Below are positions 1 to 64,000 of a stretch of DNA of 64,000 nt, piece by piece. Position 1 is the stretch's first letter. Every line of letters begins with the position of its first letter. The position numbers were made by a program, and so were the translations under genes. The DNA is from a virus (lineage: Duplodnaviria; Caudoviricetes), in the IMG/VR virus record IMGVR_UViG_3300012916_000002, positions 908-64,907 of that record; one strand, given 5' to 3'. The notes under the pieces are model-generated. The model searched no databases and was not told where the DNA came from. It saw only the letters and a list, made by a program, of their open reading frames with translations.

Positions 1-100
1 GTCGTGAAGGTCTCGTGGTGGATGACCCGGGTTCGCGTCGGCAAGAGCTCGATGATGCCGATGCCGACGAAGGCGAAGCCCGGGTCGATACCGATGATGA

Positions 101-430
101 TCACGCAGCGTCGGTAGCACTCGCCTGGGCCGCCGCTCCGCGTCGACCACGGCGGCGACGCGCCGGCGGCTCCGCGGGCTCGTCCTCGTCGGGGCCATTG
201 CCGCCGTCGTTCGCGCCGAACATGTCCGCTTGAGCGGGCACCCACGCCATGTGCGTGTCGACCTCTTCGGTGAGCTGCTTGATGGATTCGCGAAGCTGGA
301 TGAGCTCCTCGTTCCACTTGTTGTTGTGGGTCTTCTTCTTGTCGAGGAGCGCGAACCGCGCTGCCTCCTCGCTCGCGAGCTTCGCCGCGCGTTGCTCCCA
401 GTCTTCCTGAGACAACTCGACCTGCACCAT
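101..430 (-). CDS. hypothetical coiled-coil protein
   Basis: ORF 101..502; likely start ATG at 430 (MVQVELSQEDWEQR...), heptad-rich N-half, acidic/basic tail; follows dnaB. Confidence 0.6.
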   Translation of the reverse strand: MVQVELSQEDWEQRAAKLASEEAARFALLDKKKTHNNKWNEELIQLRESIKQLTEEVDTHMAWVPAQADMFGANDGGNGPDEDEPAEPPARRRRGRRGAAAQASATDAA

Positions 431-600
431 TCCCGTTCGTTCTTCAGCCACGTTGCGCCTCCCGTTGGTTGGAGCCTGCGAGGGTACGGGATCGGAACGC
501 ATCGCTGCAACGGGCGCGAGTGTCGCACATCACCGTGACCGATCCATGGATCAGATCCTCGATCGGATCCGATCCATCGTTTGCTGGCACGGAACGGCCC

Positions 601-2019
601 TCAGGAGCGCTCGCCGCTTTCGGGCTCGCCGTAGCGCGTCGGGCCCCACTCGAAGCCCGCCTGCGCGCCGTCCGTGAAGCGCACGCACCAGGGCTGCCAG
701 GTGACGCGCACGCTCCCCTTGCCCGCGTTCCGCCCCTTGCCGAGGATGAGCTCCGCGTCGCCCCGCTCGTCGCCCTCGGACTCGTCGCGGTGAACGAACA
801 GGACCTTGTCCGCGTCCTGCTCGAGCGCGCCCGAGCCGCGGAGATCCGTGAGCGACGGCCGCACGTTGCCGGCGGTCTTCGGCGGGCGGTTGAGTTGCGA
901 GAGCGCGACGACGGTCACGCGCAGCTCGCGCGCCAGGGTCTTGAGCGATCGACTGATGCGCTCGAGCTGGTCGTTCCGATTGCCCTCGCGCGAGTCGTCG
1001 CCCATGAGCTGCACGTAGTCGACGATGACGATGCCCGGGCGCGAGAGCGGGTGCTTCGTGCGGAGCGTGGCGAAGTGCTTCCGTGCCCGGGAGCGGAGCC
1101 GCGCCGGGGTGAGCGAGCTCACGTCGTCGATGAAGATCGGCAGGCGCCCGAGGTCACGCGCCGATGCCATCGCCCGATCGTAGTGCGCCATCGATAGCTC
1201 CCGCTTCTGAAGCGCCTTGTACGGCACCGCGCTCGCGGCCGAAATCATCCGCTCGCCGAGCTCCTCGCGGAGCATCTCGAGGCTGAAGAAGAGCGCGCTC
1301 TTCGCGCCCGTGCCGGCGACGGCCGAGGCCATTCCGAGCGCGAGCGCCGTCTTGCCGATGCCCGGGCGGGCCGCGATGTACCAGAGCTCGCCCGCACCGA
1401 AGCCGAGCGTGAGCTCGTCGAGCTCGGCGAAGCCCGTCGTGAGTCCGCGCGGCTCGCGCGGTCGACTCGGGTCGAGCGCCTGCACCGCGCCCGCCATCAC
1501 CTCCGCGAGATCGCTACCCGTCTCGCGATCGGATCCCATCGCGTTCGCCGCGAAGATCTCCGACTCGCAGCGCTCGATGAAGCCCGGCACATCCGCACGC
1601 GTCTCGACCGCGCGCGCCTGCACCGCGAGGTCGTGGAGCGTCGCGCCGACGCGGCGGAGGAGCGCGAGCTTCCGGATGATGCGCGCATGCTCGGCGACGT
1701 TCGCCACGCTCGGCGTCGCGTCGATGATGCCGTAGAGGAATGCCGAGCCGCCGATCTGCTGGAGCTTGCCCGTCGTCGTGAGGTGGTGGAGGAGCGTCAC
1801 GACGTCGACGGTGCGCGCCGTCGCGTCGAGCTCGAGCACCGCTTCGAAGAGCTGCCGGTGTTGGCCGTTGAAGAAGTCGTGCGGCTCGATGAGATCCCGC
1901 ACCTCGTCGAGCGCCGCCGGCGAGAGCGTGATCGCCGAGAGCACCGCCGCTTCCGCGCCGCCGTCGTAGTGCTGAAGCGAGCGCGGCTCGGAGCGCGGAG
2001 CGCGTGCCGCGTCAGCCAC
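601..2019 (-). CDS. dnaB: replicative DNA helicase, DnaB family
   Basis: N-terminal 'AEAAVLSAI..LIEPHDFF..QHRQLFEA', Walker A 'AARPGIGKT', 'VIVDYVQLM', 'LSQLNR', 'DLRGSGALEQDAD', 'KGRN'. Confidence 0.97.
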   Translation of the reverse strand: MADAARAPRSEPRSLQHYDGGAEAAVLSAITLSPAALDEVRDLIEPHDFFNGQHRQLFEAVLELDATARTVDVVTLLHHLTTTGKLQQIGGSAFLYGIIDATPSVANVAEHARIIRKLALLRRVGATLHDLAVQARAVETRADVPGFIERCESEIFAANAMGSDRETGSDLAEVMAGAVQALDPSRPREPRGLTTGFAELDELTLGFGAGELWYIAARPGIGKTALALGMASAVAGTGAKSALFFSLEMLREELGERMISAASAVPYKALQKRELSMAHYDRAMASARDLGRLPIFIDDVSSLTPARLRSRARKHFATLRTKHPLSRPGIVIVDYVQLMGDDSREGNRNDQLERISRSLKTLARELRVTVVALSQLNRPPKTAGNVRPSLTDLRGSGALEQDADKVLFVHRDESEGDERGDAELILGKGRNAGKGSVRVTWQPWCVRFTDGAQAGFEWGPTRYGEPESGERS

Positions 2020-3010
2020 TGAAGAGACCTCCGAGCGCCTGGTTGAAGCCCGCCGGCGGCGGCACGGGGTTCTTTACCGGCTCGTTCGCTTTGCGGAGCT
2101 GCTGCTGGTACTCGGCCCACTTCTCGTCACGCGGTTTGCGTGGCGTGAGCCCGCGGTCTTCAGCGCTTTTTCGGAGCCAGTTCCGAAGTGTCGCCTGCCA
2201 GTTCGATCGAACGATCGACTTGCTCAGCGCCCAGTCGATGCACTTGTCGGTCTCGAAGTCGCGCATCGCGTCGGTGAAGCCGAGCTCCCACGCCTTCGCG
2301 GCGGTGGTCGGGTCTGGCTTCAGGTCGGCGGGGCATGGCTGGTTGCGAGCTTCGGAGGGCTTCGAACGTTTGGAGCGTTTACCGCGCTCCGGCTCGCTTG
2401 TCGAGTGGGTTTCCCCCGAGGGGGGTAAGGGGGATCCGTTAGGATAAGCTAAGCTAGGATAGGCTAAGCTAGGAGTGACGGCGCGTGACGGTCCGTGATG
2501 CTCCGTGATTCCGCGTGACGGATCCGACACGGGCGGTGTCGGTGGCGACACGGGCCGTGATGGATCCGTCACGCGATCGGCGATATCCGGTTCTCGCGTG
2601 ACGCTCTTCGCGCGCGCGTCAATTGGTCCGACCTCCTGCTCGAGCAGCGTCTCACCATCCCCCGACCGGGCCTGGTCGCGACGTCGCTTCCGTAACTCCG
2701 CGGAGCGGAGGCGGTCGCTTTTGATCGCCGTCTGCCCTTCGACGAAGCGAGGCACGACGAGCCGAGCTCCGCGGATCTCGACCGTCTCGGTCTTCAGTAG
2801 GCGGTCGAGCCCGACGCGAACGAAGTCGAGCGGCGCACCGATTACGAGGGCCACGTCCTCGGCAGGCTCCGTCACGTCGTCGAGCACGCCCGCGCGATCG
2901 AGTTTCCGGATCAAGTGCATGAGCACCGTCTGCCCTTCGAAGCCGAGCTTGAGCCACGTCTTCGTGTCGCGCGTGTAGAGCCTGACATAGGGTTCGTCCT
3001 CGAAGTTCAT
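2012..3010 (-). CDS. phage replication initiator (lambda O-like) with C-terminal DnaT-like domain
   Basis: Directly upstream of dnaB (8-nt overlap); N-terminal wHTH-like region, low-complexity repeat linker 'PSLAYPSLAYP..SPLPPSGE', C-terminal 'WQATLRNWLRK'. Confidence 0.8.
   Translation of the reverse strand: MNFEDEPYVRLYTRDTKTWLKLGFEGQTVLMHLIRKLDRAGVLDDVTEPAEDVALVIGAPLDFVRVGLDRLLKTETVEIRGARLVVPRFVEGQTAIKSDRLRSAELRKRRRDQARSGDGETLLEQEVGPIDARAKSVTREPDIADRVTDPSRPVSPPTPPVSDPSRGITEHHGPSRAVTPSLAYPSLAYPNGSPLPPSGETHSTSEPERGKRSKRSKPSEARNQPCPADLKPDPTTAAKAWELGFTDAMRDFETDKCIDWALSKSIVRSNWQATLRNWLRKSAEDRGLTPRKPRDEKWAEYQQQLRKANEPVKNPVPPPAGFNQALGGLFSG
2441..2520. repeat. phased repeats inside initiator gene (candidate lytic origin)
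   Basis: AGGAT/AAGCT/AGGCT pentamer run 2441-2474, then five 10-bp-period units (consensus nnnCGTGAYG) 2471-2520. Confidence 0.65.
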
Positions 3011-3025
3011 CGAGCCCCTCGCATG

Positions 3026-3208
3026 TCAGTGCGCGTTGTCCGTGGCTGGCGCGAGCGGCGTGCTTTCTCCCGCTATCACGTCGATCTTGAAGCTCCTGAT
3101 GATGCGACGGATTGCCTCCGCGCGGCTCACGCTATCGCGCTCGGCGAGTGCGTCGACGATGCGGCGATCTCGGACGTCGAGATGCACCGGGAAAACTTTC
3201 TTAGCCAC
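3026..3208 (-). CDS. ribbon-helix-helix (CopG/Arc-like) regulator
   Basis: 60 aa; 'VFPVHLD..DRRIVDALAERDSVSRAEAIRRII' RHH pattern; GTG start with GGGAAGGG SD; first gene of replication operon. Confidence 0.75.
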   Translation of the reverse strand: MAKKVFPVHLDVRDRRIVDALAERDSVSRAEAIRRIIRSFKIDVIAGESTPLAPATDNAH

Positions 3209-3653
3209 GTTGAAATCCCTTCCCTGGGCTACGCCGACGGCGAGCCCCCGTTACCGGGAGCGGACGCGAGCGCGGCGCCTCGCCGCTCCTCGTCACCCGT
3301 TCCCATCGAGCACGAAGTCGCGCTCTAACGGAGCAAGATACAGTTCCGATCCAGACCATGCATCATTAATTTGAGCATCGGCTAGCATGTGCGAAAAGCC
3401 GCACTACGCTGCGGTTCATCGCAGCAACGATGAGAACGGCAGCCGGAAACGGCTGTCTCATGAAGCGCCCCCAAACGGGCCTACGATGTGCGCTCGCCAC
3501 TCACGAGCCGCACGAGCAGCGCAACCGGATCCGATCCATGGATCGCAAATCGACCTGCGTCATCGATGACTCATCTTCCGTTGTAGCGACGTGATCGGTA
3601 AACCTCGGCGTGTCATGAGTGCGACACGCCGACGCATCAGCGAGGCAAGCAAC

Positions 3654-4742
3654 ATGGCTGGACGAGGCGCCGTCACAGCTTTCGGAGACCACTGCGAGTG
3701 GACCGGAGCGAGTGCGGATTTCAGGGATTCATGGCTCATTTCACGCCGGCAAGGCATCGGCGGGAGCGATGTCGCGGCCGTGCTCGGACGGAGCCGGTGG
3801 AAGAGCGAGCTCGCTCTCTATGTCGAGAAGATTTCCGAGGCTCCGCCCGACGACGAGGCGAGCGAGATCGCAAACTGGGGCCGAATCTTCGAGCCCCAAA
3901 TCCTGAAGGAGTACGCCGGGCGCGTGAAGCGGCGCGTCGTGCGCGGCGGAAAGCTGATGCGCTCGAAGCGCTCGGCGCATCACCTCGTCACGCTCGACGG
4001 CGTGCAGCTCACCCGTCCGCCGCCGTGGGCGAAGGGCCCGGGCGTCGCCGAGGTCAAGACGACCGGCTACGGCGAGCGCTACGACGAAGACATCCCGATC
4101 GAGGTGCAGATCCAAATCCAGTGGGAGCTCTTCGTCACGGGCGCGAGCTGGGCGACGTGCATCTGGCTCCCCTTCCCCGAGCGAAAGCTTCAGTGGCTCG
4201 ACGTCGAGCCGAGCCCGAAGGTGCACGAGATGCTCGTCGAGCGCGTCGACCGGTTCTGGCAGCGCGTGCAACGGCGCGAGCCGCCGGACCCGGACGGCAG
4301 CGAGTCGAGCATGCTCGCGCTCCGCGCTCTCTACCCGGAGGACAACGACGAGGTCATCAAGATCATCGGCGCGACGAGCCTCGCCGACGAGTACGAGCGG
4401 AACCGGGCCGCGCTCAAGCTGCTCACCGAGCGCCAGGGCCTTCTCAAGAACAGCCTCGCGGCGACGATCCGGGAGGCGAAGTACGCGGTCCTCGAAGACG
4501 GGCGCTACTGGGGCACCGCCTACTACCAGGCACGCGAGAACCGCTGCCGGCACTGCGAGGCCGTGCTCTCGAAGGTCGAGCCCTACCGGACGTACACGCT
4601 CCGCGACGCGCGGAAGAAGCCATTCCCGGCCATCAGCGAGGCGCGGCAACTCGTCGGCTTCGACACCCTGACGATGCAGCTCAGCCAGTCGCTCGTCGGC
4701 CCGTCCGAGCCGAGCAACGAGACCGAGGAGGTGAGCGCGTGA
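3654..4742 (+). CDS. YqaJ-like viral recombinase (lambda-exonuclease family)
   Basis: 'WLISRRQGIGGSDVAAVLGRSRWKS', 'TLDG', 'EVKT', 'QIQWEL'; start could be 3615 or 3654. Confidence 0.92.
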   Translation: MAGRGAVTAFGDHCEWTGASADFRDSWLISRRQGIGGSDVAAVLGRSRWKSELALYVEKISEAPPDDEASEIANWGRIFEPQILKEYAGRVKRRVVRGGKLMRSKRSAHHLVTLDGVQLTRPPPWAKGPGVAEVKTTGYGERYDEDIPIEVQIQIQWELFVTGASWATCIWLPFPERKLQWLDVEPSPKVHEMLVERVDRFWQRVQRREPPDPDGSESSMLALRALYPEDNDEVIKIIGATSLADEYERNRAALKLLTERQGLLKNSLAATIREAKYAVLEDGRYWGTAYYQARENRCRHCEAVLSKVEPYRTYTLRDARKKPFPAISEARQLVGFDTLTMQLSQSLVGPSEPSNETEEVSA

Positions 4743-5086
4743 TCGCCAAAGCAATCGCCCTCCTCCACCGGTGGCTCGCGCACGACGACGAGAACCTCGA
4801 CGAGACGCTCGACGACGAGACCAACGACCTGCTGCTCGCCTACTCCGTGCCGCGCGCGGAGCTCGACCAGGCCGTGCTCGATGCCTGCGCGAAGCTCGAC
4901 CTACGCGTGCACCCGACGGGTCTCGTCACCTGCTACGGCGGCGGGCGCGAAGTCGAGTTGCTCGAGCACGCTCGCCGCCAGGCGAAGGCGAAGGCCGACG
5001 CGGCTCGGCGCGAGATGCTCTCGGTCGGGCCCGAGCTCCGGGAGCGGGCACGCGCCGCGCTCCGCCGATTGGAATCGCTCCGGTGA
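4739..5086 (+). CDS. hypothetical protein
   Basis: GTGA overlap with upstream stop; high-GC3 codons (VIAKAIALLHRW...). Confidence 0.65.
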   Translation: MIAKAIALLHRWLAHDDENLDETLDDETNDLLLAYSVPRAELDQAVLDACAKLDLRVHPTGLVTCYGGGREVELLEHARRQAKAKADAARREMLSVGPELRERARAALRRLESLR

Positions 5087-5445
5087 GTTGCCTCGGGGGG
5101 GGGCTGCTCGGGCTCGTCGATCGCCTACCGATCGACGAGCTCCCGGCGAGCTATCGAGCGCCGCTCCGCGCCTACGTCGAGCGCGGCGTCCTGCCCGATG
5201 GCACGCTTCGGCTCCTGCTCGAGGGTAACCTCGCGAGCGCCGTCGATCGGGCGCCGCCGGCCACGCTCCTCGATACGTGCGCCGTGAGCCGCTGGCTCCG
5301 CGAGCACCTGCCCGCGTCGTGCCATGGCTGCCGCGATCAGGTTCAGCTCTGGATCGTCTACGTGCGCCGCGCCCGCGGTCGCGCGCTGCTCGCATCATTC
5401 GACGGAGGCCACGATGGGGATGCCGCGCCAGAAGCCGCACCGTAG
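5083..5445 (+). CDS. hypothetical phage protein
   Basis: GTGA overlap; 'YVERGVLPDG.LRLLLEGNL..AV...WL....P..CHG' pattern typical of small phage proteins. Confidence 0.6.
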   Translation: MSCLGGGLLGLVDRLPIDELPASYRAPLRAYVERGVLPDGTLRLLLEGNLASAVDRAPPATLLDTCAVSRWLREHLPASCHGCRDQVQLWIVYVRRARGRALLASFDGGHDGDAAPEAAP

Positions 5446-5983
5446 CCGGCAGGACTACGGGACACCGCCCGAGCTCTTCGCCGCTATCGAGCGGCGCTTC
5501 GGCACCGCGACCTGGGATGTCGCGGCAACCGCCGACAACACGCTCGTCGCCGACCGCTTCTTCTCGGTCGGCGGGATCGACGCGCTCACCGATGACTGGT
5601 CGCTCCGCTTCACGCGGCGCGATCTGCTCTTCCTCAATCCGGAGTTCGGCGGCATCGGCCCGACGTGGGCGCCGCTCGTCGCGCGCTGGACGCGCAAGCT
5701 CCCGTGGCTCCGCGTCATCATGCTCACGCCGGCAAGTATCGGGAGCGAGTGGTTCCAGCGGTTCGTGCATCGGAAGGCGATGGTGCTCGGGCTCTCCCCT
5801 CGCCTGCACTTCGTCGGCGCCGATGACCCGTACCCGAAGGATTGCATGCTGAGCTGCTTCGGCTTCGGCGTGACGGGCTTCGACGTCTGGCGCTGGGATG
5901 AGGACCTCGCCGCGCCGCCGCTGCCAACCGTGAAGCGGGCCGCAAAGCGCGTGCTCTCAACGGTACAATCCGTGCCGATCTAG
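5414..5983 (+). CDS. phage N6-adenine DNA methyltransferase (phage Dam-like family)
   Basis: 'QDYGTPPELF..IERRFG...DVAA...N', 'DALT.DW', motif IV variant 'FLNPEF', 'TPAS..SEWF'; GGAGG SD before ATG 5414. Confidence 0.85.
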   Translation: MGMPRQKPHRSRQDYGTPPELFAAIERRFGTATWDVAATADNTLVADRFFSVGGIDALTDDWSLRFTRRDLLFLNPEFGGIGPTWAPLVARWTRKLPWLRVIMLTPASIGSEWFQRFVHRKAMVLGLSPRLHFVGADDPYPKDCMLSCFGFGVTGFDVWRWDEDLAAPPLPTVKRAAKRVLSTVQSVPI

Positions 5984-6131
5984 GCTGCATTTTCCTCGGC
6001 GCCGGGCACCTTCCGCGGTGCCTCGACGCCCGGGATTTGATAGGATAGACGCGACCGAGACCACCCTTCCGGAGGCCGAACCTTCGTTCGCCTCGACGGG
6101 AGCGGTGCACCATCACGAAAGGTTTGCCCCC

Positions 6132-7316
6132 ATGGCAGCACGTAGAACCCAGGCCCAGCAACAGCCCAGCGTGCGCGAGCACCGAGCGCCGCAGGAATCG
6201 CAGTACGCGGAGCAGCGCCCGCGAAGCCGCGTCGATGAATTGCTCGACGAGGACCCGAAGGTCGAGATCGTCTCCGTCGATTCGCCCGCGCTTGAAGCCA
6301 TCACGAAGAGCGAGGTGCTCATGCAGCTCGACGCCGCGCACAAGTACCCGCGCAACATCGCCCTCTTCATGAAGAACACGACCACGCTCGTCACGCTCAG
6401 CAAGGCGACCGCCCAGAGCTGCATCTACGCGCTCCCGCGCATGGACAAGGGCGAGAAAAAGTTCATCACGGGGCCGAGCATTCGGCTCGCGGAGATGGCC
6501 GCGTCGTCCTGGAAGAACCTGCACCTCGGCTCGCGCATCATCGACACGGGCAGGCTCGACGTCACCGCCCAGGGCGTCAGCTGGGATCTCGAAAGCAACA
6601 ACCGCATCTCCGTCGAGATAAAGCGCGGCATCGTCAGCAAGGGCAGCCGCTATAGCGACGACATGATCCGCGTGACGCAGCAGGCGGCGATCTCGATCGC
6701 GCTTCGGAACGCGATCTTCCGCACCATCCCGAAGGCGCTGATCGACGTGCTCTATGATGCGGCGGCAGCGACGGCGACGGGTGTCGACGACGGCACGTTC
6801 AAGACTGACCGCGACAAGCTCATCGGTTGGTTCAAGCATAAGCACGGCGTCGCGCCCGAGAAGCTCTACGCGACGCTCGGCGTCGCGAATCTCGAGGCCA
6901 TCGAGAAGGAGCATCTCGAAGTCATGATCGGCTGGGCCAACGCGGTGAAGGCCGGCGAGCTCAGCGTCGCCGAGATCTTCGACTCGCCCGTCGGGCGCTC
7001 CGCTCCCGGCGCTCGGAAGAGTAGCGGGCAGGCGCTCAACGACTTGGCCGACGAGCACCAGTCGACGAAGAAGAGTCAGCCGCCGCCCGCGAACGACGGC
7101 CAGCTCACGGCCGCGCAGGTGCATGCCGCGCTCGCCGATGTCGACGACGACTGGGAGCCCGCGCACCGGCTCGATATCATCAAGGCGTGGTCGCCTGCCG
7201 AGCAGCGCATCGCCTACGACTGGGCGCTCGCCTTCGCCGCGACGCCGGAGAACGAGGGCCCACCGGAGCAACCCGAGTTTACTCTGCTCGCGCGCGAGCC
7301 CGGGAGCGACGGGTGA
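6132..7316 (+). CDS. putative single-strand annealing/recombination protein
   Basis: Conserved phage core 'AHKYPRN..CIYALPR...GPSIRLAE..W.N...DLE.N..YS.DMI..AAISIALRNAIF'; same operon as YqaJ exonuclease; function inferred from context. Confidence 0.55.
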   Translation: MAARRTQAQQQPSVREHRAPQESQYAEQRPRSRVDELLDEDPKVEIVSVDSPALEAITKSEVLMQLDAAHKYPRNIALFMKNTTTLVTLSKATAQSCIYALPRMDKGEKKFITGPSIRLAEMAASSWKNLHLGSRIIDTGRLDVTAQGVSWDLESNNRISVEIKRGIVSKGSRYSDDMIRVTQQAAISIALRNAIFRTIPKALIDVLYDAAAATATGVDDGTFKTDRDKLIGWFKHKHGVAPEKLYATLGVANLEAIEKEHLEVMIGWANAVKAGELSVAEIFDSPVGRSAPGARKSSGQALNDLADEHQSTKKSQPPPANDGQLTAAQVHAALADVDDDWEPAHRLDIIKAWSPAEQRIAYDWALAFAATPENEGPPEQPEFTLLAREPGSDG

Positions 7317-7999
7317 TGGCGACCGAGAAGAAGAGCCTGCACGCCGAGTGCCTCATGCTCGCGCTCAACGTTGATAGTCACGAGTCCGACCTGTACATCG
7401 AGGACACACCGGCTGCGCGCAAGCTAGTGACGTTTCACGGGCACGAGATAAAGTCATTCATCAGCCCGATCGACGGCAAATCGTGGCTTGACGTACCGTT
7501 CGCATATGAGCCCTTCTGGGAGAAGCCTCCACGCATGATGCCCGGGCAAGAGCCCTACTCACCCGCCGAGCAGGCGAAGATCGACAAGCTCATCGGCGGC
7601 GCGGCTGAGGCTGCCGAGGCGTTCGGCGAGGACGAGCTCGAATGGCAAGCGCGCCGGCCGCCGCCCGGCGCGGAGAAGTGGCTCGCGGCGTGCTTCATGC
7701 GGGCCATCGAGGCTATCCGAGCGACCGACGCCGGTCGCGACCGCGACTCGAAAGCGCGAGCCTTCGCGCTCGTCGGCGCGATCGAGGGCGCGGCGAAGCT
7801 CACGAGTGAGCAGACGGGCAAGGTCAATCACTTCCTCTGGCCCGATCGCTACGACGAGCACGGGCAGGAACGGAAAGACGCGGACCCGCCGCCGAACTGC
7901 TCGATCTGCGGTCGACCGAAGGTGCGCTTTACCGCCGGGTCAATCACCGGACCGTGGATGTGCATTACACACACTAGAGAGGAGTCGCGCGATGGCTGA
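7316..7999 (+). CDS. hypothetical protein
   Basis: TGATG coupling; N-terminal 'DSHESDLY..IDGKSWLDVPFAYEPFW'; C-terminal CxxC..C..H. Confidence 0.7.
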   Translation: MATEKKSLHAECLMLALNVDSHESDLYIEDTPAARKLVTFHGHEIKSFISPIDGKSWLDVPFAYEPFWEKPPRMMPGQEPYSPAEQAKIDKLIGGAAEAAEAFGEDELEWQARRPPPGAEKWLAACFMRAIEAIRATDAGRDRDSKARAFALVGAIEGAAKLTSEQTGKVNHFLWPDRYDEHGQERKDADPPPNCSICGRPKVRFTAGSITGPWMCITHTREESRDG

Positions 8000-8687
8000 C
8001 GTTGTCCACATCCTCCATGAAGGCTGGTCGCTCTGCGGCAAGCCGGGCGTTCCGGGCGACTGGGGCCCGGGCCACAAGTGGGTGGCCCGCGACACCGATG
8101 CGCACGGCGAGCGCACGCAGGCGAGTTGCCCGGGCTGTCTCCGCGGGTATCAGGTCTGGAAGACGGACCCGGACCGCCTGCGCGAGTACGTCGACGCGCA
8201 GCGCGCGGCGCAGGCGGGCACCGAGACCGAACCTCCAGGCGAGTTCGAGCTTGGGTACGCTGCGGGATGGTTGCAGGGTCAGCGAGACGCGCCGGGTTAT
8301 CTCGAGCAGACCCGGGCGTCACCGGAGAAGCTCGCGCTGAGCGGGCTCTTCGCCGCCGAAGGGCGAGAGCTTCTCCGGGCGCTCTTCGCCTGGCGCGGGC
8401 AAGGCTCGATCACGCGCTGGCAAACGAAGCCGAGCCGGAAGCTCGCTCACCTCGTGGACCGGCTCGCGCGCGAGTATCCCGGCACGACGGCGGACCTTCA
8501 AATGGCCGGCAACGATGACGCGATCGAGAGCGTGCTCGCAGCAGAGCAGGCGCGGGCCACGCCGAAGGGCCGCGCGCGCGAGCTGGTGCGCGTCCGCGAC
8601 GAGCTGCGCTCGCTCGCAGAGCTCGTCGACTCTATCGCCGAGCACGCGGTGGACGCGGCAGAAGACGCCGAGGCCGAGTCGCGCTAG
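7992..8687 (+). CDS. hypothetical protein
   Basis: ATG 7992 after GGAG SD; last gene of + operon; Cys/His N-terminus, coiled-coil C-terminus. Confidence 0.65.
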   Translation: MADVVHILHEGWSLCGKPGVPGDWGPGHKWVARDTDAHGERTQASCPGCLRGYQVWKTDPDRLREYVDAQRAAQAGTETEPPGEFELGYAAGWLQGQRDAPGYLEQTRASPEKLALSGLFAAEGRELLRALFAWRGQGSITRWQTKPSRKLAHLVDRLAREYPGTTADLQMAGNDDAIESVLAAEQARATPKGRARELVRVRDELRSLAELVDSIAEHAVDAAEDAEAESR

Positions 8688-8814
8688 GCTACGGGTCTTC
8701 CGTCCTTGGGAGCGAACCGCCACCCCTCGAGCGCTGGTCCGAACGGAAGGAGTTGATCTGTCTCGGTCTCCTCCTGGAGTTCGGCCCGGCCTTCGGGGGG
8801 TGGCGGGGGGATTA

Positions 8815-8836
8815 GGGCCCGAGGTACCTCGGGCCC
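8815..8836. repeat. 22-bp perfect palindrome GGGCCCGAGGTACCTCGGGCCC
   Basis: Read directly; no loop; 17 bp beyond the stop of the RHH partition gene. Confidence 0.9.
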
Positions 8837-8852
8837 GCGGGGCTTCGGGACT

Positions 8853-9065
8853 TTAGGCCTTGCGCTCGATGGCTTCGAAGTGCGCTTCGAGAAGCTCGAC
8901 CATCAGCGCTCCGATCGAGATGCCGCGGCCGAGGCAATACACGCGGACCTTGTGGTGCAAGCTCGCCGGGATGTCACCGTGCAAGCGCTTCTCGCCGACC
9001 GGCGCCGGCTCCTCGCGCTGGCGCTTGGCTCGCTCGCGGCTTGGTTTTGACGTGAGACTGACCAT
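8853..9065 (-). CDS. ParG-like ribbon-helix-helix centromere-binding protein
   Basis: 70 aa; flexible basic N-tail then 'KRLHGDIPASLHHKVRVYCLGRGISIGALMVELLE'; downstream of and overlapping parA; GAGG SD. Confidence 0.8.
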   Translation of the reverse strand: MVSLTSKPSRERAKRQREEPAPVGEKRLHGDIPASLHHKVRVYCLGRGISIGALMVELLEAHFEAIERKA

Positions 9066-9741
9066 GGATACCTCGCTTTAGTTTGCGCCATAGGCGCTCG
9101 AATTCGTTCGCCGCGGTCGCAGCCGTCGGCAGGGTGATAGCGGCTTCGCCGATCTCCATGGCTTCGGCGATCGCGACGCGCTGGTGGATGATACCGAGCA
9201 GTTCGCCGGCGCGCGGGTTCTTCCGGAGCTCGGCCTCGGCGCGCGCGAGTAACCGGGTGCCGATGCCGGCGCGAGAGAGCACGAACGCGCGCTTGACCGG
9301 GCGCCGCCCGTGTTGCTCTCGGATCGCGTCCGCGGAGTCGAGTAGCTCGATGGTCTCGGGCACCGCCCAGAAGCTCGCGGCGAACGGCTCGAGCGGGATG
9401 ATGGCGACGTCGGCCGCGACGGCGGCCGCTAGCGTCACGTCGCCGAGCCGCGGCGGCCCGTCGAGAAGAACGACGTCGTAGCCGCGGCTCATCTTCGGGA
9501 TCTGCGCGGCGATGCCGAGCGCCGTGTCGGCCTTGCGCGAGACGGCCTGAACGACCGCGATGCCCTCGCATCGCGAGCCCGGGGCGCGCTCGACGACGCT
9601 CCACTCGAAGGCCGTCCCTTGTCGATCCATGTCGATGATGAGCGCGCTAAGACCCGCGACGTGCGCGCACGCGGCGAGGTTGATGGCGATCGTCGTCTTG
9701 CCGACGCCGCCCTTTTGCTGGACCACGGCGAACGTCATCAT
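8974..9741 (-). CDS. parA: ParA partition ATPase (type Ib, short form)
   Basis: Deviant Walker A 'QKGGVGKTT', 'IIDMDRQG', 'VVLLDGPP', 'AIIPLEP'; no N-terminal HTH. Confidence 0.95.
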   Translation of the reverse strand: MMTFAVVQQKGGVGKTTIAINLAACAHVAGLSALIIDMDRQGTAFEWSVVERAPGSRCEGIAVVQAVSRKADTALGIAAQIPKMSRGYDVVLLDGPPRLGDVTLAAAVAADVAIIPLEPFAASFWAVPETIELLDSADAIREQHGRRPVKRAFVLSRAGIGTRLLARAEAELRKNPRAGELLGIIHQRVAIAEAMEIGEAAITLPTAATAANEFERLWRKLKRGIHGQSHVKTKPRASQAPARGAGAGRREALAR

Positions 9742-9773
9742 GTGGCGCTCCGGGTTTGGGGGGTGGGGGAGAA

Positions 9774-9820
9774 GGTCCCGAGGGACCGAAGGCCCGTGGG
9801 GACTCGGGACTCCGGGACCC
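9774..9820. repeat. GGGAC repeat cluster upstream of parA (candidate centromere/operator)
   Basis: GTCCC 9775; GGGAC at 9782, 9799, 9806, 9814; GGTCCC-GA-GGGACC dyad 9774-9787. Confidence 0.6.
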
Positions 9821-9887
9821 TATACATGGATCGGTTTGCGCCAGGCAAATTAATTTCCACGTGAAACGGGTGATAGACTCCGCCCTT

Positions 9888-10334
9888 ATGCCGACCGCTC
9901 CACCCGCCGGGCTCTCGCCCGCGTCCGATCCCGTCGTCGATGACCTCGGCACCCAGGCGCCGCCGCCCGCCATCCTCGCCGACCGGATCAACCCGGTCAC
10001 GGGCGACTTCGAGTCGCTCTTCCGCGGGCGCCCGCTCGCCGACGCGTTCGCCATCGAGGCCCTCCGCGTCCAGCGCGGGACGGGCGCCGCCGTCCGGGAT
10101 CTCGGCAACCGGTTCCGCGAGCTGACCCACGTCGAGGACGACGCACCCGAGCTCATCGAGAGCATGACGGCTGAGGCCTTCGCCGCGGCTGAGCAAGCCG
10201 GCGTCGCGCGCCTGATGCAGGTCGTCGTCGCCGCCGACCCGGTGGACCCGGCGCAGCTCGAGACGCGCATCGAATACCGGGCGCTGCTCGAGCCGGGCGA
10301 GGCGGCGCTTCGACGGCTGGTGTTCCCTCGCTAA
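9888..10334 (+). CDS. baseplate wedge protein, Mu gp46-like
   Basis: About 148 aa directly before the baseplate J-like gene; 'ALRVQRGTG..DLGNRF..L' gp46/gpW-like pattern; start ATG 9888. Confidence 0.6.
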   Translation: MPTAPPAGLSPASDPVVDDLGTQAPPPAILADRINPVTGDFESLFRGRPLADAFAIEALRVQRGTGAAVRDLGNRFRELTHVEDDAPELIESMTAEAFAAAEQAGVARLMQVVVAADPVDPAQLETRIEYRALLEPGEAALRRLVFPR

Positions 10335-10352
10335 CGAGCCGTTAAGCGGTGG

Positions 10353-11942
10353 GTGAGCTACGCCACCGAGCGCGAGTATGTCGTCTTTCGCCGGGGTGAG
10401 ATCCGCGAATCGATGCTTCGCGACTTCCGCGAGGGTATCCGGCTCCTACCAAATCCCGAGACCGGGGTGCCCTTCACCGAGGACGAGATCCGGCGCGGCA
10501 CCGCCAAGGGGAGCCGGCTATGGCGCGACTTCGACGCGACCGACATCGTGCTGCTCGGCGTCCAGAAGCGGGATGAGTTCCTCGCCCAGCAGCTGCGCAT
10601 CGACCGGGCGGGCTCGGCCTGGCTCCGGAACTATCACGCCGTGCTTTGGGGCGAGGAGTACCTCGGCGCCTTCGGCGCGTCGGGCGTGGTCCTCGCGCAG
10701 GGTAACCCGGGCGTGGTCTGGGTGGGCTCGACGACGGTGCCCGATCCGTTCGCCGTCTACGGCACGGACGGCGCCGGGCTCCGCTACCAGGTCGTGATCT
10801 CGGGCGAGGCCGACGGTGACGGCGAGGCGCGGCTCACGCTCATCGCCATCGACGGCGGCGACGAGACGAACCTCGCGCCGGGCTCGGTCATCACGTGGGT
10901 CAACGCGCCGCTCGGCTCCCAGGCAAACGCGACGGTCATCGAGGCGGACTTCGCCGGAGGGCTCGACGCCGAGACCGATGCGGACTTCGCCGCCCGCCTC
11001 GCCGATCGCATCCGCCACAAGCCGGCGAGCGGCAACTGGGCGCACGTCCGCGGCTTCGCCCGGCGGGCGAGCGTGAGCGTCGAGGATGCCTTCGTCTACG
11101 CGTGCGCCTTCCACGCGGGCTCGACCCTGGTGGCGGTCGTCCAGAAGCGCGGAGCGGCGACGGGTCCGCTCGCCCGTATCCCGTCGCTCAGCGTGCTGAC
11201 GGAGGTCAGGGCGGCGCTCGTGCCGCCCGCATCGGGCAACCTTCCCGGGCCGCAGTACCTGGTGGTGGTGCCGCCCGTAGCTCAGCCGAGCGACGCCGTC
11301 TTGCGCCTGGCGATGCCCGTCGATTCGACCGTGGGCTGGACGGATCCGGAGCCCTTCCCGCCCATCATCGCCGGCACCTCCGCGGTCGCCATCACGACGG
11401 TCACGACGCAGACCGACGTCCGCATCACGGCCGAGAGCGCCGGGCTCCTGCCGGGCGCCGAGAGCTCGTCGGCGGACGTGCACCTGATGGTCTGGGATGC
11501 GCCGTCGAGTAGCTTCTTCGAGCTGCCCGTGCAGCTCGTGACGGACGTCGGCGCGGGCGTCTACCGAGTCGAGCTCACGGCGCCGCTCGCGGAGAAGGTC
11601 CTGGTCGTCGGCGACTGGGTCTCGCCCGACATGAGCCGGCGGGCGACGCTCGCCTCGGCGGTCACCGAGTACTTCGACGGGCTCGGGCCCGGCGAGGTCG
11701 TCAACCTCACGACGGACGAGCGCGGCTCGCGCGCCTACCGCAACCCGATCCCGAGCGAGGAGGCGCCGGCGAGGGCAGGGCAGGGCATCATCTCGACGGT
11801 CGGCGTAGCGCTAGGCTCTCCTTTGAGCGACGCGACGCTCGCGGCGATCACGTCCTCGCTCCCGCTCGCGCCGAGCGATCCCATCGCCGGGCCAGCGCTC
11901 ATCGTCGCTGGCAAGTTCGCCGTGTACGAGCTCGACTCATGA
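10353..11942 (+). CDS. baseplate J-like protein (Mu gp47-like)
   Basis: 'AIDGGDETNLAPG', 'GGLDAETDADFAARL..R..P.SGN..H', 'GSTLVAV' baseplate J signature. Confidence 0.88.
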   Translation: MSYATEREYVVFRRGEIRESMLRDFREGIRLLPNPETGVPFTEDEIRRGTAKGSRLWRDFDATDIVLLGVQKRDEFLAQQLRIDRAGSAWLRNYHAVLWGEEYLGAFGASGVVLAQGNPGVVWVGSTTVPDPFAVYGTDGAGLRYQVVISGEADGDGEARLTLIAIDGGDETNLAPGSVITWVNAPLGSQANATVIEADFAGGLDAETDADFAARLADRIRHKPASGNWAHVRGFARRASVSVEDAFVYACAFHAGSTLVAVVQKRGAATGPLARIPSLSVLTEVRAALVPPASGNLPGPQYLVVVPPVAQPSDAVLRLAMPVDSTVGWTDPEPFPPIIAGTSAVAITTVTTQTDVRITAESAGLLPGAESSSADVHLMVWDAPSSSFFELPVQLVTDVGAGVYRVELTAPLAEKVLVVGDWVSPDMSRRATLASAVTEYFDGLGPGEVVNLTTDERGSRAYRNPIPSEEAPARAGQGIISTVGVALGSPLSDATLAAITSSLPLAPSDPIAGPALIVAGKFAVYELDS

Positions 11943-12604
11943 CGGTGCCCACGCGCGCGGAGCTCATCTATCGAGCGCTTCGCTCCGCTGCCGGCAAGGG
12001 AGGATCGGCAGAGGACGAGTCGGGCTCGATCGACGGTCTCATCCGTCGCGTGCGAGCGGCCGCCATCGCGAGCGTCGCGGACATGGGCGAGCGCTCGGCG
12101 CTCCAAGCCTTTCCGAACCACGCCACGGACCTGCTCCCGTACTACGAGCGACTCGTCGGTCTCTCCGACGACCCGGACCTCACCGAGCAGGAGCGGCGCG
12201 ACGCGGCGGCGGCGCTCTACACGCTGCAGCAGGCGGCGGATATCCCGAGCATCATCTCGGCGTTGCAGGAAATCGACGCGCGCTTCGACGTGGTTACCGC
12301 CGCGCACACGACCGCGACGACGACGATCGCGGGGCGCGCCTTCGAAGACTACGCCGGCGATCTGCCTTTCCGCGGCGGGCGGCAGAGCACGGGCTACCCG
12401 AATTACTCGAGCGAGCTCGTGCTGCGCATGCTGCTCGATCTCGGTGACGGCGTGCAGCCCGATGCCGCCGAGCGTCGCTCGATGAAGCTCGCTCGCCGTC
12501 TCATGCACGACGTCCTGCCGGCGACGGTAGACCTACAGATCGTCACCCATCGGGGCTTCACGCTTGACGTGTCGAGACTCGACCTCACAAGCTTCGACGC
12601 ATGA
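11939..12604 (+). CDS. baseplate protein, Mu gp48/YmfQ-like
   Basis: ATGA coupling to gp47; 'A.DLLPYYERLVGL..D..LTEQERR'. Confidence 0.75.
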   Translation: MTVPTRAELIYRALRSAAGKGGSAEDESGSIDGLIRRVRAAAIASVADMGERSALQAFPNHATDLLPYYERLVGLSDDPDLTEQERRDAAAALYTLQQAADIPSIISALQEIDARFDVVTAAHTTATTTIAGRAFEDYAGDLPFRGGRQSTGYPNYSSELVLRMLLDLGDGVQPDAAERRSMKLARRLMHDVLPATVDLQIVTHRGFTLDVSRLDLTSFDA

Positions 12605-13731
12605 GCCTTTCGCCCGTCAATGCTGGAGGCTGGGATCCGGAGGAGGTTCTCACCTCCGACCAGATGAACGCCCTGCAGGTCGAGCTGCTCAAAGCGATCG
12701 ATGGCCTCAACGGTGGGTCGTATTCGCTCGGCTCTAATCTGACGTTCAATGGCCCGGGCGAAGTGGTGTTCAACACGCTGCTCTCGATCCTCACCGACCT
12801 CGTGATCGAGGCCGCCGCCTTCCTTCAGGTCGAGGGCACGCTCCTGCTCTCCGGCACGCAGACCGTCACCGGCGACATCAACGTCCCGAGCGGCGGCGAG
12901 ATCAACGTCCAGAATCTCGGGCGCATCGACGTCGAGAGCGGCGGCGATGTCAACCTGGCGGGCGGCGCCGACATGACGCTAGCAGGCACCGCCGGCGGCG
13001 CCGACCTCGATATCGCGGACGGTGCGCGCCTCGGGCTGGCCGGCACGGCGACGCTCTCGGGTGAGATCGAAGTCGTGAGCGGCGGCGAGGTCGACATCCA
13101 CAATGGCGGGCGCATCGACGTCGAGGGCGGCGGCACCGTTAACCTGCTCTCGAGCGCGAAGATCCTCGGCTCGGGCGGAGCCGAGATTCAGGTCTTCGAC
13201 GCCGACGATCTAACGATCAACAGCTCGAGCGGCGCGTTCCGTCTGACACTCACGCCGGTGCAAATCAGCGACACGGGCGGCGTGCCCGACTTCAAGTCGC
13301 ACATCCCGGGCATCCCGACCTGGCTGATGCACGATGCCACCGCGGCGGGCGGCATCCTCTTCGCGGTGCCGCTTCGCCCGGGCGACATCATCACCACTCT
13401 GCGCATGACGCTGCAGGGCCAGGCTGGCGTAAGCGGCCACTCGGCGGCGCCGGCGACACCGCCGAAGTTGCAACTCTGCTCGCTCACGACGGCCGGCGTT
13501 CTCACGGTCATCGGCACGGCCATCGACGGGACGACACACCCGACCTATAACTCGTCGCACCCAGTCACGCTGAGCGGCGGCCTGCTGCCTTACACGGTCG
13601 GCACCGACCTCCTCTTCGCGCGCGTCATCACCGAGGGCGGCGCCGGTGCCGAGGCCGACAAGACCCTGCTCACTGCCATCGATGGCACCCTGATCGCCAA
13701 GAGCTTCCGTGGCTCCAATGAGGTTTACTGA
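12601..13731 (+). CDS. tail fibre/baseplate-attached structural protein
   Basis: Follows gp48; N-terminal 'W...EVLTSDQMNALQ'; repeated 'GG.I.V..GG' beta-solenoid-like units. Confidence 0.6.
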   Translation: MSLSPVNAGGWDPEEVLTSDQMNALQVELLKAIDGLNGGSYSLGSNLTFNGPGEVVFNTLLSILTDLVIEAAAFLQVEGTLLLSGTQTVTGDINVPSGGEINVQNLGRIDVESGGDVNLAGGADMTLAGTAGGADLDIADGARLGLAGTATLSGEIEVVSGGEVDIHNGGRIDVEGGGTVNLLSSAKILGSGGAEIQVFDADDLTINSSSGAFRLTLTPVQISDTGGVPDFKSHIPGIPTWLMHDATAAGGILFAVPLRPGDIITTLRMTLQGQAGVSGHSAAPATPPKLQLCSLTTAGVLTVIGTAIDGTTHPTYNSSHPVTLSGGLLPYTVGTDLLFARVITEGGAGAEADKTLLTAIDGTLIAKSFRGSNEVY

Positions 13732-13919
13732 TGGCTGACGAGACGACCCCGAACCCGCGCGTCGCACACATCGATGCCGAGATCGCCCGCGCCCGAGAGA
13801 AGCTCGAAGCGGCGAACCAGCGCGTGACCGATCTGGAGAAGCAGATCGTGGGCCTCGAGTTCCAGCTCGAGCAGGAGCTCGGCAGAGCCGAGCCCGCGCC
13901 GGCGCCCACCGAGGAGTGA
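13731..13919 (+). CDS. small coiled-coil protein
   Basis: 62 aa heptad repeat; TGATG coupling. Confidence 0.65.
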   Translation: MADETTPNPRVAHIDAEIARAREKLEAANQRVTDLEKQIVGLEFQLEQELGRAEPAPAPTEE

Positions 13920-14305
13920 TGCCGGACTTCGACGCGCGCTTCACCGGCGGGACGACGCTCGAAGTGTGGACGGATCCGCCGCTCGATCAGCGCCCGACGC
14001 GCATCAATCCGTTCGCGCTTCACCCTCACCGCTATCGGCGATCCGAGGTCGGCGAAGAGATCGAGATCGCCGCGACCGTTGCCGGCGTCTCGGCTCCGCT
14101 CGACTCGGCGCTCGACGGGCGCACCTTCCTCGGCTGGTTCGCGGAGTGCCCGGCGTGGCCCGGGCCGAGCGTCACGAGCCCGCCCGGGCAGTCGAGCGTG
14201 CGGCGCTTCACGCCGACCGAGGGCGGGCACTATACCTACGTGCTCCGCCGCATCAGCGGCGGCGGCATCATCCTACACGTCGACGTACTAGGGTTTGATG
14301 GCTGA
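13919..14305 (+). CDS. hypothetical virion-associated protein
   Basis: Coupled ORF in tail operon; beta-rich composition. Confidence 0.6.
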   Translation: MPDFDARFTGGTTLEVWTDPPLDQRPTRINPFALHPHRYRRSEVGEEIEIAATVAGVSAPLDSALDGRTFLGWFAECPAWPGPSVTSPPGQSSVRRFTPTEGGHYTYVLRRISGGGIILHVDVLGFDG

Positions 14306-14648
14306 GTTCATCGACGAGATCTCGCCTCGCTACTACGGCGAGGACCGCCTCCGGCTCACGCTTTCGGATCCGAACCAGGTCCTGCGCGCCTTTGCGCCCG
14401 TGCTCGTGACCGTCGACTACTCGGCGGCGCTACCCGAGGGCATCGTGCTTCCGCTCGAATTCACCGTGACGGCGCCGAGCGCGGTCAACTCCACACGGAT
14501 GGTCTTCCGCCGCTTCGCTCCGAACGAGCTCGCCTTCACGCCGCGCGAGGGCGGCAGCCATCTCATCCGCTTGGCGGAGATGTGGCACAACATGTGGTGG
14601 GGAAAGCTCACGCTCGAAATCGCCGGCGATCGCATCCGCGGCGCGTGA
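14298..14648 (+). CDS. hypothetical virion-associated protein
   Basis: Coupled ORF in tail operon; beta-rich composition. Confidence 0.6.
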   Translation: MAEFIDEISPRYYGEDRLRLTLSDPNQVLRAFAPVLVTVDYSAALPEGIVLPLEFTVTAPSAVNSTRMVFRRFAPNELAFTPREGGSHLIRLAEMWHNMWWGKLTLEIAGDRIRGA

Positions 14649-14695
14649 TACCCTGCTCGGCAAGGCGCGGCCGCTTTCCCAATTGAGGAAGCCGG

Positions 14696-17665
14696 ATGCC
14701 GATTGCTGCCCTGTTTGATATCAACCTCGACGGCGAGGATAGCGGGTATGAAGCCGCGCACGGCGAAAGCCTATCGCTGAAGCTCCGCGACCCGAGCGCC
14801 GCGAGCACGGTTCTCTTCCAGGTCTACAACCCGGCAGGCCCCGACCCGGAGCTCGGCATCGCCGCGAATCCGCCCTTCGCCAGCAAGGGCGCGCCGACGC
14901 TCACGCTCGTCGGAGCCACGAGCGGGCAAGCGGTATCGCCGACGACCGTCGCCGGCGCCGTGACGTGCGCCATGCCGGCTAGCGGTAGCGATTCGTGGAT
15001 CGTCCGATGCGTCGTCAACGGCGGGCGCCGCGAGCTGCCGAACGGCACGACCGTCGTCGACCCGACGCTCATCTATGAGCGCGGCGTCTTCATCCCGACT
15101 GCCTACGGGACGCGAAAGGTAGTGCTCACCGAGCGAGTGCAATTCGAGGCCCATGGCTGGGCGGGCGCGCTCGCCGATCACATGGAAGCCGGCACCGCCG
15201 GCATGCCCACGGATCTCGTCGAGCTCATCGACGACGAGCCGATCGAGTGGACCGCGAGCCAGAAGTTTAGCGGCAGCCTCGTGCTCGGGACCGCGCAGTT
15301 CGAAGGGGTGCCGGCGCCGACGCTCGCCGTGGTGCTGGGCGCGGGCGTCACGCGACTCTACTTCTTCGGTGTAGATGCGGAGATTCTGAGCATCAGCGGA
15401 CCGACCGTCGGGCGACTCGTCCACGTCCATGTCGTCGCTGGGATGAAGCGGTTCGTTGGCTTCACGACTCCCGGCGAGGAGCCCTACATTGCCGGGCCTC
15501 GCGACTCCTTCTGGCTACTGGGCGACGGCGCCGTCTGGATCGTGAGCGAGACGCGCCCATGGTTCACGCCGCCGGGCACGGGCGCGCTCGTGCGGACCAT
15601 CGCTAGCCGTCTGAAGGACGACGTCCTCGTGTCGGACTTCATGACGCCCGCGATGATCGCCGACGCCAACAACTGCACGATGCTCTTCGACATGCAGCCC
15701 GCGATCCAGGCGGCCATCGATTGGCTCCTCTTTCGCTCGATGGGCTTCTCGGGCAACGTGCGCGGGCGCCTGCGGCTACCAGCCGGGAAGCTTCGGATCG
15801 ACCGGACGATTCAGCTCAACTACGGGTATGACTACCGGACGCTCATCTTCGAAGGCGAGGGCATTCTGCGGGGCGGCGAGGGCGGGATGACCGGCACCTG
15901 CATCTACGCGAACTTCGGCGACGCGCCCGCGATCGCGGTGAACGCCGGCATCGATGTGGTCATCAAGCAGATGGCCATCGTCGGGCTCAACGCTTCGCAC
16001 ATCGGCACGGTGCTCGCCGGGCCCGGACCGTACACGATGGACCAGATCGAGCCCGAGGCCTGGGTCGATCCCGAACTGCCGGCGAGCGCGAGCTCACGCT
16101 TCGCCCCGTACGCGGGGATCGCGATCGATCCCTACGCTGGCGCGCAGCCCGTCGTGCACTACCCCGACGTGGATTTCCCGCCCGAATTCGCAGGTGTCGA
16201 GCACCAGTACCTCAAGAACCCGAGCGGCAACATCACGATCGAGGACGTGCGCATCGACGGCTTCGTGGTCGCGGTCGCGCTTCAGCCCTGCGACTACGAC
16301 GGCAACGGCGACTTCGTGCACTTGAACCGCGTCGGGATGTGGTTCTGCACGTACGGGCTCTCGCTCGGCAACAGCCAGGCGCGCTGCACGTCCATGCTCG
16401 ACTGCACGATGGGCTGGCTCCACACGGGCGTCACGACGACCGTGCACGGCAGGCGCATCGGCATGCCGCAGATCACGCTGACGGCCTGCCACTGGATGAC
16501 CGGGATCCAGATCTTCGAGGTGATGAATCTCGGGTACGGCACCGGGCCAGTGCTCACCGGGTGCTTCGCCGAGGCGATGTACAGGCTCGGCAAGTGCAAT
16601 GGCCAATCGCTCGACGCGGGCGGCGTGACTCTCCGCGGCTGCGAATTCGGCTTCACCTTCTGGGAGCGCTACGGCGTGCCGACATGGATCCTCGAGATGA
16701 TGGGCGGCATGCAGGTCGTGCTCGACAACGTGTTCTTCTACACGCCGTCCGTCACCAATGGCTGGGCGGGCTTCCGCTGCACGGGTAGCAGCACGATGGA
16801 CGAGCCCGCCCGACAATTGCAGATCACTGGTGGGCAGATGATCTTCCCCGAGATGGGCGAGAGCCTCGCCGAACGCTGCGCGCTGAACGGCACGCTGGGC
16901 CTATCGGTGAGTCAGGGCTCTACGTGCCTCGATCGCTTCAGCTTCACGAACGGCTACATCACGGACCTCGACACGAATACGCCGGTCAATGCGCCCGTGC
17001 TGCACACCGAGCAGAACCCGGCGCCGCGGAAATACTGCGCGCCGGTCTACGCGAAGAAGCTCAAGTCGCTGACCTTCGGCAATGACCCGGGCATCGACGT
17101 GGCCTGGAGGAGTCATTCTCTACAGATTACGAGCGTCGTCTCCGCCGTTGGGCGAACCGTCACCATCACCGTCGCGGGCGTCACCGCCGCGTCGCTCGCA
17201 AACACCGGCGGAGACGTGGGCGATGCCGTCGTCTACTACGGACACGGAGCAACGTTCTTCGTGAAGAGCCGCACCGGCACGACGCTCGTGCTCTACGCGA
17301 TGACCGGGTTCGACAAGGACGGTAACCTCTTCACCGCGCTCGAAGCGGAAGCTCTCATCTGGCCGATCAACTGCCGGCGCTTCGTACCGCACGCCGTGCT
17401 CTATGGCGACATGACAGCGGCCAGCCCGACGATCACCAATGTGATCTCTGGCGCCGGCGCCGCTCCCGACCTGAGCCTTTACTTCTTCCCGGGCGACTTC
17501 ATTCACGTAGACGCGGAGGTGGACAAGTTCATCGAGCCCGCGAACGCCACGATGGTCTCCATCGACAACACCGCCAAGACGCTGACCTTCGGCGGCAACT
17601 TTCTGTACACACGCCCGCGCATGCGGCTCGGCGTATTCGTGCGCGCCGCGATGCCTAACGCTTGA
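14696..17665 (+). CDS. tailspike/receptor-binding protein with parallel beta-helix domain
   Basis: 989 aa; 'AIQAAID..RLRLPAGKLRIDRTI..LIFEGEG' pectate-lyase-like beta-helix start; position in tail block. Confidence 0.75.
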   Translation: MPIAALFDINLDGEDSGYEAAHGESLSLKLRDPSAASTVLFQVYNPAGPDPELGIAANPPFASKGAPTLTLVGATSGQAVSPTTVAGAVTCAMPASGSDSWIVRCVVNGGRRELPNGTTVVDPTLIYERGVFIPTAYGTRKVVLTERVQFEAHGWAGALADHMEAGTAGMPTDLVELIDDEPIEWTASQKFSGSLVLGTAQFEGVPAPTLAVVLGAGVTRLYFFGVDAEILSISGPTVGRLVHVHVVAGMKRFVGFTTPGEEPYIAGPRDSFWLLGDGAVWIVSETRPWFTPPGTGALVRTIASRLKDDVLVSDFMTPAMIADANNCTMLFDMQPAIQAAIDWLLFRSMGFSGNVRGRLRLPAGKLRIDRTIQLNYGYDYRTLIFEGEGILRGGEGGMTGTCIYANFGDAPAIAVNAGIDVVIKQMAIVGLNASHIGTVLAGPGPYTMDQIEPEAWVDPELPASASSRFAPYAGIAIDPYAGAQPVVHYPDVDFPPEFAGVEHQYLKNPSGNITIEDVRIDGFVVAVALQPCDYDGNGDFVHLNRVGMWFCTYGLSLGNSQARCTSMLDCTMGWLHTGVTTTVHGRRIGMPQITLTACHWMTGIQIFEVMNLGYGTGPVLTGCFAEAMYRLGKCNGQSLDAGGVTLRGCEFGFTFWERYGVPTWILEMMGGMQVVLDNVFFYTPSVTNGWAGFRCTGSSTMDEPARQLQITGGQMIFPEMGESLAERCALNGTLGLSVSQGSTCLDRFSFTNGYITDLDTNTPVNAPVLHTEQNPAPRKYCAPVYAKKLKSLTFGNDPGIDVAWRSHSLQITSVVSAVGRTVTITVAGVTAASLANTGGDVGDAVVYYGHGATFFVKSRTGTTLVLYAMTGFDKDGNLFTALEAEALIWPINCRRFVPHAVLYGDMTAASPTITNVISGAGAAPDLSLYFFPGDFIHVDAEVDKFIEPANATMVSIDNTAKTLTFGGNFLYTRPRMRLGVFVRAAMPNA

Positions 17666-17704
17666 GAGGCTTGGTTGTCGGAGCGCTCGATGGTATCGTG
17701 AGCT

Positions 17705-17824
17705 CTGCCGGGTGTTTCAGCATCTCTGTCGGTCGCGCCTGATTGAGTGGGGATGAGCGACCGGCGCCGACGACCTCACGGAGTCGGCGCCGATACCGCA
17801 GGAACTCCCGGCAGTCTTTTATTT
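17705..17824 (+). ncRNA. candidate branched RNA / attenuator upstream of endolysin
   Basis: Basal stem 17705-17718/17801-17814, inner stems 17730-36/17757-63 and 17762-71/17783-92, then TCTTTTATTT; TGGTATCGT extended -10 at 17691-17699. Confidence 0.5.
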
Positions 17825-17834
17825 GCGCGAGGGG

Positions 17835-18692
17835 ATGACCGTGACCGACGTCGAACAACCGCGCCCGAGCGAGTGGCGGAAGCTGATGAAGCTCGGCGAC
17901 GTCGGCAACGACGTGAGCGCCTGGCGCTTCGTCCTGCAGCTCGACGACTTCGATCTCACGGGCGATCACACCGCGTTCACGACGACCGTCCATAACGCGA
18001 CCGTCGCCTGGCAGAAGGCGCGCGGGCTCCGCCCCGATGGCGTCGTCGGTGAATCGACTCGAGCCGCCATCAACCACGAGGTGATTCAACGGCCCGCGGT
18101 GACCTTCGATCCGGACGCCGTTCCGTACATCGAGGCCGTCAACTGGACGCGCTCGGTCGGTCCGCAGCCGAAGACGCTCATCGTCCTGCACTCGATGGAG
18201 GCTGCCGAAGCCGCGAGCACGGCGGAGAACGTCGCCGCCTGGTTCGCCGGGCAGCGCGGCCCGGCGCCGAGGACCAGCGCGCACTACGCGATCGATGCCG
18301 ATAGCGTCATCTGCTGCGTCCCGCCGGACCGCATCGCCTGGCACGCGCCCGGCTGCAATACCGCGGGCATCGGCCTCGAGCACGCCGGCTACGCCCGGCA
18401 GAGCCGGGCGCAGTGGCTCGACGACTACTCGATCCGCATGCTGATGCTGAGTGCCGAGCTCACCGCCTGGCTCTGCAAGCGCTTCTCGATCCCGATCCAG
18501 TTCATCGGCGCCGACCACATCAAGCGCGGCGGTCGCGGCATCACGACGCACGCCGAGGTGACGCGCGCCTATCCGGAGAAGGGCGACCACACGGACCCGG
18601 GCGTCTTCTTTCCGATCGCGGAGTACCTCCGCTTCACCGTCGAGGCACAGACGCATGCTACCCGGGGGGCGTCCGACGTCAACTCGAGATGA
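17835..18692 (+). CDS. endolysin: peptidoglycan-binding domain + N-acetylmuramoyl-L-alanine amidase
   Basis: 'LGDVGNDVSAW..WQKARGLRPDGVVG..T' PG-binding; 'IVLHSME', 'TSAHY.ID', 'AWHA..N..IGLEH', 'DHTDPG' zinc-amidase motifs. Confidence 0.93.
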   Translation: MTVTDVEQPRPSEWRKLMKLGDVGNDVSAWRFVLQLDDFDLTGDHTAFTTTVHNATVAWQKARGLRPDGVVGESTRAAINHEVIQRPAVTFDPDAVPYIEAVNWTRSVGPQPKTLIVLHSMEAAEAASTAENVAAWFAGQRGPAPRTSAHYAIDADSVICCVPPDRIAWHAPGCNTAGIGLEHAGYARQSRAQWLDDYSIRMLMLSAELTAWLCKRFSIPIQFIGADHIKRGGRGITTHAEVTRAYPEKGDHTDPGVFFPIAEYLRFTVEAQTHATRGASDVNSR

Positions 18693-19158
18693 TGCTACGA
18701 TCGATGTCGTGACCGATCCGCCCTCCTACCAGAACCCGATCATCTCGGTGCGCACCTCGAAGATTGACCAGCTCAAGGCGACGGTCGCGGGACCCTCGGG
18801 CACCATCCTCGCCATCATCACGGCGTTGGGCGGACTGATCGGCGTCGTGCAAACCTACCAGGAGAGCCGCGATACGGCGCGCGTCTCGTACGAGACCCTG
18901 GCGCGGGCCGTCGAAAAGAACGCGTCGGAGATCGCTGCGTGCCGGCAGGACCAACTCAACTCCCAGGCCTGGATGGAAGACATGGCCGTGCGCTTCGAGC
19001 GCAAGCAGGAGACCACCGAGAAGGCGCTCACACGGAAGGTCACCCGGGCCGCCGCGCCGCCCGTGCCGGCACCCGTGCTCGAGCCGCCGCCCAAGCCGCC
19101 CGTCGCCGTCGTGCTGCCGGAGCGGGCGCCGCTCCCGACGTTCGAAGCGCTCGAATAG
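18655..19158 (+). CDS. membrane-anchored lysis accessory protein (holin/spanin-like)
   Basis: Single TM 'TILAIITALGGLIGVV', coiled coil, Pro-rich tail; follows endolysin; start uncertain. Confidence 0.5.
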   Translation: MLPGGRPTSTRDDATIDVVTDPPSYQNPIISVRTSKIDQLKATVAGPSGTILAIITALGGLIGVVQTYQESRDTARVSYETLARAVEKNASEIAACRQDQLNSQAWMEDMAVRFERKQETTEKALTRKVTRAAAPPVPAPVLEPPPKPPVAVVLPERAPLPTFEALE

Positions 19159-19210
19159 GATCCATTGGACGAAGGTCCCTTCGGACTTCGGGACGATCGT
19201 CCAATGGATC
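19159..19210. terminator. long hairpin between convergent operons (probable bidirectional terminator)
   Basis: Perfect 14-bp IR GATCCATTGGACGA 19159-72 / 19197-19210 plus inner GTCCC/GGGAC stem. Confidence 0.65.
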
Positions 19211-19219
19211 GAGCCGCCT

Positions 19220-19792
19220 TTAGCGCTCCCAGCCTTCGGGTTCGACGACGAAGATGCCGACGCCGCTCGCGCCCATCAGGGTCTCGTTCCGGACGAGCAG
19301 GCCTTCGCCGGGTTCGATGACCAGCGGGTGCTCGTCGCCTGGCACCCAGAGCTTGTCGAAGCCCGGTAGCGTGCCGTGCGCGCCGACTGAGAGGACTGGC
19401 TGCGCCGCGATCGTGTGCGTGCCCGCGGTGAGCGCGCCCGTGTCCGCGATGCGCGCCGTCGCGATCGATGCCGTCGCCTGGCTCGTGACCTTCTTCGCGG
19501 GCGTGATCGCGGTCGCGCCGGTGTGCGCCACCGTATACGCGGTCATCTTGAAGACCGCCAGGCGCACGGCTTGCGCCGCGCCGAAGGCGACGAGCGGAAT
19601 GAACGCGAGCCGGAGCGACGCGAGATGGATCGTCTTGCCCGAGCCCGTCGGGTTCCGGAGCGCGTAGACGTGGCCCGCCGAGCTCGTGCCCGCGGCGATG
19701 ACCGTCGCTTGCCCGCTCGCTCCGCCATACGCGAAGAACGGTGACTTGATGTTGCGACCCTTGTCGATAAAGTAGCTGCGTGGTGTTGTCAT
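19220..19792 (-). CDS. hypothetical (probable virion) protein
   Basis: 190 aa, Ala/Thr/Gly-rich beta-type; GAGG SD; last gene of minus-strand tail operon. Confidence 0.7.
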   Translation of the reverse strand: MTTPRSYFIDKGRNIKSPFFAYGGASGQATVIAAGTSSAGHVYALRNPTGSGKTIHLASLRLAFIPLVAFGAAQAVRLAVFKMTAYTVAHTGATAITPAKKVTSQATASIATARIADTGALTAGTHTIAAQPVLSVGAHGTLPGFDKLWVPGDEHPLVIEPGEGLLVRNETLMGASGVGIFVVEPEGWER

Positions 19793-19858
19793 ATGACCTC
19801 GACGCCTTTCGTGTTTGGAGGTACCCGCACTCCTGATCGGGCGCCGCGGGCTCGAGCA

Positions 19859-20179
19859 TTAGTCGAGCGGGCAGAAGAGTCCGGGCAACGTCGGCAGCAG
19901 CGGCAGCGCCGGGATCGCTGGCAGCGGTAGCGCGAAGCCGAGCGTCGGCGGCGAGGGCAAGCCGGGCAGGGCGAAGCCGAGCTCGAGGCTGAGCGTCGGC
20001 GGAACGGGCAGCGAGGGCAGGGCGGGTAGCCCGAGGGCGAAGCCGAGCGTCGGCAGCGAGGGTAGCCCCGGCAGCCCGAGCGTGAGCCCGGGCAGCGTCG
20101 GCGGGATCGGCAAGCCGGGCAGAGCGGGCAACGGTAGCGCGAAGCCGAGCGTCGGCGGCGACGGTAGGTGGCAGCTCAC
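19859..20179 (-). CDS. Pro/Leu/Gly repeat protein
   Basis: 106 aa; three 'PTLGFAL' repeats (DNA repeat GAAGCCGAGCGTCGGC at 19934, 20039, 20141); GTGA coupling. Confidence 0.6.
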   Translation of the reverse strand: MSCHLPSPPTLGFALPLPALPGLPIPPTLPGLTLGLPGLPSLPTLGFALGLPALPSLPVPPTLSLELGFALPGLPSPPTLGFALPLPAIPALPLLPTLPGLFCPLD

Positions 20180-20538
20180 GCTAGCGTGTCGTCCGAATAG
20201 ACGAACTTGATCAGGAGCCCGGTCGCCGAAGCGAACCCCATCAGCTCGTTGAGGGAGCCAACGCCCAGGCCCTTCATGCCCTGGCCGGCGTACTGCGCAA
20301 CGGGGTAACTGGTCGCCTTGGCGGGGATGGGCGCCGCGAATGCGAAGTCGGCGTTCGCGACGGTGAGTATCGCTGCCGCTCCCATGCCGGCGGTCAGATC
20401 GATGGAGGCTGCCGTCGTGTTGGTGGCGTACACCGCCCGCACCCAGCGGTTGACGAGCGCGTTGGCGATGAGGAGACGGTTGGCCGGCGTCGTGTTCACG
20501 GTGCCGACTGCGATGGTGATGGAGTTGGGTACGAGCAT
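20176..20538 (-). CDS. hypothetical (probable virion) protein
   Basis: 120 aa, Ala-rich; coupled within tail operon. Confidence 0.65.
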   Translation of the reverse strand: MLVPNSITIAVGTVNTTPANRLLIANALVNRWVRAVYATNTTAASIDLTAGMGAAAILTVANADFAFAAPIPAKATSYPVAQYAGQGMKGLGVGSLNELMGFASATGLLIKFVYSDDTLA

Positions 20539-20539
20539 T

Positions 20540-22246
20540 TCAGGTTCTCACTACGGTTAGGGTGGCCTCGCCTGCAGCAGCGCGATCGATGCGCAGGAAG
20601 ATTGACGCGGCAGCCGCTACCGTGGCCGTCGCTGTAGCGTTGTCGGACTTGAGCCCCGCCGTCGCCGTCGCGAACGTCTGCGTGGGCGTGGCCGCATCGG
20701 GCAGCACCACGCTGCCAGCGCCAGCCGCTGCCGTGCGCCATGACGAAGCCGTACCTGCGGCGGTCGAGAGGCGCAGCTGGGCGTCGAGGATGCGGACCGC
20801 GAACGGCGCCGCCCAGGTCACCGCGTCCACGTCGGTACCGGCTGCGCCCGTGGCGCTGAAGGGCAGCCGCACCGTGAAGGGCACGCCGATGTTGGCTGCG
20901 ACGGGGGCCAGTGTGCCAGGCGCAACCAGACGGTCAACGACCTGCAACCGCCCGTTGAATTCCCACACGAGCACGGTGTCGAGCTGCGACTCGAGCACGT
21001 AGTCGAGCCCGTTCGGCGTGAAGAACTTTAGGGAGCTACCCGCGTCGTTGTGCTTGAGAGTGAGGCTGCCGCCGGTTCCAAACTTGCCGATGACAAACCA
21101 GGCGCCAGCGGATCCACCCGTGATGCTGAGCCCAGTCCAGATGACGTTGCCGCCACTCGGCGCCACGTCGAGCAGCTTGACGCCCGCCGCGACAACCACG
21201 TTGTGATAGGTGCCCGCCGGCACCGTCGCGCCGGTGAAGCCTGCGACGCGGATGTTCTCTCCCTGTTGAGCACCCGTCAGATCCTGCAGCGTCCCGGCGA
21301 CGCCCGCGAGGGCCACGCCCTTGACCGTGCCGAGCGCGCCGCCCGTGATGCCGGCTCCCGTCGGCCCTTGCAGTCCCTGCTCGCCGTCGACGCCATCGAG
21401 CCCGGCTGGTCCCTGTGGACCCATGGGGCCCGTCGCACCCGTTGCGCCCTGAGATCCCATCGGACCCTCGGGGCCGTCTACGCCATCGTTGCCGACTGGA
21501 CCTTGTGCGCCCGTTGCCCCGGTGGCGCCTGTCGCGCCCGTGTCACCCGTCGCGCCCGTTGCACCGACAGGTCCGGTTGCGCCCGTGGGTCCGGTCGCGC
21601 CTGCAGCTCCCGGATCGCCGGGCTCACCATTGATGCCGTCCATACCGGGGGCACCGGTTGCGCCCGTCGCGCCCGTGGCTCCCATCGGACCCGGATCGCC
21701 ATCGATACCGTTGACGCCATCGGCGCCGGCCGCTCCGGGCAGACCTTGAATGCCCTGCGGACCCGTCGCACCGGGCGCACCATCGGCGCCGTTGCTGCCG
21801 TCCAAGCCATCATTGCCCGGCCCACCCGTGGCTCCGGTTGGTCCGGTAGGCCCCGTTGCGCCCGTCGCGCCGACGGCACCCGCTGCTCCCGTTGCGCCCG
21901 TGTCACCGGTTGCGCCTGCAGGTCCGGTCGCACCCGTCGCGCCGGTGGGCCCTGCCGCGCCGGTCGCACCGGTAGCTCCCGTCGGTCCGGTAGGCCCCGT
22001 CGGTCCGGTCTCACCTGACGGGCCTTCGCCCTCGATATGCTCGTTGATCTGCTCGGCGAGCGGGATGCCGAACGCGCGAGCCATCTTCGCGAGCGACTCC
22101 TGAGCGCCGGGCGAATTGGTCGTCGGCAGGTCGCCGGGCGCTGCGTCGTACTCGTCCTCGAGCGCGTCGTAGAGAACCTTCGCTAGACCCGTGCCGGTCG
22201 AGCTGCCGTCGCCGGCAATCGTCACGGACCCTGGAGTTAATGCCAC
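20540..22246 (-). CDS. collagen-like tail fibre protein
   Basis: About 75 uninterrupted Gly-X-Y triplets (GAT/GPT/GxD) between globular N- and C-terminal domains. Confidence 0.9.
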
Positions 22247-22296
22247 CCTGCCGCTCTCCGATCGAGAAGCGGTCGCGCCTGCTGGCGCTCAGGGTA

Positions 22297-23046
22297 TCAC
22301 ACGGGGCTGATGAAGACGCTCGCGCTCGCCGGTGTCATCGGGCCGCCGATCATCTGCACGCCCGCCTCCGCGGCGCGCCCGAGGTAGACGTTGCCCTTGA
22401 GCAGCACGCGCTCGGCTTGGAGCGTGAGCTCACCGTCGGTCATGCGCAGGAACGTCGAGCCGCCGACGGACGCGACGATGCCCGGGCCCGAGCCCACGCC
22501 GGTCTTCTCGCTCAGCGTGAAGAAGACGCCGTCGCCGTGGACCAGGCTGATCGAGCTCGCGTCGTCGCTCGGGTTGATGATGATCGCGTGGGCTTTCTGC
22601 GGCACGCCGTCGCCGTCGAAGTCGTACGGGACATAGAGCGTGGTCACATTGCCGCGCTTCGAGCCCGTCGGATCGGCGGTCATCGAGTGCGAGAGGAAGG
22701 CGCCGCCATAGCCGGCGAACATGAGCTGGCCCTCGCGCGGCGTCGTCGCCGCTCCGCCCGGGTTGAGGGCGCGGTGCAGGCGGAGGTCACGGAAGGCGAA
22801 CGGGAGCAGGCCGTCCTCGGTCCGCACCGAGAGCGCCTCCGCGAAGAGGTCGGCGTCGGGCGGGAGCGGGCGCCCGATTACCCCGAGCGATTGATAGACC
22901 TCCTGCTCGTGCGCCTGCTCGCCCTGATCGTCGCCGGGCTCGAAGCCCGCGATGCCGGCGACGTTAAAGAGCGTCGCGCCGTTCGTCGCGCCGATGCTCG
23001 ACGCGATCACCCGGCAGAACTCGACGACGTTGTTGATGAGGCTCAC
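22297..23046 (-). CDS. baseplate spike protein, Mu gp45/gpV-like
   Basis: 'EVYQSLGVIGRP...AEAL..AFRDLRL...EGQLMF..YG' matches the gp45 OB-fold pattern. Confidence 0.7.
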   Translation of the reverse strand: MSLINNVVEFCRVIASSIGATNGATLFNVAGIAGFEPGDDQGEQAHEQEVYQSLGVIGRPLPPDADLFAEALSVRTEDGLLPFAFRDLRLHRALNPGGAATTPREGQLMFAGYGGAFLSHSMTADPTGSKRGNVTTLYVPYDFDGDGVPQKAHAIIINPSDDASSISLVHGDGVFFTLSEKTGVGSGPGIVASVGGSTFLRMTDGELTLQAERVLLKGNVYLGRAAEAGVQMIGGPMTPASASVFISPV

Positions 23047-23061
23047 CCGCCGGCGAGTGTA

Positions 23062-23943
23062 TCACGGGCGGGAGAAGGGTAGCGGCTCCTGCCGTTCGTC
23101 GAGCTGGCGCCGAGCTGGACGAGGAGCAGCTTTGACCGGGATCACCGAATCGTTCTCTCGATCGATGATCGCAGAGTGGCCGCCCGCGGCGTGAAGCTCT
23201 TCGAGAGCGCGGCCCAGCTTTCGGCGAAATTCTTTCAGCGAGGCTCCCGATCCTGAGAGCTCGTGGATCTGGCTGACGCTCACCGGCTTTCGAAAGCGCG
23301 AGAAGAAGAGTTGCAACCACAACGCGAGCGGCTTGTTCTGCAGCGTCATGCGCTGCTCCCAGTCCACCGTTCCGAAGCCCTCGGACAAGAGCTTCGCCAC
23401 GTCACGCGGGATCAGCACGGCGAACGCGGACTGGTTGCCGACATCCTGCTCCGCCAAGTCATCGTCGGGCCGCTCGAGGATCTTCTTCGCGAACCGCTTG
23501 CGGCTGCCATCCTGTTGGATGATGAGGTCCGTCGCGCAGAGTTGCGCGATCCAGGTCTTCAACTGCTCGCGTTGCGACTTGCCCTTGTGCCTGCCGATGA
23601 GGCGTAGCAGTTGCGCTGCCGTGAAGATGACGAGTGCGCCCTCTGGCAAGCCGCGCGCGAGATGCATGATGCCCATCCACACATCGGCGTGAACCTGGTT
23701 CAGTCGCGGCCCGGTGTAGATCACCGTCAATCCGTTGATGCTCGCCAGCGCTTCACGGGTGACTTGGCGATTCCTCTTCACCGCGCCGAATACCGCGCTG
23801 AAGATGAAGTCCTCGGGCATGGCTCGACGAGCGTCGGGCCAGAACGCGAGCTGGTAGACGCGCGCGTCCTCGCGCTTCTGAAAGGCCTCCAGTACCGGGC
23901 CGGCGATGGCTTCGATGATCGAGTCGCGGGTTGTGTTTGCCAT
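23062..23943 (-). CDS. trfA: plasmid replication initiator, TrfA family
   Basis: 'QLAFWPDARRAMPEDFIFSAVF', 'YTGPRLNQVHADVW', 'FTAAQLLRLIG', 'WEQRMTL..PLALWL..FFS', 'FRRKLGRALEEL' colinear with RK2 TrfA as recalled; GGAGG SD. Confidence 0.88.
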   Translation of the reverse strand: MANTTRDSIIEAIAGPVLEAFQKREDARVYQLAFWPDARRAMPEDFIFSAVFGAVKRNRQVTREALASINGLTVIYTGPRLNQVHADVWMGIMHLARGLPEGALVIFTAAQLLRLIGRHKGKSQREQLKTWIAQLCATDLIIQQDGSRKRFAKKILERPDDDLAEQDVGNQSAFAVLIPRDVAKLLSEGFGTVDWEQRMTLQNKPLALWLQLFFSRFRKPVSVSQIHELSGSGASLKEFRRKLGRALEELHAAGGHSAIIDRENDSVIPVKAAPRPARRQLDERQEPLPFSRP

Positions 23944-24017
23944 GAGCGGGGCGCCTCCCTTCCGGCCGATCTACCGGATTTCCGACCCTACGTGAACCCG
24001 GGTGATTCCCTCGGGGG

Positions 24018-24097
24018 GCTTCTGAGACACCGGGCCCTAGCTTCTGAGACACCGAGGGGGGGCTTCTGGGCCACCCGAGGGGGCTTCTGGGCCACCG
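24018..24097. repeat. four iterons (GCTTCTGRGMCACCS), plasmid origin oriV-like
   Basis: 15-bp units at 24018, 24040, 24062, 24083 (periods 22, 22, 21 bp), directly upstream of trfA. Confidence 0.85.
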
Positions 24098-24157
24098 GCT
24101 AGACAAGCGACGCGGAAACATGCCTATATTCCGCGCGCGTTTCTTGAGCTTCCAGGT

Positions 24158-24206
24158 GGATCCGCTTTTCTCCGGATCCGGATCCCAAGTTTTAAACTCC
24201 GGATCC
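24158..24206. repeat. cluster of four GGATCC hexamers around an AT-rich patch next to the iterons
   Basis: GGATCC at 24158, 24174, 24180, 24201; AAGTTTTAAA between the last two. Confidence 0.7.
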
Positions 24207-24276
24207 GAAGGACCTGACAGGTAGCGCGCGCGTGTATGACACTTGCAATCGGCCGGCCGCGACGCACAATCGGGTC

Positions 24277-24501
24277 ATGACTAGGTTCGGCCGAAGCCCC
24301 GCGCGATGGCGCCCGTGCTGCGGCGCGTGCCGCTCCGAGCGCCTGCTCTTGACCCACGACGCGCGGCCCGCCGCGAGCGACCAGGCGCAGTGCGAGGACT
24401 GCGGCGCCGGCTGGGATGGCTCGTCGCTGAGCCTCGCCGAAGCCGCCGACCGCCCGCCGCCTCCGCCCGGGCGAGCGCAGCAGTTCTTCGCCGAGGCCTG
24501 A
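24277..24501 (+). CDS. small zinc-ribbon-like protein
   Basis: CxxC (CGAC) and CxxC (CEDC); TTGCAA-16-CACAAT promoter 6 nt before ATG. Confidence 0.5.
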   Translation: MTRFGRSPARWRPCCGACRSERLLLTHDARPAASDQAQCEDCGAGWDGSSLSLAEAADRPPPPPGRAQQFFAEA

Positions 24502-24722
24502 TCCGCCCGGCCAGACTCGAGCCAGGCTGCGCCGGGAGCGCCTCGGACGGGGCTCCGGTGCCCCCTGCCGCCCGACGCCTCTACGGGGCGATTAGGCGGC
24601 TCCGTGCCGGTCGACGGGGCACGGCGCACCGGGTTAAAGTTCCGCCGCCCGATAGTCGGGTGACCAAGACGGCCCTTCCTGGTTCATGCCTGGACCGGGA
24701 GGGGCCCGAACTAACGCCCCCG

Positions 24723-24956
24723 ATGACCATGAGCGACGCCCGCAAGCTGCCGGAAGAGCCATTCGAATATCTCGCTCGCGACTGGCGCGAAGCGCTCGAG
24801 CGCTTCCGAGCGAACGGCGGCCGGGAGTGCGCGCCCGGCTGCGAGTGCCCGATGAGCCAGGCGCTCGATGCCGTCGAGCGCTTCATCGCGATCGTCGAAG
24901 GCTTCGAGCGAGGTGAGATCGTCGAGGGCGGGCTGCCGTACGAGCCGAAGCCATGA
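24723..24956 (+). CDS. hypothetical protein
   Basis: 77 aa, good codon pattern; coupled (ATGA) to a 50-aa ORF at 24953-25105. Confidence 0.55.
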   Translation: MTMSDARKLPEEPFEYLARDWREALERFRANGGRECAPGCECPMSQALDAVERFIAIVEGFERGEIVEGGLPYEPKP

Positions 24957-25152
24957 GCGACACCGACTTCGCGCGAGATAACGGGCTCACATTGGCGAGG
25001 GCGCGCCGACAGCTCATCGGAGTCATGCGGCTGCGAGCCTTCCTTCTATGCCTGCAGGCGGATTCGATCGCGCGAGCGATCATCGGCAGACGCCGCAAGC
25101 GGTGAATGGCGCCCTCGCCGGGCGCACTCAACGATCGCATTCAAATCATCAG

Positions 25153-25226
<74 letters not shown>

Positions 25227-25233
25227 GGCCTGC

Positions 25234-26382
25234 CTATAGCACCCAGACGCCTTGCTTGACGAGCGTGATGTGCGAGACGTCGCCCTGGCTCGCGTTGCGG
25301 CTGAGCTCGACGTCCTCGACGTAGTAGTTGCCGATGGCGCCTCCGAGGTGGGTCACGACGACATCGAAGACCGTGTCCGGTGACCACGGGAAGAGGTAGC
25401 TTCCCTCGGTGTAGCTGAGCCCGTCGACGCTCACGGTGATCCGATCGAGCGAGCGGTTGCGGCTCGCGTACTCTCGATTCGCTCGACCCGTCGCGAGCGC
25501 TCGGGTCTTGAGTGCCTCATCGTTGATGATGACGCTCCGGCGGAAGCCGCGCGCGATCAGGTCCTCGTTGTAGAGGAAGCTCGATAGCCGAGTCTTCGAG
25601 AAGTCTTTCCCGGCGCTGATGCCGAAGACGCCGAGCGCGGTCGGGCTCTGCGAGACGTCGTTGACGCGCTCGACCGAGAGGAGGTTATTCATCTGACCAT
25701 AGGGCGGGCGGTACATGCAGAGCATGCCCATCGGCTCTTGCTGGTCGTCGGGCGTGCCGACGATGATGCGCCCGTCGGGGCCATCCCAGTGAAGGAGGCC
25801 GTGCCGGCGGAGGTGCCGATCGACGGCTGAGAAGATCGACTCGGGCGGGCTGACCTTTGCCTGCTCCTCGGTGAGCGGCTCGAGCGGCTTCGGCGGGCGC
25901 TGCCCCTTCGAGCCCTTACCCGTCATGAGATCGCGGCTCACGTCCGAGCGGAACTGGAAGTCGCCCTCGTCGAGCCCGATGCCCTCGTAGCAGGCGAGCA
26001 CGAAGTCTTTGATGCTCGCTCCCTTGAGGCGGAGCCCCTGCGGCGCGCTCGCGACGATGGCGTCGCTCATCTTCGTCCGCACCGTGAAGCTCTGTACCGT
26101 GCCCTGCTGCGCGTCACACGGCGAGCTGAGCGCCTCGACGCGCCCGAAGAGCCGCGGTCGATCGTTGACGACCACGCAGAACTCGGAGCCGAGACCGCAG
26201 AGCGTCTGGATGCGCTGCCAGCCCGTCTCGTCCCCGAGCTCGAAGCTCGCTTCGGCGGGCGCGGTGATCGAGCTCCGCACCGAGAAGCTCGTCCAGTCCT
26301 GGAAGTTGAAGTCGAATAGCGTCGTGTTCCCCGGCACGCCGACCGCGTTCACCTTCACGACGTCGAGCGGCGAGCGACTCAC
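25234..26382 (-). CDS. baseplate hub protein, Mu gp44/P-like
   Basis: 'W.SFSVRSSI..PAEASFEL', 'KVSP.ESIF..VDR..R..GLL.W..PDG.IIVG', 'NNLLS'; position after gp43-like gene. Confidence 0.85.
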   Translation of the reverse strand: MSRSPLDVVKVNAVGVPGNTTLFDFNFQDWTSFSVRSSITAPAEASFELGDETGWQRIQTLCGLGSEFCVVVNDRPRLFGRVEALSSPCDAQQGTVQSFTVRTKMSDAIVASAPQGLRLKGASIKDFVLACYEGIGLDEGDFQFRSDVSRDLMTGKGSKGQRPPKPLEPLTEEQAKVSPPESIFSAVDRHLRRHGLLHWDGPDGRIIVGTPDDQQEPMGMLCMYRPPYGQMNNLLSVERVNDVSQSPTALGVFGISAGKDFSKTRLSSFLYNEDLIARGFRRSVIINDEALKTRALATGRANREYASRNRSLDRITVSVDGLSYTEGSYLFPWSPDTVFDVVVTHLGGAIGNYYVEDVELSRNASQGDVSHITLVKQGVWVL

Positions 26383-26603
26383 GGCGTCGACCTCGGCGCG
26401 TAGCGAGGGCCGGCGCTCGCTTCCGGATCGGGCTCCGCCGCCGGGCGCTCAGAGCGCCAGACCGCTTTGCCGTCCTTCATGCCGTGGAACCAGACGACGT
26501 TCGCGCGCTCCCACTCGAGCCGCACCTTCTGGGCCCATGCCGCGTAGGCGGCGGGGCGAGAGAGTAGCTCGCGGAAGGCGCGCTCGGCGTCGCTGTCAAT
26601 CAT
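26379..26603 (-). CDS. hypothetical protein
   Basis: 74 aa, 4-nt overlaps on both sides. Confidence 0.6.
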   Translation of the reverse strand: MIDSDAERAFRELLSRPAAYAAWAQKVRLEWERANVVWFHGMKDGKAVWRSERPAAEPDPEASAGPRYAPRSTP

Positions 26604-27544
26604 CGCGGCTGGCTTTCGAAGATCCGGATGACCTCGCCCCTCGTGAGATAGAGCGGGTCGGCGACGCGTGCGGCGTTGAGGTCCATCAGCTCTTCGGCGT
26701 CCTGGTCGACGCGCGCCGCGACCTCGATGATGCTCGTGACTTCGACGTCGATCACGAAGGCGACCGTCCGTGGCCGGCTCGACGTGCGCTCGTTCTCGGC
26801 GGCCGCCTCGCGGTCGAGCAGGATGCGGAGTTGGCGCTGCATCTCGCTGCCGCGCGGCTCGGAGAAGAGCCCGCCGCCGGCGTTCGCTGCCGTGGTCGCG
26901 GCGTCGATCATGCGCTGGATGGCCCGGCGGTGCGAGCGCACGACGGCGCCGAGGTCAGCGACGGAGCGGCCAGGCGCGAGGAGCAGGCCCTCGATCTCGG
27001 CGGCGAACTCGGTGAGCGAGAGCCCCGTGTCCGAGATGCCGTTGCGCTGCAGAGTGAACGTGGTCTGCTGGGCGATCTTGAGTAGCGTAGCGACGACGCT
27101 CGGCGGATTGAGCGCCGCCCGATCGAGAGACTCCTCGTTGTCCTCGATGAAGGTGAGCGTGAGCGACGCGGTGTCCTGCTGCTCGGGCGACTCCTTCCGC
27201 TCGTACGTCTCGGGTCGAGCGCGCACCTTGCCGACGGTCGGGAGCACGAGCGTGCCCGTCTCGGCCGTGTCGAAGCTCTTGAGGATCTGGCGGAGCCGCT
27301 GCGGATAGAGCGGTACGCCGTTCTGCACGGCCTCCTGGATCGAGTTGTTGAAGATCGCGGTGACCGTCCACGACCGCGGCTTGCTGCCCGTGTCCTCGAG
27401 CTTCGCGCCCTGGCGGTGCGGGCGCTGGTGCTGAACGATCCGCTTGCCACCGCTCTCGCTGATGTCGACGACCGGGAAGAAGAGCGGCTCGCCATCGCCG
27501 ACGCGCCAGCTCGCTGTCGGGTAAGCAGAAAAGATCTCGCTCAT
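26600..27544 (-). CDS. DNA circularization protein family (Mu gp43/N-like)
   Basis: 'ASWR....FFPV....SGGKRIVQHQRPHRQGAKLEDTG..PR.W.V.A.F', 'G.LVLPT.G'. Confidence 0.88.
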   Translation of the reverse strand: MSEIFSAYPTASWRVGDGEPLFFPVVDISESGGKRIVQHQRPHRQGAKLEDTGSKPRSWTVTAIFNNSIQEAVQNGVPLYPQRLRQILKSFDTAETGTLVLPTVGKVRARPETYERKESPEQQDTASLTLTFIEDNEESLDRAALNPPSVVATLLKIAQQTTFTLQRNGISDTGLSLTEFAAEIEGLLLAPGRSVADLGAVVRSHRRAIQRMIDAATTAANAGGGLFSEPRGSEMQRQLRILLDREAAAENERTSSRPRTVAFVIDVEVTSIIEVAARVDQDAEELMDLNAARVADPLYLTRGEVIRIFESQPR

Positions 27545-29694
27545 ACCGAGCCCCCTTGCTTCGGCGTGTCCGCCGCTCTCGGGCCACGGCTGCTGCCCGG
27601 GCCTGCGTTGGCGGTACCGAGCCCGACCTCGCGCGCGTTCGCGATTCGCACCGTGAGGATCTGCCCGCCGAGCGCCGTCGCCGTCGCGGCTCCGATCATG
27701 CGCGAGCCTTCCTGGTCGACCTTCACGCGGCCGACGATGTTGGTCTCGGGCAGCACGACGGGGCCGCCGCCCTTCGCGCCAGGCGTGCGCGCGAGATCGG
27801 CCTGCAGTTTTTTGATGGCCTCTTCGGCGAGCCGGAGTTGCTCCTTCGCGCCCTCGCGTGAGTCGACGCCCGTCACGGTGCGGGAAAGCCAGTCGAGCGG
27901 GCCGCCGCCGACGTCCGCATCGGCGTAAGAGCTCTGCGCGGTCTTGAGCCGCTCGAGCGCGGCCATCTTCTGCTGCCGACTCCCGCCGCTATAGCCGCCC
28001 GCCGTGGCGCTCGCGAGCTCGGCGGAGGCGTCGTCTTCGTTGCCCAGCTTGTGGATGCCGTAGGCGAGCCCGCCGGCAGCGGCCGCTGCCGCGATCGCTC
28101 CGCCGATTGCCAACGCGACGCCCGCGCCGATCGCCGGCGCGATGCCCGCGGCAGCGGCTTCACCCGCCGCGAGAGTCTCCGGCGCGGCTCCGAGCATCTC
28201 GGCCGTGATGCCGCCGCCCATGCCGAACTGGTGAAAGCGCTGTATGCCGGTTGCAGCGACTTCCGCGGCGCCGCCGGCAACGCTTCCGACGGCGCCGCCC
28301 GCGCCCTTGCCGAATATGCGCTTGGCGAGTGCGCCCGCTCCGGCGCCGGCGAGCCCGCCGAGTGCGTCGCCCGCCATGCCCGTGAGTACATTTCCGCCGA
28401 TCGCTCCGGCGCCCGCGATGAGCGGATGCGCGGCGGCGAAGCCGATGAAGTCCGCGACGAGCTCGGCCAGCTTCGGGAGATGCACGGCGAGATCGTCGAT
28501 CGCCTTGATGATCGGCGGCTGCGCGAACGCGGTGCTCAGTCGGTTGAGCGCCGCCGTGAGTTGGCCCTCCGGGCTCCGGCGTTCTTCATCCGCGCGGCGC
28601 GCGAGCTCGGCGCCGTCCATGCCTGCCTTGCCAAACGCGGCGAGGCCCTTGTCGAATGTAACGAGCGCCGCGTCGATAGCGGCCTGGCCCTTGAGCCCCG
28701 TCGCCTCCGCCTCCGCGAGCGCTTTCTTGAACGGGTTGGTGAAGAGGACTTCCATCGTCGTCTTCTCTTCGCCTTGATGCATCGGCGCGAGTAGAGCGTC
28801 TGCGCCTTTCTTCCCCATGCTGAAGATGCGGCGGAGTCGAGCGATCGCATCCTTCTCGTTGATGAGCTTCTTCGAATCGATACCGAGGTTCGCCGCGAGC
28901 TTCTTCAGCTCGCTGTTTTCGCTGAGCCCGCGCAGCACCTTCGTGAGCCCGGCGACTTGCTTAGGAACCGATCTCAACGGATCGTCGGTAGCGACGAGGG
29001 CGCCGAGCATGAAGTCGAGGCCCTTCTTCCCGGTCACGCCGGCTGCGAGAAGCTCCGCGCCGACGGCGCCGATCGCCTCCGCGTATTCGTTGAACTTCGG
29101 CCCGCCCTGCTTGGAAGCATCGAAGACCTGAGCCATCGTGTCGAGCATCGCTTCGGCGCTCACGCCGAACTTCGTGTGAAGCTGGTCCGCGAGCGTGCCG
29201 ACCGTGCCGAGCTCGAAGGCCGTCGCCGTCGCCGTGGTGCCGACGGCGCCGAGTACCTTCCGAGAGAAGTCGAGGTCGCCCGTCGCATCCACCAGATCGC
29301 GGAAGCTCTGCGCCATGTCTTCGTTCTTGTTACCCGTCGACGCTGCCGTGCGCTCGACGAGCTTCTGAACGTCGGCCGCCTTGAGCATCTGCCCGTTCGC
29401 CTCGCGCACGCCGAAGGCAATCTGCCGGTACGAGCGCTGAAGCTGGACCGCGCCGCGCAGCGCGTTGCCGACGGTGAAGGCGCCGCCGAGCGAGAAGGCA
29501 TACTTCATCGCCGTCCGCGTCGTGTTGCCGAGCGCTGCGATCTTGCCCTTCACTCGATCGGCGGAGGCGCCGAAGGCGTCCATGCCGCGCTTGCCCTTGT
29601 GCGAGACGTCCTGCACGACGTCGCCCGCCCGCTTGATCGACGTGATGAACTGGGCGTTCGATAGCGTGAGGCGGACGGCGGCTTCGCGTGACAT
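27541..29694 (-). CDS. tape measure protein
   Basis: 717 aa Ala/Gly-rich helical protein between chaperone and gp43-like gene. Confidence 0.88.
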   Translation of the reverse strand: MSREAAVRLTLSNAQFITSIKRAGDVVQDVSHKGKRGMDAFGASADRVKGKIAALGNTTRTAMKYAFSLGGAFTVGNALRGAVQLQRSYRQIAFGVREANGQMLKAADVQKLVERTAASTGNKNEDMAQSFRDLVDATGDLDFSRKVLGAVGTTATATAFELGTVGTLADQLHTKFGVSAEAMLDTMAQVFDASKQGGPKFNEYAEAIGAVGAELLAAGVTGKKGLDFMLGALVATDDPLRSVPKQVAGLTKVLRGLSENSELKKLAANLGIDSKKLINEKDAIARLRRIFSMGKKGADALLAPMHQGEEKTTMEVLFTNPFKKALAEAEATGLKGQAAIDAALVTFDKGLAAFGKAGMDGAELARRADEERRSPEGQLTAALNRLSTAFAQPPIIKAIDDLAVHLPKLAELVADFIGFAAAHPLIAGAGAIGGNVLTGMAGDALGGLAGAGAGALAKRIFGKGAGGAVGSVAGGAAEVAATGIQRFHQFGMGGGITAEMLGAAPETLAAGEAAAAGIAPAIGAGVALAIGGAIAAAAAAGGLAYGIHKLGNEDDASAELASATAGGYSGGSRQQKMAALERLKTAQSSYADADVGGGPLDWLSRTVTGVDSREGAKEQLRLAEEAIKKLQADLARTPGAKGGGPVVLPETNIVGRVKVDQEGSRMIGAATATALGGQILTVRIANAREVGLGTANAGPGSSRGPRAADTPKQGGSV

Positions 29695-29739
29695 GACAGC
29701 TCTACGGCTTGAAGAGGATCATCCGGAGTTGCGCGGGCG

Positions 29740-30351
29740 TCAGGAGGCCCGTCGCGAGATCTCGGACGGCTGAAGCCACGAGGGCCGACTCGGAGAGAGC
29801 AGTGCCTGGGAAGCCATAGCAACTATGCAAGTGTGCTGCTCGAACCCAGGCATACCGACTAAAGGGGTGATGTTCTTCTCCTTCGCGATGCGGGCGATCG
29901 CCTGCCAGAGTTGGTCGTCGGTGAGCTGCCCGTAGCGCGGATCGATCATCTCGACCCAGGCGTTGTAGACGCCCCAAAGCTCGGCGAGCGATTGGCTCTC
30001 GTAGAGGTCGACGAGCTCGGCGACGCCAGGCACGTGCTGGTCGAACGTCTTCGGCTCGCGGATGGCGTAGGCGAGGAGCGAGTAGTTCTCGATCTCGGTG
30101 ATGTAGTCGGCGTCCTTCTCGGCATCGAGCTTGAGCTCGACCGCGTACGCTCGAGCGATGTTGCGGCACTTGAAGCGGTGCGCGTTGGTCACGTTGCGTA
30201 GCATCACGACGCGGTCCGAGACGCCGCCCGTCTTCGTGCGCCGCCGGATCTTCGCGGGCAGATGAAGCACGCCCGCGTGCTCCTCGACGCCGAGCGACTC
30301 CCAGTTTTCAATCGTGAACTGCGCGGCCTTCTCGACCGGATCATCTGCCAT
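29740..30351 (-). CDS. tail assembly chaperone
   Basis: Between tube and tape measure; ATG 30351 with AGGGAGG SD. Confidence 0.65.
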   Translation of the reverse strand: MADDPVEKAAQFTIENWESLGVEEHAGVLHLPAKIRRRTKTGGVSDRVVMLRNVTNAHRFKCRNIARAYAVELKLDAEKDADYITEIENYSLLAYAIREPKTFDQHVPGVAELVDLYESQSLAELWGVYNAWVEMIDPRYGQLTDDQLWQAIARIAKEKNITPLVGMPGFEQHTCIVAMASQALLSPSRPSWLQPSEISRRAS

Positions 30352-30540
30352 CGGTGCGCCTCCCTGAAAACGGACGCGGCCACCGAAGCGCCTCGGTGGC
30401 CTTGCCCTTCCAACCCGCTGCGCTGCTCCTGCCCGCGTCACGAGTCGGCGTCATTCGCTTGGTGGTGGCTCCAAACCCGGCGCTGGGTACCGCCACCTTT
30501 TAAAGAATCTGGTCGTGGATTTTAAATCGCCCCTTCGGTC

Positions 30541-30930
30541 TTAAACCTCGGGCTTCTCCATGTGGCCGATGAACGTGCACGAGACCTTCGTCGCGTCGTC
30601 GAGCGGCCCGTCGAGGTCGCACTGCGAGAACGCGCCGTTGAGCGTGAGCGTCGTCTTGCCGCCCGGGATCTTCGCCCGGAGCTGGCGGATGGTGCCCTCG
30701 ATGACATCGCGCCAATAGTTCCGCTCGATGCCGTCCTCGCTGATGATCGAGTCGAACGTCGCCTGGCTCTCCTGGTTGCCCGGGATGATGCCCGCGCCGC
30801 GCCGCCGGAGCGTGTGCGCCTGCTTCGCGCCGCTCCCGAGCGTGATCGTAAAGTTGGTGACCTGAATCAGATCGCCGTTGCCCATCGCAAGATAGGCCTG
30901 TGGGAACTTGAGTTGCTCGCCGGCTGCCAT
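30541..30930 (-). CDS. tail tube protein
   Basis: 129 aa beta-rich, directly after sheath. Confidence 0.75.
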   Translation of the reverse strand: MAAGEQLKFPQAYLAMGNGDLIQVTNFTITLGSGAKQAHTLRRRGAGIIPGNQESQATFDSIISEDGIERNYWRDVIEGTIRQLRAKIPGGKTTLTLNGAFSQCDLDGPLDDATKVSCTFIGHMEKPEV

Positions 30931-30943
30931 GACTCGATGCCTT

Positions 30944-32458
30944 TCAGGCGACCTTCGCGCCGACCACGCCGAACTTCGCGAGCGGCTTGATGATGCTCAG
31001 CGGGATGAAGATGTTGACCTGGCTCGCGTCGCTCTCGTCGATGTCGACCGTGAGCTCGTCGTTCGCGATGCTCGCGTCGAGCGCCGGGCCCTGCGCGACG
31101 CCAGCCCGGACCTGCGAGCGGAGCCGCGAGATGACGAACGCCTTGACGTCCCGCACCTCGACGACGCCCGCCGGGAGCGGGTCCGCGCCCGAGGGTAAGT
31201 CCGGCGAGATGCTCGCGTTGGCGAACTCCTGCGGCGTCGCCGTCCGGAGGTCGCGGAAAATCGCGAACATCGCGTCGGTGTCCGAGAGGTGATACCCGCG
31301 GTAGTCGGGCGCTCCGCTCGTCGTGCTATGCGTCGTGATCGGCGCAACGAGGTAAGGGACGCCCGTGAGCGAGTCGATGTCGAGCGGCGAGACGCCGTTG
31401 CTGAGCAGGTCCTCGATCTCGGTCGCGCTGAGCTTGTTCGTCACGACGTCGCGCGGCCCGTAGAGATCGTGCCGGTTGCCGATGCGGTTGAAGTTCGACC
31501 GCTCGCGCGTCATGAGATTGAGCGCGTCGCCCGCCTCGGCGCCCGCGAGCTCGGCGGGGAGGTCATCCCAGAGCCGCCCGAGCACGTACTGCATGGCCAC
31601 GTTGTTGCGGTCGATGGCGCCCGCCTTCGCGTTGGCGGTGCTCCCGGTCACGCCGACGACGCCGACCTGGAGGAGCGCCGCGTTGCCCGATCCGTACGTC
31701 GTGACGTGGGCTCCGAGCCGCTCGGCATTCGAGCTCGAGCTCGTGTCCGCCGCGTCGGCGTTCGACAGGCAGGCGATGATGCGGGCGTATTCGCGGGTGC
31801 TCACCGTCGCGAGCGCCGTGGCAAAGGTCGGCTCCGTCGTACCGCCCGTGCAGTTCGCCGGGTTGACGGTCACCGCGATCCCGCCGCCGCCCTCGAAGAT
31901 GCCCGCCCAGAGTCGGACGTCATTCCCCCAGGGACCGGCGGCCTTCGCCGTGAAGAGGATCGAGCCGCCCGTCGCGTCGCTCGCCGTCACGAAGAGGTCG
32001 CTCGCGAACTGGTTGATCGTCGCCACGGCGCGCGTGACGAAGACCGTCGCGGCTTCGCCGTTCAGCCAGGGCACGTCGATCTGCCGCCCGTGGATGCGGA
32101 ACCGGATCGTCGAATTCTCCGTCGCCGGACCCGTGAAGGTCTGCGTGCCGGTCGCCGCCGCGCCCGCGCTCGCCGTCGGCGCGATGACATCGAGCGGCCC
32201 GAGGCCGAAGCGTTGAAAGAAGCGCTTCGCCGCGAGATGCCCGGGCGTGCCGGCACCGAGCGCCGTCGCAACGTCGTTGGGCCCGAAGCACTGACGGACT
32301 TCGGTGTTCGCGGTGATGTTCCCCGCGCTCGACTTCGGCGCCATGATGAGCGTTCGAAGCGCTGCCGTGCCCGGGTTCGATGGGGCACCGAGCAGATTGA
32401 GGAGTAGGTAAAAACCGGGAGTCTTGACGCTACTCGCGACGGCCTTCGAGATCGGCAT
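30944..32458 (-). CDS. contractile tail sheath protein (Mu gpL-like)
   Basis: 504 aa; 'S.VKTPGFY', 'FG..GTPGH', 'TAKAAGPWGND', 'LL.NGVSPL', 'YLVAPITT', 'D..A.F...D.R'. Confidence 0.92.
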   Translation of the reverse strand: MPISKAVASSVKTPGFYLLLNLLGAPSNPGTAALRTLIMAPKSSAGNITANTEVRQCFGPNDVATALGAGTPGHLAAKRFFQRFGLGPLDVIAPTASAGAAATGTQTFTGPATENSTIRFRIHGRQIDVPWLNGEAATVFVTRAVATINQFASDLFVTASDATGGSILFTAKAAGPWGNDVRLWAGIFEGGGGIAVTVNPANCTGGTTEPTFATALATVSTREYARIIACLSNADAADTSSSSNAERLGAHVTTYGSGNAALLQVGVVGVTGSTANAKAGAIDRNNVAMQYVLGRLWDDLPAELAGAEAGDALNLMTRERSNFNRIGNRHDLYGPRDVVTNKLSATEIEDLLSNGVSPLDIDSLTGVPYLVAPITTHSTTSGAPDYRGYHLSDTDAMFAIFRDLRTATPQEFANASISPDLPSGADPLPAGVVEVRDVKAFVISRLRSQVRAGVAQGPALDASIANDELTVDIDESDASQVNIFIPLSIIKPLAKFGVVGAKVA

Positions 32459-32801
32459 GTGGTGGGTCCTTCGCGTGTGCCTCGTCGGTGTTGCCCGACT
32501 TCAGCTTCTCGCGAGGTGCGCCTACCTCGGTGATCTGCTTTTGCTGCCTGCTCCACTCATCGGCTTTATGCTCGACGAGTGATCCATCGGTGATGAGTCG
32601 TCCGTATTCGCGGGCGAATCGATGGGCTTCATCCTTCGGGATGGCCACGATCTCCTTCGTGCGATAGCGGATCTTACGCGGCTCGTCGGCATCTCGGTCC
32701 GCGCCGATGAGCACCTTCGTGCCGAAGCGCATGACCGGCTGGCCCTCGACCGAGCTCACGAATAGACCGAACGCGTCCGCCGCCGCCGCCGACTCCCTCA
32801 T
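32430..32801 (-). CDS. hypothetical protein (neck/tail junction region)
   Basis: 123 aa ORF directly upstream of sheath. Confidence 0.6.
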   Translation of the reverse strand: MRESAAAADAFGLFVSSVEGQPVMRFGTKVLIGADRDADEPRKIRYRTKEIVAIPKDEAHRFAREYGRLITDGSLVEHKADEWSRQQKQITEVGAPREKLKSGNTDEAHAKDPPHADLEGRRE

Positions 32802-32811
32802 GCCCCGAATG

Positions 32812-33747
32812 CTACGGCATCGGGTCTGTAGCGTCCACGACTTCGAGATCCTCGATCGGTTCCGGCGGCTCGCGCCCAGGCACGGCGCCGACGTAGGCCG
32901 TGCGAAGCCAGCGCGCGAAGGTGCGGGTATCCGCCGCGGGCTCGAGCGTCTGGTTCGCCCGGATCTGCACGCCGTAAATGTAGTGGCGCTCGTTGCGCCC
33001 GAGCCGCGCGCGGTTGGTGATCTCGATGCCGCCGCCGACCGTCGAGAGCTGCTCGCCGTCGTCGTTCTGCATGCGGTCGGTGAGCAGCCGCGTGATGGCC
33101 TGCATGATGACCTGCCCCTCCTGGCGGCGGGCGCTATCGCCCGTCAGGCGAGTCACGACTACATAGAGCACGAAGCTCTCGCGCCAGAACTTCCGTGTCC
33201 GCGTCGCCCGGTTCGCCCCTTGCCGGAGCCCGCCCATCGCGCCGTCGACGGGCTCGGAGTTAGTCCAGATGAGCATGACGCCTCGGTCGCCGATCTTCGA
33301 GGCGAAGAGGTCCGCGCTCGGGCTCGCCGAGTCGAGGTCCTCGAAGACAGCCACGCGCCGGATGAGCGCTCCCGCGTCGCTCCCGCCGGTCATGTCAGCG
33401 TCGAGCGTGGCCACCCCGGCGATGCCGTCGACCGGTGGGTTAAAGCGGAAGACGGTGCCCGCCGGGAGATTGTGGCGGATGCCGCCGACGTTGCTCTTGA
33501 TGGTTACGCCGGGCTCGACGGCGAGCGCGGGCACGGTCCAGTCGTCGGTGGTCTTGAAGACCAGGTCGTCGCGAAGCTGCCCGTCGATGACGGGCAGGAG
33601 GTAGGTGTTGGCGGGCAGCACGAGCTCGGACGCGCCGCCCGTGACGGTGATCGAGCCCGTCGCGCGGACGCCCGTCGCCGGCGCGAGCGTCGCGAAGATC
33701 GCGCGCCCGAGCTGCTCGATGGTGTTGAATGCGAGCGGCTCGGTCAC
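32812..33747 (-). CDS. tail terminator/completion-like protein
   Basis: 311 aa; position equivalent to Mu gp37; function from synteny only. Confidence 0.5.
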   Translation of the reverse strand: MTEPLAFNTIEQLGRAIFATLAPATGVRATGSITVTGGASELVLPANTYLLPVIDGQLRDDLVFKTTDDWTVPALAVEPGVTIKSNVGGIRHNLPAGTVFRFNPPVDGIAGVATLDADMTGGSDAGALIRRVAVFEDLDSASPSADLFASKIGDRGVMLIWTNSEPVDGAMGGLRQGANRATRTRKFWRESFVLYVVVTRLTGDSARRQEGQVIMQAITRLLTDRMQNDDGEQLSTVGGGIEITNRARLGRNERHYIYGVQIRANQTLEPAADTRTFARWLRTAYVGAVPGREPPEPIEDLEVVDATDPMP

Positions 33748-34418
33748 GCCGCCACCGTGAAGGGGCGCCCGAGGTGCACGTTGATCATGTCCACGATGTC
33801 GCGCTCGAAGGCATCGCGGTCGATGTCGAAGAAGTCGCGGAGCGGGATCTTATGCCGAGGCTCCGCGCTCACGTGGTACTTCGCATAGGGCACGTTCGTG
33901 TAGACCTCGATCAGGTCCTCGGCCGTGAAGGGCGTCAGGCTCCCGATGAGGATGCCGCGGTCACGAAGTAGCTTCGGCGTGCCCTGCCAGCGCCGGTAGC
34001 TCTTCGCCAGGCGCTTCGACTTCGTGCTCCGCGTCGGCTTCTTCACGCCGCCGTAGCGCCGATCGACCGAGCCCATGGCGTGACCGAAGGAGGCGCGGAG
34101 CTTCTTCTCGCGCTTCATCGCGAGCGCGCGCTTCGCTTCCTTCTTCGCCCGCATCGCGATCGTCCGGGCGGTGAGCGCCTTCGGCGGCTTCGCCGGGCCG
34201 TACTTCGGACCCGCGGGGGTGCCGGGCTTCGGCAGCCCGGCACGCTGCCACCAGAAGCCGGGCCATTTCCCGTAGCCGTCGGTCTCGAAGACTTCGAGCA
34301 CCTCATGGTGGAGCGCCTCGGCGATCGGCCGGGCGAGGTCGCCCATGATATTCTCGCCGCGCTCCTGGTAGACGCGCACGATATGCTCGAGCGTCTCGAA
34401 CTTGAGCTCGGCCTTCAT
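33744..34418 (-). CDS. virion morphogenesis protein (Mu gpG-like)
   Basis: 'F...G..KW', 'KLLRDRG.L..S', 'TNVPYAKYH', 'IPLRDF'; ATG 34418; carries a Lys/Arg-rich insertion. Confidence 0.8.
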   Translation of the reverse strand: MKAELKFETLEHIVRVYQERGENIMGDLARPIAEALHHEVLEVFETDGYGKWPGFWWQRAGLPKPGTPAGPKYGPAKPPKALTARTIAMRAKKEAKRALAMKREKKLRASFGHAMGSVDRRYGGVKKPTRSTKSKRLAKSYRRWQGTPKLLRDRGILIGSLTPFTAEDLIEVYTNVPYAKYHVSAEPRHKIPLRDFFDIDRDAFERDIVDMINVHLGRPFTVAA

Positions 34419-34422
34419 CGCT

Positions 34423-34923
34423 TCAGAAGCTCCCGCGCCCGCGATGGCCCGGGATGTCCGGGTCAGGCGCGAACTCGAAGGCGTGCCGGTCGACGCCGCC
34501 CGAGAGCGCCCTGTTGCTGCCGGCGACGTCCTCCTGCACCGAGCGGATTTCGCCACGCGCCAGGGCCCGGAGCTCCTCGCGAGCGCGCACACCGAACGCG
34601 TCGAACGGGCCCTTGCCGCTCTCGTCGAGCCACTCGGGCTTACGCTCGCCGGCGAGCTGGGCGACGATGCCGGACCAGGCCCGGACGACCTGGCGATCGA
34701 GCGCCAGGATCTCGAGCTGCTCGGCGTTGAACCCTTTCTTGATGAGGAGCCCGGTCACGATGTCGTCGGCGTCGCGCATCACCGTCTCGAGCGTGGCGAG
34801 ATCGGTGCCCGCGACGAGCTCGTCGCCGTCGTCGTCGAACATCTCGACGACCCGGGACGCGGTGACCCGCTGCTCGAGCGCGAGCCGCCGAGCGCCCGTG
34901 GTGCTTCCCCCGTAGGCAACCAT
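34423..34923 (-). CDS. head-tail adaptor (Mu gp36-like)
   Basis: 'Y.......LEQRV..RV..MFDDDGD', 'DADD.V.G.L', 'L.ALARGE'. Confidence 0.75.
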   Translation of the reverse strand: MVAYGGSTTGARRLALEQRVTASRVVEMFDDDGDELVAGTDLATLETVMRDADDIVTGLLIKKGFNAEQLEILALDRQVVRAWSGIVAQLAGERKPEWLDESGKGPFDAFGVRAREELRALARGEIRSVQEDVAGSNRALSGGVDRHAFEFAPDPDIPGHRGRGSF

Positions 34924-34926
34924 GGC

Positions 34927-35265
34927 TCAGCCTTGCGGGGCGAGGCCCTGCCGGGTGAGGTTGACGATGCGGGTCCCGCGCGGGTCGCGCATGCCGAGCT
35001 CTTCGTACGTGATGACGCCGATCTCGATGCCGGCGTCGGTGAGCGCGGCCTTCACAGCGCCGGGCAGAACGCCCTCCGGAGCGCCGCGGTAGACGCGCAC
35101 GGAGCGGCCGCAGATGGCGCCGACCCACGCTTCCTTCACGACGCGCCCGGCCTCGGCGAGGTTCACGCCGTGCTTCCCTCGATACTCGATGGGCTTGCTC
35201 CCCTCGGGCATCGGTCGCCCCTCCGCCTTCGGCTCCGTCGCTTCCTTGTCCCTTGCCTGCGCCAT
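34927..35265 (-). CDS. hypothetical protein
   Basis: 112 aa in head-neck block. Confidence 0.6.
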   Translation of the reverse strand: MAQARDKEATEPKAEGRPMPEGSKPIEYRGKHGVNLAEAGRVVKEAWVGAICGRSVRVYRGAPEGVLPGAVKAALTDAGIEIGVITYEELGMRDPRGTRIVNLTRQGLAPQG

Positions 35266-35288
35266 TGGTCCTCGCCTCCCGTGCGGGT

Positions 35289-35627
35289 TTACTTCTTCGG
35301 CAGACTACCAGACTTCCTTCGAGGTGGCCGCGCCGTCGACGCCGTGCGGTCCACGTTGATCGTCGCGCCTTCCTCGATGGCGCAGTCCGAGTCTTCGGGG
35401 CCGCCGCGCGCGCGTGCCTCCGCGGCCTTCGATAGAGCGATCGATGCCCGCTCCTGCGCGCGCTGGTGCTCGATGTCGACGAAGCCCGGGTGCGGCGGCT
35501 CGCTCACCGTGACGTCGACCGATGGGAGCGTGTCGCGCGGCTTGCCGCGGATCAGCCCGACGATGGCCTCGACGGCTGCGGTGCCGCCGGCGACGGCGAG
35601 ATCTTTCAACACTGACCACATAGGCAT
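35289..35627 (-). CDS. hypothetical protein with N-terminal amphipathic helix
   Basis: MPMWSVLKDLAVAGGTAAVEAIVGLIRGK...; start 35627 or 35621. Confidence 0.55.
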   Translation of the reverse strand: MPMWSVLKDLAVAGGTAAVEAIVGLIRGKPRDTLPSVDVTVSEPPHPGFVDIEHQRAQERASIALSKAAEARARGGPEDSDCAIEEGATINVDRTASTARPPRRKSGSLPKK

Positions 35628-35640
35628 TCTCCCAAAACTA

Positions 35641-35670
35641 AGGGGCGCGGCCCTTGCGAGCCGCGCCCCT
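35641..35670 (-). terminator. rho-independent terminator after major capsid gene
   Basis: 11-bp stem AGGGGCGCGGC/GCCGCGCCCCT with 8-nt loop; followed on the minus strand by TAGTTTT. Confidence 0.8.
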
Positions 35671-35692
35671 ACCCCGACCCCCGTCAGGAACC

Positions 35693-36784
35693 TTATTGGA
35701 TGGTGTCGATGATGATGCCGCCGACGGCACCGGAGATCATCTTCACCACCTCGGCATGCCCGCTCGCGAGGAACGTGCCGCCCTCGAGACCGCGCCGCTC
35801 GAGGTTGAACTCGCGCGTCGTGTAGCCGGTGCCGCTCGGACCTTTCCGGCGGAACGTCTTGCACGTCATGATGTCCTCGCCGTCCGTCACCGCGCCTGGC
35901 GGCTGGCTCACGAGCACCGCCGTGTCGTTGAGGATGTAGTCGAGCGCGCCCGTCGTCTCGTTGAGCACCTTGCTCGCGCAGACGTGGAAGGGCGGCAAAC
36001 CCGGGATGTTGAAGTCCACGTTCACGTTCGACGCGCTCGTCGTCGCGTCGACGATGTCTCGGCTCACCGCGCCGGCGTCGCCGCCCATCGCGCGGATGTA
36101 GCCGAGCGTGGCCTTGCTCAGGATGATCGCGTGAGCCACGGGGGGCTGCACCCAGATCCCCGTGATGAGCTGCGCGCTCGCCTCGATGCGATCCATGATG
36201 TCGCGGATCGGGTTGCCGTTCTCCGGGTCGTTCCACTCCGCGCCCGCGCCGATCGTCGCGCGGTTCGCCGCGTTCCAATTGGCGGGATTCGTGAGCATCT
36301 CCCAGACCCGCACCTCGCGATCGAGGGCGAGGCCCGCCTCGATCCGCTTCGCGAGCGCCGTCTTGATATCCCAATTGATGTTGCCGTTGTCGGCGTGCAA
36401 TTGAGTAATGGTCGGGATGAAGCCGCCGAGCGCTCGCGCCTGAACCCGGTAGTCTTGGAGCGAGGTGTCGATGTCGACTTCCGGGATGTCGGCCTGCATC
36501 GAGCTAATCACGTTCACGCGGCGGAACGTGTTGTTGAGCCCGAATTCGCGGTACTTGCCGAAGTCGAGGTCAACGAGGTGGATCGGGCAGACCTCGTCGG
36601 CGCGCATGCCGATCGGCTTGAACCCGACGATGAGCGAGTCCATCTCTTCCGAGATGGTGACGTCGCTCGGTGAGAGGTTGAGCTGCACGACGTCGCCGAC
36701 GCGACCGACGCCCGGGACGTCGCCGACGAGCTTGACGGTGACGGTGCCGCCGCCGAGGGCGGTGAGTGCGGAGAGAGCTAGCAT
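35693..36784 (-). CDS. major capsid protein
   Basis: 363 aa after decoration gene; 'ADEVCP..V', HK97-fold-like 'W.D....NPI.DI', 'P..W..L' segments; strong terminator follows. Confidence 0.85.
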   Translation of the reverse strand: MLALSALTALGGGTVTVKLVGDVPGVGRVGDVVQLNLSPSDVTISEEMDSLIVGFKPIGMRADEVCPIHLVDLDFGKYREFGLNNTFRRVNVISSMQADIPEVDIDTSLQDYRVQARALGGFIPTITQLHADNGNINWDIKTALAKRIEAGLALDREVRVWEMLTNPANWNAANRATIGAGAEWNDPENGNPIRDIMDRIEASAQLITGIWVQPPVAHAIILSKATLGYIRAMGGDAGAVSRDIVDATTSASNVNVDFNIPGLPPFHVCASKVLNETTGALDYILNDTAVLVSQPPGAVTDGEDIMTCKTFRRKGPSGTGYTTREFNLERRGLEGGTFLASGHAEVVKMISGAVGGIIIDTIQ

Positions 36785-36808
36785 TGGCTGGTTCGTCCTT
36801 CTCGCGGG

Positions 36809-37201
36809 TTACGCGGGCAGCACGCCGGGTGTGAGGTCGAGCTCGAAGAGTTGGCCGTCGGCGCTCGCGTCGCTCGCGGCCTCGCCCATGATGAACTGCC
36901 CGGCGGTCGCGATGGCGGCCTTGCCGCCCGTGCCGCCGGTGATCTTCGCACCGATGGTGACCGCGACGCCGGCTTCACAGATGGCGCGCCCTTCGATCTG
37001 CACGTCGCCCGCGTAGCCATCGAGGATGGCCTCCATGGTCACGCCGAACGGAAGCGCGGTGCCGTTGACGTGAGGAGTGATGGCGTCGACCGCCGTCGTG
37101 GCTTTCTTCACGATGCGATACTTCGCGATCGTGGTGCCGGTGGAGTTGAGGCCCGGGCGAATGCCGCCCTGGTCCTTTACGATAGCTCGAGGCTGAGACA
37201 T
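36809..37201 (-). CDS. capsid decoration/cement protein (DUF2190-like)
   Basis: 130 aa; 'G.A..EAG.AV.IG..IT....GKA', 'A.ADG..FE..L'. Confidence 0.8.
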   Translation of the reverse strand: MSQPRAIVKDQGGIRPGLNSTGTTIAKYRIVKKATTAVDAITPHVNGTALPFGVTMEAILDGYAGDVQIEGRAICEAGVAVTIGAKITGGTGGKAAIATAGQFIMGEAASDASADGQLFELDLTPGVLPA

Positions 37202-37243
37202 CTAAAGTTCCCTGCTGAAGAGTTGGATGCGGGCGTTCGCGGG

Positions 37244-38725
37244 TCAGTTGAGCTGGAGCTCGACCGTCTTGCGGTACTCGGAGGCCTTCTGAACCTGCTT
37301 GTGGTGCGGCAGCTTCGCGAACGCCGGATCGGCCTTCGACAGGTGCGCCATGAGCTTCATCGTCGGGTTCGGACCGGGCACCCCGCGGAGATCGATGATG
37401 GGCTTGCCCTCGGCGTTCGTCGTCGGGTTCGGCTCGATGCCGATCACTTTGCCCGGCTTCGGCGCCTCGATCTGCGTGCCGTTTGGCCCGGCGACGAGGG
37501 TCGTCGAGAGGTGCTGGTGAGCGCCGTCCTTTACGCCGTACTCGGCAAGGAACTTCTCGCGCCCGGCTTTGCGCGCATCGCGGAGCTTGCTCAGCTTGAG
37601 CTCGCCGTCGATCTTCGCGGCGTCGCCGAGTTGCTTGATTTGCTCGTCGATGAGGTGCGACCGGTAGGCGCGCATCGCCTTAGCCGCGCCGTCGCCCGAG
37701 AGGTTGCCCGCCTTCATCGCGGCGCCGACGTCGGCTTGCGCGATCGCGGCATCCGCGGTCTGCTCCTGCGTGAGCAGGTCGCGAAGCTCTTGGAGCACGC
37801 CCTGGATCTTTTGCTCGGCGGCGCGGAGCTGAGGGATGACCTTCAGCGCTTCGCCCGTGAGCGGGACGCCGAGCGCTTCGAGCACGGTCGTCAGGTTGTT
37901 GTTACCGGCGACGGCCTCTTCGACGGCAGCGCCGACTTCGCCATCGTCTGCGGCAAGCCGGATCTTCAGCGCCTTGCAGACGCGCTCGCGGAGCTTCTCA
38001 TCCATGTGGGCACCCGTACGTGTAGGTTGACGGTCATCGGGCGCCTCCGACGAATCGCTCGCGGAGCGTACCGCGCTCCGGCCGCCTTGGCTAGTCGGAC
38101 GATTCGCGGCGGCGAGCGGCTCGAGGTCGAGCATGAACGGGTGATTGGTGATCGCGATGCTCGTGAGCATCGGTCCGAGCGGCGCTTTAGTGATCCAGTG
38201 TACGCTCGCGAGGGCGAACGCGATCGAGACCCAGCGCTGCTTCCGAAGCCTGATTTGCTCGCGAAGCTGATCGCCGAGGTCGCCGAACGCCCAGAGCTGA
38301 GCCTTGCCGTCGGCGCCATTTCGGATGGCGACGTCGAGCACCCAGCCGCAGGCGGGCGCCCCGGTCTGCGGGATCGTGCCCTCCCACGGCGGGCACTCGC
38401 TCGCGTGCTCGTAGTCGAACTGCAGCACGGGCTCGACGCCGCCGATGTAGGTCTCGCCGCCGGCGAGCTGCAGTGAGCCCGCGCTGTACTGCGGGTGATC
38501 GCGGAAGTTTTTAACGAACGACTCGAAGACCGCGCGCGTGAGGTTGAACGGGCCCTGGTGGTGCCCTTCGTACATCCCTTCGTTCGCGCAGTGAATCCAC
38601 TTAAAGCGCGGGATTTCCGCGGCCGTCGTGATCGTCGTGTCGTTCGCCGGCGCTGCCTCGGCGTCGAGGATCTTCACCCCGAGCCCGTAGTGCGTCGCCC
38701 AGTTCTTCACTGCCGCTTGCCCCAT
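37244..38725 (-). CDS. prohead protease/scaffold (Mu gpI-like)
   Basis: 'W...A.EG...', 'DYEH', 'A.GW', 'Y/W.S..F', 'L.SIAITN.PF'; helical scaffold C-half; ATG 38725. Confidence 0.85.
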   Translation of the reverse strand: MGQAAVKNWATHYGLGVKILDAEAAPANDTTITTAAEIPRFKWIHCANEGMYEGHHQGPFNLTRAVFESFVKNFRDHPQYSAGSLQLAGGETYIGGVEPVLQFDYEHASECPPWEGTIPQTGAPACGWVLDVAIRNGADGKAQLWAFGDLGDQLREQIRLRKQRWVSIAFALASVHWITKAPLGPMLTSIAITNHPFMLDLEPLAAANRPTSQGGRSAVRSASDSSEAPDDRQPTRTGAHMDEKLRERVCKALKIRLAADDGEVGAAVEEAVAGNNNLTTVLEALGVPLTGEALKVIPQLRAAEQKIQGVLQELRDLLTQEQTADAAIAQADVGAAMKAGNLSGDGAAKAMRAYRSHLIDEQIKQLGDAAKIDGELKLSKLRDARKAGREKFLAEYGVKDGAHQHLSTTLVAGPNGTQIEAPKPGKVIGIEPNPTTNAEGKPIIDLRGVPGPNPTMKLMAHLSKADPAFAKLPHHKQVQKASEYRKTVELQLN

Positions 38726-38790
38726 GCCCGAAAGTCTACGGGCCGCGGAGCTCGGCGCGCAACGCAGGCTCGGGCCCGAGCGCGCGATTG

Positions 38791-38806
38791 CCGATCCATG
38801 GATCGG
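38791..38806. promoter_or_regulatory. 16-bp perfect palindrome CCGATCCATGGATCGG (best copy of a dispersed motif)
   Basis: Between divergent starts 38725(-) and 38829(+); half-site recurs at 539, 569, 3531, 9826, 57045, 60503. Confidence 0.7.
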
Positions 38807-38828
38807 TTTCTCGAGGTAGGCTTTGGGC

Positions 38829-39095
38829 ATGAGCGACGTCGTCCGAATCCAAGCGAGCGAGGCTGAGGTGATCGTGCACGGCTTCGCTCCGGAGGAGTAC
38901 GGCGGCGAGAAGATCACGAACGTCGGGCGCGGCCGCATCACGCTCGTCTCGGACACCGGCGAGCGCATCGTGCTCGAGCCGGGTGAGAGCGGAGTGCTAC
39001 GGCGACCGAAGGGAGCGTATCGGATGGCGTGCCCGGAGTGCGGCCTGCACACGGGCGTGCACGAGACTTGGTGCCCGCTTTGGGAGCCGTACTAA
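38829..39095 (+). CDS. small protein with C-terminal zinc knuckle, antisense to head operon
   Basis: 88 aa; 'CPECG.H..H..WC'; stop overlaps MuF stop. Confidence 0.65.
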   Translation: MSDVVRIQASEAEVIVHGFAPEEYGGEKITNVGRGRITLVSDTGERIVLEPGESGVLRRPKGAYRMACPECGLHTGVHETWCPLWEPY

Positions 39096-40120
39096 TCGTT
39101 CGCGCGCTCGCGCTCCGGCGGCGGGTCGTTGGCGGGCTCCATCGACGGGAGCGCGCCGCCCTCGAAGAGCGAGCCGATGCCCGAGGCGAAGCCGAAGTCT
39201 GGCAATCCGCTGATGCTCGAGCCAGACTGCACTCGCCCCGCGCCTTGCTTCACGCTGAGCGAGCGCACGCGGCACCGGCAGTTGTAGCCGTATGGCGTGT
39301 AGGCGATCAGCCAGAACGGGTCGTTCGCGCGGAGCACGAAGTTGCGGTGCGTCCGGCGCTGGCGCGGCGGGCCGTCGCCGACCGGGAGCGATTCCCAGAA
39401 GGGCCGGGTCGCGAGCACCTCGGGCTGGGTCATCTGCCGGGCTCTGCCGCTCGAGTAGGCGCCGATCACGTTCGTGCGGAAGACCGTCTCGACGTGACTG
39501 GGGTTAGTCGGAGTCCAGCCCGCGCTCTCGAAGCGGGCCGCGGCATGCTTACCGAACTCCGATAGGTCGGCGCCGACGGCGAGCTGTCGGATGAGCTCCT
39601 GCTTGACGACCCGCACCATCGCTTCGTTCGCAGCCTTCGCGACGGTGAAGGCCCGGCGCTGCGCGGTCTTCTCCATCTCGTCGAAGATCTCGCGCGTGAC
39701 CGCCTTCTTTTCGATGAACGCTTTGATGGCGTCGTCGAGCGGGCGCGCTGCGAACTTCGTGTCGCGCTTGACCAGGAGCACGCCGGGGTGCCGAGCGGCG
39801 AAGCTCTCGACGGCGACGGCCGTGTCGGTCTCCGATTCGTACCAGGCATCGAGGGCGCCGAGCAGCGCGCCGTGGAGCAGTTCGCGCCCGATGGGCTTCT
39901 CGATTCGCCCCGTGCCGAAGCGCTTCGCCGCGCCGTCGATCGCGCTCTTGATGTCGCGCGCGCTGCTCTTGCCCGAGACCGCCTTGACGATGGCGTCCGC
40001 GAGCGAGCCCGTCACCGATAGGGTGTCCTCGACGCCGCGCTGAACCATGACGTCCGGCGATCCGAAGATCGTCGACGGCTGGGCGGCGAAGCAGATGGCG
40101 GCGCCGCACCCCCCGATCAT
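39092..40120 (-). CDS. MuF/SPP1 gp7-like head morphogenesis protein
   Basis: 'AFTVA', 'TVFRTNVIGAYSSGR', 'RPFWE', 'DPFW..P.GYNCRCRV'; ATGA coupling at 40117-40120. Confidence 0.9.
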   Translation of the reverse strand: MIGGCGAAICFAAQPSTIFGSPDVMVQRGVEDTLSVTGSLADAIVKAVSGKSSARDIKSAIDGAAKRFGTGRIEKPIGRELLHGALLGALDAWYESETDTAVAVESFAARHPGVLLVKRDTKFAARPLDDAIKAFIEKKAVTREIFDEMEKTAQRRAFTVAKAANEAMVRVVKQELIRQLAVGADLSEFGKHAAARFESAGWTPTNPSHVETVFRTNVIGAYSSGRARQMTQPEVLATRPFWESLPVGDGPPRQRRTHRNFVLRANDPFWLIAYTPYGYNCRCRVRSLSVKQGAGRVQSGSSISGLPDFGFASGIGSLFEGGALPSMEPANDPPPERERAND

Positions 40121-40818
40121 GCGTTCGTCCAGATCGCCTCGCGCGACACGCCCGTCTTCGCCTTCATGCTTCCGAGGAAGCGAAACGGTAGCCAGTCGGC
40201 GCCGGCGCTCTCGCATACGATGACTTGTCCGCGTCGGCTCTGACACCAGGTCGCCAGTGCCGAGAAGTTGATCGCGGCGCTGCCGTGCGGATAGTGCCTG
40301 CCCAGATCTCGATAGGGCGGATCGACATACCAGGTCACAGGCACGTCCGCCGCAACCGAGTAATCCGCGTTGAGGATCCGCCAGTGTCGGATATGGCTCA
40401 CCTGACGCGCGATGCGAGCGCGGGCCTGAGAACTCCAGGTGCACATTCCATGGTGGTTCTCATAGTCGGCGCCCGTCCACGATCCGCGGGTCTTCTTCGG
40501 TTGGCTGCTACCCGGGTTAATGCACATGCCGATGAGCCAACGCGCCTCTTGCGGTACGGGTAGCGTATCGACGGACTGGCCCGGTTTGAGGAGCGGGAGC
40601 GCGAGTATCTCACTCTCCCTCGCGCGGATGAGGAAGTCCCAAATTCCGGCGATGGCCTTGCTCTTCTCGATGAGCACGATCCGGCGCTCCGGGTATCGGA
40701 GCGAGTAGCCGGCGCTCCCGGCGAATGGCTCGATGATCGTCCCGTACTTCGGCACCGGGTAGTGCGGCGCGTTCCGCCACTTGCCGCCGAAGTACGTGAA
40801 GAACGGCCGCAAGATCAT
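40117..40818 (-). CDS. N6-adenine DNA methyltransferase (Dam/D12 class)
   Basis: 'FTYFGGKW', 'IEPFAGSAGYS', 'YVDPPY'; 4-nt overlaps with portal and MuF. Confidence 0.9.
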   Translation of the reverse strand: MILRPFFTYFGGKWRNAPHYPVPKYGTIIEPFAGSAGYSLRYPERRIVLIEKSKAIAGIWDFLIRARESEILALPLLKPGQSVDTLPVPQEARWLIGMCINPGSSQPKKTRGSWTGADYENHHGMCTWSSQARARIARQVSHIRHWRILNADYSVAADVPVTWYVDPPYRDLGRHYPHGSAAINFSALATWCQSRRGQVIVCESAGADWLPFRFLGSMKAKTGVSREAIWTNA

Positions 40819-42635
40819 GCCGGCGGCGACTCGCGCGTCCCGACGATCCGGCGCAGCTCGTCGAGCGGCGCCTGCCCGATGATGTCGAGCTCCTCGCGCG
40901 TGAAGCCCGGCTGCGTCCGGGCGAGGAGCGTGAGCCATGCGCCCTTGCTCGCGCTGAGCTGCGGGTTCTTCAGCGGCCGCCACTTGATGATCCACTGCGG
41001 CTCGCCATTGACGAGCTCGACGTCGCGCTCTCGTTCGATGCCGCACCAGGTGCAGAGGTTCTTTCGGCCGTGCTCGCACGCCGGGATCTTCAGCTCGTTC
41101 ATTTTCTCGCAGAGCGCGGCGATCGAGTCGGGCTCGTCGTCGTCCGCGGGCATCGTCGACGCCGGGAGCGCCGGGAGGGCGGGAGCGGGTAAAGCGCCGG
41201 CAGGCGGCGTCGCATCGGGAGGCATCCCATCGCCACCTGCCGGCAAGTTCAAAGCCGGGAGCGGCGACTCGGCGAGCTCGCCCGGGAGCGGCGCATCGCC
41301 GACCGGGTAAACGATCACCGGCGCCGGTGGCAACGGTGCCTGCCCGAAGTCGGCCGGGCGCTGCACCTTGATCAGGTACGGCTCGCCGTCGCGCACCTCC
41401 TGGACGCCGAGCTTCTCGCGCGCCTCCTCGACCGTGACCTGAAGCCCGAGGTCGAGCGCCGCGCCGAGCCGCTTGCCCTCCTCCTCGCGGCTCACGGGCG
41501 GCTCGGTGCGGAAGATGAACCGCGGCGCGTGGTCGACCTCGCCCGGGCCGAAGTTCACCGCGATGATCGCGTCGGTGATCTGGTCCTCGACGGTCTCGCC
41601 GACGCGGCGCGCGTCCGACCAGATGATGAGATCTTCCTCGGATAGGTGCGCGTCGCCGATGCTCGAGCCGAGCCCCGTCGAGACGGCGTCCGTCGTGCCC
41701 GTCGAGCCGAGCACGAGCTTCGACTGCACCTTCTCCGAGTGGCTGATGATGTCGCCCGAGACCTGGCCGGCGCCCGAGAAAGGCTGGATGACCTGCACAT
41801 CCCAGCCGCGCGGCATCTTCGCCGTGTTGTGGTAGCCGAGCCGCTTGACGGTCTCGAAGGCGGTGTCTCCGCTCTCTTCGTTGCCGGAGAGGTCATCGCC
41901 CGGGATCGGTTTGACGATACGCCACGGGCGGCCGAAGACCTCCTGGAGGGCCATGCGCTCGCGCACGCCGGCGCGGCCGAAGTAGCTCCAATAGAGCGTG
42001 CGGATGGCGAGCCCCTCGCGCTCCGGGTAGTCGTTGAAGAGCCGCGGCGTGTAGACGCAGAACTTGTACGGGACGTCCGCGAGCGGGTAGCCGATGTCGC
42101 GGAAGTCGCCGCTGTCCGAGCGGGTGTCGATAACCCGCACGTCGCGGTCGCGACCGAACGAGAGCCGCCGGGGGTGGATCCAGTTCAGGCCGATCAGGTT
42201 CCACTCGGCGCTGAAGTACCGCCAGTCGAGCTCAAGCGCGGCGCGGTTGTCGTAGGCGGCCCACGCGAGGTAGATGAGCGCGTCGCGGAAGCGCGGGATC
42301 GACTCGAGCTGGGCGCGCACGTAGGAGGCATAGAGCTCGGCCTTGCCCGCCTCGACGTAGGCGCCGCTCGCCGGGACGATATCCCAGTCGAGCGCGGCGA
42401 GGCGGTTGAGCCTCTTCTGGAGGATGGCCGAAAGGTGCCCGTCGTACGTGAGTTGCTCGCGCGAGATGTCCGTGATCGGGCACATCCGCCCGCGCTCGGC
42501 GGAGCGAAGCGCGAAGTCGATGGCCTGGAGATCGAGCCCTTTGCCGTAGTGCGGGCGCTCGTTCTCGCTCTTCGGCACGCGCTCGGCGAAGAGCGCTCTC
42601 GGTAGAATGCCGGTATTGACCGGCACTAGTGGCAT
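40815..42635 (-). CDS. portal protein (Mu gp29/DUF935-like)
   Basis: 'DGHL.A.LQKR', 'AAYDNRAALEL.W', 'W....EVFGRPWRI', 'Q.SKLVLG.T.TT', 'DA..V.ET...QI'; ATG 42635. Confidence 0.92.
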   Translation of the reverse strand: MPLVPVNTGILPRALFAERVPKSENERPHYGKGLDLQAIDFALRSAERGRMCPITDISREQLTYDGHLSAILQKRLNRLAALDWDIVPASGAYVEAGKAELYASYVRAQLESIPRFRDALIYLAWAAYDNRAALELDWRYFSAEWNLIGLNWIHPRRLSFGRDRDVRVIDTRSDSGDFRDIGYPLADVPYKFCVYTPRLFNDYPEREGLAIRTLYWSYFGRAGVRERMALQEVFGRPWRIVKPIPGDDLSGNEESGDTAFETVKRLGYHNTAKMPRGWDVQVIQPFSGAGQVSGDIISHSEKVQSKLVLGSTGTTDAVSTGLGSSIGDAHLSEEDLIIWSDARRVGETVEDQITDAIIAVNFGPGEVDHAPRFIFRTEPPVSREEEGKRLGAALDLGLQVTVEEAREKLGVQEVRDGEPYLIKVQRPADFGQAPLPPAPVIVYPVGDAPLPGELAESPLPALNLPAGGDGMPPDATPPAGALPAPALPALPASTMPADDDEPDSIAALCEKMNELKIPACEHGRKNLCTWCGIERERDVELVNGEPQWIIKWRPLKNPQLSASKGAWLTLLARTQPGFTREELDIIGQAPLDELRRIVGTRESPPA

Positions 42636-42790
42636 GGCGCTCGTCGCCTGAACGCGTGCCGACCCTCCTTGCTGCCGCCCTCGTCGCTTCACCCTCCGGA
42701 GATTACCCGGCCGGGCACCGTAGCGCACCACCTCACGCTAGCGATGTCAACGAGAAACCTGTATATGGATCGCTTTCGAAGGGGTGCCCC

Positions 42791-43474
42791 ATGACCGAGA
42801 CCAATGACGAGCGCCCGCCGTCGCTCTCCGATTTCGAGGGCGCGAGCGAGGCGGAGATCGCGGCGCTCCCGCCCGATGAGCGCCGGCTCGTCCGCGCCGA
42901 ACGCGCATGTTGGAAGCTCGACATGATCGCGATGGATCTCACGACCGAGTACCAGCGGCGCGCCGTATTCGACAAGAGCGACTGGGGCGATGGTGCCTGG
43001 CAGACGGAGCCCGACCTCGTGATGTGGCGCGCGAAGGCACCGCCGCACTACCGCTGCATGGTCGCCCGGAGCTTCTTCGGTAGCCTGAACGGCTACGTCG
43101 CGATCCCGCCGGGGCATCCCGCGCACGGCGTCGTCCACCAGCGGCTTAAGCACGTGCCGTCGCATCGCGGGCTGAGCTTCTCGGGACACGCAACAGCAGA
43201 GCATTGGGTGCTCGGCTTTGACTGCGGTCATGGGTTCGACATTCAGCCGGCGTCGAATGCTCGTCTAAGACAGGTTGGGGCGCTGCCGGGGTTCATGAGT
43301 GGCGACGACGACGGCATGGGCGAAGTGTTCCGCATGCGCTACCGCGATCTGCCCTACGTGCGCGAGGTCGTCGAGGCACTCGCGGCCGCGCTCGCGAAGA
43401 TCGCGGCCGACGGCGTGCTGCCTCCGGAGGGCTCCGGCTTCGACGATGAAGAGACGACGGAGCGCGAGCCGTGA
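42791..43474 (+). CDS. conserved phage hypothetical protein
   Basis: 'NGYVAIPPGHP.HG', 'HRGLSFSG', 'WVLGFDCGH..D', 'YRDLPYV..VV..LA'. Confidence 0.75.
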   Translation: MTETNDERPPSLSDFEGASEAEIAALPPDERRLVRAERACWKLDMIAMDLTTEYQRRAVFDKSDWGDGAWQTEPDLVMWRAKAPPHYRCMVARSFFGSLNGYVAIPPGHPAHGVVHQRLKHVPSHRGLSFSGHATAEHWVLGFDCGHGFDIQPASNARLRQVGALPGFMSGDDDGMGEVFRMRYRDLPYVREVVEALAAALAKIAADGVLPPEGSGFDDEETTEREP

Positions 43475-43992
43475 GCGGACCCGTCTACGCGGTGAAGCCC
43501 GACGCCGATGATGAGCGCTACGTCGCGCGTCGCTCGAGCGGGCTTCGACTCGTCCCTTTACCGGCCGAGGTGTTTGCCCCGGCCGTCAACGCCGGAGACC
43601 GAGACATGCCGAAAGCCAAGACACGTAAGCGATACACCGATGAAGAGAAGGCCCCGATCCTCGAGCGGCTCAAGACGCAGAGCGCGACCGCGGTCTCGAC
43701 GGCGACGGGCATCACGACAGGCACGCTCCGGGAGTGGGCGGCCGCTGCTGGCATCAAGATACCTGACGGGCGCACGAAGAAGATCGCCGACTGGGTAGAC
43801 CCTCCCGCGAAGCCCGCGGCGAAGCCCGTCACGAACGGCCACGCCAAGCCGCCGACGCCCGAGTCCGAGGGCCCGCGGCTCACCGTGAGCGGGCTTCCGA
43901 GCTACATCCAGCGGTGCGTCGCCGAGCAGCTACCGGGTATCGTGCGCGAGGAGCTGCAGAAGGCGCTCGCCAACATCGGGCGGAAGTTGTGA
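43471..43992 (+). CDS. HTH DNA-binding protein
   Basis: 'RKRYTDEEKA.IL......AVS.ATGITTGTLREW' helix-turn-helix. Confidence 0.65.
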   Translation: MSGPVYAVKPDADDERYVARRSSGLRLVPLPAEVFAPAVNAGDRDMPKAKTRKRYTDEEKAPILERLKTQSATAVSTATGITTGTLREWAAAAGIKIPDGRTKKIADWVDPPAKPAAKPVTNGHAKPPTPESEGPRLTVSGLPSYIQRCVAEQLPGIVREELQKALANIGRKL

Positions 43993-46396
43993 GGACGTTT
44001 GCCGAGGTGCTGCGTTCGTGGTCCGAACTGGAGCTGCGAGAGTTGACCGGTGACCGGCAGTATGGCGAGGCCGCTTGCGCCGAGCTCGAACGCCGCGCGC
44101 GACCATGCACGTGCTTTCTTGGTCAGCCGGCGAAGCGCGACTGCCCACGCCATCAGGGGTCGCCGCTATGATCCGTCTGCCTAAAGACGCCCGCCGAGTA
44201 TCGGGCGCCCAGCCATGGGTCGAGTTGCACAAACACGTCAATGAACTCTACTGGGGCGACCGCGACCGCGACGGGCCGCCAGCGGCAAAGCCGACCGCGT
44301 TCCGCGGCGTCGTGGTGATCGGGTGCGTCGTCGTGCAGGCGCCGGGAGTTGCGGGCGAGCTCGCACTAGGCACGGGCTGCGCGTGGACGTGGGATGACAA
44401 GAATCCGGAAGTCGCTCGCGCGCTCGCCGAGCAGCTCCGGGAAGCGGCCGACGCGCTCGACCGCGAGGCGGGCTCGTGAGACTCCAGGTCTGCATCTCGA
44501 GCGTGAGTCCGGAAGCGACCTCCGAGATCCTCGCGCGGGCGGCGAAGTGCGCGCCCGGCGTGAAGGTCTTTAGCACCACGAGCAACCGCATCGTCGGCAA
44601 GACGCTCGCCTACGAATTCACCGATCCCGATCTGTGGGCGGAGGTCGAGCTCGAAGACGACACGGACATGGCCGGCACTCGGACGGCGGCTCTTATCGCG
44701 ATGGCGCCGGCGGGGCCGATGATCGCCGCCGTGATGCTCACGCGGCTCTCACGCCCGATGATCGAGGCGGCGGGGCTCGGGCTCACGCACGCGCAAGCGG
44801 TACAGTTCGTCCACACGAAGAGAGGTAAAGCATGAACCGTCTCGACCCGCTGCTCGAGGAAGTCATCGAGGCCGGGCTCATGACGCGCGAGGAAGCGCTG
44901 CGCGTCGACGCCTTCGCGGAGCGGCTCGCGAAGGCGAAGGCCCGCGGTGAGATAACCGAGGCCGAGGCCAGTCGGCAGATTGTCGAGCGCGCCATCGCTG
45001 ACGCGCTCGCGAGGGGTAAAGCGTGAACCGTCACGATCGTCGGAAGGCCGCGGCGCAGGCGCGCCACGGTTCCGACACGATGGGCTCGAGCTACAGCACG
45101 GCACCTCTACCCGACTACGTGCTCAATCACCCGGCGTTCAAGGCGGGCGAGAAGGCTGCCGCCACGGGCGAATTGCCGGAGGGGTACGTGAGGCTGATTC
45201 ACGAGACCGCCAATCTGATGCGCGAATGGGTGTCATCGCGAGCGGTGAAGCCCGACCTGCGCTGGGTTCAAGAGCGAGAGGGCGGCGCCTTTATCGCGGC
45301 GGGCCTCGACGTCGGGGCGCACTACCTGGCAGATAGTCCGGACGCCTTCGCCTTGCCGGCTTGGCTCGACGAGCGCACGGGTCAGCAGCTCTCGCTCAAC
45401 CAGGCGCGCTGGGCGCTCCGTATCTACCAGCACGGCGAGCTGTCATGAGCCGCGAGGTCTCGCGCGAGCTGCGCCGGCTCCGCTTCGTGACGGGCGGCCG
45501 CGGCGTCTTCCTGCTTTGCGAGGTCGGGCGAGGCGCGCAGATACGACTGCTCCCGACGGGCGAAGCGTGCGGCGCCCTGGAGCGCGCCGCCGGGCGGCTC
45601 GGGTTCGGCAACCACTGGAAGGGCGTCACGAAGGCGCTCTCGATGTGGGCCCTGCCCGACGTCCTGAGCGAGGCGATCGAAGAGCAGGAGGCGCTGCCGT
45701 GACCTTCTACACGGTGCCGTGGTTCCCCGAGCTCGAGGGTAGCACCTACCAGCAGATGAGTAGCCAGGGCCTCCACACGACCATGATGGTGGCGTGGGCC
45801 ACCCGTAGGCTGGGCTGGGCGGCGCCAGTCGTGTTCGGATTACAGATGGGCTGGCTCTTCGAGAGCCTCCCCGATGACCTGCAGACCACGGTGGCGCGCG
45901 GCGCCATCCTCACCGCGCGCCGGCTCGGGCTCATCGAAGAACGCGCCGGGCAGGTCGGGCCGAGCGACACGCTGATGCGCATGCGCCCGTGGTGGGAGTC
46001 GTGAGCCGCGCCGATCGAGAGCGCGAGCTCCGCTCCGAGACCCGCCGCTTGAAGGCCGCGCTCGGCGCCATCCACGACCGGCTCCACGCCGGCGAGATCG
46101 ACGAGGCTCACGAGCAGTGCGAGTGCGCGCTCGCCGGCGGCGACGTCACGCAACCGAATCTGACGCCGGCCAACACGGCGCTCTCGATGAGCTTCGCCGC
46201 CGAATTCAACGCGCTCGCCGAGCGGCATAAGGTCCGCGCGTGCTGCGTGCTGCTCCTACCGAGCGCGACCGTGAAGAACGCGGTGAGCATCCAGATATGC
46301 GGCGAGGTCGCGGCGTGCAAGATCGTCGAGGAGCGGATGTTCGGCTCGCCATCGACGTACATGGGCGACCACGCCCAGGCCGAGCCCGGCGAGTGA
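43989..46396 (+). other. run of 8 coupled small hypothetical ORFs (43989-44171, 44168-44479, 44476-44835, 44832-45026, 45023-45448, 45445-45702, 45699-46004, 46001-46396)
   Basis: Successive ATGA/GTGA overlaps; no recognisable domains. Confidence 0.65.
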
Positions 46397-46401
46397 AGCC
46401 C

Positions 46402-49129
46402 CTACCGTGAGCCGCGCCAGGCGGCGCGGGCCGCCCACGCGACGGCTAGGACGCGCCGCGCGAGCGTAGCGCCGGGCGCCTCGACCTCCGCCATGAGCTC
46501 GGCGGCGCGGTCACGGTGCGTCGCGGCGACCCGTTCGAACGTGCCTCGTGCGGACTCCGTATCGCGAAGCGCAAACAGTAACTTCTTTAGATGTTCGTCG
46601 AACGCATGAATGGCGCCGTCCGGACCGTTTCTCTTGGACTCGGCCTCCGCGAGTAGATCGCGGAGCAGCTTCTCCGTCGCGCGCGAGTGCTCGAGATGGC
46701 CGAGCGCTTTGCCCGCCTCGACGAGCAGGGCGGCGGCGGCGCGGAGCTTGGTCATTGGCACCCTCGGAGAAGGGCGCCGATCCACGGCGCGAGGCCCGCC
46801 AGGCAGAAGAGCCCGAAGATGCCGCCCGCGAGCACGGCAAGCGCGACCTCGGTCTCGCGCTTCACGGCTTCAGCCCCCGGCGCGCGAGCTCGGCGCGGCA
46901 TGCGCCCACGACTGGCATTGAGGGGGCGTCCCCGTGCAACTCGATTGTCCAGTGCAGGTCTTCGTCCTCGATCGCCGCCATCGCATCGAGCACCGCCTGC
47001 TCGGCCTTGGAACGGGACATCTCTCTCTCCTGGTATTGGCGGTACGCTTCGCTGTTTACGACATCGTTGACCTCGGGGCGGGCCGGCGCCGCGGGGTGGC
47101 CGTGCTTACGGTCCCACACCTTGACAGGGCAGCGCGGTGACTCGCAGTCGGGTTCGCACACGTACGGGTTGGTCGGCGCCGCGGACTGGCCAGTGGTCGC
47201 ACGGTGGATCGCTGCCAGAACCGCGCGGTCCTCCGGCACGTCGTAGATAGAGCGGGAAGGCGCCGCGGGCTGGTTGGCGAGGAAGATGTCCGGCGTCGGC
47301 TTGCCCCATGCGTCAATGCTCACCGCTGCCTCCGTGCGCGCTGCCGCGCTAGGTCGTCGTTGAGGCTATCGAGCGGGCTCCGGAAGCGGATGAGCCACCC
47401 GAGCCAGAGCACGCGCGCGGCCATCAGCGCGACGAAGCCGAACGCCATCAGGTACCCGGTGGGAGTGAGACCGTCGGCCACGGCTAACGCTACCATGAAG
47501 GTCATGACGGCGCCGCACACGGCGCGCTCGGCCTCGACGCTAGCGGCGGTCAATGTGGCTCCTCGTCGCTCATCTCCGCGCGCATCCGATCACTGATCGC
47601 GATCATCTCATCGACGGCCGCGAGCTTCCGCTTGAGCGTCGCCTCGGCTAACCAGCGGGAACCTAGCCCGAAGGCCTGTCCGATCATGAGCGCCACCCAT
47701 CCCGGCCACTGCGGCCAATTCAGCGAGAAGGAGAACGACGCGAGAAAGAGCCCGACCGCGCCCAACGCCAGGGTTTGCGAGGCGTAGTAGCAACACTTAG
47801 CGACGCGCCACCAGCGCCGGTCGAAGGCCTCCGTCCGCGCGATGAGCTCGGATCGTTCGAGTAGTAGGTCGAGCCGCTTGCCGCGCTCGGCATGCGCGAG
47901 CGCGGCCGGGTCAGTGTCGAGCCAGTTCATCAGCAATCCTCCGGCTTCTCATCCCAGAGCGCGCGGGCTAGTTCCCACGGCGTGCGCGGGCTCTCCCATC
48001 GCGAGCCGTTCGCTATCATCGCGAGGACGGCCGCGCGAATGAAGTCGTGCTTTCGCGTCTCGAATTCTGCGCTATCAGAGGCGCTCCGCTCGAGCGTAGC
48101 GATCCGCGCCTCGGCGGTTCCGATCCGCCCCTGTAGATCTTCGATGTCGCTCTGCTCGTTGGTCATAGTACTCCGAAGCTTAGCAGCGACTTCCACTGCG
48201 CGACGGTCACCGCCCGCACCGTGCCCGCCTTCTCGCACGGTAGCTCGCCGTGGGCGCACGACGCGGAATAGCAAGCGGCGCAGATCTTCACGAGCGAGCC
48301 CGGGCCGAGCCGCGCGTGCGGAGGGCAGAACCGGTCGGCGCTCGCGCAGCCCGCGCAGACGTGGCGGTTGCACGCTCCGGCGCGGCCGTTCCGCGTGACC
48401 GGGTAGCGGCAGAGCACGGCGGCGGGCTTCCGGCACGTGCTCGTCTCGCAGCGCACGGCGGCGCGAAGGCAGTCCGGCATCAGCACTGTCCCTTCAGCCA
48501 TGCGATGTAGTCCTGGTGCTCGGTAAGCACGGCTCGCGTGCGCCGCCTCCACTCCGGCCAAATCACGACCGACGCAAACATCGGCCACAACCCTCGCGTG
48601 TGCTCACCGTCTTCGAGTGCATTTAGGGCGGTGACGATAGCGCCGAGCGCGAGCAACGCCACCATGGCGCGGAAGTAGCGCTCCGCCTCACGCATGAGAG
48701 AGTCGACGCGCGCGTAGTGAAGCCGTCGGTCTTCGTAGAACGTGCGATGCATCAGTGCACCATCCGCCCGGGCTCGGGCGTGAAGCCCTTCGCGACGAGT
48801 GCCCAGAGAAGATCCTCTCGCATCCGCCAGACCTGGCTACCGTACAGAATCGCATCGAGCTCGGCCCGGCTCATGCGCGGCTTCGCTTCCGCGAACGCGA
48901 GCCAGGCCTCCTGGAAGGCGGCGCCCTCCTCTTCGGTCACGGCGTGGATGTGGAAGACGAACTGCCGCCCCTCGCGCTCGACGAGCATGCAGGCGTGAAG
49001 CCCGGGCGGGTCGGCGTTGACGATATGCCGAAGACAGGCCTGCACCTCCTCCGGCTCGAAGCCGAGGTTCGTGATGATGGCGTGCGCCGCGTAGCCTTCG
49101 TGCACGATGCGGTCGATGAGGTCGGTCAC
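46402..49129 (-). other. run of small hypothetical ORFs (46402-46755, 46752-46865, 46862-47323, 47320-47553, 47550-47930, 47930-48166, 48163-48480, 48480-48752, 48752-49129); several with TM helices or Cys clusters
   Basis: Coupled starts/stops; TM segments in 47320-47553, 47550-47930, 48480-48752. Confidence 0.6.
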
Positions 49130-49470
49130 TCGCGCTCCTTCGCGAACTCGATCCGCGTGACGATCGTCGTCGGCTCGCACTTGTTGGCCTTGCAGAAGAA
49201 CGCGATGAAGTCGCCCGGTGTCCAGTCCGGGAAGCCCTCGCGGCGTACGTCGTCCGCGGTGATCGTGTCGAGCCGCTCGCGCCGGACGTTTAGGACGCGG
49301 AGCGCGCCGAGCTTCTCCTGCCGTCCGCCCTTCGGGATGCCCATGCATTTGCGCACGGCCGTGTAGACGTCGCCCTCGCGGGCGTCGAGCCAGCCGAGGC
49401 GCCGCGTCACGTCCTTCTGCCCGAGCACGAAGGCGCGCTCGGTCAGGCCGAAGCTCATCGCGCGGGGCAT
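49126..49470 (-). CDS. ASCH-domain protein
   Basis: 'MSF......LGQK.VTRR.GW....GD', 'V..VRRERL..IT.DD..REGF', 'VTRIEF'. Confidence 0.8.
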   Translation of the reverse strand: MPRAMSFGLTERAFVLGQKDVTRRLGWLDAREGDVYTAVRKCMGIPKGGRQEKLGALRVLNVRRERLDTITADDVRREGFPDWTPGDFIAFFCKANKCEPTTIVTRIEFAKERE

Positions 49471-50557
49471 CAGCCTTCCGCCTTAGCGACGCGCAGGCCT
49501 TGAGCAGCGAGGTACCCGAGCAGTGCTTCCCAAGTGCAGGTGTCGGAGCCGCAGAAGCGGCACTCGCCGAACCCGTCGATAGGCGAGACCGCGCACCCTT
49601 CGGCGTCATCCTCTACGCGGAGCGGCCCGCACTGCGTGCAGAACGCGACCGGCGCGCTCACAGCTCCTCCTCGAGGAGCCGCCGCACCGTGATGGGCTCG
49701 TCGAAATGGAAGTGCTTCTCGGCCCACGCGAGGATCGCGGCGTCGAGCTCGGGCGATGGCGTGACATCCTTCACCGGGCCGTCGATGACGATGAGCGTCG
49801 CCTTCAAGCGCTCGGCGGGCGGGCGCTCAGCCACGGCGAATCTCCTCGGCGAGCGACCACTCGCGCAACTGCTTCGCCAGCTCTGGGTTCTCCAACTCGA
49901 TCGCGAACGAGTACGCTATCATCGCCTCGCGAGAGGCCTTGGCGTACGCGCTCGATCCTCCGGGCTTCAGCACGAAGTACTTCATCCGCAGTCCAGGCAC
50001 GTCAGCCACCGAGCACCTCCCGGAGGTCGCTCGCGAGCCGCGACTCCGCCGAGTCGACGGGGCGGCCTTCCGCCAGGATCTTGCGGGCGCTCTCGATGCG
50101 CTCGGCTTGGGCGTCGATGATGCGCAGGGCTTTGACGACGTCCTGTCGCGTGTACCACCCGTTGGTGAGTGCAGCGCGATCTTCGGCGGTCAACTTCTCG
50201 ATGTCAGCCACGGAGGGCCTCCAGCGCGAGCCCGAGCGCTCGCGTCGCGTCGTAGCCGACATGGCTCGCGCACCCGATGGCCCTCGCCACCCGTGCGCGC
50301 AGGGCCGCTAGCTCGGTCTGCTGCGCTACCCCGGCCTTCTCCATCGCGTCGATCAGTTGGGCAGCCGCGGCCAGCTTCGCCCCGAGCTCGTTGCACTCGG
50401 CGTGCAGGCTCAGGTTCTCCTCGACGTGCTCGGCGAGCGTAGCGCGTGCGGCTGACAGCTCGCGCTCGGCCTTCATCAGCGCGGCGCGCTCGCTCACGTC
50501 GGGCTCCGGAGCGCGGCCTTCAAGGCGCGGATCATGGCTCCCGCTCTTCATCGTCAT
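49470..50557 (-). other. small hypothetical ORFs (49470-49661, 49658-49834, 49827-50009, 50002-50211, 50204-50557)
   Basis: Overlapping stop/start pattern; zinc-ribbon CxxC in the first, coiled coil in the last. Confidence 0.55.
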
Positions 50558-51230
50558 AGCGATCGGTCTTGTCGGTGAAGAACCGCGAGGTGGGTGGGGC
50601 GTCGGCTGCAGGTGGCTCTCTTGCTGTTGGGTGAAGTGCGGGACTGTCGAGCGCGCTCACGAGCCATCGTCGAAGCATGCCCTGCCAGTCTCGTTTGACG
50701 TCGCCGCGGCCGCGCCAGTACTCGATGAAGGTAGCCGTGAGCGCGCTGAGCTGCTCCGGACTGACGCCGAGGTGCGTCGCTGTCGATGCGATGTGCGCGT
50801 CCAGCTTCAGATCGGCGGGGCACGGCTCGGCTGCCGTTGGGTGATCGGATGAGAACGTCGGCGTGAGATAGGCTCGAGCGCCGTGAACCGATCCCCGTAG
50901 GCGGGCTCGCAGGCCCGCGCTGAGCGGTGGCGGCCGAGGCGCCGAGCCGCCTGGCTGCGAGCGATCCCACTCGACGAGCCGGCGCTCGTCCTCATCGAGC
51001 GCTTTTCGGACGCGCTCGCGATCGGCCTCGTCGGTCGAGACGCGCACCGGCGCGAGGTATCCATCGAGCGCTGGCGGCAGTTCGCCCGTCAGCAGCGTTC
51101 GCAGCTCCTCGCCGTCGCCCTGCCCTACGACGAGCGTGCCGACATTCGCGCCGCGGATCCACACGGTCACGTACTCGTGCGGGCCGGCGCTCGCCTCGAT
51201 GCGCACGCTCGTGATGAAGCGCGCGCTCAC
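50532..51230 (-). CDS. protein with C-terminal DnaT-like domain (paralogous to the initiator C-terminus)
   Basis: 'PCPADLK.D...A..LG...T..FIEYW....VK.DWQ..LR.W' aligns with the C-terminus of 2012-3010. Confidence 0.65.
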   Translation of the reverse strand: MSARFITSVRIEASAGPHEYVTVWIRGANVGTLVVGQGDGEELRTLLTGELPPALDGYLAPVRVSTDEADRERVRKALDEDERRLVEWDRSQPGGSAPRPPPLSAGLRARLRGSVHGARAYLTPTFSSDHPTAAEPCPADLKLDAHIASTATHLGVSPEQLSALTATFIEYWRGRGDVKRDWQGMLRRWLVSALDSPALHPTAREPPAADAPPTSRFFTDKTDRYDDEEREP

Positions 51231-51750
51231 CGCGGCACCTCCGGATCGACGCCGCAATATTCGATGATGAGCAGCCGCATCTTCGCGAGCTCACGCCGCC
51301 CGCCCGTCGTCGCTACGCGGCCCACTACCAGGCCAACGATGCCGAGCGGTGCGCCGACGCGAAAGGCTATCCAGGTCGGCGCCCACCACACGCTGAGCAG
51401 CGCAATGGTTCCGACGACCATGGCTGCCATTGCCACGATGACCAACGCTTGGAACATCTCGATGCGACGCTTCAGCGGTAGCCAAAGCTCATCGGGTACG
51501 GGTCGCGCGCTCATACGAGCCTCGGCTTCGGGCGCTTCCGCGTCGTGTTCGCCGGGTGCGTCATGCCCTCGAAGTCGACGTGCACCATGTTCGCGTCGTG
51601 CCGCCGGCACCAGACCTGGATACCGAGCGGCGTGAAGCCCGCCTCGATGTCGGACCCGTTGCCTCCCGCGACGCAGAGCGCGCAGTGGAAGAACGTGTGG
51701 ATCTCTCTCTCGTTGCCCGGTGGCGGGCGGTCGTCTCTCTTGGTCGTCAT
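51227..51750 (-). other. two small ORFs (51227-51514 two-TM protein; 51511-51750 Cys/His protein)
   Basis: Coupled; 'HCALC..CRRHD' in the second. Confidence 0.55.
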
Positions 51751-51781
51751 ACCGGCGCCTCGGCGTAACGGGTCTCGGTCT

Positions 51782-53314
51782 TCAGAAGGGCGACGAGGCC
51801 CACTCGGACTCACCCCCCGACGCGGCGCCCGCGACGGACGCGAGGGCAGCGCCGGCATAGTCGAATAATTGGGTGAGCGCGTCAACCCGGTTGTCCTTCC
51901 CGCCTTGCTTGCCCGTGAAGCGCTGCACTTCTCGGATGAAGTCCGGCACCCACGGCCCGTCGTAGGCGCCGCCGAACGGCACGCGGATCCGCCCGGCATT
52001 CCAGGCGACGCCCGCCGGCTGGGCTCGAAGGAACTTCGACCCGCGCGGCGTGACGCGGTAGAGCCGGAGCTTCGGGTTAAGCCGCGCCGCGACCTGGCTC
52101 AGGGCCTTGAAGGCGGAGACCTCCTCGAGGAGGATCGGCGAGCCGCGGAACGTCACGCGCTGGAGCTGCTCGAGGTAGTCGAGTAGATCCGGGATGTCCC
52201 GCCATTGGTCCTCGCCGCTGAGCACGTCGATGCGCGTCTCGAGCTGCGGCTTCTCCGGCGTGTGGTGCGGCCCGGCGCGGCGGTAGCACGAGCCGACGAC
52301 GATGCCGCTCGAGTCCCGCATCTTGTTGTCCTCGATGCCCGGGTCGCAACTGATGACGACGACGGCGCCCGCGATGATGGGCTCGACGTAGCGCGCCGGC
52401 TCGCCGAAGATCTGATCGCCGCGCGGCTTCCGATCGTTGGTGTATTGGGAGTACCAGTTGTAGTCTTTGACGTCGTACTTCTTCCGCGCGAGCGCGGAGA
52501 GACTCCAGCGCGCCGGCCAGAGCGGGGTGCCGCCGACGAGCTCGTCGGTCTTCTCGTCGTAGACGGCGTCGATGACCGCGGGGAGCGAGATGATCTCCCA
52601 GTCCTGGCCGTCCGGGCCCGAGCCGATCTCGCTCTTGAGCGTCGCTATGATGTCCTGCTCGTTCCACGCCTGGTGCGTGATGAACATCGACCCGCCCGGC
52701 TCGATGCGATTACCGAGCGTGCCGCGCCAGGTCTCGAGCACGGCCTCCTGGATCACCGGCGACTCGGCTTCGGCGCGGCTCTTGTACGGGTCGTCGAAGA
52801 CGCCCATGTTGTAGCCCTCGCCCGTGAAGCTGCCGCCGCGACCGCCCGCGGTGAAGCTCCCGCCGTCGAGCGTCTGCCAGTAGCTCACGGCGCTCGCCGG
52901 ATCCTGGCGGCCCTTGCTCACGATCTTCTCGTCGCCCGCCCACACCCCCGCGCGCTGCGCCATCGCCCGAGCGCGCCGGCTCTTCCGGAGCGCGAGGCTC
53001 GCGGCGTACGAGCAGTAGAAGATGTGGTCGTCGGCGCGGTACCGGAGCCGCCGCGCCGCACCGGCGAGGATCGTCTCGGTCTTCCCCATGCGCGGCGCGA
53101 CCTCGACGAGCGCGTACACGGGCTCGCTCATCGAGCGATCGAGCGCGTCGAGAAGCGGCGCGAGGTGATCGGGCCGATCGTACTTCGGCGTGTGCATCTC
53201 GATGAAAAGCCCGAGATCGTACTCCGCCCGGTCGACGTCCGCGCTCCAGCGAGCGAGCGCCCGCTCGTGCGCCTCTTCCGGATCTATCTCCGGGTCGATG
53301 AGTGGTGCCGCCAT
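51782..53314 (-). CDS. terL: terminase large subunit
   Basis: Walker A 'EVAPRMGKT', 'AGG.GG..TG', Walker B 'VFDDPYK', RNase H 'SCDPG', 'DNRVDALTQ'. Confidence 0.93.
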   Translation of the reverse strand: MAAPLIDPEIDPEEAHERALARWSADVDRAEYDLGLFIEMHTPKYDRPDHLAPLLDALDRSMSEPVYALVEVAPRMGKTETILAGAARRLRYRADDHIFYCSYAASLALRKSRRARAMAQRAGVWAGDEKIVSKGRQDPASAVSYWQTLDGGSFTAGGRGGSFTGEGYNMGVFDDPYKSRAEAESPVIQEAVLETWRGTLGNRIEPGGSMFITHQAWNEQDIIATLKSEIGSGPDGQDWEIISLPAVIDAVYDEKTDELVGGTPLWPARWSLSALARKKYDVKDYNWYSQYTNDRKPRGDQIFGEPARYVEPIIAGAVVVISCDPGIEDNKMRDSSGIVVGSCYRRAGPHHTPEKPQLETRIDVLSGEDQWRDIPDLLDYLEQLQRVTFRGSPILLEEVSAFKALSQVAARLNPKLRLYRVTPRGSKFLRAQPAGVAWNAGRIRVPFGGAYDGPWVPDFIREVQRFTGKQGGKDNRVDALTQLFDYAGAALASVAGAASGGESEWASSPF

Positions 53315-53408
53315 GCCCGCGAAAGGTTGCGACGCGGAGGCAGCGTGCCTTGCGTGGGTGACGAAAGTTACTACAGACCCCCGCGTCGCACCGCGGAGCC
53401 TATCACGA

Positions 53409-53989
53409 TCACTCGCCGCGCGGCGAGCAGCGCCCGTCGTGGTCGTTACCGCACTCGTCGCAGCGGCGGCGCTCTCGCGCTCGGTGCCGGACAGCCGCGT
53501 CGATGAATTCGAAGCCGCTGCGCGCCAGGGCGTAGAGCAGGTAGAGCCCGAGCGCCACGAAGAGCGCGTCGCCGAGCGGCTTCATCAGCGAGTCCGCGGT
53601 CACGGCTGAACCCTCGGCGCGTGGATGCAGCGCGGGTGGTGCTCGTCCTCGACAGCGCCCGTCCAGTATTGGCAGCCGCAAAGCTCGACGTGCGGGTCGA
53701 GCCGGAGCGCCCGCATCTCGCTCTCGACCGGCGGGCGCCCGCTCGGCGGCGGCGGCTCCGTGTGCGCGGCGTGAAGCGCGGACTCGAGCGCCTCGGCGCG
53801 AGCCTTCCACTCCGCGAGCTGCGCGCGTACGCACCCGGGCAGCGGCGTCGGCGCGGCCGCGAGCCACTGCTCGACCCGCTGCTCGTCGACCTCGAGCCAG
53901 CGGAGGATGTCCTCGACGTTCGCGCCCTCGCGCCGCCACTGCTGGACGAGCTGCTGGCGGGCGTCGACGAAGTCTACCCAGGCCGTCAC
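53409..53989 (-). other. two small hypothetical ORFs (53409-53603, 53600-53989)
   Basis: GTGA coupling; TM helix plus CxxC in the first. Confidence 0.55.
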
Positions 53990-54453
53990 GCGGTGACCTC
54001 CCATCGGAGCTTGGCCTGCAGCGGGTGCTTGTCGACGCGGGGCCGCGAGGCGCACGACCAGGAGCGGCCGCGCACCTCGGCCACGACGCGCCAACCCGCG
54101 CCGCGGAGGCTCTCGCCCGGCTCGCTCGCGAGCGTGTAGGTCACGAGCTTCCGGTAGCCCATCGCCCGGCAAGCGCGCCAGGCGGCGCCGTAGAGCAGCG
54201 AGCAGGCGTTCCGGGTGCCGTCCGAGGCGAGGCGCGTGACTTCGGCGGTGTAGTCGCCGTCGAGGCGGCGCGCGACCGGGCGCCCTACGATGGCGACGCC
54301 GACGATCTGCTCGCCGAGCATCGCGCCGATAGCGAAGAGCCCACCGACGGGCGCCGGGTGGTGGCGATGCTTCGCGGTCACGAACGCGCACGCCTCGCCG
54401 AGAGTCATCGGGCAGACCTCGAGCCGAGTCACGAGCGCCGCGACGGTTCTCAT
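53986..54453 (-). CDS. Mom-like GNAT-fold DNA modification protein (XF1762-like family)
   Basis: 'EACAFV..KHRHH', 'GVAIVGRPVAR.LD', 'EVTRL..DGTRNACSLLYGAAWR', 'LVTYTL.SEPG.SL..AGW'. Confidence 0.75.
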   Translation of the reverse strand: MRTVAALVTRLEVCPMTLGEACAFVTAKHRHHPAPVGGLFAIGAMLGEQIVGVAIVGRPVARRLDGDYTAEVTRLASDGTRNACSLLYGAAWRACRAMGYRKLVTYTLASEPGESLRGAGWRVVAEVRGRSWSCASRPRVDKHPLQAKLRWEVTA

Positions 54454-54761
54454 GGCGCCGCGCTCCGCTTCGCGCACTCGCGCGCTCGCCAGCCCGACAC
54501 GCACGGCTCGCACGCTTGCGAGTCGCCGCTCAGGATCTCCATGTCGTCGAGCTCGAAGAGCGCGCCGCAGAACTCGCAGCGCCACCAGGTCGTCTCGCCG
54601 TCGTGATAGGTCTCGGGGTACGCATAGCGGCAGAACCGGCAATTGCACGGATACTCGCGCATGCTCTCGTCGCGGCAGCCGCCGCAGCCCACGGCGACGC
54701 ACTCCGGATCGGGCGTCGACACCCACTCGATGTTGGTCAGAGTTACTTCGCCGACGATCAC
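54450..54761 (-). CDS. Cys-rich small protein
   Basis: Multiple CxxC pairs; GTGA/ATGA coupling on both sides. Confidence 0.6.
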   Translation of the reverse strand: MIVGEVTLTNIEWVSTPDPECVAVGCGGCRDESMREYPCNCRFCRYAYPETYHDGETTWWRCEFCGALFELDDMEILSGDSQACEPCVSGWRARECAKRSAAP

Positions 54762-55354
54762 GTTTCGACCTGTCGTTTCCAGAGCGCGAGCGCCGTCGCC
54801 GTCGGGACGCGCAGCGGCGGGTCCTCGCCCGTGAGATGGCAGCGCATGCCGGCGAGCGAGCGGCTCACGCACTGGCTCACGCGCGCTTCGCTCACGCGCT
54901 CGTCGGCGCCGATGTCTTTCTGGAGCCGGTTCCGCTCGAAGGTCGCGCGCATCATCCGGGCGTCGCGCGCGCCGAGCGGCGCCGACCACGCCTTCGCGGC
55001 GTCGAGCCGGGTGATCGCGAGCTCCTCGACGCTCTCGCCGGCGGCGGGCATGTAGTCTTCCCAGGCCCCGCTCATGTCCTCGAGGTGCACCATGCGCGGC
55101 GCGATACGCCCGCGGCGGCGGCGGCCGAGCCAGTCCTGGCGGCGGAGCTCGTCGATGATCTCGCCCCGGATGCGACACCGGAGGTACCACTCCCACGCCG
55201 GGCCCTCGCCGTCCGGGCTCCGTCGCATCCCGTCGAGAAGCCCGATGAGCGCGGCCTGCTCGAGATCGCCCGTGAGAACGCTACGCGGCAGGCGCCGTAG
55301 GAACCGGTGCGCGACGTCTTGCGCCATCTTCATCAGCTTTGGATCGAGCGTCAC
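54758..55354 (-). CDS. RNA polymerase sigma factor, FliA/WhiG (sigma-28)-like
   Basis: Region 2 'DLEQAALIGLL..WYLRCRIRGEIIDELRRQDW'; region 4 'KDIGA..VSEARVSQ'; short region 3. Confidence 0.85.
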   Translation of the reverse strand: MTLDPKLMKMAQDVAHRFLRRLPRSVLTGDLEQAALIGLLDGMRRSPDGEGPAWEWYLRCRIRGEIIDELRRQDWLGRRRRGRIAPRMVHLEDMSGAWEDYMPAAGESVEELAITRLDAAKAWSAPLGARDARMMRATFERNRLQKDIGADERVSEARVSQCVSRSLAGMRCHLTGEDPPLRVPTATALALWKRQVET

Positions 55355-56292
55355 GTCGGCACCCTCCCTTCGAGCCCGGTGCAGTGCGGGCAGTGCTCCG
55401 TGTGTTTTAGCCGATAGCAGACCGCACAGACAACCTTGCCCGTCGCCGCGAAGAGCGCCGCCTCGAGCGCGTTGATGAGTCTCTCCGCGTGCTCGAGCCG
55501 CGCGCGGAGCACCGCCTCACGGAGCTCAACCGAACCGGACACCGTCGGTGCGCCGCTTCCGGAGCCGCGCGGCCTCCTGCCGGAGCGCCCGGGCCTCCGC
55601 GCGGTAACGCGTCGCGAGCTCGGACCGCTCGGTCTTCTGCGCTTCCTCTTCGAGCTGCGCTGCTTTCACGTCGAGCCGCTCGGGCTTGTCGGTGATCATA
55701 GGCTGAAGCCGACTCCGCCGGTCTTGCTGCAGTCCATCACCGCGCCGCCGCCGCGAATGGTCACGCCGTTGTCGTCGACGCTGATGATGCCGCCCAGCCC
55801 GTGAGCGGCCATGTGCGCGCGGAACCGCTCGGCGAGCTCCTGGTAGTCTTCACGCCGAGTAGCGTTGCGCTCGAGCCGAGCTCGGCGCCGAAGCCGCTTC
55901 GCCTTACCGACGCGCGGCATCGCCCTCACCGTCGACGCGGCACGAGCTCGCGATCACGAACGCGCGCTGCCAGGCCCGGGACGACCGCCAGTTGTACACG
56001 GCGCACCCGGTCGCGAGCGTCGCCCATAGCCCGAGGGCGAAGCCCTGCCAGCCGGAGTGCTCGCAGCCGTGGAAGAACCAGGTCATCAGTTCGGCTCCTT
56101 CACGAGCACGCCGCGCGCCCGCATTTCCTCGAAGACGACGCGGCCGCAGTAGAGCCTATCGGGCGTGTCGCGGTCGAAGCCGATCGCGTAGTCGTCGAGG
56201 TCCGCCTTGAGCTGCACGCCGTACGGGCGCTCGACGTACGGATCGATCTCCGCGAGGAACGCGACGACTTTCGGATCCGGGTCCTTCTTCAT
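55351..56292 (-). other. small hypothetical ORFs (55351-55542, about 55539-55699, 55696-55920, 55904-56086, 56086-56292)
   Basis: Coupled short ORFs. Confidence 0.5.
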
Positions 56293-56474
56293 CGCCCGAT
56301 CCGAATGTCGCCGCCGAGTAGCCCGAAGGCTTGGAGGAGCCAGAGCACGAGCACGAGCACGACGACGATCTGGAGTAACCGCTTGATCGGCGGCGACATC
56401 GGCACGAAGGACTCGACCGCCCAGAGAAGCACGCCGACGACAACGAGCACGACGATGAGTCCGATGAGCGACAT
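56289..56474 (-). CDS. small two-TM membrane protein (Thivi_2564-like; possible holin)
   Basis: 'MSLIGLIVVLVVVGVLLWAVESFVPM.PPIKRLLQIVVVLVLVLWLLQAFGLL'. Confidence 0.8.
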   Translation of the reverse strand: MSLIGLIVVLVVVGVLLWAVESFVPMSPPIKRLLQIVVVLVLVLWLLQAFGLLGGDIRIGR

Positions 56475-56489
56475 GCACTCACCGTAGCA

Positions 56490-57083
56490 TCAATGAACCG
56501 GGTCGTCGCTCCCGTCCGCGCCGTTCGCGCCGTCGAGCGCCTGCGACTTGAGCGCGCGCCGCGGGCGCCGGCCGTCGCGGGCGTACGCGAGCTTCTCCTC
56601 GACGGTCCAGCCCTGCACGGGGTCATGCCGCTCCGTCACGTCGAGCTTCTTCGCCGGCTCGATCCCGAGATAGAACCCGTAAGCGCGGAGCGCGTCGAGC
56701 CCGACCCGGAGTGACTGCGCGTCACCGTTGCCCATCGCCTTCGCCCGGATCGTGTCGATGTTTTGGAGGAGTAGCGCGCGCGCTTCCTGGAGCGCCTTCG
56801 GATCGTCGCGGAGCCGGAGCCGGATCACCCGGTTCGCCTCCGCCGCGATCTTCCGCACGTTGCTCGGGTCGCAGTTCCATTTCTTCGCGAGCAGCTCGTC
56901 GGTCACGCCGGAGAGCCAGGCGCCGCGGCTCATCATCGCGATCACCTCCGCGACCCGCCGCTCGCGGGGCGTTAACCCGGCCAAGCTCGCGGCATAGCTC
57001 GGCTCTTCCGGCTCCGCGGGCGCCCTCGCCGCTCCGTTCGAAACATGGATCGGTTTGGCTCTAGACTTCAGCGGCTTCGACAT
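56490..57083 (-). CDS. probable terminase small subunit / HTH packaging protein
   Basis: HTH-like 'ELLAKKWNCDPSNVRKI', helical middle, 'GIEPAKKLDV' tail; downstream of the ParB-like/methylase cassette. Confidence 0.55.
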   Translation of the reverse strand: MSKPLKSRAKPIHVSNGAARAPAEPEEPSYAASLAGLTPRERRVAEVIAMMSRGAWLSGVTDELLAKKWNCDPSNVRKIAAEANRVIRLRLRDDPKALQEARALLLQNIDTIRAKAMGNGDAQSLRVGLDALRAYGFYLGIEPAKKLDVTERHDPVQGWTVEEKLAYARDGRRPRRALKSQALDGANGADGSDDPVH

Positions 57084-57254
57084 TCGGCGTTAAACCTTTT
57101 CGTACGCGTACGCGGGAGGGACCCTGCTCGACCGCCAGGCGCTCCCAACTGCTCGACATCCCAGCGACCAATGGGCCCCCCGGCATCGCTGCCAACCCGG
57201 TGAAAGCGCTCGACTTCCACCCGACCAACGACCTGGACATTTGCCGCTCCGGCA

Positions 57255-58696
57255 TCAGACCGCCTCGACGAACCCGGCAGCGGTCCGACCCAGCCTCGAG
57301 AAGACCTGATCCCGCAGCGCCCCGGCGATGGCTCGCATCATGAGCGGAGGGACGGCGTTGCCGAGCCGGGCCCACTGCTCCGAGAAGGTTCCGCGCAGCT
57401 CGTAGTCTGCCGGGAAGCCGCAGATGATCCGGAGCTCGTCCATGCTGAACTTCCGCGGCTTGCTCGGATGCGTCGCGGTGTGGCCTTGATTGGCCGCGAT
57501 GCATGGCGCCGGCTCATCAGGGCTCGAGCGTATCAGGATCGCGAAGATGGCGGAGAGCGCCTCCCGCCGCCTCGCATACTCGGAACCTGCCGATGACGCC
57601 CGACAATGCATCACGTGGGCCGTGGAGTGGCTGCGTCCCATCACGTAGGTGTGGTGCATCGCGACCTCAAGCCGAGCAACATCATGCTTGCGCCGAATTT
57701 TGCCTTCGAATGCCAAAGTCGGTCACCTTGCTCCTTCAAGCTGCATGCCGGGAGCGCCGGCGTGGCGACGCGCTCGATGACCTTGAAGTGAACCGCGTTC
57801 AGCGCGTTGACGCCCGACATGATCGTCGGGCACGGTCGATCGGTTACATCGCCCTGACTCCATTGACCGCTCGTGTCGTGCATCACGCGATCGATGACCT
57901 TGAAGTCAGTCGGCGCAGCCGCAGTGATCGTGGATGCTGGCTCGTCCAGACTGCTGAGGTTCACTCCGCCGTGAAAGCCGGGCCCTCGATTACCGAAGCT
58001 CGCGAGCCCCGGCAGCACCTCGCGCAGTGAGTAGCGGTAGCCGAGCGGCTTCGGAAACTCCGGCTCGAGCCCGAGATCCTTCCGGACGCCCACGAAGATC
58101 GAGCGTGAGCGGCTCTGCGGGACGCCGAGCCATTGCGCGTCGAGGACCTTGCAGCGGACACGATAGCCGGCGGCTTCCATCTGCCGCATGATGAGCTTGA
58201 AGTAGCCGATGGCCGCGCCGCGCGTGAGCCCCGCGACGTTCTCCGCGACGAAAACGCGCGGCTGCAGGCCCTCGACCAGGCGCACGTATTCGAAGAAGAG
58301 ATCCTCGTTGCACTGCTTGACGCCGTTGCCGTAGTCGCGCTGCGTGCCCCAGCCCTTCGCGCCCTGCCCTGCCGAGCTGAAGGCCTGGCACGGAGGCGAG
58401 CCGTTGAAGACGTCGAGCTCGCCCCGCTCCAGGCTGATGGCGTCGAGGATGTCTCGTGCGTCGACCTTCCGGATGTCTCGCCCATCGAGCAGCGTCTCGG
58501 GGTGGTTGGCCGCGTAGCTCTCGCGCGCGATGGGCAGGAACTCGTTCGCCCAGAGCACGCGGCAGCCCGCCATCTCGAAGCCGAGGCAGCTGCCGCCGCA
58601 GCCCGAGAAGGTCGAGGCGACCGTGAGCCCGGCGGTGCCGCGAGCTCGGGCCACCTCGGCCATGCTCGGGATTCGGAAAGGCGGTTTGGTCGTCAT
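57255..58696 (-). pseudogene. dcm: C5-cytosine DNA methyltransferase, interrupted near 57545-57730
   Basis: Motifs I 'FSGCGG', IV 'GSPPCQAFS', VI 'ENV', VIII 'VPQSRSR' in frame 58696-57641; motifs IX-X 'RKFSMDELRIICGFP..RLGNAVPP' in another frame ending at 57255. Confidence 0.85.
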
Positions 58697-58699
58697 GTC

Positions 58700-59083
58700 T
58701 TGTCGTCTCTCGGTCACGAGCGCGTCGGTGAACCCCGGTGCCGTGCGCCCGAGCTGTGTGAAGAGTCCGTCGCGGAGGTTGGCCGCGATCGCGTGCATCA
58801 TGGGGGGGCACCGCGTTGCCGAGCCGGGCGTAGCGCTCGGCGTAGGTGCCCTCGAGGATGAAGTCTGCCGGGAAGCCGCAGATGATGCGCAGCTCGTCGA
58901 GGCCGAAGCGACGCGGCTCATGCGGTAGAGTGACGCCAGCGCCATTAGCGCCTTGGACGGTGATGCACGGGCAAGGCAAGTCCGGGTCCGCGCGAATCAG
59001 GCTGAAGTACTTGAGCGATGCGCCGCCCGGGCGCAGTGTCTCCCATTCCTTCAGCAGGCAAGGCGCGAGACCCGTCCGGTCGA
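58700..59083 (-). pseudogene. second copy of the C5-MTase C-terminal segment (TRD end + motifs IX-X), upstream of the main MTase
   Basis: 'LKEWETLRPG..SLKYFSLIR..RRFGLDELRIICGFPAD..RLGNAVPP' then a frameshift at the G7 run 58802-58808 into 'MMHAIAANLRD..', which runs without a stop into MTTKPP. Confidence 0.8.
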
Positions 59084-59764
59084 CTACGCGGGCTCGGTTG
59101 CCTTCAGCGCCTTCGCTGCTTTGCCCTTCGAGCTGGGCGCCCCGCTCCATTCGTACGCGCATTTCGGACAAGTATAGTCCGTCTTCGCGTCGATGCTCAC
59201 CTCTGAAAAGTCGGAGGGCGGCAGCACGTTATTCGGTTCCATGAGCGCATCGAAGGTCGCCTCGTCGAAGCCGAGCCGGAAGGCGAGCCCATCATCGAGG
59301 CCGATGTCCTTGATCAAGTCGCGGAGCGCGACGTCATCGAAGCGCCCGCGCTTCTGGTCGAACTCGATGGTCATCTCTTTCGCGCGCCGCTCCGGCAGGT
59401 TGTCGAGGAAAACCATCGGCGCCTTCGTAAAGCCCAGCTCGATGCCGATGCGCCAGCGATGCTCGCCGTCGATGATGAGGTTGCGCTCGCGACCCTTGTC
59501 GTCGGTGCGCCAGATGAGCAGCGCGTAGGCTGCGAGCCAGCCTTCGTTCTTCATGCCCTCGCGCGTGCTCTTGACCTGGTGCTCTGTCATGCGGTTCGGA
59601 TTCCAGGGATTCGGACGCACGCGCTCGAGCGCGATGATCTCGACCTTCCCCCGGATCTTCGGCGGCTCTCCGGAGGCGGCGAGGCCGCCGATGGGAATGA
59701 CTGGCGCCGGCTCGGATGCGGCTCGGCGCGGGCGTTTCGTTGCGGCAGACGTCTTTTCAACCAT
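59084..59764 (-). CDS. ParB/Srx N-terminal-domain protein with C-terminal zinc ribbon
   Basis: 'VRPNPWNPN', 'IIDGEHRW', 'CPKCAYEW'; typical partner of phage methylases. Confidence 0.85.
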   Translation of the reverse strand: MVEKTSAATKRPRRAASEPAPVIPIGGLAASGEPPKIRGKVEIIALERVRPNPWNPNRMTEHQVKSTREGMKNEGWLAAYALLIWRTDDKGRERNLIIDGEHRWRIGIELGFTKAPMVFLDNLPERRAKEMTIEFDQKRGRFDDVALRDLIKDIGLDDGLAFRLGFDEATFDALMEPNNVLPPSDFSEVSIDAKTDYTCPKCAYEWSGAPSSKGKAAKALKATEPA

Positions 59765-59862
59765 GCTGCAGTGTGCCGGATATTGCCGCGTCATTTCAAG
59801 ACGCCTGCGTTTATCTGTCTAGCGTCGTAGACAGATGAGCCGCGCCGCGCTATGCTTAAAGG

Positions 59863-60078
59863 GTGACGAGCCGCGAAGTTATCCAAATCATGAAGCGGCT
59901 CGGCTGCGTCGAGACTCGCCAGAAGGGCTCGCACAAGTACTTCGTCGCGCCGTGCGGAAAGTGTCGCACCCCGGTCCCGGACCATAGCGGCGACATCGCG
60001 CCGGGTACGCTCGCCAACATCGAAAGGTTGATGACCCCATGCTTCGGAAAAAAGTGGCTCACCGCTCGTTCAAAGTAG
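59863..60078 (+). CDS. hicA: HicA-family mRNase toxin
   Basis: 'RQKGSHKYF', 'VPDH.GDIAPGTL..I'; TAGACA-17-TATGCT promoter 6 nt upstream. Confidence 0.92.
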   Translation: MTSREVIQIMKRLGCVETRQKGSHKYFVAPCGKCRTPVPDHSGDIAPGTLANIERLMTPCFGKKWLTARSK

Positions 60079-60452
60079 TCTTTCAATTCGAGGCGGAGGA
60101 CGGCAAGGCCGCCTGGATCGTCGAGATCCCCGAGGTGCCGAGTTGTCACACCTTCGGTCGCAGCCTCGCCGAGGCGCGCCGGAACATCCGCGAGGCGCTT
60201 GCGGTCTGCCTCGACGACGAGGAGCGCGACGCCATCGCGGAGGCGGCCATCTTCGAGGAGGACATCCGGATGCCGGTCGCCGTGCGGAGCGCGCTACGGA
60301 GCTTCACGAAGGCTCAGGCCGAGGCGGAGAAGAGCCGCGCCAAGTCAGCCGAAGCGGCGCGCGCCATCGCGGAGCAACTCAGCCTGCGCGACGCGGGCGA
60401 GTTGATGGGCCTTTCCGCCGAGACCGTCCGGAAGTTGCTCAAAACGGGCTGA
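60054..60452 (+). CDS. hicB: HicB-family antitoxin with C-terminal HTH
   Basis: 'W.VEIPEVPSCHTFGRSL.EA..NI.EAL'; C-terminal 'LSLRDAGELMGLS.E.V.KL'. Confidence 0.9.
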   Translation: MAHRSFKVVFQFEAEDGKAAWIVEIPEVPSCHTFGRSLAEARRNIREALAVCLDDEERDAIAEAAIFEEDIRMPVAVRSALRSFTKAQAEAEKSRAKSAEAARAIAEQLSLRDAGELMGLSAETVRKLLKTG

Positions 60453-60460
60453 CCCGTAAC

Positions 60461-60500
60461 GGCGATCAAAATCACCCGAGTGTGCCGGCTTCGACGGCAA
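60461..60500 (+). repeat. 40-bp direct repeat, copy 1 (candidate early promoter)
   Basis: 37/40 identical to 62262-62301; TATGAT starts 15 nt after its end. Confidence 0.8.
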
Positions 60501-60567
60501 AACCGATCCATGTTTATGATGTCCGTCGCGGTTCGCCAAATCCCCGCGACGGGCTGGAGAAAGCCCC

Positions 60568-61277
60568 GTGCATCTATACATCACCCTCGATCAGGAAATC
60601 CTCACCGTCGACAACCGCGAAGAGCGCGTCGAAGCTCGACGCCTCATGCGCGAAGCCGGCGTCGCCGAGTTGATGATCTGGCAGGGCGGCCCCGACGAGC
60701 CTTGCGAGGCGACCGGTCAGCTGCTGACCAGCAACCCATCGCACTCGCCGCAAGACTACACCGACGAAACGTCCTCGCTCGTCGAGACGCCGAAGTCGCT
60801 CGATGACTTCGACTACCCGAATCGCGGCAGCTACACGCTCGCGTCCTGGCTCCGCGTGCTGCTCGATTCCGGTAGCGATGACGCCGAGCGCGAGGAAGTC
60901 CTCGAGATGCTCGCCGGCATCAGCCGCGCCGAGGCGCAGACCTTCGATGATGCCGGCCTGCTCACGCAGGATGATGGCGTGGTTCTCACTTTCGCCGATG
61001 GCGCCGCCTACCAGATCACCATCAAGAGGGCGCGATGAGCGCGCTCCGCATGCCACCGAAGCCGATGCAGCGTACGATGCTCTCCATCGCAGAGTGCGCT
61101 CTCGATGATGGCGGGCGCTCCGCGCACTTCGGCAACCCGAAGGAGAAGACCGCCGTCCGCATGCTCGCGCGCGCCGGCCACCTCGAGATTACTTCGGATA
61201 CTCGCGAGGAAATCTACGCGAGACTCACGCCCGCCGGGCAAGCACTCCTCGCCGCGCTGCGCGAGGTGGCCCAGTGA
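60568..61277 (+). other. two hypothetical ORFs (60568-61038, 61035-61277)
   Basis: Coupled; the second resembles a winged-helix fragment. Confidence 0.6.
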
Positions 61278-62233
61278 CCGTCACCGCGTCGAAGAAGATC
61301 CGCGCGCTCCTGAAGGCTGCCGGCTACGGCAAGGCCGACGTGAGCGTGTACAACAAGGGTTACTCGATGGGCTCGACCGTCTACGTCACGATCAAGCGCG
61401 CCGAGATCCCGCTCGGTGCCGTCGAGAAGATCGCCGCGGAGGGCGAGGAGATCCGGCGCGACGCGAGCGGTGACATCCTCGGCGGCGGCAACTGCTTCGT
61501 CGATACGCGCTACGCGCACGAATTGCTCGACGACTACGCCGCGCAAATCAACGCGCAGATCGACGCCGGGCGCTGGCGCTTCGGGATCTTCTCGATCACG
61601 AACGACGACCGCTTCACGCTCAGCGCCTGGCGCGACGACGGTGACGGCTCGGGGAGCCACGTCCTCAAGATGGATCGCGCCTCGCCCGGCGACGGGCTCG
61701 CCCGGTTGCTCGCCCGCGAGGGCATGCTCGGCGTCATCGCGCAGACCGAGGCGCGCCCGGCTGGGTGCGTTTGCTCGGATGCCGACGGCTACGAATGCCT
61801 CGTGTGCGAGCGTAAGCGCGAAGGGCTCGACGCGCCGGAGCCGGAGCCGCTCGCGGTCGGGTGCTCGCGGTGCGAGACGCCCGGGCCCGGTGACGGCTCG
61901 GCGGAGTCCGCTCTCGCCGCCGGTTGGAAGGACCACGGTCACGAGGGCTATCCCGCGTGGAGTTGCCCGGCGTGCGACGCGCCACTCGCGCCGGTCGTGA
62001 GCATCAACACGCCGCTCGCGCGGGCGAACGAGGTCGCCGCGGAGATGGCCGCACCGATCGAGCGGGCGCTCTACTCGCTCGACGAGGGCGCTACCGGCGA
62101 GCGCCTCGCGGCCCGCGTAGTGCGCGCCGCGGAGCGCTGGCAGGCGGCCTTCCCGTGCCCGGAGAAGGACGAGCCGCGCCTCCGTGCGCTATGGCTCGCC
62201 GTCGAGCGGCTCATCGAGCACGACTCGGACTGA
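61274..62233 (+). CDS. multidomain hypothetical protein (possible polyvalent-protein-associated N-domain)
   Basis: 'IRALLK.AG..VSV..YSMGS.V.V.IK..IRRD.SGDIL.GGN.FV'; CxC/CxxC zinc sites in the C-half. Confidence 0.6.
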   Translation: MTVTASKKIRALLKAAGYGKADVSVYNKGYSMGSTVYVTIKRAEIPLGAVEKIAAEGEEIRRDASGDILGGGNCFVDTRYAHELLDDYAAQINAQIDAGRWRFGIFSITNDDRFTLSAWRDDGDGSGSHVLKMDRASPGDGLARLLAREGMLGVIAQTEARPAGCVCSDADGYECLVCERKREGLDAPEPEPLAVGCSRCETPGPGDGSAESALAAGWKDHGHEGYPAWSCPACDAPLAPVVSINTPLARANEVAAEMAAPIERALYSLDEGATGERLAARVVRAAERWQAAFPCPEKDEPRLRALWLAVERLIEHDSD

Positions 62234-62261
62234 TACGCGCCTCGCCGGCACGCTCCGAAGC

Positions 62262-62301
62262 GGCGATCAAAATCGCTCGGGTGTGCCGGCTTCGACGGCA
62301 A
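62262..62301 (+). repeat. 40-bp direct repeat, copy 2
   Basis: GGCGATCAAAATCGCTCGGGTGTGCCGGCTTCGACGGCAA; TATCTT starts 15 nt after its end. Confidence 0.8.
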
Positions 62302-62365
62302 TCCACGCTAGTATTTATCTTGCAGCGCCGCTCGCCAAACCGCGGGGCTGCAGGAGAAAGCCATC

Positions 62366-63778
62366 ATGACCAAGATCATCAAGCTGACTGCCCGCGCTGA
62401 GCACCTCCTCCGCGAGATCGCGGCCGGGCGTAACCGGCTCTGGGCGATGGACGACGCGCCTCCCGGTTGGCTCCAGCTCGAGCGCGCCGGTCTCGCCACG
62501 CGAGTTGCCTGCACGGGCGGCCACGCGGGCAACGACCGCGCAATGCTCACCGCTAGCGGCACCGCTCTCGCGCAGGCGCTCTGAGCCCGCCCTGGCGGCG
62601 CCTCACCCGGAAACGGGTCGGGCGCCGTAGGGTGCGCCAAAGCGCCGCCTACCCCCCACGGCCGCCCGCCAAACCGCGGCCACCGAGAAAGCCAATGTCA
62701 AAAGTCATCGAGTCCGGATACCGTCCGTGCGCCTGCCGCGATTGCATGGAGACCGCCATCGGCGAGCCGGGCGCCTTCTGCCACGAGTGCGAGGACGCAG
62801 GTTGCCCGGGCGACCGTGAGTGCCTCGCGAGCGAGGCCTACGGCGGCGAGGCCGAGGACCCTGAGGACCTCACGCCGGAGCCGCTCACGGGCGCGCTCAT
62901 CCGGGCGCGCTGCGCGCATGCCGGCTTCTGCCTCCTGAGCGACGGCAAGGCGGAGCCCGCGGCGATCATCGAGCGCATGCTCATCACGCTCGGCGCGCTC
63001 GATCCGGAGGCGCTCGACGCCTTCATCAGCCCGGACGCGGCACTGCTCGCGGTTCCGAACGAGGCCGCCGCCGATCACGCGCACCCGTACTGGGATAGCG
63101 CCGAGGCCCATGCCATCATCACCGCCCTCATCGCGGCGCTCAATCGAGCGGCGCCCGCGGGCTTCTTCTTCGCGAGCGAGGCCGGCGACCGGCTCGGGTT
63201 CTTCCGATGCTGATGCCGCTCGGCGAGGCCGTCGAGCTAGTGCTCACGTGCGCCGAGTGCGGCGCGCTCTCGACGGATGACGTCCGCGGCACGGATGGCT
63301 GGTCGCTCCGGCGCCGGGGGGCCTTCGGGCTACGCGACGTCTGCCCGGGCTGCGGCCCGCGGAAGTTGCCCCAGCCGCCGGCGGGTCAGCTATGAAAGCA
63401 AACGGGCGCCTCGCGTGAAGGGCTTTCCGCGAGATGCCCCCGACGGGCGGGACCTTTGGCGAGGTCCGCGCCCGTCACTTATTATCGCCATCGGCGCCGC
63501 CTCCGGCGCTCGCGACAGGTCGTCTCACGCTAGCTGAGACGGCGCTCTACTATGAAGGACCGAGACCAATGAAATCAAAATGCGATCGCTGCGGCGAAGT
63601 CGTCGAGGACATCGACGCCGGGTTCTCTCCCGGGCGTCACGAGATGCGGCATGGCCACTGCGGCGGCACCTGGCGGCCGTTCGACGATGTCGATGAGCCG
63701 CCCGATAGCGAGCGCACCATGCGCGCCGACCACGACAATGACGAGGCGAAAGACCGTCGACTCCGAGGTGACGGGTGA
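62366..63778 (+). other. small hypothetical ORFs (62366-62584, 62695-63213, 63207-63395, 63569-63778), several with zinc-binding CxxC
   Basis: SD AGGAG before 62366; Cys clusters. Confidence 0.55.
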
Positions 63779-64000
63779 GCGGCTTCGCGCTCGGCACCCT
63801 CACCGTCACGCCAGCCGCGCACGCGGCGCTCCCACGCGAGGCGCTGCAAGGGTTCTTTCGCCGGCATATGAACGGTGACTTCGGCGAGCTCGACTCCCAT
63901 GACGTGACCGTTAATCTCACGGCAATGGTCACGGGCGGACAGATCCTTAGCGCCTATTCACACGGCGACGTAAAGGTCTTCGTCATCACCGATCCCGACC
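63775..64000 (+). CDS. conserved mobile-element hypothetical protein (truncated by window edge)
   Basis: 'FALG.L.VTP.A', 'RH.NGDFGEL..D..N', 'ILSAY', 'VIT' pattern common in plasmids and phages. Confidence 0.7.
   Translation, partial: MSGFALGTLTVTPAAHAALPREALQGFFRRHMNGDFGELDSHDVTVNLTAMVTGGQILSAYSHGDVKVFVITDPD

Follow-up and report, generated by a model that had tools for sequence, protein, structure and literature searches.

Based on the arrangement of motifs at one locus of a phage contig, we asked how the parts of a C5 cytosine methyltransferase came to lie in three different reading frames, and whether they represent a working enzyme, a step towards a circularly permuted one, or a gene that has been broken. 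The window, i.e., the whole 64,000-nt stretch of DNA that was analyzed, belongs to a metagenome-derived virus record of IMG/VR with a CheckV completeness of 100%. On its minus strand, at 57255-59171, an N-terminal TRD-IX-X piece is followed by a core with motifs I-VIII and two TRD-like units, and then by a second TRD-IX-X piece. A sequence-only reading of the same DNA had described this order and had called for an alignment of both copies to PF00145. The Pfam search recovered the order as three PF00145 matches in three frames: profile positions 264-312 in frame A (copy 1; 58803 to about 59096), 2-168 in frame B (the core, about 58064-58624; E 1.6e-41) and 255-322 in the third frame (copy 2; 57255-57716; E 1.2e-8). 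The contig has no further PF00145 match. Between the two IX-X copies, which are related as had been stated, protein identity was computed at 60-65% (roughly 55-60% had been estimated by eye) and DNA identity at 76% over 115 nt.

The upstream neighbor is a protein with ParB_N and zinc-ribbon domains (59084-59794, minus strand; Pfam ParB_N, E 5e-5). The first part of the N-terminal module (58803-59162, minus strand, frame A, with ATG 59162 as candidate start) contains a TRD of the type 'KEW..L.PG..S.KYF', motif IX, and motif X up to GNAVPP. It is 65% identical to copy 2 and was matched by blastx to the N-terminal modules of P0006, P0027 and P0003 and to the C-terminal modules of P0008 and P0012. 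Homology in frame A stops at this GNAVPP, where the reading goes out of frame, and resumes in frame B with the second part of the module (58697-58801, minus strand), which consists of the motif X helix (MMHAIAANLRD...), the tail GFTDAL and a 7-residue linker. This part is 60% identical to the tail of copy 2 and collinear with the fused relatives P0002, P0003, P0006, P0009 and P0016. GFTDAL is the usual C-terminal tail of the family; here copy 1 has no stop and continues through the linker into the conserved internal Met of M-TTKPPF, as the earlier reading had noticed. This Met, the N-terminus of relatives without the extra module, starts the catalytic core (58001-58696, minus strand; PF00145 2-168), which carries motifs I (FSGCGG), IV (SPPC), VI (ENV) and VIII (QSRSR) and is 74-79% identical to its relatives. 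In the variable region that follows (57731-57949, minus strand; blastx matches to P0005, P0008 and P0015) there are two tandem 39-codon TRD-like units with the pattern D.P.PTI...FKVI[DE]RV and a 22-nt repeat (57768/57885, spacing 117), and then the first residues of the terminal TRD. A filler of 194 nt with fragments of a Ser/Thr kinase gene (57537-57730; Pkinase match) separates these from the remnant of the C-terminal module (57255-57536, minus strand; PF00145 255-322), i.e., the end of a TRD (LIRSSPDEPAPC..), motif IX, motif X (GNAVPP) and the tail GFVEAV directly followed by a stop, which had also been read correctly. The remnant shares 76% identity with P0023 (85 residues) and 73% with P0004 (93 residues), and its last 32 residues are exactly those of P0004.

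When motifs were located by regular expression, I, IV (PC), VI (ENV) and VIII (QxRxR) were found together in one polypeptide, P0001 (I65-IV136-VI187-VIII229). Motifs IX and X never occur in the same polypeptide as I-VIII in the window, and are present twice, in two other frames. The gene-finder ORFs at the locus are P0001 (386 aa) and P0203 (118 aa). Every conserved motif is intact on both sides of both breaks; against inactivity, motifs intact on all sides would also fit a gene that is still in use.

The first break is the sole offset between the N-terminal module and the core. It lies at a run of seven C (G7 on the plus strand; 58802-58808) within GTG-C7-ATGATG, at the VPP(P/L)MM site of motif X, and moves all downstream coding sequence of the gene into the +1 frame. 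The frames are open on either side of the run (ORFs 57990-59171 and 57641-58945), in agreement with the earlier statement that copy 1 is out of frame only here. A run of six or nine C would join them, as had been proposed, into a single ORF of about 506 codons from ATG 59162, longer than the suggested 480 or so. The nearest relative, L142, reads GTC CCC CCC CCG ATGATG at this site, with nine C in frame (VPPPMM), so that the run of the window is 2 nt shorter; this is a length difference between contigs and not within one population. In L001, L063, L143 and L144 the site reads CCn CCn CTC/TTG and the tract is absent. Since relatives do not conserve the tract, it resembles a side effect of proline codons in GC-rich DNA more than an evolved switch, and the frame shift looks like an ordinary slippage deletion. 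Three-proline variants of motif X are common in the family, and in 64 kb there are, including the C7 run, only three G/C homopolymers of 7 or more. The flanks of the tract had no exact match in IMG/VR, and a single homopolymer miscall at the run is possible. General frameshift noise in the contig is unlikely, since the record is rated complete, long G/C runs are confined to the three mentioned above, and the neighboring genes are intact: 13 neighboring genes of L001 and 4 of L143 can be aligned with the window without a change of frame, most of them full-length, and the alignments of the ParB-like neighbor with its homologs in L001 and L143 likewise stay in a single frame. The nearest homologs of the methyltransferase (57-79% identical) are encoded on contigs of uncultured phages that share one gene order with the window: HicAB, ParB-domain protein, methyltransferase, a product of about 190 aa, and then a THIVI_2564 protein. 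The ParB-like gene adjoins the methyltransferase in all of them.

The sequence CCC-CCC-C is a known +1 slippery context. Given this and the C9 allele of a relative, it is conceivable that the permuted enzyme is made at full length to some extent, or that the population is mixed. The start codon of copy 1 had been described as unclear, and our analysis agrees: an ATG that overlaps the ParB stop is present in L063, L143 and P0003 and absent from the window, where the only candidates are ATG 59162 and ATG 59150, both inside the 3' end of the ParB gene. A -1 slippery heptamer linking ParB with the N-terminal module was looked for by eye and not seen, and a scan of 56900-60000 for promoters and terminators gave nothing above shuffled sequences.

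The same layout was then compared across relatives. The order IX-X-I-IV-VI-VIII-IX-X is encoded by a single ORF in P0002, P0003, P0006, P0007, P0009, P0016, P0022, P0027, P0028, P0066 and P0121; ten of these come from the 120 listed homologs (499-583 aa), and the eleventh from a second search. At the level of clusters, at least 11 at 90% identity and 7 at 50% identity encode the fused layout as one frame, the latter, which may be further cases or overlap with the 11, having been found with one N-terminal module as query among 1.84 billion cluster representatives. At all six relative loci with DNA (L001, L003, L063, L142, L143 and L144), the N-terminal module contains no stop and shares the frame of the core, and in the fused relatives a short linker ends at the Met which starts the unextended ones. 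Additional arrangements exist: two modules stand in tandem after the core in P0201, P0209 and P0310, and P0206, with five matched stretches, has three or more modules with a motif X, plus additional IX-like repeats, distributed over both sides of its core. Pairwise Nei-Gojobori dN/dS values of the N-terminal modules (0.03-0.65) fall in the same range as those of C-terminal modules and core; for the close pair L001 and L142, pS is 0.27 and pN 0.01. The core of the window gave values of 0.14-0.24 with its closer relatives (L001, L063, L142-L144) and 0.57 with the distant L003. These substitution patterns indicate that the N-terminal modules of the relatives are under purifying selection, and, judged from the comparative data, the fused layout is an old, recurrent and selected architecture of the family. 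Searches of the accessible literature found no description of C5 methyltransferases with duplicated IX-X or supernumerary TRD-IX-X modules.

Was the duplication a recent event in this phage, on the way to circular permutation, as the sequence-only reading had suggested? The topology, IX-X / I-VIII-TRD / IX-X, is that of a 5'-truncated tandem duplicate, and the two copies, at the identities given above, share the same general TRD type, so the resemblance to an intermediate of permutation by duplication holds. In the relatives, a partial upstream copy is fused in frame to a complete copy, as such an intermediate requires, and in the window this fusion is broken by the 2 nt that distinguish it from L142. 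The two copies are not each other's closest paralogs, which a recent duplication would make them. In a tree of IX-X segments, built from a short alignment and of low resolution, the N-terminal modules do not form one clade, and at least four origins or exchanges are forced. The N-terminal module of the window groups with the C-terminal modules of P0018, P0019 and P0031 and not with its own copy 2, and copy 1 is 71% identical to the C-terminal module of P0019, closer than to copy 2; P0066, whose two modules are sisters, is the exception. Together with the many diverged relatives of the same layout and the low DNA identity between the copies, this makes a recent duplication very improbable, and what the window retains is an old and recurrent architecture, not an intermediate caught in this phage. 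Within one protein, the IX-X parts are 67-82% identical while the TRDs ahead of them are mostly unrelated. The motif X residue, Asn or Arg, is the same in every module in 20 of 20 multi-module proteins (14 with Asn only, 6 with Arg only), and shared ancestry may explain much of this uniformity.

The second break lies in the C-terminal TRD, where the normal C-terminus had already been suspected to be disrupted. According to blastx breakpoints, P0008, P0015 and P0023 are collinear with the window to ..SLKE and again from LIRSS; homology of the core frame to P0008 and P0015 ends after ..SLKE (57731) and resumes in another frame at LIRSS.. (57536). Between these points, the relatives have about 15 codons and the window 194 nt, a net gain of 149 nt that shifts the frame, and the filler also carries a stop at 57641. 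The lost terminal TRD codons include the conserved W..L.PG..S.K.F block. Of the 194 nt, 146 match, in three pieces and at 86-94% identity, a Ser/Thr kinase gene, L157. Plus-strand 57606-57709 corresponds to L157 4337-4440 (85.6% nucleotide identity; 91% of 35 residues), 57710-57733 to the next 24 nt of the kinase gene in inverted orientation (L157 4467-4444), and 57538-57555 to the following 18 nt (L157 4466-4483), positioned upstream of the first piece. This scrambled pattern at the scale of microhomology looks like template switching or filler DNA. This kinase, about 352 aa, is encoded in an operon of PP2C and twin kinases in an uncultured bacterium, and the filler is bacterial DNA, presumably from the host, inside a phage gene. 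No paralog of the kinase fragment was found in the contig or in any of the loci examined, and the phage collection gave no match to it. As a side observation, the kinase family gives a loose indication of bacteria that have a PP2C and twin-kinase operon. The few named homologs, which give a weak hint to the host, belong to several Alphaproteobacteria, but also to other phyla, and a scan of genome contigs returned only distant MAG matches of 57% identity or less.

Since the contig is metagenome-derived and neither junction has a second copy in IMG/VR, where the filler junction was searched by exact match, the filler, the frameshift or both might be assembly artefacts. We consider such a chimera hardly credible: collinear methyltransferase sequence flanks the filler on both sides, the filler is scrambled at a scale of 20-100 nt, below typical read length, and the neighboring genes are intact.

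The separate frames could also encode a split enzyme, in which an alpha polypeptide (I-VIII, from Met 58696) is complemented in trans by a beta polypeptide, either ORF C with the TRD end and IX-X, the frame-A product, or both. Complementation in trans is known for split C5 methyltransferases, e.g., M.AquI, and for engineered pairs of fragments (PMC5944983, PMC3404938), both gene-finder ORFs exist, and a GAGG lies at a workable distance before ATG 57659. We regard this as improbable, because the beta start and its ribosome site are the reverse complement of a kinase motif and stand there by accident, about 15 terminal TRD codons with the conserved block are gone, and the frame-A product lacks the motif X helix, lost right after GNAVPP. 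In M.AquI and M.EcoHK31I, as in the window, I-VIII and IX-X are encoded separately, but the split in the window consists of a frameshift and a foreign filler that deletes part of a TRD, and not of an organized gene pair.

A further alternative is that the C run is variable in the population, or miscalled, and that with C6 or C9 the locus encodes a naturally circularly permuted enzyme whose C-terminal module has been cut off by the filler. Permutation by duplication would thereby reach its final step, possibly with an ON/OFF contingency switch. No stop interrupts either frame across the run, all motifs of the N-terminal module and of the core are intact, and L142 carries an in-frame C9 at these codons. 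Enzymes that are naturally permuted and begin in the variable region are active (PMC5944983). Structure predictions point in the same direction. The AlphaFold2 model of full-length P0016 (pTM 0.71) has the canonical fold formed from the core and the C-terminal module (M.HhaI 1-326 aligns to 140-519; Z 30, rmsd 2.8, 286 residues), with pLDDT of 78-91 for the N-terminal IX-X helices and 65-78 for the linker. When P0016 was cut after the TRD-like units, i.e., without the C-terminal module, the model of N-terminal module and core scored higher (pTM 0.82; IX-X helices 90-98, linker 89-91), which is consistent with an N-terminal module that may complete the fold when the C-terminal one is absent. 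In both models the N-terminal TRD has a pLDDT below 50, and sequential structure alignment of the truncated model covers the core alone. Several points weigh on the other side: the tract is not conserved among relatives and looks like the product of PPP codons, C7 is short for a contingency tract, the N-terminal module has no start codon nearby, and decay accounts better for a second lesion in the gene. Furthermore, IX-X before the core with none after it, the fixed permuted order that the earlier reading had proposed to look for in related phages, was not found among 120 and 150 listed homologs. We therefore hold a permuted enzyme under a variable run to be rather unlikely.

In our preferred reading, the locus is probably a twice-damaged, three-part phage C5 methyltransferase gene, a recent pseudogene that is most likely inactive. 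Its ancestor would have been a single frame, with an N-terminal TRD-IX-X module, linker, core (I-VIII and TRD-like units) and C-terminal TRD-IX-X module. A slip to C7, in a run that arose from the proline codons of motif X, would have separated the core and the N-terminal module. In place of about 15 codons of the C-terminal TRD, 194 nt copied from a bacterial Ser/Thr kinase gene would have been inserted by something like template switching, and the resulting shift and added stop would have uncoupled the C-terminal module, so that two mutations cut one frame into three. The enzyme is most likely inactive because no polypeptide, as sequenced, joins I-VIII with IX-X, and the absence of visible further decay would make the pseudogene recent. 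With just one of the lesions, a working enzyme would have remained, canonical if the N-terminal module was lost and permuted (IX-X-I-VIII) if the C-terminal one was. We infer that the ancestral activity was ordinary SAM-dependent formation of 5mC, since both modules have Asn in motif X and CmoA is absent.

This last point concerns the closest solved structure, CmoX (8yf3; E 1e-47; Z 35, rmsd 2.5 over 289 residues), a phage DNA cytosine C5-carboxymethyltransferase (PMC12783734). In this group, Asn versus Arg in motif X (R350 in SpCmoX) determines the use of SAM or carboxy-SAM, and members are defined by SPPC, the motif X Arg and CmoA in the genome (PMC12783734). The CmoX paper mentions a ParB-domain neighbor and does not mention extra modules (PMC12783734). 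The window shares the SPPC motif and the ParB-domain neighbor, and the motif X Arg occurs in about half of the listed homologs. A carboxymethyltransferase of the CmoX type was nevertheless rejected for the window, as both modules read GNAVPP and CmoA (TIGR00740) was not found in the contig.

Among known systems, the permuted enzymes come closest in order. Natural circularly permuted C5 methyltransferases include M.BssHII, M.Alw26I, M2.Eco31I, M.Esp3I and M2.BsaI, and REBASE held 27 of them in 2018, all opened in the variable region (PMC5944983). As in M.BssHII, IX-X with a TRD precedes motif I, and a C6 or C9 allele of the window would share its exact order. In contrast, the relatives keep a second complete C-terminal TRD-IX-X and the window is out of frame, and IX-X before I-VIII with no later IX-X in one frame was found neither in the window nor in the relatives listed. 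The permutation-by-duplication model goes back to Jeltsch 1999 (via PMC3320104), and that review, citing the same work, describes duplicated intermediates as documented in natural DNA methyltransferases. In the directed evolution of M.HaeIII, tandem duplicates truncated at the 5' or 3' end were obtained (Peisajovich, Rockah, Tawfik 2006, as cited in PMC5944983). Like these, the relatives have a partial upstream TRD-IX-X joined in frame by a short linker to a complete copy. Unlike them, the state of the relatives is natural, recurrent and under purifying selection, with modules that usually carry unrelated TRDs, so that the fused relatives look like a maintained design and not a passing stage. 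The multispecific methyltransferases of Bacillus phages (M.SPRI, M.Phi3TI, M.H2I, M.Rho11sI) bear tandem TRDs in one variable region with a single IX-X. They resemble the present family as phage orphan C5 methyltransferases with several recognition elements on one core, for which evasion of more than one restriction system is plausible. They differ in that several TRDs sharing one IX-X were not found here; the extra TRDs of the relatives bring their own IX and X, and are N-terminal or in tandem after the first motif X.

We tentatively suggest a wider view of the clade, including its carboxymethyltransferase cousins, in which one core may be served by two or more complete TRD-IX-X modules, placed before the core, in tandem after it, or at both ends, that dock alternately or across subunits, so that a single protein modifies several sequence contexts. 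Such enzymes would be natural, selected counterparts of permutation intermediates held to be 'impossible to observe', and in the window, with the C-terminal module knocked out, the permuted enzyme would be one poly-C slip from expression. If true, multispecificity would be achieved by swapping the whole small domain together with the cofactor-site helix. Provided that the modules dock alternately, this would be a novel way for one enzyme to modify several DNA motifs, and so to escape several restriction systems. The half-copies carry different recognition domains, yet keep the same cofactor-determining residue in all multi-module proteins examined. Permutation by duplication predicts working intermediates with a redundant half-copy, and the layout described here proves to be stable and under selection across many phages. 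The multi-module family may thus serve as a natural test bed for change in protein topology, and the window, as a natural 'knock-out' of each module, would illustrate both 'exits' from the duplicated state.

A search of protein clusters with the N-terminal module (TRD, motif IX and motif X) as the query recovered relatives P0201, P0209, P0310 and P0206. In P0201, P0209 and P0310 a tandem pair of complete TRD-IX-X modules lies C-terminal to the core of motifs I-VIII. P0206 (813 aa) has a single core and at least three modules with motif X, together with additional IX-like repeats on both the N- and C-terminal sides of the core; five of its stretches were matched in the cluster search.

The start of the methyltransferase gene overlaps the stop of the upstream ParB gene in loci L063 and L143 and in the contig of the related protein P0003. 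This overlapping ATG is absent from the corresponding stretch of the window, 59084-59171, from locus L001 and from the nearest relative, L142. In these three, the module frame is open for 25-40 codons upstream, into the zinc-ribbon codons of ParB, and a conserved ATG within those codons is formed by a Lys-Cys or Arg-Cys codon pair.

Tandem 39-codon units (D.P.PTI ... FKVI[DE]RV; 57767-57949), similar to the latter half of the terminal TRD, occur in the variable region of the methyltransferase, and a 22-nt repeat with copies at 57768 and 57885 marks them. Relatives carry from none to four such units, with four in the homolog P0005. For the filler that interrupts the C-terminal TRD (57537-57733), the match is to one particular Ser/Thr kinase family, with proteins of about 350-368 aa. 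The operon that encodes them specifies two kinases (P0347, at 4001-5059 of the bacterial locus L157; P0348) together with a PP2C-like protein and a protein of 178 aa. Three pieces from a single 147-nt stretch of the kinase gene are present in the order C..A-B, with B inverted; the kinase-matching pieces leave out about 50 nt (57556-57605).

Elsewhere in the window, a Dam-type adenine methyltransferase match (PF05869, E 5e-13) was detected on the plus strand at about 5435-5827; no PF01555 or PF02086 methyltransferases were found in the contig. The longest G/C homopolymer of the window, a G9 run (5095-5103), begins 9 nt past the stop of ORF 3698..5086.

An Asn in motif X has been associated with SAM and an Arg with carboxy-SAM (PMC12783734). 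This residue was uniform across the modules of each protein in all 20 multi-module proteins, 14 being N-only and six R-only. Because Arg occurs at this position about as often as Asn among the listed homologs, many relatives labelled 'C5 methyltransferase' may, judging by this residue, be CmoX-type enzymes, that is, DNA cytosine C5-carboxymethyltransferases.
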